NCBI RefSeq assembly: GCF_003334405.1
Contig: NZ_QOWM01000061.1
DNA length: 604 bases
Reading direction: 5' to 3' (one strand)
DNA from: Escherichia coli
GTDB lineage: Bacteria; Pseudomonadota; Gammaproteobacteria; Enterobacterales; Enterobacteriaceae
In this document: piece by piece, positions 1 to 604 of the stretch
How positions within the stretch are numbered: position 1 is the first letter of the stretch
Layout of the letters: each line of letters opens with the position of its first letter
Translations under genes and position numbers: made by a program
Notes under the pieces: generated by a model
Told to the model about the DNA's origin: nothing
The model's input: only the letters and a program-made list of their open reading frames with translations
Databases searched by the model: none

Positions 1-1
1 T

Positions 2-77
2 TGGTGGGTCGTGCAGGATTCGAACCTGCGACCAATTGATTAAAAGTCAACTGCTCTACCAACTGAGCTAACGACCC
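2..77 (-). tRNA. lysZ: tRNA-Lys, anticodon UUU, 76 nt with encoded 3' CCA
   Basis: Identical to the other two tRNA-Lys copies and separated from the copy at 224-299 by a 146-nt spacer. The paralog name is inferred from position. The window ends 1 nt past the 3' CCA, so the downstream context is not visible. Confidence 0.96.
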
Positions 78-125
78 ATACGGGTGTTACCTGAAAGATT
101 TTTACTCGGGGCCAATCTTTAAGAT

Positions 126-142
126 TGGTGGGTCGTGCAGGA
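126..142 (-). other. Orphan 17-nt copy of the tRNA-Lys 3' terminus (T-stem 3' half, acceptor 3' half, ACCA)
   Basis: The plus-strand string tggtgggtcgtgcagga is identical to the first 17 nt of each tRNA-Lys at 2, 224 and 528. Similarity to the tRNA stops abruptly after this 17-mer, where the sequence continues tgactcgc instead of ttcgaacc. Confidence 0.85.
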
Positions 143-168
143 TGACTCGCTTCGCTCGCCCTACGGGC

Positions 169-184
169 CGTTGCTGGCGCAACG
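169..184 (-). other. Predicted short GC-rich hairpin (6-bp stem, 4-nt loop)
   Basis: Plus strand cgttgc (169-174), loop tggc (175-178), gcaacg (179-184) form a perfect inverted repeat. Confidence 0.35.
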
Positions 185-197
185 TTATCCTTCACGC

Positions 198-220
198 TTA
201 ACATCTGAGTTTGATGTTAA
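198..220 (-). other. Predicted RNA hairpin in the tRNA-Lys 3' trailer (8-bp stem, 7-nt loop)
   Basis: Plus strand ttaacatc (198-205), loop tgagttt (206-212), gatgttaa (213-220) form a perfect inverted repeat. In transcript sense this is CCA-GUU-UUAACAUC-AAACUCA-GAUGUUAA, starting 3 nt after the CCA. No U-tract follows, so it is not an intrinsic terminator. Confidence 0.5.
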
Positions 221-223
221 AAC

Positions 224-299
224 TGGTGGGTCGTGCAGGATTCGAACCTGCGACCAATTGATTAAAAGTCAACTGCTCTACCAACTGAGCTAACGACCC
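224..299 (-). tRNA. lysY: tRNA-Lys, anticodon UUU, 76 nt with encoded 3' CCA
   Basis: Identical base for base to the tRNA-Lys copies at 528-603 and 2-77. Its 5' end lies 3 nt downstream (in transcript sense) of the tRNA-Val 3' CCA. The paralog name is inferred from position. Confidence 0.97.
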
Positions 300-302
300 G
301 AG

Positions 303-378
303 TGGTGGGTGATGACGGGATCGAACCGCCGACCCCCTCCTTGTAAGGGAGGTGCTCTCCCAGCTGAGCTAATCACCC
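303..378 (-). tRNA. valZ: tRNA-Val, anticodon UAC, 76 nt with encoded 3' CCA
   Basis: Reverse complement reads GGGTGATTAGCTCAGCTGGGAGAGCACCTCCCTTACAAGGAGGGGGTCGGCGGTTCGATCCCGTCATCACCCACCA, with anticodon stem CCTCC/GGAGG, loop CUUACAA and T-loop TTCGAT. It matches E. coli-type tRNA-Val(UAC) as I recall it. The paralog name is inferred from the flanking gaps of 149 nt and 3 nt. Confidence 0.96.
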
Positions 379-429
379 GATACTGCGCTGGATACTACAA
401 ACTACTTCCACCGAACCCACCGTCATTAG

Positions 430-446
430 TGGTGGGTCGTGCAGGA
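430..446 (-). other. Orphan 17-nt copy of the tRNA-Lys 3' terminus (T-stem 3' half, acceptor 3' half, ACCA)
   Basis: Exact 17-mer tggtgggtcgtgcagga, followed by the same non-tRNA sequence as at 143 onward. Confidence 0.85.
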
Positions 447-472
447 TGACTCGCTTCGCTCGCCCTACGGGC

Positions 473-488
473 CGTTGCTGACGCAACG
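473..488 (-). other. Predicted short GC-rich hairpin (6-bp stem, 4-nt loop)
   Basis: Same stem as 169-184 (cgttgc / gcaacg) with loop tgac; the single difference from copy A is in the loop (a481 versus g177). Confidence 0.35.
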
Positions 489-501
489 TTATCCTACACG
501 C

Positions 502-524
502 TTAACATCTGTCTTCGATGTTAA
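502..524 (-). other. Predicted RNA hairpin in the tRNA-Lys 3' trailer (8-bp stem, 7-nt loop)
   Basis: Same stem as 198-220 (ttaacatc / gatgttaa), but the loop is tgtcttc and differs at 3 of 7 positions. The stem is unchanged. Confidence 0.5.
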
Positions 525-527
525 AAC

Positions 528-603
528 TGGTGGGTCGTGCAGGATTCGAACCTGCGACCAATTGATTAAAAGTCAACTGCTCTACCAACTGAGCTAACGA
601 CCC
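528..603 (-). tRNA. lysW: tRNA-Lys, anticodon UUU, 76 nt with encoded 3' CCA
   Basis: Reverse complement reads GGGTCGTTAGCTCAGTTGGTAGAGCAGTTGACTTTTAATCAATTGGTCGCAGGTTCGAATCCTGCACGACCCACCA, which matches enterobacterial tRNA-Lys(UUU) as I recall it, with a 7-bp acceptor stem, anticodon loop CUUUUAA and T-loop TTCGAAT. The paralog name is inferred from the 149-nt gap to the downstream tRNA-Val and is less certain than the tRNA call. Confidence 0.97.
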
Positions 604-604
604 G

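Follow-up and report, generated by a model that had tools for sequence, protein, structure and literature searches.

The 604 nucleotides of Escherichia coli DNA analyzed here (the window) almost certainly represent the lysW-valZ-lysY-lysZ segment of a K-12-type lysT operon, an ordinary transcribed and processed tRNA locus that carries repeats of the RtT family, probably as passengers, in its two long spacers. The tRNA locus is already known and has a housekeeping role. Of the six tRNA-Lys genes in E. coli K-12, five belong to the lysT operon, and the segment illustrates in textbook fashion that multi-copy tRNA genes can be identical in sequence; the tRNA locus itself matters only as annotation. 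The repeat units in the spacers are dispensable and polymorphic site by site among E. coli strains.

Gene content, placement and processing

ARAGORN called exactly four tRNA genes in the window, all on the minus strand, each 76 nt long and with an encoded CCA. The anticodons at position 34 read ttt, ttt, tac and ttt, identifying three tRNA-Lys(UUU) genes and one tRNA-Val(UAC) gene. All four gave full-length matches to the Rfam tRNA model RF00005 (79.2 bits for every Lys gene, 65.9 bits for Val; gathering score 29, E-values 8e-18 to 4e-14). The four tRNA genes at these coordinates are not a chance pattern. A previous sequence-only reading had proposed four minus-strand 76-nt genes with these anticodons, and ARAGORN and Rfam returned the same coordinates, ARAGORN agreeing on boundaries and anticodons for every gene. 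The gaps of 149, 3 and 146 nt given by that reading were reproduced on recomputation (527-379, 302-300 and 223-78), and the three Lys copies it had described as identical were 100% identical on comparison, the Val gene being 70% identical to them. Within the whole K-12 lysT operon the five Lys genes are identical to one another, as are both Val genes.

The reverse complement of the window matched E. coli K-12 MG1655 (NC_000913.3 780842-781445) exactly, at 604/604 positions covering genes and spacers. The names lysW-valZ-lysY-lysZ, previously offered as probable, are those annotated at this place in NC_000913.3 and hold for the K-12-type architecture. Its exact agreement with this K-12 segment makes the window an ordinary housekeeping locus, and nothing in the analysis speaks against this identification. 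Megablast was run on the E. coli collection, and among the matches listed the best-ranked 25 records, including MG1655, showed 100% identity over 100% of the window; since numerous strains share the sequence without a single difference, 604 nt are too few to tell which strain it comes from.

The lysT operon consists of seven genes; in all matching records that were examined, cpoB and nadA flank it. The window itself holds no flanking genes, and lysT-valT, lysQ, the promoter and the terminator of the operon lie outside it. The sequence-only reading had given a lysT-valT gap of about 135 nt, which is correct in NC_000913.3. With gaps of 149, 3 and 146 nt, the window covers the operon's middle part rather than its 5' end.

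Table 1. Coordinates of the genes, spacers and repeat units in the window
Feature	Length (nt)	Position	Strand	Basis
lysW, tRNA-Lys(UUU)	76	528..603	-	ARAGORN; Rfam 79.2 bits; NC_000913.3 780843-780918 annotated lysW
lysW-valZ spacer (lysW 3' trailer and valZ 5' leader)	149	379..527	-	sequence, K-12 comparison
RtT-family unit in lysW-valZ spacer	98	430..527	-	Rfam RF00391 54.9 bits, E = 5.7e-10
Second copy of tRNA-Lys 3' end, ATCCTGCACGACCCACCA (tRNA positions 59-76)	18	430..447	-	read from sequence; part of direct repeat D2
valZ, tRNA-Val(UAC)	76	303..378	-	ARAGORN; Rfam 65.9 bits; NC_000913.3 781068-781143 annotated valZ
valZ-lysY spacer, CTC in transcribed sense	3	300..302	-	K-12 comparison
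lysY, tRNA-Lys(UUU)	76	224..299	-	ARAGORN; Rfam 79.2 bits; NC_000913.3 781147-781222 annotated lysY
lysY-lysZ spacer	146	78..223	-	sequence, K-12 comparison
RtT-family unit in lysY-lysZ spacer	98	126..223	-	Rfam RF00391 54.4 bits, E = 7.4e-10; direct repeat D2
Second copy of tRNA-Lys 3' end, ATCCTGCACGACCCACCA	18	126..143	-	read from sequence
lysZ, tRNA-Lys(UUU)	76	2..77	-	ARAGORN; Rfam 79.2 bits; NC_000913.3 781369-781444 annotated lysZ

Gene identity and location were thus observed directly in the window; processing and essentiality are taken from the literature, namely from PMC4176162 and PMC11480407, where the locus previously described as a known housekeeping locus is indeed covered in both respects. 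According to PMC4176162, the lysT operon yields a single polycistronic transcript whose tRNAs are separated in the 3'->5' direction by RNase P. RNase E is reported there to cut the long spacers, including the lysW-valZ spacer, as a backup only, when RNase P is inactive; the valZ-lysY junction is separated by RNase P only. The 3' ends are finished by RNase T or RNase PH, and a C following the CCA makes maturation of the Val 3' end dependent on RNase PH. The lysT transcription unit could be deleted only with a complementing plasmid, and the operon is essential in K-12 (PMC11480407).

Applied to the window, lysW, valZ, lysY and lysZ would be transcribed from right to left in window coordinates, within one polycistronic transcript of ~1.1 kb that would start outside the window, at the lysT promoter. 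RNase P would remove the terminator first and then cut at each mature 5' end in the 3'->5' direction. The 3' trailers, 2 to 150 nt long, would be shortened by RNase II and PNPase, and final 3' trimming would fall to RNase T for Lys and to RNase PH for Val, the CCA already being encoded in the genes. The expected products are the cell's only tRNA-Lys species and the major tRNA-Val1 species. A simple promoter scan found no consensus promoter anywhere in the operon region, and all terminator-like sites in the operon scan lay on the non-transcribed strand, several of them inside RtT core hairpins.

RtT-family units in the two long spacers

The 149- and 146-nt spacers each owe their length to a 98-nt RtT-family repeat with a duplicate tRNA-Lys 3' end. 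Both units exceeded the gathering score of RF00391 (45) and gave the same scores in the K-12 locus. The unit at 430..527 begins directly after the lysW CCA and consists of a 5' hairpin, the core AACGTTGCGTCAGCAACGGCCCGTAGGGCGAG and an 18-nt pseudo-3' end; like it, the second unit closes with the 3'-terminal nucleotides of the upstream tRNA including CCA. The two units are paralogous, as they lie in a 175-nt repeat that includes the preceding tRNA-Lys and is 97% identical between the copies. The sequence-only reading had overlooked the repeat and the second tRNA-Lys 3' end in each of the long spacers.

The complete RtT architecture comprises the core hairpins and, 5' of them, a T-arm-like domain closed by an outer helix. 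In the alignment to RF00391 the 5' half of the model ran onto the body of the tRNA-Lys gene, with an insertion of 43-44 nt and non-canonical outer pairs, and the pairing partner of the pseudo-3' end, CGTG(T/A)AGGAT, fell within that insertion. Homology of the spacer units to RtT thus appears convincing for the 3' ~70 nt only.

We also considered readings of the window other than tRNA genes and repeats. All open reading frames are at most 54 aa long and overlap tRNA genes or repeats. Two TTG-start frames on the minus strand (102-182 and 373-486) encode 'RQQRPVGR', akin to 'RRQRPEGR' of Tpr. We rejected a coding reading, the Tpr-like peptide match being nucleotide homology of the RtT core and not evidence for a gene. 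Features on the plus strand were rejected as well: the Rfam matches to Plastid-ycf2 and YrlA are antisense-tRNA look-alikes that score far under their gathering scores.

Distribution and nature of the units

Comparison among E. coli strains revealed that the units vary. In strain 4/1-1 these seven tRNA genes are all present, separated by spacers of 35, 2, 51, 3, 48 and 33 nt without any unit. O157 and strain 4/1-1 both lacked exactly the segment 430..527 at the corresponding site, and the segment 126..223 was missing at its site in strain 4/1-1, where the spacer measures 48 nt. At the lysT locus, spacers shorter than those of K-12, or a smaller number of genes, occur in many E. coli strains. 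A spacer census of 5,426 E. coli genomes joined neighbouring repeat pieces into one place, so that its coverage counts of 3778 and 1042 are not readable as counts of architectures. In an evenly spaced sample, at least 13 of 60 records had a single full-length piece and 8 more, reported as joined pieces, were apparently K-12-like; as a rough estimate, about one third of the sampled E. coli have the K-12-like architecture. Since other strains possess seven tRNA genes without units, the units are not needed for a complete seven-gene operon, and we infer that the RtT-type repeats ride along in the operon transcript as passengers.

The same core was found behind tRNA-Lys, Tyr, Arg(ACG) and Pro in many genera, where an exact copy of the host 3' end closes the unit. 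In other Enterobacterales it also occurs behind other tRNAs and 5S rRNA, usually ending in the 3' end of the host gene. Among 69 tRNA-adjoining units in other genomes, 55 carried an exact copy of the 3' end of the host tRNA, and the copied ends showed a median of 0 mismatches to the cognate host 3' end versus 5-9 to non-cognate ends. In three cases behind tRNA-Arg(CCG) the copy was partial, the first 10 nt matching in two units and 17/18 in the third. Variant tRNA 3' ends were reproduced in the unit's copy in L027, L031 and L107, and the 5S-rRNA-linked form duplicates the end of 5S together with part of its trailer; a dispersed form occurs in Alcanivorax. Spacers of Lys-Val operons have a bimodal length distribution because an RtT-type unit is either absent (~22-66 nt) or present (~125-170 nt). 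The 5' arm showed 2-3 non-pairs per 12 with the cognate host versus ~4 for most non-cognate hosts, with overlap for the Pro probe, which may faintly hint at host-specific complementarity. Together, this distribution suggests that RtT-family members generally accompany the 3' ends of stable-RNA genes. We found no description of RtT-type units in lysT spacers, or of their polymorphism, in the open-access literature; RtT has dropped out of the CoCoNuT preprint in its current version, and a mobilome preprint cites rttR only for its elevated coverage and not for excision.

We wondered whether the units might be small non-autonomous elements, mobile or spread by recombination, whose insertion point is the T-loop or 3' end of a stable-RNA gene. 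Insertion would then regenerate the 3' end of the host gene, much as an att-site duplication does. At the five sites compared, occupied and empty versions differed by precisely the stretch that the 18-nt direct repeat delimits, and the occurrence of one core behind several kinds of tRNA, each time with the exact 3' end of its own host, points in the same direction, as do the mirrored variant ends and the copied 5S end and trailer. However, no integrase or transposase adjoins the units, the operon being flanked by cpoB and nadA, and precise loss by slippage between the 18-nt repeats combined with gene conversion between identical tRNA genes accounts for the polymorphism with no need of mobility. 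Both gain and loss are compatible with the observed changes. We therefore regard insertion as a tentative possibility. The broader proposal, that the 98-nt units belong to a widespread non-autonomous family that targets 3' ends behind tRNA-Lys, Tyr, Arg and Pro and 5S rRNA, is mobile or driven by conversion, is gained and lost site by site within E. coli and is not merely a tyrT-specific small RNA, is equally speculative, and we advance it with reservation.

A functional RNA is a still more doubtful explanation. Each unit might be released as a discrete stable RNA, a mimic of a tRNA minihelix ending in ...ACCCACCA, like the rtT RNA of tyrT, and such an RNA could influence tRNA processing or the stringent response. 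Besides the scores above the Rfam gathering score, the predicted structure argues for this idea. The lysW-valZ spacer folds at -57 kcal/mol (z = -4.4 versus shuffled sequence) and contains a predicted helix of 10 bp formed by CGUGUAGGAU and the pseudo-3' end AUCCUGCACG. The corresponding strands of the tyrT repeats are GGGGAAGGAT and ATCCTTCCCC; compared with these, two pairs of the helix are changed on both sides. Covariation support has been published for the RtT family (PMC7657543), and RtT RNAs have been detected in Klebsiella transcriptomes (PMC4147364). Yet in the lysY-lysZ unit an A·G mismatch interrupts this helix and its spacer folds more weakly (-43 kcal/mol, z = -2.9), the RF00391 score comes partly from running over the tRNA-Lys body with the long insertion, and the host-specific arm complementarity is only modest in the wider sample. 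The accessible part of the Northern study of the lysT operon (PMC4176162) describes no stable RNA derived from a spacer, and the strains with all seven tRNA genes but no unit imply that any function is dispensable. We thus consider a released functional RNA unlikely.

Finally, the chance that the window stems from another Lys/Val cluster to which these gene names do not apply is negligible: the valU operon has identical tRNA-Lys and tRNA-Val genes, a few plasmid records match tRNA-Val/tRNA-Lys (13-15 places on plasmids), a phage tRNA set or a lysT-like operon of Citrobacter or Enterobacter might be imagined, and other Enterobacteriaceae have similar Lys-Val-Lys operons with RtT-type spacers, but in the window the spacers as well as the genes equal K-12 over all 604 nt, the outgroup operons have other spacers (137, 125, 143, 162 nt and others), and for the loci examined spacer lengths, gene order and the exact K-12 match refute such an origin.

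Relation to known systems

The window agrees with the K-12 lysT operon in all nucleotides, gene order, anticodons and spacer lengths, and differs from it only in lacking both ends of the operon. The valU-valX-valY-lysV operon shares its tRNA-Val(UAC) and tRNA-Lys(UUU) sequences with the window; its Val-Lys junction is likewise very short, and an RtT-type element follows the last Lys gene. In contrast to the window, it is arranged Val-Val-Val-Lys, with short spacers (44, 46 and 4 nt).

The closest relatives of the units themselves are the RtT RNA and 178-bp repeats of tyrT-tyrV (RF00391; rttR, tpr). Both have the core AACGTTGC..GCAACGGCCCGAAGGGCGAG..CGAAGCGA in common, and in both the final 18 nt of the unit repeat the 3' end of the upstream tRNA, CCA included, and pair with an upstream strand. 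The window units are shorter (98 nt versus about 130-178 nt), lack the T-arm-like 5' part (GGGGAAGGATGAGAAGCTTCGACCAAGGTTCGA) of the tyrT repeats and score 54-55 bits against RF00391, whereas the tyrT repeats score 133-138 bits. They carry the end of tRNA-Lys instead of tRNA-Tyr and are known from sequence alone, not as released RNA.

Integrative elements that target tRNA genes leave duplicated tRNA 3' ends (attL/attR). By analogy, the units would resemble such duplications in that foreign sequence and then a second copy reaching from the T-loop to the CCA come after an intact tRNA gene, and in that their presence varies among strains. Unlike an integrative element, the intervening segment of the window units is only ~80 nt long and lacks an integrase gene, and it constitutes a conserved structured RNA motif in its own right.

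Identity and expression of the tRNA operon segment

All 5,426 complete E. coli genomes gave a match to the window in a megablast search, and the best-ranked 25 records listed, among them K-12 MG1655, C600 and many clinical isolates, matched with 100% identity and 100% coverage. A direct string search placed the reverse-complemented window, without a single mismatch, at 780842-781445 of NC_000913.3, across lysW to lysZ and spacers included, and the annotation of that record bears out the names lysW-valZ-lysY-lysZ proposed by a sequence-only reading. The K-12 operon, flanked by cpoB and nadA, reads lysT-135-valT-2-lysW-149-valZ-3-lysY-146-lysZ-132-lysQ (spacers in nt). As the lysT-valT gap is 135 nt, the reading was right to give it about that size and to distinguish it from the 149/146-nt spacers. 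The only other Lys/Val cluster of K-12, valU-valX-valY-lysV, was excluded as the source of the window because its order differs and its spacers are short.

ARAGORN called exactly four tRNA genes, all on the minus strand, and the Rfam tRNA model (gathering score 29) matched each of them full-length. The repeat finder puts identity at 100% among the three Lys genes and at 70% between these and the Val gene; the gaps measure 149, 3 and 146 nt. Boundaries, anticodons, gap sizes and the identity of the Lys copies were all as predicted, every number of the earlier observation being correct. The tRNA genes and their operon are textbook material, and their interpretation as a known housekeeping locus rather than a novel system holds.

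Features of the window and of its counterpart in K-12
Feature	Window position	Strand	NC_000913.3	Evidence
lysW, tRNA-Lys(ttt)	603..528	minus	780843-780918	ARAGORN; Rfam tRNA, 79.2 bits; record annotation
valZ, tRNA-Val(tac)	378..303	minus	781068-781143	ARAGORN; Rfam tRNA, 65.9 bits; record annotation
lysY, tRNA-Lys(ttt)	299..224	minus	781147-781222	ARAGORN; Rfam tRNA, 79.2 bits; record annotation
lysZ, tRNA-Lys(ttt)	77..2	minus	781369-781444	ARAGORN; Rfam tRNA, 79.2 bits; record annotation
RF00391 match, lysW-valZ	430-596	minus		54.9 bits
RF00391 match, lysY-lysZ	126-292	minus		54.4 bits
98-nt RtT-type unit, start of lysW-valZ spacer	527..430	minus		direct reading
98-nt RtT-type unit, start of lysY-lysZ spacer	223..126	minus		direct reading
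Second tRNA-Lys 3'-end copies, 18 nt	447..430 and 143..126	minus		direct reading
Short TTG-start ORFs across the RtT core	102-182 and 373-486	minus

The window has neither a promoter nor a terminator of its own; a simple consensus scan across the whole operon region gave no promoter, an outcome that reflects the limits of the scan only. Agrawal, Mohanty and Kushner (PMC4176162) report that all seven tRNAs lie on one transcript of ~1,100 nt from the lysT promoter, and that RNase P takes off the terminator before cutting at the mature 5' ends one after another, in 3'->5' order. The same study describes pre-tRNA 3' trailers of 2-150 nt that are shortened by RNase II and PNPase, with final trimming by RNase T for the Lys and RNase PH for the Val tRNAs. 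It reports RNase E cleavage in the long spacers, lysW-valZ and lysY-lysZ among them, solely in the absence of RNase P activity, and a valZ/lysY CUC junction that RNase E cannot separate. The lysT transcription unit, which accounts for five of the six genes with a UUU anticodon, was deletable only with a complementing plasmid in a systematic deletion study (PMC11480407).

Plasmid-borne places matching the window number 13-15 in all. On one small replicon, the 50,485-bp E. coli record NZ_CP098226.1 (H65), adjacent tRNA-Val and tRNA-Lys matches lie at 20408-20599 with 98.3% identity; a phage-plasmid and a captured fragment are both possible explanations.

RtT-type units in the long spacers

A permissive Rfam search matched RtT RNA (RF00391; gathering score 45) at both long spacers of the window and, in the K-12 locus, in all four long spacers and after lysQ. 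The hit boundaries overstate the element because they reach ~69 nt into the tRNA-Lys genes, where the T-arm-like 5' domain of the model is aligned on the genuine T-arm of the tRNA and 43-44 nt are treated as an insertion. With the 5' half of the model placed over the tRNA gene in this way, convincing homology is limited to ~70 nt on the 3' side of the model.

Each unit opens with the base that follows the tRNA-Lys CCA and closes with a duplicate of the 18 nt at the tRNA-Lys 3' end (ATCCTGCACGACCCACCA). The two units are close paralogues, the 175-nt repeat to which they belong, preceding tRNA-Lys included, being 97% identical. The sequence-only reading had the Lys-Val-Lys-Lys segment and its 149/146-nt gaps right but overlooked these units, which account for the ~100 nt that these spacers have over those of other strains. 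The lysW-valZ spacer is predicted to fold (-57 kcal/mol, z = -4.4) with the second tRNA-Lys end, a pseudo-3' end, paired to the upstream CGUGUAGGAU through a helix of 10 bp; in the lysY-lysZ copy a single A·G mismatch falls in the predicted helix, and the fold is less distinctive (z = -2.9).

Unit occupancy among E. coli strains

We compared the lysT operons of four E. coli strains.

Architectures of the lysT operon
Strain (locus)	tRNA genes	Spacers (nt)	Units
K-12 (L001 2555-3845)	7	135, 2, 149, 3, 146, 132	all five, including after lysQ
RM9387 (L007)	7	135, 2, 149, 3, 146, 33	four; only lysZ-lysQ missing
O157 FDAARGOS_293 (L005)	6	35, 2, 51, 3, 146	one, lysY-lysZ only
4/1-1 (L006)	7	35, 2, 51, 3, 48, 33	zero; single terminator
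GTDB representative		35, 2, 51, 3, 146, 132

Occupancy varies independently at five sites of the operon (these four loci and L113, a further compared locus), and the number of tRNA genes varies as well, with six in O157. In every case strains differ by exactly the stretch delimited by the 18-nt direct repeat of the tRNA-Lys 3' end, and the remaining spacer is conserved; for example, K-12 CTAATGACGGTGGG... matches O157 CTAATTACGGTGGG... The unit after lysQ (L001 3654-3845, outside the window) has an identical copy of the terminator segment ATGTAAAAAAGCGCCCTAAAGGCGCTTTTTTGCTAT on either side, whereas strains lacking the unit have a single copy, so that the direct repeat at this site is 54 nt, tRNA end plus terminator. 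These data show that the RtT-type units of the lysT operon are dispensable and polymorphic. Given the differing layouts, that of the GTDB representative included, the 149+146 arrangement of the window is one of several E. coli architectures. An evenly spaced sample, read roughly, suggests that it occurs in ~1/3 of complete genomes, an estimate since the search tool joins repeat pieces and precludes a true census.

Related units in other genomes and the tyrT repeats

Lys-Val operons of Citrobacter, Enterobacter, Phytobacter, Pluralibacter and Erwinia likewise have bimodal spacers: the short ones (22-66 nt) are without the core, and the long ones (125-170 nt) carry it, with an exact tRNA 3'-end copy in all but one. 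Scanning a collection of species-representative genomes with the core pattern GCRACGRCCCGWAGGGYGA gave at least 120 loci, and hosts were assigned with ARAGORN and a script for L010-L127. Among the loci listed, in many Enterobacterales, a tRNA gene is followed by the core at a distance of 50-125 nt (~200-300 nt in the case of later units in tandem arrays), and the hosts comprise at least 29 Lys(UUU), 24 Tyr(GUA), 8 Arg(ACG), 3 Pro(UGG) and 3 Arg(CCG) units. For Lys (L010, L074), Tyr (L012, L014), Arg(ACG) (L018, L021) and Pro (L066, L081, L082) hosts, the last 18 nt of the host tRNA recur at the end of the listed units, 23-41 nt past the start of the core, with a median of 0 mismatches to the cognate end versus 5-9 to non-cognate ends. 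Where the tRNA 3' end is a variant (L027, L031, L107), the copy carries the same variant. The three Arg(CCG) cases listed have a partial copy, matching over the first 10 nt in two and at 17/18 in the third. The 5' arm shows complementarity to the 3' end of its particular host, with a statistically modest separation from non-cognate arms. Rfam RtT scores were strong for forms linked to Pro and Arg(CCG) (82-101 bits); the Arg(ACG) form tested and the 5S-linked forms gave no RtT call at the gathering score.

In the 5S-linked forms, found in Superficieibacter, Pseudocitrobacter and Siccibacter (loci of this type: L015 40-240, L088 181-522, L070, L071 and L118), the 5S rRNA gene is followed by ~100-150 nt with the core, a second 5S 3' end with part of the trailer, and tRNA-Thr or tRNA-Asp. 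The longest stretch common to the 5S end and its second copy is 19 nt in Pseudocitrobacter (L088; AACTGCCAGGCATCAAATT) and 9 nt in Budvicia (L118), whose second copy has diverged. Separately, Alcanivorax sp. 24 (L033-L047) contains a 74-nt repeat, both dispersed and in tandem, with the motif AACGTTGCnnnnGCGACGGCCCGAAGGGTGA. The repeat is not tRNA-adjacent, has no Rfam match and is a candidate REP-like relative of the RtT core.

The observations on the units are compatible with three accounts: an element, mobile or spread by conversion, that restores the 3' end of its host gene; an ancient structured RNA that gene conversion keeps matched to its host; and repeated loss via slippage between direct repeats. 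RtT itself is curated in Rfam; published covariation supports the family (PMC7657543), and it has been detected in transcriptomes (PMC4147364). We found no open-access description of the lysT-spacer units, their strain polymorphism or the 5S-linked form, and since the older tyrT/lysT literature lay outside our search we claim no novelty for them.

The long/short spacer rule of the lysT operon also applies to a serV-argV-type Arg(ACG) operon of E. coli SCPM-O-B-8794 (L114), where a 197-nt spacer holds the core and a tRNA-Arg 3'-end copy and the sister spacers measure 62-64 nt. The TTG-start ORFs of the window, reading MRQQRPVGRAKR..., share the frame of 'RRQRPEGR' in the annotated 29-aa 'protamine-like protein' Tpr of the tyrT repeats; the likeness stems from homology of the RtT-core DNA and does not speak for coding. 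The window units and the classic tyrT repeats have in common the core AACGTTGC-NNNN-GCAACGGCCCG(A/T)AGGGCGAG-CGAAGCGAGTC, whereas the tyrT repeats end in the tRNA-Tyr 3' end (ATCCTTCCCCCACCACCA) and the window units in that of tRNA-Lys.

Follow-up and report, generated by a model that had tools for sequence, protein, structure and literature searches.

The window, by which the whole stretch of 604 nt is meant, covers part of the lysT operon and hosts three tRNA-Lys genes and one tRNA-Val gene (Table 1). All were assigned by ARAGORN to the minus strand, so that the two 98-nt modules found in the lysW-valZ and lysY-lysZ spacers are each located directly 3' of a tRNA-Lys in transcript sense, as reported in the initial annotation of this DNA. 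The modules begin at the base right after the CCA of lysW and lysY, and are followed in each spacer by the leader of the next tRNA gene.

Table 1. Features of the 604-nt window, in the order of transcription (TLR, tRNA-linked repeat; RtT, Rfam family RF00391)
Feature	Coordinates	Strand	Support
tRNA-Lys(UUU) lysW	528..603	(-)	ARAGORN; Rfam tRNA, 79.2 bits; MG1655 operon position
Lys-type TLR/RtT copy, lysW-valZ spacer, 98 nt	430..527	(-)	RF00391, 54.9 bits; 18-nt tail; fold z-score -4.9
5' hairpin UUUAACAUC-N7-GAUGUUAAG (A-type 5' part)	501..525	(-)	predicted folds
Closing-helix 5' strand CGUGUAGGAU, complementary to tail	491..500	(-)	folds; 97.8% of cells paired, 80 sequences
Conserved core hairpins	453..488	(-)	compensatory changes in hairpins 1 and 3, 80 sequences
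Core hairpin CGUUGC-N4-GCAACG	473-488	(-)	
Core hairpin GCCC-GUA-GGGC	462-472	(-)	
Core hairpin GC-GAA-GC	453-459	(-)	
18-nt tail ATCCTGCACGACCCACCA, copy of the tRNA-Lys 3' end; first 10 nt are the 3' strand of the closing helix	430..447	(-)	exact identity to 528-545, 224-241 and 2-19
tRNA-Val valZ 5' leader, 51 nt	379..429	(-)	no stable fold, z = -0.3
tRNA-Val(UAC) valZ	303..378	(-)	ARAGORN; Rfam; MG1655 operon position
tRNA-Lys(UUU) lysY	224..299	(-)	ARAGORN; Rfam; MG1655 operon position
Lys-type TLR/RtT copy, lysY-lysZ spacer, 98 nt	126..223	(-)	RF00391, 54.4 bits; fold z-score -3.5; 18-nt tail
5' hairpin of the 126..223 copy	197-221	(-)	
Closing-helix 5' strand of the 126..223 copy	187-196	(-)	
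Core hairpins of the 126..223 copy	149-184	(-)	
Tail of the 126..223 copy	126-143	(-)	
tRNA-Lys lysZ 5' leader, 48 nt	78..125	(-)	no stable fold, z = -0.6
tRNA-Lys(UUU) lysZ	2..77	(-)	ARAGORN; Rfam; MG1655 operon position

Alignment of 126-223 to 430-527 confirmed the gapless match at 93 of 98 positions previously noted; the probability of 93 or more matches by chance is about 3e-42. Mismatches are found at 177/481, 192/496, 208/512, 209/513 and 212/516. The leaders 78-125 and 379-429 had been described as unrelated, and indeed 10% of 2000 shuffles score equal or better; they differ because one precedes tRNA-Val (valZ), the other tRNA-Lys (lysZ). Similarity extends past 223 and 527 through the tRNA-Lys gene (126-300 versus 430-604, 175 nt, 97%) and, beyond the window, takes in tRNA-Val and a portion of the leader preceding it. 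Over its 3' 22 nt, the valZ leader shows clear homology to the leader of valT, located outside the window. The tandem unit is thus not tRNA-Lys plus its trailer, as had been suggested, but comprises tRNA-Val with the 3' part of its leader, followed by tRNA-Lys and the module; in the 304-bp units, 279 of 308 aligned columns are identical. Kluyvera and Pseudocitrobacter have the same seven-gene order and valZ-type leader, and the duplication is therefore old.

Both modules are Lys-type members of the family of tRNA-linked repeats (TLRs; Rfam RtT, RF00391), and their detection is the rediscovery of a long-described repeat family. TLRs were reportedly first described by Egan and Landy in 1978, and catalogued by Rudd in 1999. 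In the window, RF00391 scores are 54.4 and 54.9 bits versus a gathering score of 45 (cmscan), and rest on the 3' ~70 nt, since the model's 5' half falls on the tRNA body. For the same reason the spans of the hits, 126-292 and 430-596, are overlong (the alignment of the 5' half to the tRNA-Lys body includes a 44-nt insertion and several non-pairs), the true element being the 98-nt spacer. Five RF00391 hits, one following each tRNA-Lys, were found in the whole operon, and the module is, as the initial annotation proposed, a repeat unit that goes with tRNA-Lys. On the plus strand, the module starts 126-143 and 430-447 (TGGTGGGTCGTGCAGGAT) are identical to the tRNA-Lys gene starts 2-19, 224-241 and 528-545; in RNA sense, each module ends with a copy of the tRNA-Lys 3' end, ATCCTGCACGACCCACCA. 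This 18-nt tail is identical at 18 of 18 positions to the tRNA-Lys 3' end in both window copies and in all five operon copies, and includes the sequence ACCCACC, complementary to the GGUGGGU carried by the valZ leader. The hallmark of TLRs is that their last 18-19 nt repeat the 3' end of the gene upstream; E. coli K-12 hosts 22 of them, distributed over ten loci with one to five each, and their function is not known (PMC8144298). The five hits in the lysT operon presumably correspond to the five-TLR locus of K-12. The initial annotation overlooked the duplicate of the tRNA 3' end in the module, its presence after all five tRNA-Lys genes and the TLR/RtT membership; the PGAP annotation labels only the fifth TLR copy of the operon.

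A core fitting CGTTGC..GCAACGGCCCG.AGGGCGA is common to the window copies, the tyrT repeats (133-138 bits) and tRNA-Arg TLRs, and was found in four tyrT-locus hits and three arg-operon TLRs. True homology to the tyrT element is restricted to the 3' ~70 nt of the module.

Each module is predicted to fold alone into a 5' hairpin and a small junction of several hairpins. In the helix closing this junction, the first 10 nt of the tail would pair with a 10-nt strand, CGUG-A/U-AGGAU. Fold z-scores are -3.5 (126..223) and -4.9 (430..527) for the modules versus -0.6 and -0.3 for the leaders, and none of 200 shuffles folds as well as the 430..527 copy. In the 430..527 copy (strand 491..500) the closing helix has a U.G, replaced in the other copy by an A.G mismatch. 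All five differences between the window copies lie in loops or at this site (P = 0.007), three of them in the loop of the 5' hairpin. Among 80 distinct Lys-type sequences, 97% of the cells are paired, slid controls reaching just 27-47%. Compensatory changes, 18 cells in 5 pairs, amount to a modest covariation within the Lys family, in which the closing helix is near-invariant; the covariation score was reached by 0 of 500 shuffles. The 10 apparently unpaired cells at pair 47/52 are an alignment artefact, because MAFFT puts the gaps of the 71-nt variant of hairpin 3 in the wrong place. Well-conserved copies show 2-nt indels in this hairpin, and have either 71-nt or 73-nt cores.

The closing-helix strand tracks tRNA identity, being CGUGAAGGAU/AUCCUGCACG in Lys, GGGGAAGGAU/AUCCUUCCCC in Tyr and GGGAGGAU/AUCCUCCC in Arg elements, and is complementary in each to the tail of its own family; the comparison spans three tRNA families, and hence few independent events. 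RNase P mimicry by the closing helix and the 3' ACC overhang was also considered, and dropped because the register of the Tyr-type overhang CACCACCA does not fit a discriminator-CCA. Resemblance to a tRNA cloverleaf is loose at best, the Rfam tRNA model giving no match on the module.

Conservation was monitored in about 50 enterobacterial species; among the 80 loci collected, none is from Yersinia. Identity is 0.87-0.94 in the TLR core, 0.94-0.98 in the tail and 0.70-0.77 in the 5' part, values inflated by the gathering of modules by sequence similarity. The 37 nt of the module not used for detection are still 0.79-0.90 identical. The leaders are 0.60-0.67 identical, with 11-38% gaps, and the four-fold sites of cpoB 0.55. 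Core substitutions are confined to loops or compensated in stems. The slow pace of the core and the nature of these changes argue that constraint on the RNA fold, rather than recent duplication, explains the similarity. Purifying selection clearly acts on the TLR core across Enterobacteriaceae, although the constraint is not universal, since decayed copies have been identified (see below).

These rates bear on the suggestion that recent duplication and/or gene conversion alone resulted in 95% identity, the module being neutral spacer DNA either undiverged or passively homogenised. The copies do reside within a tandem duplication, A-type copies of the same genome are 0.93-0.94 identical as compared to 0.89-0.92 for between-genus orthologues, and hairpin-3 variants tend to recur among the copies of one genome. 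The excess of within-genome over between-genus identity is only slight, however, and the duplication is old. The leaders are equally exposed to conversion and transfer, yet are 60-67% identical against 87-94% in the core, which largely refutes the suggestion; substitutions, moreover, avoid stems or are compensated. Duplication alone is accordingly extremely improbable. The initial annotation had reasoned that duplication would suffice if the module diverged across related genomes as fast as the leaders, but the core is far slower. Of the two options it had offered, selection keeping the copies similar agrees with the rates across genera; homogenisation with the tRNA copies is possible for the 18-nt tail, and does not hold for the rest of the module. 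The two copies are alike because an old 304-bp tandem duplication involved a TLR core evolving much slower than leaders and synonymous sites.

TLRs are nonetheless frequently missing. Among 256 tRNA-Lys 3' flanks, 113 feature an intact TLR and 19 a decayed one, with 124 lacking any; the sequences downstream of A-type TLRs are of at least four kinds. No Lys TLR match was found in 1131 of 5426 E. coli genomes (~21%). Precise empty sites, with K-12-like leaders, have been identified in E. coli E69, O157:H7 Z1615 and FDAARGOS_1268, the latter having kept all seven tRNAs in an operon without any TLR. In other species, 8 of 57 complete operons similarly lack TLRs. In many strains and species the tRNA CCA is joined directly to the leader at empty sites. 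The same 51-nt valZ leader (379..429) follows tRNA-Lys directly in TLR-free strains, as does the lysZ leader (78..125) at two loci (L003 and L091) that lack the TLR at this position. Occupancy of the lysW-valZ site was scored by piece count and E-value in 30 evenly sampled E. coli rows, 13 of which were filled, 16 empty and 1 other. A figure of 4,070 of 5,426, obtained by 80% coverage, was discarded as an overestimate for this site, because the neighbouring TLR piece gets joined to the leader piece. Individual TLR copies are dispensable. The existence of strains without any TLR implies that the benefit of TLRs, if any, is small or conditional. Recombination or slippage, involving the two 18-nt direct repeats as well as the identical tRNA-Lys genes, may plausibly account for loss and reshuffling.

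The precision of the empty sites could also be read as the mark of a site-specific integrating element, of which TLRs would be relics or miniatures, the tRNA 3' segments serving as attL and attR and excision being carried out in trans by an integrase. The succession of tRNA 3' end, element and 18-19-nt direct repeat reaching from the T-loop to the CCA has the geometry of tRNA-gene integrants, and tandem arrays are found at tyrT. On the other hand, a single core is found beside Lys, Tyr, Arg and 5S tails, and several integrase specificities would be required; deletion between 18-nt direct repeats accounts for precise loss with no need for an enzyme; and the complementarity of the 5' strand to the tail denotes selection at the RNA level. 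A blastn search of 50,697 phage and 72,556 plasmid records identified no genuine carriage of a TLR, all matches being chromosomal contigs or mislabelled chromosomes (megabase-sized "plasmids"). An origin of this type is very unlikely.

A coding role was evaluated by analogy with tpr, a protamine-like product annotated within rttR, inside the tyrT repeat. A 54-codon ATG ORF, 204..40 (-), starts in the 5' hairpin and crosses the module. This ORF, however, reads into the lysZ tRNA gene, and an equivalent ATG ORF is missing from the other window copy. The hairpin supplying the ATG does not exist in B-type TLRs, and the 2-nt indels in hairpin 3 would shift the frame in well-conserved copies. On ORF comparison and indels the hypothesis was rejected, the probability that the module encodes a small protein being practically nil.

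The long spacers belong to the ~1100-nt primary transcript of the operon; probing of the spacers in the wild type revealed few intermediates, and no small stable species was reported (PMC4176162). The latter result weighs against the view that Lys TLRs are beneficial small RNAs, released and then acting in trans by protein binding or as base-pairing sponges, the copies being kept alike by selection. Precedents would be the 5S-linked TLRs rrA, rrB and rrF, for their binding to Hfq and CsrA, and the tRNA spacer RNA 3'ETS-leuZ. This view would fit the conservation of stem and junction sequences across genera, far above that of leaders and synonymous sites, and the maintenance of one core in Lys, Arg, Tyr and 5S contexts. 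In the tyrT operon, the end annotated for the rttR RNA coincides exactly with the CCA of the tail. RrB binds Hfq and CsrA in vitro (PMC8144298), and RNAs of the RtT family have been seen on Northern blots in Actinobacillus (PMC4986893). In contrast, variability within the module is highest in the loops, where interactions usually take place, and the 19 tRNA-operon TLRs score <0.01 in the prediction of CsrA binding. The sole published phenotype, the involvement of rtT in the stringent response, has been withdrawn, and the literature states that no trans-acting role is known for TLRs. The abundance of TLR-free operons and genomes, exemplified by FDAARGOS_1268, is similarly at odds with a beneficial RNA. 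We regard a small-RNA function of the Lys TLRs as unlikely.

We favour as likely the explanation that the window hosts Lys-type TLR/RtT elements, constrained in their fold and dispensable, which would be lost by the route sketched above, and the fold of which would sequester the tail. The selected property may be the fold itself. By pairing, the fold would hide a decoy tRNA 3' end otherwise able to mispair with the acceptor strands of neighbouring tRNAs. By reusing the tRNA 3'-end determinant, it might also let the spacer be trimmed or released at a defined CCA end. A further step, taken only tentatively and of doubtful standing, is to regard TLRs as self-perpetuating passengers of stable-RNA genes. 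With the tRNA body and the 18-nt tail as homology arms, a TLR could be copied to, or removed from, any cognate tRNA gene, and purifying selection would mainly keep the fold hiding the decoy 3' end, making the passenger harmless. Strong cross-genus conservation alongside complete dispensability in natural E. coli would thus be explained. Alternatively, TLRs may have a conserved, conditionally required function still to be found.

In terms of annotation, these spacers can be correctly labelled as TLR/RtT. The comparison sharpens the question of TLR function, as a selected core and a helix tracking tRNA identity have to be reconciled with TLR-free E. coli operons. Natural TLR-free strains, such as FDAARGOS_1268, offer a practical route to ask whether TLRs have a role in tRNA maturation or are tolerated passengers.

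RtT has its type example in the tyrT-tyrV locus, whose 178-bp repeats yield the rtT/RttR RNA, a discrete 171-nt RNA released from a precursor. Like these repeats, the window TLRs are located directly 3' of a tRNA in its operon, are found in several copies per locus, repeat the upstream tRNA's 3' end in their last 18-19 nt and have a closing helix made by an upstream strand and the tail. The two also share the core CGTTGC..GCAACGGCCCGAAGGGCGA..GAGT.ATCC, and both are above the Rfam gathering threshold. The window copies differ in being a short form (98 nt) that lacks the ~42-nt T-arm-like 5' half of the tyrT element and features a different 5' hairpin instead, which is why cmscan wrongly puts the model's 5' half on the tRNA. 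Their tail and its complementary strand are, in addition, specific to tRNA-Lys.

The TLRs rrA, rrB and rrF, located downstream of the 5S rRNA in rrnA, rrnB and rrnD, differ from tRNA-operon TLRs in their position between two terminators, in their GGA motifs and in their binding of Hfq and CsrA in vitro (Stenum et al. 2021, PMC8144298). They resemble the window TLRs in family and core (AACGTTGCGAAGCAACGGCCCGGAGGG is visible downstream of rrfB), in the 18-nt copy of the 3' end of the upstream RNA and in being transcribed within a stable-RNA operon. TLRs are also comparable to 3'ETS-leuZ, annotated in one of the loci surveyed (L087), as by-products of tRNA-operon processing possibly endowed with an activity of their own. 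The two have no sequence similarity. 3'ETS-leuZ, a single-copy trailer without a copy of the tRNA 3' end, is said to act as an sRNA sponge, a role attributed to work by Lalaouna and colleagues in 2015; no partner is known for TLRs.

Elements integrated in tRNA genes similarly feature a direct repeat, from T-loop to CCA, flanking an insert located right after the tRNA, and in TLRs a tRNA 3' segment is likewise directly repeated on both sides of the insert. The insert of TLRs is different, being ~80 nt long, non-coding, common to different tRNA species and 5S rRNA, and absent from the phages and plasmids searched. ERIC/IRU and REP/BIME sequences are short, structured and transcribed as TLRs are, and also combine conservation across genera with presence or absence at orthologous sites. 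They are, however, palindromic units scattered between protein-coding genes, whereas TLRs are tied to stable-RNA genes, the 3' end of which they duplicate.

The modules found in the lysY-lysZ and lysW-valZ spacers belong to a class of repeats called in the literature tRNA-linked repeats (TLRs), first described in 1978 (PMC8144298) and denominated RtT (RF00391) in Rfam. All the defining features examined are found in them, and the element is already known under these names; the family had escaped the initial annotation. [quoted passage not shown] The K-12 catalogue (Rudd 1999), as summarized in PMC8144298, lists 22 TLRs, spread over ten loci that hold between one and five each. The terminal 18 nt of the module in RNA sense (the tail, ATCCTGCACGACCCACCA) repeat the 3' end of tRNA-Lys without a mismatch, a point missed in the initial annotation. 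The complete operon has five RF00391 matches, one behind each tRNA-Lys, and the same tail closes all five Lys TLRs. Covariance model searches gave 54.9 (lysW-valZ) and 54.4 bits (lysY-lysZ) for the window modules, against a gathering score of 45, but cmscan places the 5' half of the model on the tRNA body, inserting 44 nt, and true homology to the tyrT element is thus restricted to the 3' ~70 nt. Scores of 133-138 bits are reached by the type members of the family, the 178-bp tyrT-tyrV repeats, which have the last 19 nt of tRNA-Tyr as their end. The window copies represent a short TLR form, with a 5' part unlike that of the tyrT element.

Both window matches reach 69 nt into the tRNA-Lys genes, and their database coordinates overstate the extent of the element. 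The model half set against the tRNA anticodon and T-arm region, skipping 44 nt, is T-arm-like (AAGGUUCGA...), a hint that a degenerate tRNA T-arm copy forms part of the long tyrT-type TLR. In the PGAP annotation of NZ_CP032667.1 only the fifth TLR of the operon is labelled 'RtT sRNA', with the remark 'processed from tyrT transcript', an error at a lysT-operon locus; the four inter-tRNA copies, including those in the window, are unlabelled. Weak matches to plastid UTR families, antisense to the tRNA genes, are almost certainly spurious and caused by tRNA-like sequence.

Features of the window (lysW, valZ, lysY, lysZ) and of related loci; positions refer to the window unless another locus (L) is named, and module parts are given in RNA sense
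Feature	Position	Strand	Sequence or source
tRNA-Lys(UUU)	2-77, 224-299, 528-603	minus	ARAGORN
tRNA-Val(UAC)	303-378	minus	ARAGORN
Modules (lysY-lysZ; lysW-valZ)	126-223; 430-527
Leaders (lysZ; valZ)	78-125; 379-429
Repeat including tRNA-Lys gene	126-300; 430-604
RF00391 matches	126-292; 430-596	minus	cmscan
RF04354, RF04351 matches, sub-threshold	4-77, 226-299, 305-378, 530-603	plus	Rfam
valZ leader motif	415-421	plus	ACCCACC (GGUGGGU in transcript)
Module, 5' hairpin			UUUAACAUC-N7-GAUGUUAAG, predicted fold
Module, 10-nt strand, 5' side of closing helix			CGUG(A/U)AGGAU, predicted fold
Module, hairpin 1			CGUUGC-N4-GCAACG, predicted fold
Module, hairpin 2			GCCC-GUA-GGGC, predicted fold
Module, hairpin 3			GC-GAA-GC, predicted fold
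Module, tail			first 10 nt AUCCUGCACG pair with 10-nt strand, ACCCACCA stays free, predicted fold
Fifth TLR of the operon	L001 3342-3467		PGAP
Terminator-TLR-tail-terminator, downstream of lysQ	L001 3312-3503
156-nt unit, downstream of lysV	L084 4330-4485
Arg TLRs	L088 2152-2284, 2425-2559, 2840-2973	minus
lysZ leader allele, E. coli E69	L003 4919-4966		ATTTTAATATTGGCATCAAGTAAAAAATC...

The window is 100% identical to K-12, and has matches in 5,426/5,426 complete E. coli genomes. As previously noted, the modules lie directly 3' of tRNA-Lys in transcript sense and are nearly identical (93/98, ungapped). The chance probability of such a match is ~3e-42, and the differences are at 177/481, 192/496, 208/512, 209/513 and 212/516. 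The leaders align no better than shuffled sequence. The repeat, however, goes on through the tRNA-Lys gene, which had been overlooked, and the unit proposed earlier, tRNA-Lys plus trailer, has to be replaced by a 304-bp tandem duplication, in which the Val leader (3' part) and tRNA-Val are followed, after a 2-3-nt spacer, by tRNA-Lys and the TLR. In K-12, 279/308 aligned columns of the units are identical. The window leaders stand before different genes, valZ and lysZ, and the homologue of the valZ leader is the valT leader. The duplication is not recent, since the seven-gene order and the valZ-type leader (GGTGGGTTCGG...) are found also in Kluyvera and Pseudocitrobacter.

Evolutionary rates were compared at 80 cpoB-linked loci, including Salmonella, Klebsiella, Enterobacter, Citrobacter and Kluyvera, with no Yersinia among them. 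Mean pairwise identity was 0.87-0.94 in the TLR core, in modules found by similarity, 0.94-0.98 in the tail and 0.70-0.77 in the TLR 5' part, against 0.60-0.67 (gaps 11-38%) in leaders of the same spacers and 0.55 at cpoB four-fold degenerate sites; the 37 nt unused in module detection still gave 0.79-0.90. As leader and module share one spacer, conversion or horizontal replacement would hit both alike, and the difference points, from sequence comparison, to purifying selection on the module. The same figures contradict the view that the modules are alike merely by neutral recent duplication or conversion, which has very little probability. The constraint postulated initially as one of two alternatives is therefore upheld. 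Identity of A-type copies, the Lys TLRs with the 5' hairpin, is 0.93-0.94 within a genome vs 0.89-0.92 between orthologues of different genera; some homogenization, the other half of the initial proposal, is possible though not needed. Decayed TLRs, with substitutions or indels in core, tail and complementary strand, were found behind the first or second tRNA-Lys in five loci (L052, L058, L067, L070, L081), showing that constraint can lapse at single sites.

Modules are predicted to fold far more stably than shuffled sequences (z = -3.5 and -4.9; 0/200 shuffles as stable); leaders have no stable fold by the same comparison (z = -0.6 and -0.3). Each of the five differences between the copies falls in a loop or at the one closing-helix position that is A.G in one copy and U.G in the other (P = 0.007). 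In 80 distinct Lys-type sequences from ~50 species, gathered by similarity and including decayed copies, 97% of cells are paired (slid controls, 27-47%), and double changes occur in 5 pairs and 18 cells, a covariation score reached by 0/500 shuffles, counts and score ignoring kinship. Hairpin 1 shows C-G to U-A, G-C to A-U and U-A to C-G changes; in hairpin 3, G-C is changed to A-U or the pair is lost. That the module encodes a small protein is hardly credible.

The closing helix is nearly invariant among Lys-family TLRs, and across families it follows the host tRNA around one common core, being formed by GGGGAAGGAU/AUCCUUCCCC in Tyr TLRs and by GGGAGGAU/AUCCUCCC in the Arg TLRs behind argV, argZ and argQ, consistent with the outer helix of the Rfam consensus structure. 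TLRs could be viewed as miniature integrase-type elements because of their att-like geometry, but one core carries four different tails, and carriage by phages or plasmids was not found by blastn in 50,697 phage and 72,556 plasmid records; this origin is quite improbable.

Arg TLRs, hosted by the serV-argV-argY-argZ-argQ operon adjoining csrA, have a Lys-type core (GGATAACGTTGC..GCAACGGCCCGAAGGGCGAG) and an Arg-specific 18-19-nt tail and complementary strand; argY lacks a TLR. Downstream of lysQ, a terminator is followed by a 120-nt long-form TLR, the tail and an exact second terminator copy. A nearly identical 156-nt unit follows lysV at the end of the separate valU operon, and a collapsed form with one terminator occurs in some E. 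coli (L004, L090, L091). The valZ leader sequence GGUGGGUUCGGUGG is complementary to the ACCCACC(A) shared by the TLR tail and the tRNA-Lys 3' end; its GGUGGGU motif is kept in Kluyvera and in TLR-free E. coli strains. B-type TLRs, lacking the 5' hairpin and found behind lysT and lysZ, have instead an upstream GGUGG, which pairs with CCACC in predicted folds.

TLRs are frequently missing. Among 256 tRNA-Lys 3' flanks in 81 loci, 113 have a TLR with intact tail, 19 a decayed one and 124 none, and 8/57 complete operons lack any. Empty sites are exact, the leader joining directly the CCA of the tRNA. E. coli E69 lacks TLRs at both window sites; O157:H7 Z1615 (six tRNA genes, one tRNA-Lys fewer) retains only the lysY-lysZ copy; FDAARGOS_1268 has seven tRNAs, spacers of 35, 2, 51, 3, 48 and 33 nt and zero TLRs, its valZ leader being that of K-12 and the remaining leaders differing at few positions. 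Of 30 evenly spaced E. coli genomes, 13 have a TLR at lysW-valZ and 16 have a precise empty site there. The lysY-lysZ junction was found in 4,058/5,426 genomes, and a blastn search for Lys TLRs had no match in 1,131/5,426. We infer that the two 18-nt direct repeats gave rise to the precise losses by slipping or recombining with each other. A-type TLRs are followed by Lys leader 1, by Val leaders, by the terminator or by other sequences, indicating that copies were reshuffled, plausibly moving between tRNA-Lys genes by recombination within the identical flanking tRNA bodies and tails. Some E. coli strains, such as E69, carry a divergent lysZ leader allele. About 23% of E. coli genomes give no megablast match to the K-12 TLR-lysZ leader junction, and matches split into identity bands (90-95%, 95-99%, at least 99%), marking the lysZ leader as unusually polymorphic in E. 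coli.

Conservation would fit Lys TLRs acting as trans-acting sRNAs, but loops are variable, TLR-free strains exist and CsrA prediction was negative, making such a role unlikely, though conceivable. What retains interest is the paradox of strong conservation and complete dispensability, and strains that naturally lack TLRs bring the long-standing question of what TLRs do within reach of experiment. The selected trait may be a self-contained fold, which, within the 1.1-kb precursor, would keep a decoy tRNA 3' end out of reach of the acceptor strands of adjacent tRNAs. The precursor is processed by RNase P 3' to 5', and long trailers are taken off exonucleolytically (PMC4176162). By reusing the tRNA 3'-end determinant, the tail could give the spacer a defined CCA end. 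Such an end is seen in the annotated rttR, and one of the same kind has already been proposed in the literature for RrB.

Follow-up and report, generated by a model that had tools for sequence, protein, structure and literature searches.

Background

Why should the 3′ end of tRNA-Lys recur, detached from any tRNA, in the spacers of a tRNA operon? The question is raised by a 604-nt stretch of Escherichia coli DNA (the window, always taken at its full length), in which an earlier note, made from the sequence alone, had pointed out five copies of a 17-mer that ends the tRNA-Lys genes and had read the two copies outside those genes as a duplication breakpoint or the remnant of a decayed tRNA-Lys copy, setting aside the scar of an integrase.

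Here, we confirm the observation and find the interpretation partly supported: the rejection of an integrase scar and the idea of a repeat-bounded unit both stand, and what had gone unrecognised is that the elements belong to a known family, the tRNA-linked repeats (TLRs; Rfam family RtT, RF00391), as judged from the RF00391 match and the published description of TLRs (PMC8144298). The explanation that best covers the whole, and in which we have high confidence, is that the two orphan copies close known TLR/RtT elements, each a repeat-bounded unit in the 3′ trailer of pre-tRNA-Lys that is dispensable and has no demonstrated function. The orphan finding leaves existing knowledge unchanged; what is added here is the polymorphism of the elements among E. 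coli genomes and the matching of their tails to the host tRNA.

Results and discussion

Organization of the tRNA-Lys spacers in the window

tRNA genes were placed with ARAGORN and Rfam. The 17-mer TGGTGGGTCGTGCAGGA, the reverse complement of the tRNA-Lys 3′ end TCCTGCACGACCCACCA, has five exact copies on the plus strand of the window, at 2, 126, 224, 430 and 528, precisely where the earlier note had put them, against a chance expectation of 0.00 matches (dinucleotide shuffles of the window). Three copies are gene ends, in the minus-strand genes lysW, lysY and lysZ of the E. coli K-12 lysT operon, and the other two lie at 126–142 (lysY–lysZ spacer) and 430–446 (lysW–valZ spacer), that is, in spacers without a tRNA call, and are therefore orphans. 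The ARAGORN and Rfam calls thus agree with the reported division into three true tRNA-Lys 3′ ends and two orphans, and the claim that the spacer holds no D-arm or anticodon-arm homologue likewise stands, there being no tRNA call in it. A plain tRNA pseudogene was ruled out as a candidate on the same grounds, neither spacer giving a tRNA call with ARAGORN or Rfam.

The length of the shared stretch had to be corrected. It had been given as 17 nt, ending exactly at the boundary of T-loop and T-stem; window bases 143 and 447 are also common to the copies, and the real stretch is 18 nt (ATCCTGCACGACCCACCA on the RNA strand), so that homology ends 2 nt inside the T-loop (A59 and T60 in standard numbering). 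In the direction of transcription, a complete tRNA-Lys is followed by 81 nt, then by the orphan that closes the element, and then by 48–51 nt of site-specific spacer. Both elements lie within the lysT operon and begin at the first base past the CCA of lysW or lysY, and in both the tail agrees with the 3′ end of the upstream tRNA at 18 of 18 nt. The features of the window are the following (coordinates, strand, description):

2–77, minus: tRNA-Lys(UUU) gene lysZ, whose own tRNA-linked repeat lies downstream, outside the window
78–125, minus: site-specific 48-nt spacer, the lysZ leader, found directly after the lysY CCA in element-less genomes
91–100 and 114–123: 10-nt inverted repeat in the lysZ leader spacer
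126–142 (17-mer) and 126–143 (18-mer), minus: first orphan; in the predicted RNA, 134–143 is paired (helix P1) and 126–133 (ACCCACCA) is free
126–223, minus: lysY-linked tRNA-linked repeat, short-form and RtT-like, 81 nt plus the 17-nt orphan (98 nt)
187–196, minus: 5′ strand of the P1 closing helix, CGUGAAGGAU, predicted to pair with 134–143, the first 10 nt of the orphan 18-mer, with one A·G mismatch
224–299, minus: tRNA-Lys(UUU) gene lysY, whose last 18 nt are the upstream direct-repeat copy for the 126–223 element
303–378, minus: tRNA-Val(UAC) gene valZ (ARAGORN, Rfam)
379–429, minus: site-specific 51-nt spacer, the valZ leader, found directly after the lysW CCA in element-less genomes
430–446 (17-mer) and 430–447 (18-mer), minus: second orphan; in the predicted RNA, 438–447 is paired and 430–437 is free
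430–527, minus: lysW-linked tRNA-linked repeat, a 98-nt unit
491–500, minus: 5′ strand of the P1 closing helix, CGUGUAGGAU, predicted to pair with 438–447 at 10 of 10 positions, one of them G·U
528–603, minus: tRNA-Lys(UUU) gene lysW, whose last 18 nt are the upstream direct-repeat copy for the 430–527 element

With the upstream tRNA-Lys included, 430–604 and 126–300 form a 175-nt direct repeat (repeat family D2) that is 97% identical. Each window element opens with a 5′ hairpin of its own, UUAACAUC-N7-GAUGUUAA (197–221 and 501–525), with unlike loops in the two elements (AAACUCA versus GAAGACA); the elements after lysT and lysZ are without this hairpin. No credible ORF was found in the window, where the only candidates are 37–54 aa long and overlap tRNA genes.

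The orphans are the 3′ ends of tRNA-linked repeats

Both orphans are the 3′ ends of TLRs. These repeats were first described in 1978 (Egan and Landy) and were catalogued by Rudd in 1999; their hallmark is that the 3′ end of the preceding stable-RNA gene is repeated over 18–19 bp, they number one to five per locus, and they are without known function (PMC8144298). The orphan feature is a rediscovery of this hallmark, already known and not new. The window elements resemble TLRs in their position within a tRNA operon after a stable-RNA gene, in their 18-nt tail and in occurring several to a locus (five here), with no essential difference. From this definition and the Rfam assignment, we infer that the two window elements are among the 22 TLRs of the published list.

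Membership in RF00391 was judged by whether the covariance-model score reached the curated gathering threshold of 45 bits. The window elements scored 54.4 bits (126–292) and 54.9 bits (430–596), with E-values of about 6e-10, and part of each score comes from the neighboring tRNA, as in the cmscan alignment the model's 5′ half falls on the tRNA-Lys body. The reported extent of 167 nt is accordingly misleading, the true homology being confined to the 3′ 65–70 nt of the elements, in which the counterpart of the RtT closing-helix strand (GgGaaGGAU) is GUGAAGGAU, at 188–196 and 492–500. Similar “RtT RNA” genes of 166–170 nt are present in a Klebsiella annotation.

Across the whole operon, the 17-mer occurs ten times, five times in tRNA-Lys genes and five times as an orphan, one per tRNA-Lys. 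All five orphan-bearing stretches score as RtT (46.7–60 bits), and only the element downstream of lysQ is labelled by the NCBI pipeline PGAP, as “RtT sRNA”. Downstream of all five tRNA-Lys genes stands the conserved RtT core (AACGTTGC..GCAACGGCCCG[A/T]AGGGCGAG..hairpin..CGAGTC), after which the last 18 nt of the tRNA are repeated exactly. The tyrT–tyrV locus holds four RtT copies (133–137 bits), each with the final 19 nt of tRNA-Tyr as its tail. Common to the Lys and Tyr elements is a core composed of AACGTTGC-loop-GCAACG, GCCCG(A/T)AGGGC, a small hairpin that varies and CGAGT(A/C); they differ in the tail, which is always that of the host tRNA. Elements are also found in K-12 after lysV (47 bits) and proK (101 bits), and the serV-argV-argY-argZ-argQ operon of K-12 (locus L130) contains three short forms with tRNA-Arg tails, after argV, argZ and argQ, along with a 62-nt argY–argZ spacer that represents a natural empty site. 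All three tRNA-Arg short forms fall below the Rfam RtT threshold, the model under-detecting short forms. For annotation, this means that RF00391 mis-registers short forms over the adjoining tRNA-Lys and misses those that follow tRNA-Arg.

The RtT reference is a 171-nt rtT RNA that is freed from the primary transcript and ends at the repeated CCA. With RtT (rttR, tyrT–tyrV operon), the window elements share the core, the hairpins and a closing helix made of an upstream strand and the tRNA-derived tail. Unlike RtT, they are without about 40 nt (GAGAAGCTTCGACCAAGGTTCGACTCGAGCG..) of the 130-nt model, from the closing-helix strand to hairpin 2, and carry their own 5′ hairpin instead; their tail is a tRNA-Lys 18-mer and not a tRNA-Tyr 19-mer; they overlap no tpr-like ORF; and they score 54–55 bits, in contrast to 133–137 bits for the tyrT copies.

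Predicted RNA structure

The predicted RNA folds of the two elements have energies of −32.7 kcal/mol (126–223; z = −3.5) and −38.7 kcal/mol (430–527; z = −4.9). Both consist of a 5′ hairpin followed by a domain that is closed by the pairing of CGUG(A/U)AGGAU with the first ten bases of the orphan 18-mer, and in both ACCCACCA stays unpaired. In an alignment of 15 related short-form elements from the Lys and Arg operons of seven genera, a small sample, the specified four-helix structure had 95.4% of cells paired, compared with 29–52% when the partners were slid. Four of the nine pairs of the closing helix are changed on both sides in this alignment (Lys, GUGAAGGAU; Arg, GGGAGGAU; Hafnia Arg, GGGAAGAU), covariation extends to hairpin 4, and an A·G mismatch is present in the closing helix of most Lys copies. 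The covariation of the predicted closing helix with the first half of the orphan is supportive, not conclusive.

Presence and absence of the elements among E. coli genomes

Spacers were compared in seven genomes, namely, six divergent E. coli loci and K-12. Almost all differences among the seven loci come down to the presence or absence of the element at individual sites. At empty sites, the tRNA CCA is joined straight to the sequence that lies 3′ of the orphan CCA in K-12, and the K-12 spacers of 135, 149, 146 and 132 nt are replaced by spacers of 35, 51, 48 and 33 nt; the missing unit is exactly 81–83 nt plus one copy of the repeat, and in the window it is 126–223 that corresponds exactly to the unit absent from the empty genomes. 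K-12 has elements at five of five sites, C41(DE3) at three, O157:H7 at one and the ST131 strain (L129) at none. The lysW–valZ site is empty in four of the loci (L125, L127, L128 and L129), and the lysY–lysZ site is empty in L129. The 98-nt unit is a clean presence/absence polymorphism bounded by an 18-nt direct repeat, and the state of the element varies independently at each of the five sites in the operon. Among the seven genomes, two pairs of sites less than 1 kb apart, W/Q and Z/Q, show every one of the four possible combinations of filled and empty, which suggests recurrent events rather than one ancient event.

The earlier note had proposed to look for changes in copy number in units bounded by the 17-mer. 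Length does vary in repeat-bounded units; the varying unit is, however, the spacer element and not the number of tRNA copies. Loss of the orphan with the rest of the module retained, which that note had named as contrary evidence, was not seen; wherever the orphan is absent, precisely the 81 nt are missing with it.

The state of two sites was then counted in 5426 complete E. coli genomes with junction queries of 36–38 nt, built so that only the intended junction gives a qualifying match. The lysW–valZ site is empty in 3013 genomes and filled in 2301 (junction-specific searches; together 98%), and the lysY–lysZ site is empty in at least 1226 and filled with an intact junction in 1755, the filled counts being lower bounds at both sites because internal tail mutations escape the junction queries. 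The element is absent in 55% (lysW–valZ) and at least 23% (lysY–lysZ) of the genomes, percentages that apply to this collection only, which is not a random sample of the species. A count of 3527 genomes for the empty lysY–lysZ site was dropped because in many strains the filled element also begins with ATTTTAA and matched it at 34 of 36 nt, and a 38-mer was used instead. At the lysY–lysZ site, about 45% of the 5426 genomes fit neither the empty nor the intact-filled junction query, and point changes in the tail are the likely explanation: in four of six sampled genomes, the site is filled and the lysY-linked orphan has a point change in its free, acceptor-like part, giving the variants ACGACACACCA (two genomes), ACGACCTACCA and ACGAGCCACCA. 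Only 1027 of the 5426 genomes matched the whole operon over 80% or more of it in one piece. The elements are, then, not fixed parts of the operon and behave as clean polymorphisms in one of the best-studied bacteria.

Two further variants of the operon were observed. The O157:H7 operon (L128) is down to four tRNA-Lys genes, having lost a Lys gene together with its spacer on top of the element losses. In E. coli CAU16175 (L126, 2633–2705), the last tRNA-Lys gene, annotated as 73 nt, ends with ...GACCCACAA and not with ...GACCCACCA, and the orphan downstream of this shortened gene keeps an intact CCACCA.

Tails match the upstream stable RNA across genera

To sample relatives in other genera, one genome per species was scanned with the core pattern ACGRCCCGAAGGGYGAR, which returned at least 120 loci, over half of them chance matches in GC-rich genomes, so that the taxonomic range obtained is a sample and not a census. 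Among the matches listed, 62 core hits have a tRNA within 500 nt upstream; in 54 of these 62, the core is followed by 18 nt that reproduce the 3′ end of that tRNA without a mismatch, and in 57 by 18 nt that do so with no more than one. Eight tail 18-mers are represented among the matches listed, those of tRNA-Lys (three), tRNA-Tyr (two), tRNA-Arg(ACG) (two) and tRNA-Pro(CGG).

Lineage-specific variants of tRNA-Lys are mirrored in the tails, with ACGCCCC in Citrobacter and Budvicia and a T-stem change in Hafnia, and the same holds for tRNA-Arg in Hafnia and for tRNA-Tyr (CCCCCGCC) in an Enterobacter and a Pluralibacter. Citrobacter youngae (L113) has two tRNA-Lys variants in a single operon, each with its own matching tail, and pairing within the element cannot explain this match because the varying base sits in the unpaired part of the tail. 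Tandem arrays are formed by three copies after tyrV and, in Enterobacter cloacae, by two after lysV. That every tail matches the tRNA in front of it and that the partner strand compensates means that some process keeps them in step; it could be recombination, selection or both.

The stable RNA copied is not always a tRNA. RtT-type cores with a copy of the 5S rRNA 3′ end occur in Superficieibacter (L042, inspected in detail), Phytobacter (L063) and Siccibacter (L103, L105 and L106), and in Superficieibacter electus (L042, 60–230) the 22-nt 5S repeat AACTGCCAGGCATCAAATTAAG lies ahead of thrV. Another locus, L096, also carries an RtT-type core after a 5S rRNA gene. In the Rfam scan, none of the 5S-linked cores of L042, L063, L103, L105 and L096 reached the RF00391 threshold.

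These matches bear directly on the reading of the orphan as a passive relic, in which the last piece of a tRNA-Lys copy, or an old segmental-duplication breakpoint, decays neutrally. Such a relic would agree with the point mutations that the tail gains within E. coli and with the 97% identity of the two paralogous units in the window. It also has some appeal from the long forms (after lysQ, lysV and proK and in tyrT), in which the core is preceded by the 5′ half of a T-arm, specific to the host (GCAGGTTTGA, GGAGGTTCGA, GAAGGTTCGA), and which look like the 3′ part of a tRNA with an insertion in its T-loop; this half is kept only in such long-form relatives outside the window. Nevertheless, we consider a passive relic improbable. 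Exact 18-nt tails in 54 of 62 hits among the matches listed, spread over many genera and tracking lineage-specific tRNA variants, a partner strand that changes in step with the tail, and a core that follows four tRNA species and 5S rRNA, beyond the reach of one duplication breakpoint, all speak against it. A host-matched tail and a covarying helix are not the behavior of a passively decaying relic, and the host-matched tails largely refute this reading. The duplication breakpoint or decayed tRNA remnant that the earlier note preferred is therefore only a loose fit, given that the tail equals the upstream tRNA across genera and that half of it lies in a covarying helix.

Repeat length and element ends

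The direct repeat is not of constant length. After lysQ, lysV and proK, it extends through the Rho-independent terminator; the lysQ repeat is 53 nt long, producing dual terminators with the element between two identical copies, a layout that corresponds to the flanking of rrB by the T1 and T2 terminators in rRNA operons. The operon-end elements are the following:

L001, 5638–5800: element after lysQ
L131, 830–1020: element after lysV
L132: element after proK

At the lysY site of many strains, the repeat reaches 7 nt past the CCA (25 nt), and at the 5S rRNA gene of Superficieibacter it measures 22 nt. The left boundary of the repeat is constant in tRNAs (in the T-loop) and the right boundary is variable. 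The left ends of the elements themselves are unlike, the first 30 nt or so differing between lysT/lysZ-type and lysW/lysY-type elements. The variable right boundary and the unconserved left ends fit duplication or recombination, not a transposon with fixed termini.

T-loop-targeting integrases duplicate the segment from the T-loop to the CCA, and the att-site repeats of genomic islands and P4-like prophages are accordingly direct repeats from T-loop to CCA with one copy orphaned downstream. The window elements resemble these att sites in just this respect, and a site-specific integration scar (attR-type), or a target site duplicated by a small mobile element upon insertion into tRNA T-loops, would account for the span of the repeat, for the existence of both filled and empty sites and for the presence of one core beside different stable-RNA genes. 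We regard this origin as extremely unlikely all the same. No integrase or mobility gene was found within 6 kb on either side of the operon, which lies between cpoB and nadA among ordinary housekeeping genes (cpoB, pal and tolB on one side; nadA, pnuC and zitB on the other), and the insert between the repeat copies is only 81 nt long. Elements of the lysT/lysZ kind and of the lysW/lysY kind have unlike left ends, the repeat length goes from 18 nt in the window to 22 nt at 5S rRNA, 25 nt at the lysY site of other strains and 53 nt at operon ends, and, in contrast to att sites, the pattern recurs after every tRNA-Lys of the operon. A search for the 81-nt insert in a collection of 50,697 phage records returned only two records, both Salmonella chromosomal contigs and not phages, and no real phage record in the collection carries it. 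In setting the integrase scar aside, the earlier note was correct, as the integrase-free 6-kb flanks, the 81-nt insert and the missing phage carrier agree.

Two specific candidates were rejected: an integrase scar or island boundary, there being no integrase and 81 nt between the repeats, and a miniature transposable element, there being no conserved termini and repeats of 18, 22, 25 and 53 nt.

Proposed mechanism and function

For the tRNA-linked repeats as identified here, loss of the element probably proceeds by recombination or slipped replication, with the tRNA 3′ end and the orphan as the two partners. Unequal exchange in the opposite sense would produce the tandem arrays found elsewhere and would keep the tail equal to the adjoining tRNA, and repeated rounds of exchange would homogenize tail and tRNA. 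At the RNA level, the element would form part of the 3′ trailer of pre-tRNA-Lys. The first 9–10 nt of the orphan, comprising the 3′ strand of the T-stem and the start of the acceptor strand, are predicted, with support from covariation, to pair upstream and close a three-hairpin domain, and the predicted single-stranded ACCCACCA would resemble the acceptor end of a tRNA. As has been proposed for the 5S-linked TLR RrB, the stem and the ACCA end may give the spacer RNA a tRNA-like 3′ processing site just past the CCA.

A related possibility, which we put forward tentatively, is that TLRs are hitch-hiking repeats spread among stable-RNA gene copies by homologous exchange, with selection at the RNA level acting mainly to sequester a decoy tRNA 3′ half. 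In such exchange, homology on the left would be provided by the tRNA body and on the right by the 18-nt tail; recurrent unequal exchange would then yield an element at every tRNA-Lys, tails matched to tRNA variants even at unpaired positions, and flips between filled and empty sites. Selection on the closing helix would mainly stop the decoy 3′ half from competing in the folding of pre-tRNA.

Somewhat more doubtful is a functional small RNA or processing signal whose tail is selected for recognition by RNase E, RNase P or a 3′ exonuclease, a role of the kind proposed for the 5S-linked TLRs RrA, RrB and RrF. The covariation of the closing helix and hairpin 4, the stable predicted folds and tails that agree with the host tRNA from genus to genus, down to an unpaired base (ACGACCC versus ACGCCCC), are what such a role would lead one to expect, and RtT-annotated RNAs have been seen in the transcriptomes of Klebsiella and Actinobacillus. 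RrB, moreover, maps 3 nt past its repeat and binds Hfq and CsrA in vitro (PMC8144298). The genomic distribution points the other way, with the element absent from 55% (lysW–valZ) and at least 23% (lysY–lysZ) of the complete E. coli genomes in the collection, an ST131 strain that has none, and point mutations in the tail that are tolerated. No stable RNA from the spacers was reported in published Northern analysis with probes against them: the processing study of the lysT operon, which used probes to all four long spacers, described “surprisingly few” intermediates in the wild type and modelled the long 3′ trailers of the operon as removed by RNase II and PNPase (PMC4176162). An early claim of a part in the stringent response, the sole functional claim for RtT, was retracted (PMC8144298).

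With rrA, rrB and rrF, the 5S-linked TLR RNAs, the window elements share their plan, the 3′ end of a stable RNA being repeated after a structured element; however, these RNAs lie between dual terminators at the ends of rRNA operons, whereas the window elements are inside a polycistron, and they carry GGA motifs for CsrA and bind Hfq and CsrA, whereas the 19 TLRs of tRNA operons score below 0.01 for CsrA binding (PMC8144298). Returning to the preferred reading of dispensable tRNA-linked repeats, absence from more than half of the genomes at one site argues against an important function; the element is dispensable and has no demonstrated function. K-12, with five elements, and the ST131 strain, with none, provide natural “knock-outs” for asking whether TLRs do anything.

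Related sequences in other genomes and on plasmids

In Salinicola (L010, L079, L080, L084 and L085), a 17-nt core with the flanks ...GAACGTCCGAAGG and CGGAGCGAGTAA.. occurs several times per genome, followed by ATGCTCATTT and with no recognizable tRNA tail; the Rfam scan of L010 gave no RtT or tRNA match. Outside the Enterobacterales, Marinobacterium lutimaris (L028, 8770–9071) has two strong RtT matches of 100.7 and 89.3 bits beside tRNA-Arg(CCG); their tail follows that tRNA for the first 10 nt only (ATCCCTCCAG) and then diverges. Finally, a few plasmid records match the tRNA-Val/tRNA-Lys part of the operon in 13 places, for example, in the 50-kb record NZ_CP098226.1.

Follow-up and report, generated by a model that had tools for sequence, protein, structure and literature searches.

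The long lysine tRNA trailers of the Escherichia coli lysT operon are probably short-form RtT modules with a selected fold

Two nearly identical stretches of spacer RNA follow two lysine tRNA genes in the lysT operon of Escherichia coli, and a preliminary description of this DNA had pointed out that the few differences between them fall mostly in the loops of two predicted hairpins. The question is whether these hairpins are RNA structures selected for pairing and, if so, what kind of element carries them. The DNA analyzed here, which we call the window, is 604 nucleotides long. ARAGORN, Rfam and the K-12 annotation identify it as the lysW-valZ-lysY-lysZ portion of the E. coli K-12 lysT operon on the minus strand, and it is 100% identical to K-12 MG1655. 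The operon comprises seven tRNA genes and is located between cpoB and nadA in K-12. As all tRNA genes are on the minus strand, the transcript is the reverse complement of the window. In the order of transcription, it contains tRNA-Lys(UUU) lysW (528-603), tRNA-Val(UAC) valZ (303-378), tRNA-Lys(UUU) lysY (224-299) and tRNA-Lys(UUU) lysZ (2-77), all of which were assigned by the same three sources.

A direct repeat of 175 nt (126-300 and 430-604, 97% identity) comprises a tRNA-Lys gene and the 98 nt of trailer after it. The repeated part of the trailer, or module, starts right behind the CCA of the mature tRNA-Lys, and its last 18 nt repeat the 3' end of the same tRNA. Module copy B (M2; 430-527), delimited by the direct repeat, the Rfam RtT model RF00391 and pairwise alignment, follows the 3' end of lysW in the lysW-valZ spacer, and copy A (M3; 126-223), delimited by the direct repeat and RF00391, follows that of lysY in the lysY-lysZ spacer. 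Both are encoded on the minus strand, as are all RNA features described below. The unique parts of these spacers (379-429 and 78-125, respectively) correspond to the entire 51-nt and 48-nt spacers of E. coli alleles that have no module. The K-12 operon carries five modules, which are located behind lysT, lysW, lysY and lysZ and past the lysQ terminator, and only the last of them is labelled 'RtT sRNA' by the NCBI pipeline. This fifth module (positions 2012-2200 of locus L001) is preceded by the lysQ terminator and followed by a second, identical copy of the same terminator, and its 5' part contains a piece of the tRNA-Lys T arm in inverted orientation (GATTCGAACCTGC); strains that do not have this module possess a single lysQ terminator. 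The first tRNA-Val gene of the operon, valT, has single-base variants in two E. coli strains (L075 and L079; GCTCAACTGG and GGGGGGCGGCGG), and an exact-match tRNA-Val search therefore misses both.

The two modules align over 98 nt without gaps and differ exactly at the five positions listed in the preliminary description (177/481, 192/496, 208/512, 209/513 and 212/516 in copies A and B, respectively). The hairpins are also where it had placed them. In copy A, an 8-bp hairpin, H1 (198-220), is formed by 198-205 and 213-220 around the 7-nt loop 206-212, and a 6-bp hairpin, H2 (169-184), by 169-174 and 179-184 around the 4-nt loop 175-178. Four of the five differences are indeed found in loops, three in that of H1 and one in that of H2. 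The remaining one, 192/496, had been assigned to a position outside the predicted hairpins. It is not in a loop and it breaks no pair, but it is not outside the structure, as it is the sole mismatch of a 10-bp long-range stem, where the base opposite a G is A in copy A (A·G) and U in copy B (U·G). With all five changes taken as independent, the probability that at least four of them fall in 11 of 98 positions is 4.3 × 10^-4, and it rises to 4 × 10^-3 if the adjacent 208/209 pair is a single event and to 0.03 if all three changes of one loop are, values that have to be read bearing in mind that both hairpins were picked after inspection of the sequence. The probability that none of the five changes falls in the 28 stem positions is 0.18, and the sparing of stems is by itself not significant. 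An inversion of the loop was considered and rejected, as the reverse complement of one copy's loop differs from the loop of the other copy. Taken from two copies alone, the loop bias is suggestive but not conclusive.

A larger sample was obtained by scanning 100,044 species genomes for a tRNA-Lys 3' end followed, after 40-70 nt, by GGCCCGNAGGGCGAG, a pattern that leaves H1 and H2 unconstrained. The scan returned 70 loci, nearly all of them in Enterobacterales, and the modules occupy the same spacers across many genera. From these loci, 104 distinct trailers were extracted, 42 of which have an H1-type hairpin, like those in the window (type II), and 62 belong to type I. Type I modules (L001 986-1088 and 1801-1902, and 60 others) have no H1 and differ in their 5' part; they contain a conserved GGUGG 8-12 nt past the CCA, which is complementary to CCACC in the 3' end of tRNA-Lys and is located inside a small hairpin with varying arms. 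A tRNA-Lys operon of the typical enterobacterial kind, with RtT modules, is also found on two contigs that are labelled Hylemonella sp. (L034, a MAG) and Chryseobacterium sp. (L064), and these labels are probably the result of mis-binning or contamination.

The 42 type II modules, which come from about 35 enterobacterial genomes, were aligned with MAFFT. H1 is 98.2% paired in this set and has 19 stem haplotypes with double changes at five of its eight pairs (TTAACATC/GATGTTAA, TTAACGTC/GACGTTAA, TTAATGTC/GACATTAA, TCAACAT/ATGTTGA and AACACC/GGTGTT). H2, which was evaluated in 82 distinct cores, is 98.8% paired and displays double changes at five of its six pairs (CATCGC/GCGATG in Edwardsiella, CAACGC/GCGTTG in Chimaeribacter, CATTGC/GCAATG and CGTTAC/GTAACG) together with 25 different loop sequences. 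From the alignment only, RNAalifold recovered H1, the long-range stem, H2 and a third hairpin, H3. Each measure of the whole structure in the type II set was above all 500 column shuffles and above every slid register, although the shared ancestry of the sequences causes such shuffle controls to overstate the significance. Column diversity was 0.42 in the loop versus 0.15 in the stem of H1, and 0.43 versus 0.035 in H2. Furthermore, the mismatched intermediates of H1, read in the transcript sense, comprise 22 G·U and only 3 A·C, which points to RNA rather than to DNA or the opposite strand as the molecule that is paired. In six other genomes that have two type II copies, the 13 loop columns hold 12 differences, as against 7 in the 28 stem columns; every one of these stem differences keeps a standard pair.

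The multi-species alignment, which the preliminary description had proposed as a check, thus yields compensatory changes in both H1 and H2 at about 98% pairing, with the reservation about ancestry made above. Together with the RNAalifold consensus, the G·U/A·C asymmetry and the six two-copy genomes, it bears out the proposal that the hairpins are RNA structures selected for pairing. At the level of sequence, these comparisons demonstrate that the pairing of H1, H2 and H3 is kept by purifying selection with compensatory changes, whereas the loops drift faster. Hence, the differences between two young copies are to be found in loops or at a mismatch position. The long-range stem has to be treated separately, as both of its strands are invariant in the lysine set and its 3' strand was demanded by the extraction pattern, which makes covariation impossible. 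Likewise, cross-genus invariance of the duplicated tRNA 3' end is not something we can claim, because the pattern required this sequence and E. coli has decayed versions of it.

The loops are not simply relaxed regions. They are more variable than the stems, but the H1 loop is constrained both in its length, which is 7 nt in 38 of the 42 copies, and in its sequence, for which the majority motif is NNACUCA. The H1 loop of copy A (AAACUCA) has the majority form, whereas that of copy B (GAAGACA) has diverged, and the three changes are derived in the lysW-valZ copy only. After modules that separate two tRNA-Lys genes, the ACUC of the H1 loop (window 206-212) co-occurs with a GAGU(A/G) motif in the unique spacer (window 98-104, GAGUA within 78-125), with a Fisher p of 0.01 that is not corrected for the ancestry of the 42 related loci. 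This co-occurrence may reflect orthology only, or it may reflect a loop-spacer contact of 4-6 bp.

In the predicted fold of the module, H1 is located 3-4 nt past the CCA, behind an A/U-rich linker. In copy B, it occupies 502-524 (502-509 paired with 517-524, loop 510-516), and H2 occupies 473-488 with the loop 479-482, which reads GUCA as opposed to GCCA in copy A. H3, found both in the folds and by RNAalifold, is a 4-bp hairpin (GCCC-GUA-GGGC, 158-168 in copy A) that is 98% paired across the cores. The 10-bp long-range stem is formed by CGUG(A/U)AGGAU, which is complementary to AUCCUGCACG within the duplicated tRNA-Lys 3' end. Its 5' strand is CGUGAAGGAU at 187-196 in copy A and CGUGUAGGAU at 491-500 in copy B, and the 3' strands at 134-143 and 438-447 are parts of the duplicated ends at 126-143 and 430-447 (AUCCUGCACGACCCACCA), respectively. 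The stem closes a junction that contains H2, H3 and a small fourth hairpin.

Folding of the spacers alone in the transcript sense gave H1 in both minimum free energy (MFE) structures and H2 in that of copy A, but H2 was absent from the structure of copy B. In the fold of the entire 604-nt precursor, H1 and H2 of both copies belong to the MFE structure; their exclusion from it, which the preliminary description had named as an outcome that would speak against its reading, was not observed. The pair probabilities in the precursor are 0.79-1.0 for H1, and 0.86-0.89 and 0.41-0.45 for H2 of copies A and B, respectively. The long-range stem is present in the MFE structure of the copy B spacer and in the RNAalifold consensus, the latter being the source of the stem assigned to copy A. 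In the MFE structure of the copy A spacer, the 5' strand (187-196) pairs not with the duplicated tRNA end but with a downstream segment, AUCUUUCAGGU, which belongs to the unique spacer 78-125 and may be a further decayed copy of the tRNA end. The duplicated CCA end also forms hairpins with what comes after it, CCAAUCU-UAA-AGAUUGG in copy A (112-128) and CCCACC-ACUAAUGAC-GGUGGG in copy B (416-436), and in module-less alleles an analogous hairpin is formed by the real CCA (CCAAU...AUUGG).

That the module is a structured RNA is therefore upheld; what the preliminary description missed is its membership in a known family, in the consensus of which H2 is already present. The Rfam RtT model (RF00391; gathering score 45) matches copy A with 54.4 bits (126-292) and copy B with 54.9 bits (430-596), both on the minus strand, and the five modules of the lysT operon score 46.7-60 bits. 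H2 aligns with the consensus hairpin CGucGC-loop-GCgaCG. The two copies have the location of RtT elements, since they stand behind lysW and lysY and end with AUCCUGCACGACCCACCA, which is identical to the tRNA-Lys 3' end, and they have an outer stem of the RtT kind, CGUGAAGGAU/AUCCUGCACG; cmscan put the 5' strand of the model elsewhere. It matched the model's 5' half to the tRNA-Lys body at the cost of a 44-nt insertion, inside which H1 is left unmodelled. As the true homology extends over the 3' ~70 nt only, the reported RtT boundaries are misleading.

The comparison with the four RtT units of tyrT, the type locus of the family, clarifies the relationship. Both kinds of element are parts of a tRNA operon transcript, stand directly behind a tRNA and end with the 3' end of that tRNA including its CCA. 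They share a core that consists of CGUUGC-loop-GCAACG, GCCCGNAGGGCGAG and CGAGUNAUCC; at the DNA level, CGTTGC(C)-loop-(G)GCAACG, GNCCCGAAGGGCGA and a hairpin ahead of ...GAGTAATCC are common to the four tyrT units and the lysine modules. They also share the outer stem, in which an upstream segment is paired with the duplicated tRNA 3' end. In the tyrT units, this end is that of tRNA-Tyr and the 5' strand GGGGAAGGAT is complementary to it, so that the strands of the outer stem are GGGGAAGGAU/AUCCUUCCCC in the Tyr units and CGUGAAGGAU/AUCCUGCACG in the Lys modules. As each 5' strand matches the local tRNA end, the outer stem is kept in both subfamilies with a tRNA-specific sequence. However, full-length homology that would include the 5' domain of the family (model ~24-60) was not found for M1-M4 in the alignment with the four tyrT units. 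This domain of ~40 nt is present in the tyrT units and absent from M1-M4, which are shorter by this length, whereas M5 retains part of it; the truly homologous region is the 3' ~70 nt. Conversely, H1 is found after the CCA in the lysine modules, but neither in the tyrT units nor in the Rfam model. Judged by these alignments, the copies in the window represent a short form of the known RtT family and H1 is a lysine-specific addition outside its Rfam model. A literature search returned no description of the lysT spacers as RtT elements and no report of a structure for them.

The modules turned out to be variable in E. coli itself. We read the lysT operon in 10 E. coli genomes, namely K-12 and nine others sampled at regular intervals along the similarity ranking (L072-L080 compared with L001), and in this set every lysT module is a precise presence/absence polymorphism. 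The long and short alleles of the spacers measure 135/35, 149/51, 146/48 and 132/33 nt, with the tRNA CCA of a short allele continuing exactly into the sequence found behind the duplicated CCA of the corresponding long allele. M1 and M3 are present in eight genomes each, M2 and M5 in five each, and M4 in three. Strain EH01-18-04-A (NZ_CP063515.1) has all seven tRNA genes and not a single module, other strains lack one to four modules, and O157:H7 Z1766 has six tRNAs and one module. As the boundaries are an 18-nt direct repeat, the absence of a module is most simply explained by slippage or recombination that deleted it. Decay is visible too: the duplicated tRNA end is mutated in several strains, strain C122 has an A·C mismatch in H2 along with a mutated duplicate, and the module copies of L030 and L056 are visibly decayed. 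Since all seven tRNA genes are retained in strains without some or all of the modules, the function of the module, whatever it is, is non-essential.

Processing of this operon was studied by Agrawal et al., who found that its tRNAs are separated by RNase P, which leaves lysine pre-tRNAs with trailers of 133-150 nt, that these trailers are removed by the exonucleases RNase II and PNPase, and that cleavage of the long spacers by RNase E occurs chiefly in cells with defective RNase P (PMC4176162). Unlike the preliminary description, which had suggested processing or stability determinants, their account explains processing without any role for the spacers and does not discuss spacer structure (PMC4176162). 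We consider it probable, with moderate confidence, that the lysT repeats are paralogous RtT modules with a selected fold, which make the trailer self-contained and are not essential. The module RNA would fold on itself, with H1 after the CCA and the long-range stem closing the junction of the smaller hairpins. It contains both a decoy tRNA 3' end and the complement of this decoy, which also matches the 3' strand of the real tRNA. With the decoy paired to its complement, both would be kept off the neighboring tRNAs and the trailer would constitute an autonomous, inert unit, leaving these tRNAs free to form their cloverleaves, to be cut by RNase P and to be trimmed at their 3' ends. The module would possibly be released as an RtT-like RNA, and recombination of the real tRNA 3' end with its duplicate would remove it easily. 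The element is dispensable and its pairing is conserved, and we therefore favor the reading of the trailer as self-contained.

The model was also explored by thermodynamic prediction, from which it received limited support. When one or the other strand of the long-range stem was freed in silico, the predicted probability of the acceptor stem of the upstream tRNA fell in three of four cases (from 0.24 to 0.00, from 0.96 to 0.02 and from 0.96 to 0.17). Disruption of H1 left the predicted tRNA folding unharmed and gave no support to H1 as an insulator of tRNA folding, and deletion of the decoy in the context of copy A improved the predicted acceptor-stem probability from 0.24 to 0.73. As disrupting H1 is harmless and deleting the decoy is helpful, the decoy model, which is purely thermodynamic, leaves H1 unexplained. 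H1 may be an element that positions the 3' cleavage or an insulator that acts by folding fast.

The main rival to the self-contained trailer is action in trans, in which the module is released by RNase P and a 3' cleavage as a stable RtT-like RNA, a compact junction that has a tRNA-like ...ACCCACCA tail. Such an RNA might mimic the acceptor end of an uncharged tRNA or titrate a tRNA-binding factor, and the hairpins would in that case be conserved for its stability or shape. Membership in the RtT family and the constant 7-nt H1 loop with its semi-conserved ACUCA are consistent with this possibility, as are the reports that the tyrT RtT is a released RNA tied to the amino-acid starvation response and that RtT homologues of Actinobacillus, located beside Lys and Asn tRNA genes, give Northern signals (PMC4986893; bioRxiv 10.1101/2024.07.17.603846). 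However, no released spacer RNA is reported in the study of the lysT operon, the model of which is degradation by RNase II and PNPase (PMC4176162); the modules are freely lost in E. coli, and those behind lysine tRNAs are without the ~40-nt 5' domain of the tyrT RtT. We regard action in trans as unlikely. It is quite improbable, in our estimate, that the modules have no function at all and are by-products of unequal recombination or slippage at repeated tRNA 3' ends, which persist by turnover within the operon and owe their loop bias to chance or to a mutational bias of exposed loop bases. The precise presence and absence of modules bounded by 18-nt direct repeats, their variable copy number, the visible decay of some copies (L030, L056 and strain C122) and a two-copy probability of only 0.03 with the clustered loop changes counted as one event would all fit this explanation. 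Neutral decay, on the other hand, would yield neither 98% pairing with 19 haplotypes and double changes at 5/8 and 5/6 pairs nor a 22:3 excess of G·U over A·C, and the same spacers are occupied in many genera.

Selection could also act on the DNA, with the hairpins being an operator of a dimeric protein, a cruciform or a quasi-palindrome perfected by template-switch repair. Conserved arms around a variable center would suit an operator as well, and so would the nearly invariant outer four base pairs of H1 (TTAA/TTAA) and the arm spacing of almost always 7. But the inner arms change with their complementarity kept, whereas an operator would conserve its sequence, and the 22 G·T versus 3 A·C intermediates in the transcript sense contradict the symmetry that is predicted for DNA. 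In addition, the hairpins belong to a tRNA operon that is highly transcribed, and the promoter/terminator search of the window gave no promoter-like site, all of which makes this explanation very improbable. Just as remote is a present or past mobile cassette that inserts at tRNA 3' ends with target duplication and has a fold that serves its propagation. Homologous cores do stand behind Tyr and Lys tRNAs, each flanked by the local tRNA 3' end, and presence/absence is precise; yet an internal 5' strand complementary to the local tRNA end is not expected of a transposing element, no associated enzyme was seen, the positions are orthologous across genera, and the empty alleles are explained by direct-repeat deletion. 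Integrases of phages and islands leave direct repeats of the tRNA 3' end (att sites), and in lysT an 18-nt duplicate of the tRNA 3' end likewise bounds a precisely present or absent segment. However, this segment is only ~80 nt long, carries no gene, is part of the operon transcript and includes a complement of the repeat. Slippage or unequal recombination is enough to account for it.

Other identities of the repeated segment were considered and rejected. It is not an intrinsic terminator, as H1 is A+U-rich and is followed by GCGUGAAGG instead of being a G+C-rich hairpin with a U run. On the plus (antisense) strand, H2 (169-184) followed by TTATCCTTCA scores as terminator-like (2 sites found, 0.4 expected); it is the only match of this kind to H2 and is probably incidental. 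A small coding ORF of the tpr type is equally unsuitable: the ORFs that cover the modules are mechanical and lack conservation, a UAG in M4 (CGUUAG) interrupts the TTG-started frame through H2, and in the 52-aa ORFs of the plus strand the five substitutions alter four residues. Functional spacers of tRNA operons have precedents. The 3'ETS-leuZ and the internal spacers of metZWV, described by Lalaouna et al. in 2015, are reportedly Hfq-dependent sponges of sRNAs. They and the lysT modules are transcribed spacers of E. coli tRNA operons that are constrained in sequence or structure beyond their tRNAs, but their function is to sponge base-pairing sRNAs via single-stranded, seed-complementary sites.

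We also entertain, as a doubtful further reading, the idea that RtT modules are a general self-neutralizing cassette of enterobacterial tRNA operons and yield a released mimic of the acceptor end. Inverted and direct copies of the host-tRNA 3' end would pair into a junction the size of a tRNA, with its ...ACCCACCA tail free; the targets of the mimic could be, for instance, RelA/ribosome, RNase P, RNase T/PH or the CCA-adding enzyme, and H1 with its ACUCA loop, possibly touching the downstream GAGUA, would set the site at which the cassette is cut from the tRNA. If this were true, module copy number would tune tRNA maturation or starvation signalling, and the variation in module presence would be adaptive.

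In summary, the main value of these findings is in annotation: the long spacers of lysT are short-form RtT elements with a well-supported fold rather than anonymous spacer. The element itself is ordinary; it belongs to a known, curated family, is found in the best-studied bacterium and is non-essential. What goes beyond the databases, if modestly, is a conserved hairpin, H1, next to the CCA of tRNA-Lys, together with a natural series of alleles that have no module. Whether RtT-type trailers affect tRNA maturation or the starvation response has been a question since 1991, and natural strains, which show all combinations between five modules and none, offer ready-made, isogenic-like material for addressing it.

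Follow-up and report, generated by a model that had tools for sequence, protein, structure and literature searches.

A conserved hairpin beside the RNase E site in the lysW and lysY trailers of the Escherichia coli lysT operon

The trailers of two tRNA-Lys genes of the E. coli lysT operon, lysW and lysY, open with a short hairpin whose stem is conserved as RNA structure in the transcript and is no chance palindrome. The hairpin adjoins an RNase E site that is already known, having been mapped about twenty years ago; the finding as a whole is correct and mostly known. What is new is modest and consists of the covariation support for the hairpin, its membership in an RtT-like cassette, and the insertion–deletion polymorphism of that cassette.

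The window, i.e., the whole 604-nt stretch of DNA that was analysed, corresponds to lysW-valZ-lysY-lysZ of K-12, with the minus strand as the transcript. Its identity to the lysT operon of K-12 MG1655 is 100%. The features are collected in Table 1. No promoter-like sites were found in a scan of the region. The ORFs overlapping the element are short and unconvincing (at most 54 aa), so that a coding reading is rejected. Rfam matches other than those in the table, to plastid UTR families and YrlA, lie far under their gathering scores, overlap the tRNAs, and are regarded as chance.

Table 1. Genes and RNA elements of the 604-nt window (positions in the window; the minus strand is the transcript).
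Feature	Position	Strand	Evidence
lysW, tRNA-Lys(UUU)	528-603; CCA 530-528	minus	ARAGORN, Rfam
GUU linker after lysW CCA, 3 nt	525-527	minus	published RNase E cut between 527 and 526
hairpin copy 2	502-524	minus	inverted repeat, RNAfold
RtT-like core, cassette 2	430-501	minus	Rfam RF00391, 54.9 bits; RNAalifold consensus
valZ, tRNA-Val(UAC), next gene past the lysW spacer	303-378	minus	ARAGORN, K-12 comparison
lysY, tRNA-Lys(UUU)	224-299; CCA 226-224	minus	ARAGORN, Rfam tRNA 79.2 bits, K-12 identity
GUU linker after lysY CCA, 3 nt unpaired	221-223	minus	published RNase E cut between 223 and 222
hairpin copy 1	198-220	minus	inverted repeat, RNAfold, covariation
RtT-like core, cassette 1	126-197	minus	Rfam RF00391, 54.4 bits; RNAalifold consensus
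lysZ, tRNA-Lys(UUU), next gene past the lysY spacer	2-77	minus	ARAGORN, K-12 comparison

Sequence, folding and conservation of the hairpin

Read in transcript sense, copy 1 follows the lysY CCA as G(223)UU, the 5′ arm UUAACAUC (220-213), the loop AAACUCA (212-206), and the 3′ arm GAUGUUAA (205-198). Copy 2 has the same layout, i.e., G(527)UU, a 5′ arm at 524-517, the loop GAAGACA at 516-510, and a 3′ arm at 509-502. Both stems have 8 bp, the arms being 100% complementary in the inverted-repeat search, and both loops have 7 nt. In copy 1 an optional ninth pair, U221.G197, would shorten the unpaired linker to GU. The stem is AU-rich, with two G-C pairs, and its 3′ flank is GCGUG. An earlier, sequence-only reading had placed an element at 198-223, starting 3 nt after the lysY CCA, and the inverted-repeat search and RNAfold both bear out its existence and its coordinates. 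The same reading took the start of the trailer to be AU-rich, single-stranded GUUUUAACAUC followed by the hairpin. This was a misreading, as 8 of these 11 nt already belong to the 5′ arm of the stem, and GUU alone is unpaired.

RNAfold assigns the two hairpins -6.1 and -6.9 kcal/mol (z = -3.6 and -3.8), and shuffles folded equally well in 0 of 200 and 1 of 200 cases, respectively. Pair probabilities in the stem are 0.8–1.0 whether the flanking tRNAs or all 604 nt are folded along with it; for the two basal A-U pairs they are 0.8–0.95 in these context folds. Thus, the stem that had been called stable does persist in context, but at about -6 to -7 kcal/mol its strength is moderate, and it is not very stable. 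A perfect 8-bp hairpin arose within the first 30 nt of the spacer in 0.07% of shuffled spacers, and anywhere in the shuffled window in 5.6%.

The arrangement had also been reported at 502-527, and it is indeed present there, as a duplicate. A 175-nt direct repeat (126-300 and 430-604, 97% identical) holds both hairpins, and the second copy is therefore no independent evidence. The repeats differ at 5 positions, of which 3 are in the 7-nt loop and none is in the stem. The two K-12 hairpin copies are recent duplicates. Inversion of the loop between them was considered and rejected, as the loops are not reverse complements of each other.

Further evidence comes from homologues. One genome per species was scanned for the tRNA-Lys 3′ end occurring twice, 72–100 nt apart, a pattern that is independent of the hairpin sequence and does not specify a hairpin. 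At least 57 genuine tRNA-Lys trailers with the same core downstream were recovered, and the 26–29 nt after their CCA fall into three recurrent types. The hairpin type, that of K-12 lysW and lysY, is represented by at least 17 distinct variants from at least nine enterobacterial genera, which among the matches listed are Escherichia, Salmonella, Enterobacter, Kluyvera, Pluralibacter, Pseudescherichia, Silvania, Superficieibacter, and Citrobacter. Within Salmonella, a cassette of the hairpin type occurs in S. enterica subsp. diarizonae. The second type, AUCG..GGUGG..CGAU, is that of K-12 lysT, and the third, AUUUAAAGGUGGUUACUGGUAGAGAA, is that of K-12 lysZ.

In the alignment of 17 hairpin-type homologues among the matches listed (alignment A1), 98.0% of the stem cells pair, compared with 33–46% when the partner arm is slid; the homologues were grouped by likeness in both arms, which biases the figure mildly toward pairing, and the sequences are mutually related. 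Compensatory changes on both sides were found in these 17 homologues at 4 of the 9 pairs, as follows: U-A to C-G twice, C-G to U-A, and A-U to G-C. None of 500 shuffles of the alignment of listed matches equalled the observed pairing or the covariation score. The departures on a single side that keep the pair indicate which strand is folded. Among the matches listed these comprise 17 G.U cells and no A.C cell, and the folded strand is thus the transcript strand. A direct count on the same listed matches agrees, with 98.0% pairing on the sense strand vs. 86.9% on the antisense strand. A stem polymorphism common in E. coli is of the same kind, i.e., an A to G change in the 5′ arm opposite a U, giving G.U. 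Across the genera among the matches listed, the loops diverge while the stems stay paired.

The loop (A1 columns 19-26) does keep a partial motif, nnACUCA, across genera among the matches listed. Its ACUC could pair with GAGU of the conserved CGAGUC junction, which lies just 5′ of the pseudo 3′ end of the cassette (see below); the junction hardly varies.

The other two trailer types do not behave in this way. The lysT-type trailer hairpin, AUCG...CGAU, is 95% paired and weaker, shows no both-side changes, and is equalled by 84 of 500 shuffles. The lysZ-type trailer starts with AUUU as well, yet no convincing hairpin was found in it. On the strength of these two types, the rule that a proven hairpin opens every cassette was dropped. 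The lysT and lysZ trailers (L001 1289-1315 and 2104-2129) both contain GGUGG, which is complementary to the CCACC of the tRNA 3′ end, and the lysZ-type trailer carries UGGUAGAG, i.e., 8 nt of the tRNA-Lys D arm. The GGUGG and the D-arm segment are hints, from likeness of sequence, that the cassettes may derive from a degenerate tRNA-Lys copy.

The RtT-like cassette and its distribution in E. coli

A 98-nt cassette lies between the tRNA-Lys CCA and the remaining spacer, and the hairpin forms its first module. Rfam finds RtT RNA (RF00391) at 126-292 with 54.4 bits and at 430-596 with 54.9 bits, both above the gathering score of 45. Five such units are found by Rfam across the operon, of which RefSeq annotates only the one after lysQ, as 'RtT sRNA'. 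Each unit spans from the real CCA to a pseudo CCA 98–100 nt on, 98 nt being the length of the K-12 lysW and lysY cassettes. The units occupy 126-223 and 430-527 of the window (minus strand) and L001 1289-1388 and 2104-2202. The last 18 nt of the unit, AUCCUGCACGACCCACCA (143-126 and 447-430), are identical to the tRNA-Lys 3′ end, CCA included. Relative to the Rfam RtT model, the hairpin falls in an unaligned insertion of 43–44 nt, and it is thus outside the RtT consensus.

In the RNAalifold consensus, the core consists of a closing helix and three internal hairpins. The closing helix of cassette 1 pairs CGUGAAGGAU (196-187) with AUCCUGCACG (143-134) and leaves the tail ACCCACCA (133-126); in cassette 2, 500-491 pairs with 447-438, and the tail is 437-430. 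The core hairpin CGUUGC/GCAACG has 5, 2, and 4 both-side changes at three of its pairs, and the core hairpin GGC-GAA-GCC has 7 at one pair; the hairpin GCCC/GGGC is the third part of the consensus fold. The core is accordingly modelled as a cloverleaf-like four-way junction with a ACCCACCA tail and two covarying internal hairpins, a second modest addition to what was known. The core is G+C-rich, and the whole unit folds at -33 to -39 kcal/mol.

The CCA end can base-pair with the spacer that directly follows each pseudo CCA (112-128 and 416-436, minus strand), through CCAAUCU/AGAUUGG and through CCCACC/GGUGGG with a 9-nt loop. At cassette-free loci, related sequences follow the real tRNA directly; the match is exact between K-12 lysW and E69, and diverged after lysY.

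The cassette is not a fixed part of the operon. Mapping of 22 operon loci showed that tRNA-Lys genes with and without the unit both occur. In E. coli E69 and SCPM-O-B-8794, the spacers are Lys-51-Val and Lys-48-Lys, each shorter than its K-12 counterpart by precisely the 98-nt CCA-to-CCA unit. A megablast search places the lysW-type hairpin in 2011 of 5426 complete E. coli genomes (37%) and the lysY-type hairpin in 4054 of the 5426 (75%). The next tRNA is ~146 nt away in cassette-bearing spacers, compared with 14–51 nt in cassette-free ones. Since the cassette is precisely absent from many E. coli genomes, it is dispensable, and the hairpin is not required for tRNA-Lys maturation as such. Gain and loss presumably proceed by recombination between the real and pseudo tRNA 3′ ends, which form 18-nt direct repeats. 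The polymorphism provides natural, isogenic-like comparisons for the role of RtT-type units.

Outside the window, the lysQ terminator AAAAAAGCGCCCUAAAGGCGCUUUUUU occurs twice (L001 2312-2500), with a further RtT unit and a pseudo tRNA-Lys 3′ end between the two copies. After lysQ, SCPM-O-B-8794 has a single terminator and no unit.

RNase E cleavage and the proposed role of the hairpin

The lysY sequence CCAG↓UUUUA (the arrow marks the cut) is a known, mapped RNase E site of 'High' efficiency (Mohanty & Kushner; PMC2190699 Table 1; PMC2241853 Table 3), which PMC2190699, where they are cited, credits to Li & Deutscher 2002 and Ow & Kushner 2002. For lysW the same site, CCAG↓UUUUA, is entered with a mapped arrow and as 'High', the source being unpublished data (PMC2241853 Table 3). 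The sequence-only reading, which saw an RNase E context just after the CCA, was in this respect right, and the published cut falls inside the element. In window coordinates the cuts are between 223 and 222 and between 527 and 526, inside the 3-nt linker and 2 nt 5′ of the stem. At the cut, AG↓UUU fits the RNase E consensus RN↓WUU, with U at +2 (consensus from PMC5222698). The A/U-rich, single-stranded RN↓WUU setting of RNase E sites is thus found here, yet only 3 nt are unpaired, and the base at +3 is the first base of the stem. Of the 17 homologues among the matches listed (A1), 16 retain the motif CCA-R↓UUU.

The processing of the operon is known from the work of Agrawal, Mohanty & Kushner 2014 (PMC4176162). 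The lysT operon is one transcript of about 1100 nt that runs across these spacers, and RNase P separates all seven tRNAs, working 3′→5′. Trimming of the long Lys trailers falls to RNase II and PNPase, and RNase T then completes the 3′ end. With rne-1 alone, no additional intermediates arise; mature tRNA-Lys makes up a fraction of 0.95 in the control, 0.89 in rne-1, and 0.17 in rnpA49. Only after inactivation of RNase P can RNase E cuts in the long spacers be seen. In rnpA49, the RNase E-dependent species VIA (lysT valT lysW) and X (valT lysW, valZ lysY) miss the first spacer probes (PMC4176162). This probe pattern is what ends near the lysW and lysY CCA would give; the alternative is trimming after a more distal cut.

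As tRNA-Lys maturation is near normal in rne-1 and new intermediates do not appear, any RNase E route is redundant. RNase E is auxiliary in this operon, a back-up to RNase P as the primary enzyme, and the importance of the site has since been downgraded. The suggestion that RNase E cleavage starts 3′ maturation here thus fails, as it is RNase P that separates the tRNAs. To summarize, the sequence-only reading is confirmed as an observation and partly supported as an interpretation. Papers on fluoride stress and on mobilome sequencing mention the operon or rttR and hold nothing on the hairpin.

What, then, might the hairpin do? We propose that it serves the cassette-bearing precursor as a structured element beside the RNase E site, a proposal drawn largely by analogy and, in our judgment, about evenly poised between right and wrong. 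The relevant precedents are as follows. For RNase E to cut 3′ of a tRNA, an adjoining structured unit is needed, and a simple stem-loop can stand in for it; the unit activates catalysis by binding a groove of RNase E far from the active site (PMC9841416). In MicL, tandem stem-loops 3′ of the cut define the position of cleavage (Updegrove et al.; bioRxiv 341578). In the lysW and lysY trailers, the stem is 2 nt 3′ of the cut, and a second structured domain follows 1–2 nt beyond the stem.

The proposed sequence of events takes from the literature that RNase P is the main enzyme separating the lysT operon, and that RNase E can also sever the long structured trailer, at the mapped position 1 nt past the CCA. 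The 1-nt overhang left by this cut would pass to RNase T. The hairpin, lying immediately 3′ of the cut, would hide the remaining AU-rich trailer and so restrict RNase E to nucleotides near the CCA. In addition, it may supply a duplex for the distal groove of RNase E and so activate cleavage next to the tRNAs, as argX-hisR and MicL suggest by analogy. For tRNA-Lys maturation in general, the hairpin is dispensable. With the whole cassette missing from many E. coli genomes, its role would concern the cassette-bearing precursor only.

Several points speak against this role. The cut is nearer to its stem (2 nt) than the MicL cut is (5 nt). For the U at +2 and +3 of the RNase E site, the two basal A-U pairs would have to open. 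The rne-1 mutation has little effect, the lysZ-type trailer has no comparable hairpin, and many genomes lack the cassette. Either way, the conserved hairpin offers a clean natural test case for stem-loops that direct RNase E.

Other readings and related systems

A different proposal is that the hairpin belongs to the cassette rather than to the cut, i.e., that it is the 5′-terminal stem-loop, with 2 unpaired nt, of an RtT-like RNA of ~97 nt that ends in ACCCACCA. There it would guard against 5′-end-dependent decay or form part of the fold. The units do reach the Rfam RtT gathering score, the core helices covary, and the loop motif ACUCA is partly conserved among the matches listed. It also counts for this proposal that 5′ stem-loops reportedly stabilise RNA, a result that goes back to Emory, Bouvet & Belasco in 1992. 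The tyrT precursor offers a parallel, as its RNase E cut also lies 1 nt past the CCA (CCAU↓AAUUC; PMC2241853, PMC2190699), with a 6-bp hairpin 5 nt later. Nevertheless, we consider a cassette RNA unlikely. No stable small RNA is reported from Northern blots probed for the lysW-valZ and lysY-lysZ spacers, in either the wild type or rne-1, and other processing intermediates were surprisingly few (PMC4176162). RtT itself is without established function, and the hairpin sits within an insertion relative to the Rfam RtT model.

A bolder version holds that this ~97-nt tRNA-like RNA, made up of hairpin, cloverleaf, and ACCCACCA tail, is excised by RNase E at CCAG↓UU and is not debris but a mimic of, or decoy for, uncharged tRNA, with a copy number that varies among strains. 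rtT was once proposed to act in the stringent response. We view the mimic or decoy as a decidedly doubtful idea.

The inverted repeat could also have no RNA function at all and merely hitch-hike in a cassette of variable copy number, its symmetry being kept up by DNA-level processes, for instance template switching in quasi-palindromes or gene conversion between cassettes. It accords with this that the cassette is dispensable, with exact gain and loss between 18-nt direct repeats, and that the K-12 copies are recent duplicates. The pattern of substitution points the other way. The excess of G.U over A.C, 17 to 0 among the matches listed and made up of both A-to-G and C-to-U changes, is unexpected from symmetry at the DNA level, and among the same matches the stems remain paired from genus to genus while the loops do not hold. 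On this evidence we think the absence of any RNA function quite improbable.

We rate as very unlikely the view, also raised in the sequence-only reading, that the hairpin is a barrier to exonucleases. In this scheme, after RNase P has cut at the next tRNA, 3′→5′ exonucleases would trim the ~146-nt trailer and pause at the hairpin, and the CCA would thereby be protected or its maturation timed. RNase II and PNPase do shorten the long Lys trailers ahead of RNase T (PMC4176162), and a conserved stem does stand 3 nt from the CCA. However, an AU-rich 8-bp stem is far weaker than the downstream core (the unit being at -33 to -39 kcal/mol), the tRNA itself is stronger than the stem and is already enough to stop exonucleases, RNase T would be hindered and not helped by a stem lying 3 nt from the CCA, and cassette-free genomes manage without the hairpin.

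The last reading, a DNA-level or transcriptional signal such as a protein operator, a pause site, or an intrinsic terminator, we find scarcely credible: the 8-N7-8 inverted repeat resembles a dimer-binding site, but in shape only, its arms drift by compensatory and wobble changes so that base identity is not fixed, and the operon is transcribed through the spacers as one RNA of roughly 1100 nt (PMC4176162). The intrinsic terminator was specifically rejected, as the element is not among the terminator-like sites, has no U-run, and has an AU-rich stem with 2 G-C pairs.

Returning to a structured element beside the RNase E site, we find several known systems that resemble it. RNase E sites 1–3 nt past the CCA are on record for tyrT, hisR, cysT, lysY, and lysW, and the lysY and lysW site described here is identical to the published entries. 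It differs from such tRNA-trailer sites in that it is not the initiating event in the lysT operon, where RNase P is primary. In the argX-hisR precursor (Clarke et al. 2023; PMC9841416), a stem-loop can replace hisR downstream of argX; here, a stem-loop adjoins the cut. The tandem 3′ stem-loops of MicL (bioRxiv 341578) resemble the hairpin plus cassette core, although the distance from cut to stem is 5 nt in MicL vs. 2 nt here. The 3′ETS-leuZ sponge is likewise a segment of a tRNA precursor released by an RNase E cut just past the tRNA; in contrast, spacer probes showed no stable product from the lysT operon (PMC4176162).

The closest relatives of the cassette are the RtT/tyrT repeats (RF00391; Bosl & Kersten 1991), which share the core GGAUAACGUUGC...GCAACGGCCCG.AGGGCGAG with the Lys units. 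Units of both kinds close with a duplicate of the cognate tRNA 3′ end, CCA included, the tRNA being tRNA-Tyr for tyrT and tRNA-Lys for the Lys units. The Lys units are without the 5′ segment of roughly 40 nt found in the Tyr units, and the 5′ strand of their closing helix is changed to match the tRNA-Lys pseudo 3′ end. In the tyrT trailer (L122 1364-1392), the cut CCAU↓AAUUC is followed 5 nt later by the hairpin ACCACA-GCGA-UGUGGU, whereas the trailer of the second tRNA-Tyr gene in the tyrT operon has no comparable hairpin. Finally, the cores of the Lys units (102-182 and 373-486, minus strand) are traversed by short ORFs that are rich in arginine and start with TTG, MRQQRPVGRAKRVILHDPP..., and that recall the protamine-like tpr of the tyrT repeats.

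Follow-up and report, generated by a model that had tools for sequence, protein, structure and literature searches.

Short direct repeats in the tRNA-Val leader of the Escherichia coli lysT operon: probably inherited parts of a native lysW–valZ spacer

Directly 5′ of a tRNA-Val gene of Escherichia coli, between two tRNA genes and on the same (minus) strand as both, lies a stretch of 51 nt (positions 379–429) that contains short direct repeats and does not resemble the 48-nt leader of a neighboring tRNA-Lys gene. The original prediction was that the two leaders may give tRNA-Val and tRNA-Lys different contexts for processing by RNase P or RNase E, with the repeats short enough to be due to chance. 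What then is this stretch, where do its repeats come from, and do the two leaders differ in a way that may matter for processing?

The window, that is the whole stretch of 604 nt that was analyzed, is 100% identical to E. coli K-12 MG1655 and runs antisense to the K-12 operon; the minus strand is accordingly the sense strand for everything described below. Four tRNA genes were identified on it by ARAGORN and Rfam, three for tRNA-Lys(UUU) and one for tRNA-Val(UAC). In the K-12 annotation (locus L001, transcript sense), these are the third to sixth genes of a seven-gene tRNA cluster in the cpoB–nadA interval: the window holds lysW, valZ, lysY, and lysZ of the lysT tRNA operon. In transcript sense, lysW, a tRNA-Lys(UUU) upstream of the Val spacer, comes first (528–603; ARAGORN, Rfam tRNA score of 79.2 bits, K-12 annotation). 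It is followed by an RtT-like insert of 98 nt (430–527; the Rfam RF00391 match ends at 430, with 54.9 bits), by the 51-nt lysW-to-valZ spacer (379–429), which is both tRNA-Lys trailer and tRNA-Val leader and is delimited by comparison with the spacer of strain E69, and by valZ, the tRNA-Val(UAC) (303–378; ARAGORN, Rfam, K-12 annotation). The tRNA-Lys(UUU) lysY starts 3 nt past valZ (224–299; ARAGORN, K-12 annotation). Then come a second 98-nt RtT-like insert (126–223; Rfam and self-comparison) with its pseudo-CCA end at 126–142, the 48-nt lysY-to-lysZ spacer that is the tRNA-Lys leader (78–125), and lysZ, again a tRNA-Lys(UUU) (2–77; ARAGORN, K-12 annotation).

Most of the descriptive part of the original prediction stands. 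The leaders have 51 nt (Val) and 48 nt (Lys), the Lys leader is AT-richer (GC 39.6% vs. 49.0% in the Val leader), and the two do not align (local score 8 vs. 10.6 ± 2.0 in shuffles). They are flanked by near-identical units, 126–300 and 430–604, with 97% identity over 175 nt. The A5 run of the Lys leader (T5 on the plus strand) is present, not at 101–105 as first given but at 99–103.

The locus is already known. The lysT operon is well studied, its processing has been mapped, and within it the Val leader is an ordinary spacer; in such a textbook operon of E. coli, the present finding alone carries little weight. According to Agrawal, Mohanty and Kushner (2014; PMC4176162), the seven genes lie in one transcript of >1100 nt, which accumulates at full length in rnpA49 mutants and persists for >30 min when both RNase P and RNase E are missing. 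Separation of the seven tRNAs needs RNase P, which is inferred to cut each 5′ end and to proceed from 3′ to 5′. RNase E acts on the spacers as a back-up, upon inactivation of RNase P only; its cuts are placed upstream of valT and valZ, and the valZ–lysY intermediate vanishes without RNase E. The operon of that study is the very locus considered here (published spacers of 135, 150, 147, and 133 nt vs. 135, 149, 146, and 132 nt in our count). The long spacers are treated there as plain spacers, whereas here they are split into an RtT-like insert and a short ancestral spacer, and the available parts of the paper hold no discussion of the Val leader block, its repeats, or the leader–trailer helix of lysZ.

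How the long spacers are composed appears from relatives. We scanned one genome per species for the Val–Lys junction, with tRNAs mapped by ARAGORN, and obtained at least 120 stretches, an arbitrary sample of phylogenetically related loci. Among the matches listed, the spacers from Lys to Val and from Lys to Lys come in two sizes, either short (14–51 nt) or short plus ∼98–100 nt, and the longer class carries a pseudo-CCA end. Each long spacer of K-12 contains a match to RtT RNA (RF00391) at gathering score that terminates with 17 nt copied from the tRNA-Lys 3′ end; in the insert at 430–527, the last 17 nt (430–446) duplicate that end (tcctgcacgacccacca) and form the pseudo-CCA end. With "i" for a spacer with RtT-like insert, the operon reads Lys-135i-Val-2-Lys-149i-Val-3-Lys-146i-Lys-132i-Lys in K-12 and Lys-26-Val-2-Lys-51-Val-3-Lys-48-Lys-132i-Lys in E69.

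The complete lysW–valZ spacer of E69 is identical in 50 of 51 nt to window 429..379, and that of strain F1 E4 (complete genome) is also 51 nt long. In E. coli E69, SCPM, and F1 E4, the insert at 430–527 is missing and lysW is followed directly by the 51 nt. Similarly, the lysY–lysZ spacer of E69 has 48 nt, without the insert at 126–223, and the 48 nt of the window match the complete spacers of E69, Salmonella arizonae, and Pseudescherichia. With the spacers of E69 and F1 E4 being the 51 nt alone, the K-12 spacer reads as the ancestral spacer plus a 98-nt insert (430–527, and likewise 126–223); 379–429 and 78–125 are exactly the ancestral intergenic spacers. The 51-nt leader with 12-nt flanks occurs at ≥95% identity in 5340 of the 5426 complete E. 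coli genomes. Junction queries with and without the insert returned 2304 and 3878 counts in E. coli, with nearby pieces joined, so that the counts overlap and no frequency derives from them; both states of the spacer, inserted and insert-free, exist within the species.

RtT RNA is known from the tyrT operon, where the repeats end in a copy of the tRNA 3′ end, and the segment 430–527 resembles it in both its gathering score and its copy of the adjacent tRNA 3′ end. The 51 nt at 379–429 are different: they are outside the match and are retained in strains without the insert. Nothing in 379–429 matches RF00391, the matches covering 430–596 and 126–292 and stopping at the pseudo-CCA. We found no useful published account of RtT in the lysT operon.

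Further variation is visible around these spacers. All four long spacers of the K-12 lysT operon consist of a short ancestral spacer and an RtT-like insert of 98–100 nt (the two others at L001 1289–1388 and 2104–2202). Whether a given position has the insert is independent of the others and differs between E. coli strains (E69, SCPM, F1 E4) as well as between genera; two subtypes of insert occur, one beginning with AT..GGTGG and the other with GTTTTAACATC. The lysQ terminator region (atgtaaaaaagcgccctaaaggcgcttttttgcta) is duplicated, at L001 2312–2346 and 2468–2502, on both sides of a full RtT copy downstream of lysQ (the annotated RtT sRNA, 2342–2467); there are therefore two identical terminators ∼155 nt apart. 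The number and order of tRNA genes in lysT-type operons differ among close relatives: E. coli F1 E4 has six tRNA genes in the operon, E. albertii has five with the CTC and CC junctions in reversed order with respect to E. coli, and most genera have a single Val gene in the operon among the matches listed, Citrobacter R56 being among the variant loci. Such variation between close relatives suggests frequent unequal recombination among the repeated units of the operon.

Within the 51 nt, the repeats exist but each lies one position off from the coordinates first reported (gatac at 380–384 and 392–396, ccaccg at 409–414 and 418–423). The hexamer GATACT is found at 379–384 and 391–396 (gatac itself at 379–383 and 391–395), that is, AGUAUC at positions −6 to −1 and −18 to −13 of the transcript. 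CCACCG is found at 408–413, the second CGGUGG of the transcript, and at 417–422, the first CGGUGG. Both came out of the repeat search, with two copies each and periods of 12 nt for GATACT and 9 nt for CCACCG; a third short repeat, ACTAC at 394 and 401, had gone unmentioned. Tandem Repeats Finder with a minimum score of 30 returns no tandem array. At least one repeated 6-mer occurs in 15% of shuffled 51-mers and at least two in 4%, so that, without outside comparison, the repeats are weakly unusual at most. The doubt first voiced about chance is thus justified for the window by itself; it does not extend to GATACT once the paralog and other genera are considered.

The paralogous leader of valT gives the first indication. 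The last 26 nt of the valZ and valT leaders align with a score of 40 vs. 10.7 ± 2.0 in shuffles (0 of 2000 shuffles as high), and the 18 nt next to the tRNA (379–396; AGUAUCCAGCGCAGUAUC, or AGUAUCCAGCGYAGUAUC for the two paralogs) are common to both. In the valT-type leaders, the repeat is longer: an 8-nt motif, GTAGTATC, which includes the tRNA-proximal AGUAUC, occurs twice with the 12-nt period, a situation reached by 0.07%–0.25% of shuffles. The valZ copy has one T-to-C change relative to the valT type. Other genera confirm the conservation. Among the matches listed, 14 of 122 loci, from seven genera, have the 18-mer AGTATCCAGCGYAGTATC without change; it adjoins tRNA-Val in Escherichia (E. 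coli and E. albertii), Citrobacter, Kluyvera, Pluralibacter, Pseudocitrobacter, Superficieibacter, and the Enterobacteriaceae isolate RIT691. Salmonella arizonae, Siccibacter, and Phytobacter have it with one or two changes. The 5′ half of the Val spacer is free to vary in sequence, and the total length ranges from 26 to 51 nt among the matches listed. In Enterobacter, Pseudescherichia, Silvania, Serratia, and Erwinia, the Val leader is unrelated.

Both leaders, Val and Lys, are therefore found conserved in relatives. The two repeats fare differently among orthologs, GATAC being present (and present in the valT paralog) and CCACCG missing in most. With an 18-mer unchanged in seven genera and an 8-nt repeat in valT, the GATACT repeat is inherited rather than a product of chance. 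The alternative would be that the repeats are coincidental and that the conservation reflects short evolutionary distance and hitch-hiking beside a tRNA gene. The hexamers are at best weakly significant in the window (15% and 4% of shuffles), and the block is conserved either wholly or not at all, in step with the tRNA-Val allele, as cassette inheritance also predicts; yet the valT-type 8-nt repeat is rare in shuffles (0.07%–0.25%), and, among the matches listed, the 5′ part of the spacer varies (26–51 nt) while the 18-mer stays fixed in seven genera. We consider this neutral origin very unlikely.

The link with the tRNA-Val allele is as follows. Two tRNA-Val(UAC) alleles, which differ in the D-loop, CTCAGCTGGGAG (CTGGGAG) vs. 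CTCAGTTGGTAG (TTGGTAG), occur in loci L001–L121. Among the matches listed, leaders with ATCCAGC precede the CTCAGCTGGGAG D-loop in 19 of 19 cases; of the 21 other leaders, 17 stand before CTCAGTTGGTAG and one before the near-identical CTTAGTTGGTAG. Leader class and tRNA-Val allele switch together, and thus leader and gene are inherited as a cassette. The leader UCCAGC is also complementary to GCUGGG in the D-loop of tRNA-Val. We rejected a required pairing between the two, since the genes of the valU operon make the same tRNA from unrelated leaders; for the same reason, cassette linkage explains the association better.

The valU operon (valU valX valY lysV) is instructive in this respect. Its Val leaders, like that of valZ, precede the same mature tRNA-Val(UAC) and depend on RNase P. 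They differ in being unrelated in sequence and in ending with …GAAGU instead of …AGUAUC. The same mature tRNA-Val is made there from three unrelated leaders and, therefore, the conserved 18-mer is not needed for maturation of tRNA-Val(UAC). The near-perfect conservation of 18 nt across genera exceeds the known needs of RNase P, and an additional constraint or an undetected role is therefore possible. In the valY leader, GAAGT occurs twice immediately ahead of the tRNA (GAAGTaccGAAGT; L068 9690–9720), so that this leader, like that of valZ, contains a short direct repeat. The Val and Lys leaders of Serratia contain AGCAGT…AGCAGT. Short direct repeats ending at −1 thus recur in unrelated leaders.

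The comparisons above establish the locus, the limits of the spacer, and its pattern of conservation: 379–429 is the native lysW–valZ spacer. We regard it as probable that this spacer is made of a conserved Val leader cassette and a lineage-specific trailer, with repeats that are inherited duplications. The 18–20 nt next to tRNA-Val would constitute a conserved and largely single-stranded 5′ leader, which RNase P would remove by cutting after C(−1), between window positions 379 and 378. The dependence on RNase P is taken from the published work on the operon (PMC4176162). The proximal block travels with one tRNA-Val(UAC) allele and is common to valT, valZ, and their orthologs in several genera. 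The direct repeat AGUAUC/GUAGUAUC would have arisen long ago by a small duplication (period 12 nt) and been retained with the block; the repetition of GATACT, for which we saw no sign of a function, presumably has none of its own. The 5′ half of the spacer would be the lineage-specific trailer of the preceding tRNA-Lys, which in K-12 follows the pseudo 3′ end of the RtT-like insert instead. Finally, the CGGUGG pair, with its 9-nt period, would stem from local doubling of a GGUGG box whose complement, CCACC, is part of that pseudo 3′ end.

Could the GUAUC copies of the Val leader instead serve as cleavage sites for RNase E? RNase E prefers RN↓WUU (the arrow marks the cut), and GU↓AUC fits with a purine at −2, A/U at +1, and U at +2. 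Both GU↓AUC and AG↓UUU motifs are present in the Val leader, and AG↓UUU and AG↓UUG sites occur just upstream in both Val leaders. The lysT study places RNase E-dependent cuts upstream of valT and of valZ (PMC4176162). However, the divergent leaders of Enterobacter and Serratia are without GUAUC, and, in that study, RNase E cuts are seen only with RNase P inactivated, so that selection on them would be weak. A role of the repeats as RNase E sites is, in our judgment, quite unlikely.

The same hexamers could be read as −10-like elements (TAGTAT or CAGTAT) of an internal valZ–lysY promoter, since nAGTAT retains A2, A5, and T6 of the −10 consensus; otherwise, the excised spacer could act as a small-RNA sponge, as other E. 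coli tRNA spacers do, for example, the 3′ETS of leuZ. A scan for sigma-70 promoters (−35 and −10 hexamers 16–18 nt apart) gives 0 sites on either strand of the operon, with a sensitivity limited to the extent that the real promoter of the operon is also missed; by eye, no −35 hexamer matches better than 2/6. The first base of the hexamer can be T, C, or A, depending on the genus. EcoCyc once gave four separate transcripts for the cluster (Agrawal et al., PMC4176162), but the valZ–lysY intermediate depends on RNase E and so is not a primary transcript, which argues against an internal promoter. We rejected the internal promoter on these grounds (no site in the scan, no −35 match by eye, an RNase E-dependent intermediate), and promoter and sponge together are extremely unlikely.

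The second repeat has a different distribution. Among the matches listed, the only leaders with two copies of CGGTGG are those of E. coli valZ (K-12, E69) and of Kluyvera genomosp. 3 (AGGTGGGTTCGGTGG), while valT, E. albertii, and the other genera have no copy; E. coli SCPM has a single one. CGGUGG is complementary to the CCACC of the upstream 3′ end. In the predicted fold, GGUGGGU of the first copy (415–421) pairs with ACCCACC of the pseudo-CCA (431–437), forming 7 bp with a 9-nt loop (probability ∼0.99), and the region of the second copy (406–413) pairs with 386–394, the UCCAGCG of the conserved block, in the minimum-energy structure (probability ∼0.9). Positions −1 to −7 of the leader are predicted unpaired in both the K-12 and E69 contexts (pair probability ∼0.1 or less). 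By sequence, no pairing is possible between U(−2)C(−1) and the ACCA end, and no extension of the acceptor stem is predicted. The proximal Val leader is thus predicted to be accessible next to the RNase P cleavage site. These predictions are thermodynamic only, and the predicted stability of the 68-nt leader context is not above that of shuffles (z = −1.5).

A GGTGG box past a tRNA-Lys end is not peculiar to valZ. Among the matches listed (236 unique 30-nt trailers after CACGACCCACCA, loci L001–L122), GGTGG lies 7–10 nt past Lys-type CCA ends in 23 vs. 3.5 expected, cases that are not independent because most are the 5′ start of one subtype of RtT-like insert. The 8-mer GGTGGAAG is common to the valZ leader and to the 5′ start of the lysT–valT RtT-like insert (p ∼0.03). 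Homology between the 5′ half of the valZ leader and the start of the insert was rejected, with only that 8-mer in common, and we keep it as a weak hint.

One may then ask whether the repeats act as structure, the CGGUGG copies sequestering ACCCACC and UCCAGCG, delaying RNase P at lysW or valZ and so helping the 3′-to-5′ order. According to a review on the specificity of RNase P (PMC10731613), a changed leader sequence shifts the rates no more than a few-fold; effects of orders of magnitude can come from structure in the leader or from its pairing with the 3′ RCCA. In valV–valW, flanking stem–loops enforce a 3′-to-5′ order of RNase P (Chamberlain et al. 2023, PMC10731613). Like lysT, the valV–valW dicistronic precursor is polycistronic, contains Val, and is processed from 3′ to 5′ by RNase P. 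In either precursor, the order could plausibly be set by local structure in leaders or trailers. Together with these precedents, the hairpin probabilities (0.9–0.99), the enrichment of GGTGG 7–10 nt past Lys-type CCA ends, and the directional processing of the lysT operon (PMC4176162) speak for such a role. Against it, the motif is missing in valT, E. albertii, and most genera among the matches listed, E. coli SCPM has one copy only, the local fold is not above shuffles, and most GGTGG matches belong to the start of one insert type. We find this structural role unlikely as an explanation of the repeats. More modestly, and in keeping with the preferred reading of inherited duplications, the CCACCG repeat seems to be a lineage-restricted duplication of the GGUGG box with a 9-nt period, and it may have a minor structural role according to the predicted fold.

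The Lys leader offers a clearer case of pairing. Among the matches listed, conservation of the 48-nt lysZ leader extends further than that of the Val leader and takes in Enterobacter. Its TTCAGG (window 90–95) is complementary to the CCTGAA that directly follows the CCA of lysZ. In K-12, the CCTGAA partner lies past the RtT-like insert (L001 2204–2209), the trailer strand being thus ∼100 nt further downstream. The minimum-energy fold of K-12 keeps a 10-bp interrupted helix between the leader strand AAUCUUUCAGG (window 90–100, minus strand, overlapping the T5 run at 99–103) and the trailer strand CCUGAAUGAUU (L001 2204–2214 in transcript sense, outside the window), in which the final two A residues of the A5 run take part.

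Across Enterobacteriaceae, three complementary versions of the helix occur: TTCAGG/CCTGAA, ATTCAGGC/GCCTGAAT, and TCTTCGAAG/CTTCGAAGA. We assessed the helix by complementarity within each sequence and by a cross-pairing matrix. The mean best helix between lysZ leader and trailer is 7.3 bp vs. 4.3 bp with shuffled trailers (maximum 4.9 in 500 shuffles), and the TTCAGG-type and TTCGAAG-type versions cross-pair by 3–5 bp only. RNAalifold on lysZ leader, tRNA, and trailer does not recover the leader–trailer helix, because two versions of it are 2 nt out of register in the ungapped alignment. A similar helix bracketing the Val–Lys unit was considered and rejected, the mean best being 4.5 bp vs. 4.6 bp in shuffles. 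Among the matches listed, the leader–trailer complementarity of lysZ is thus beyond chance and is held through sequence change, as a covarying helix; the Val–Lys unit has no equivalent. We found no description of the helix in the available parts of the literature on the operon.

The proposal that Val and Lys have different processing contexts can now be divided. Different enzymes are not supported by PMC4176162, where RNase P separates all seven tRNAs; a different leader structure is supported, through the lysZ helix (7.3 vs. 4.3 bp). This structural difference may have an effect on processing. With respect to valV–valW, both the valZ hairpins and the lysZ helix are predictions, and the helix alone has comparative support.

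A broader scheme, speculative and unlikely on present evidence, would be that the short spacers encode a conserved processing program, in which the GGUGG boxes past CCA, the CGGUGG pair of valZ among them, and the lysZ helix delay their tRNAs and so set the 3′-to-5′ order of RNase P, with RtT-like inserts modulating it between strains. If so, elements pairing with tRNA 3′ ends or trailers would hold each tRNA until its downstream neighbor has been cut and trimmed, and the polymorphic 98-nt RtT-like inserts would displace these pairing elements. What the analysis brings to the biology of the lysT operon is, first, a clearer anatomy of its long spacers, an ancestral spacer of 33–51 nt plus a polymorphic RtT-like insert of 98–100 nt and, second, evidence for cassette-like inheritance of the Val leader block together with one tRNA-Val allele. 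The leader–trailer helix of lysZ could, in addition, help explain the 3′-to-5′ order of RNase P on the lysT transcript.
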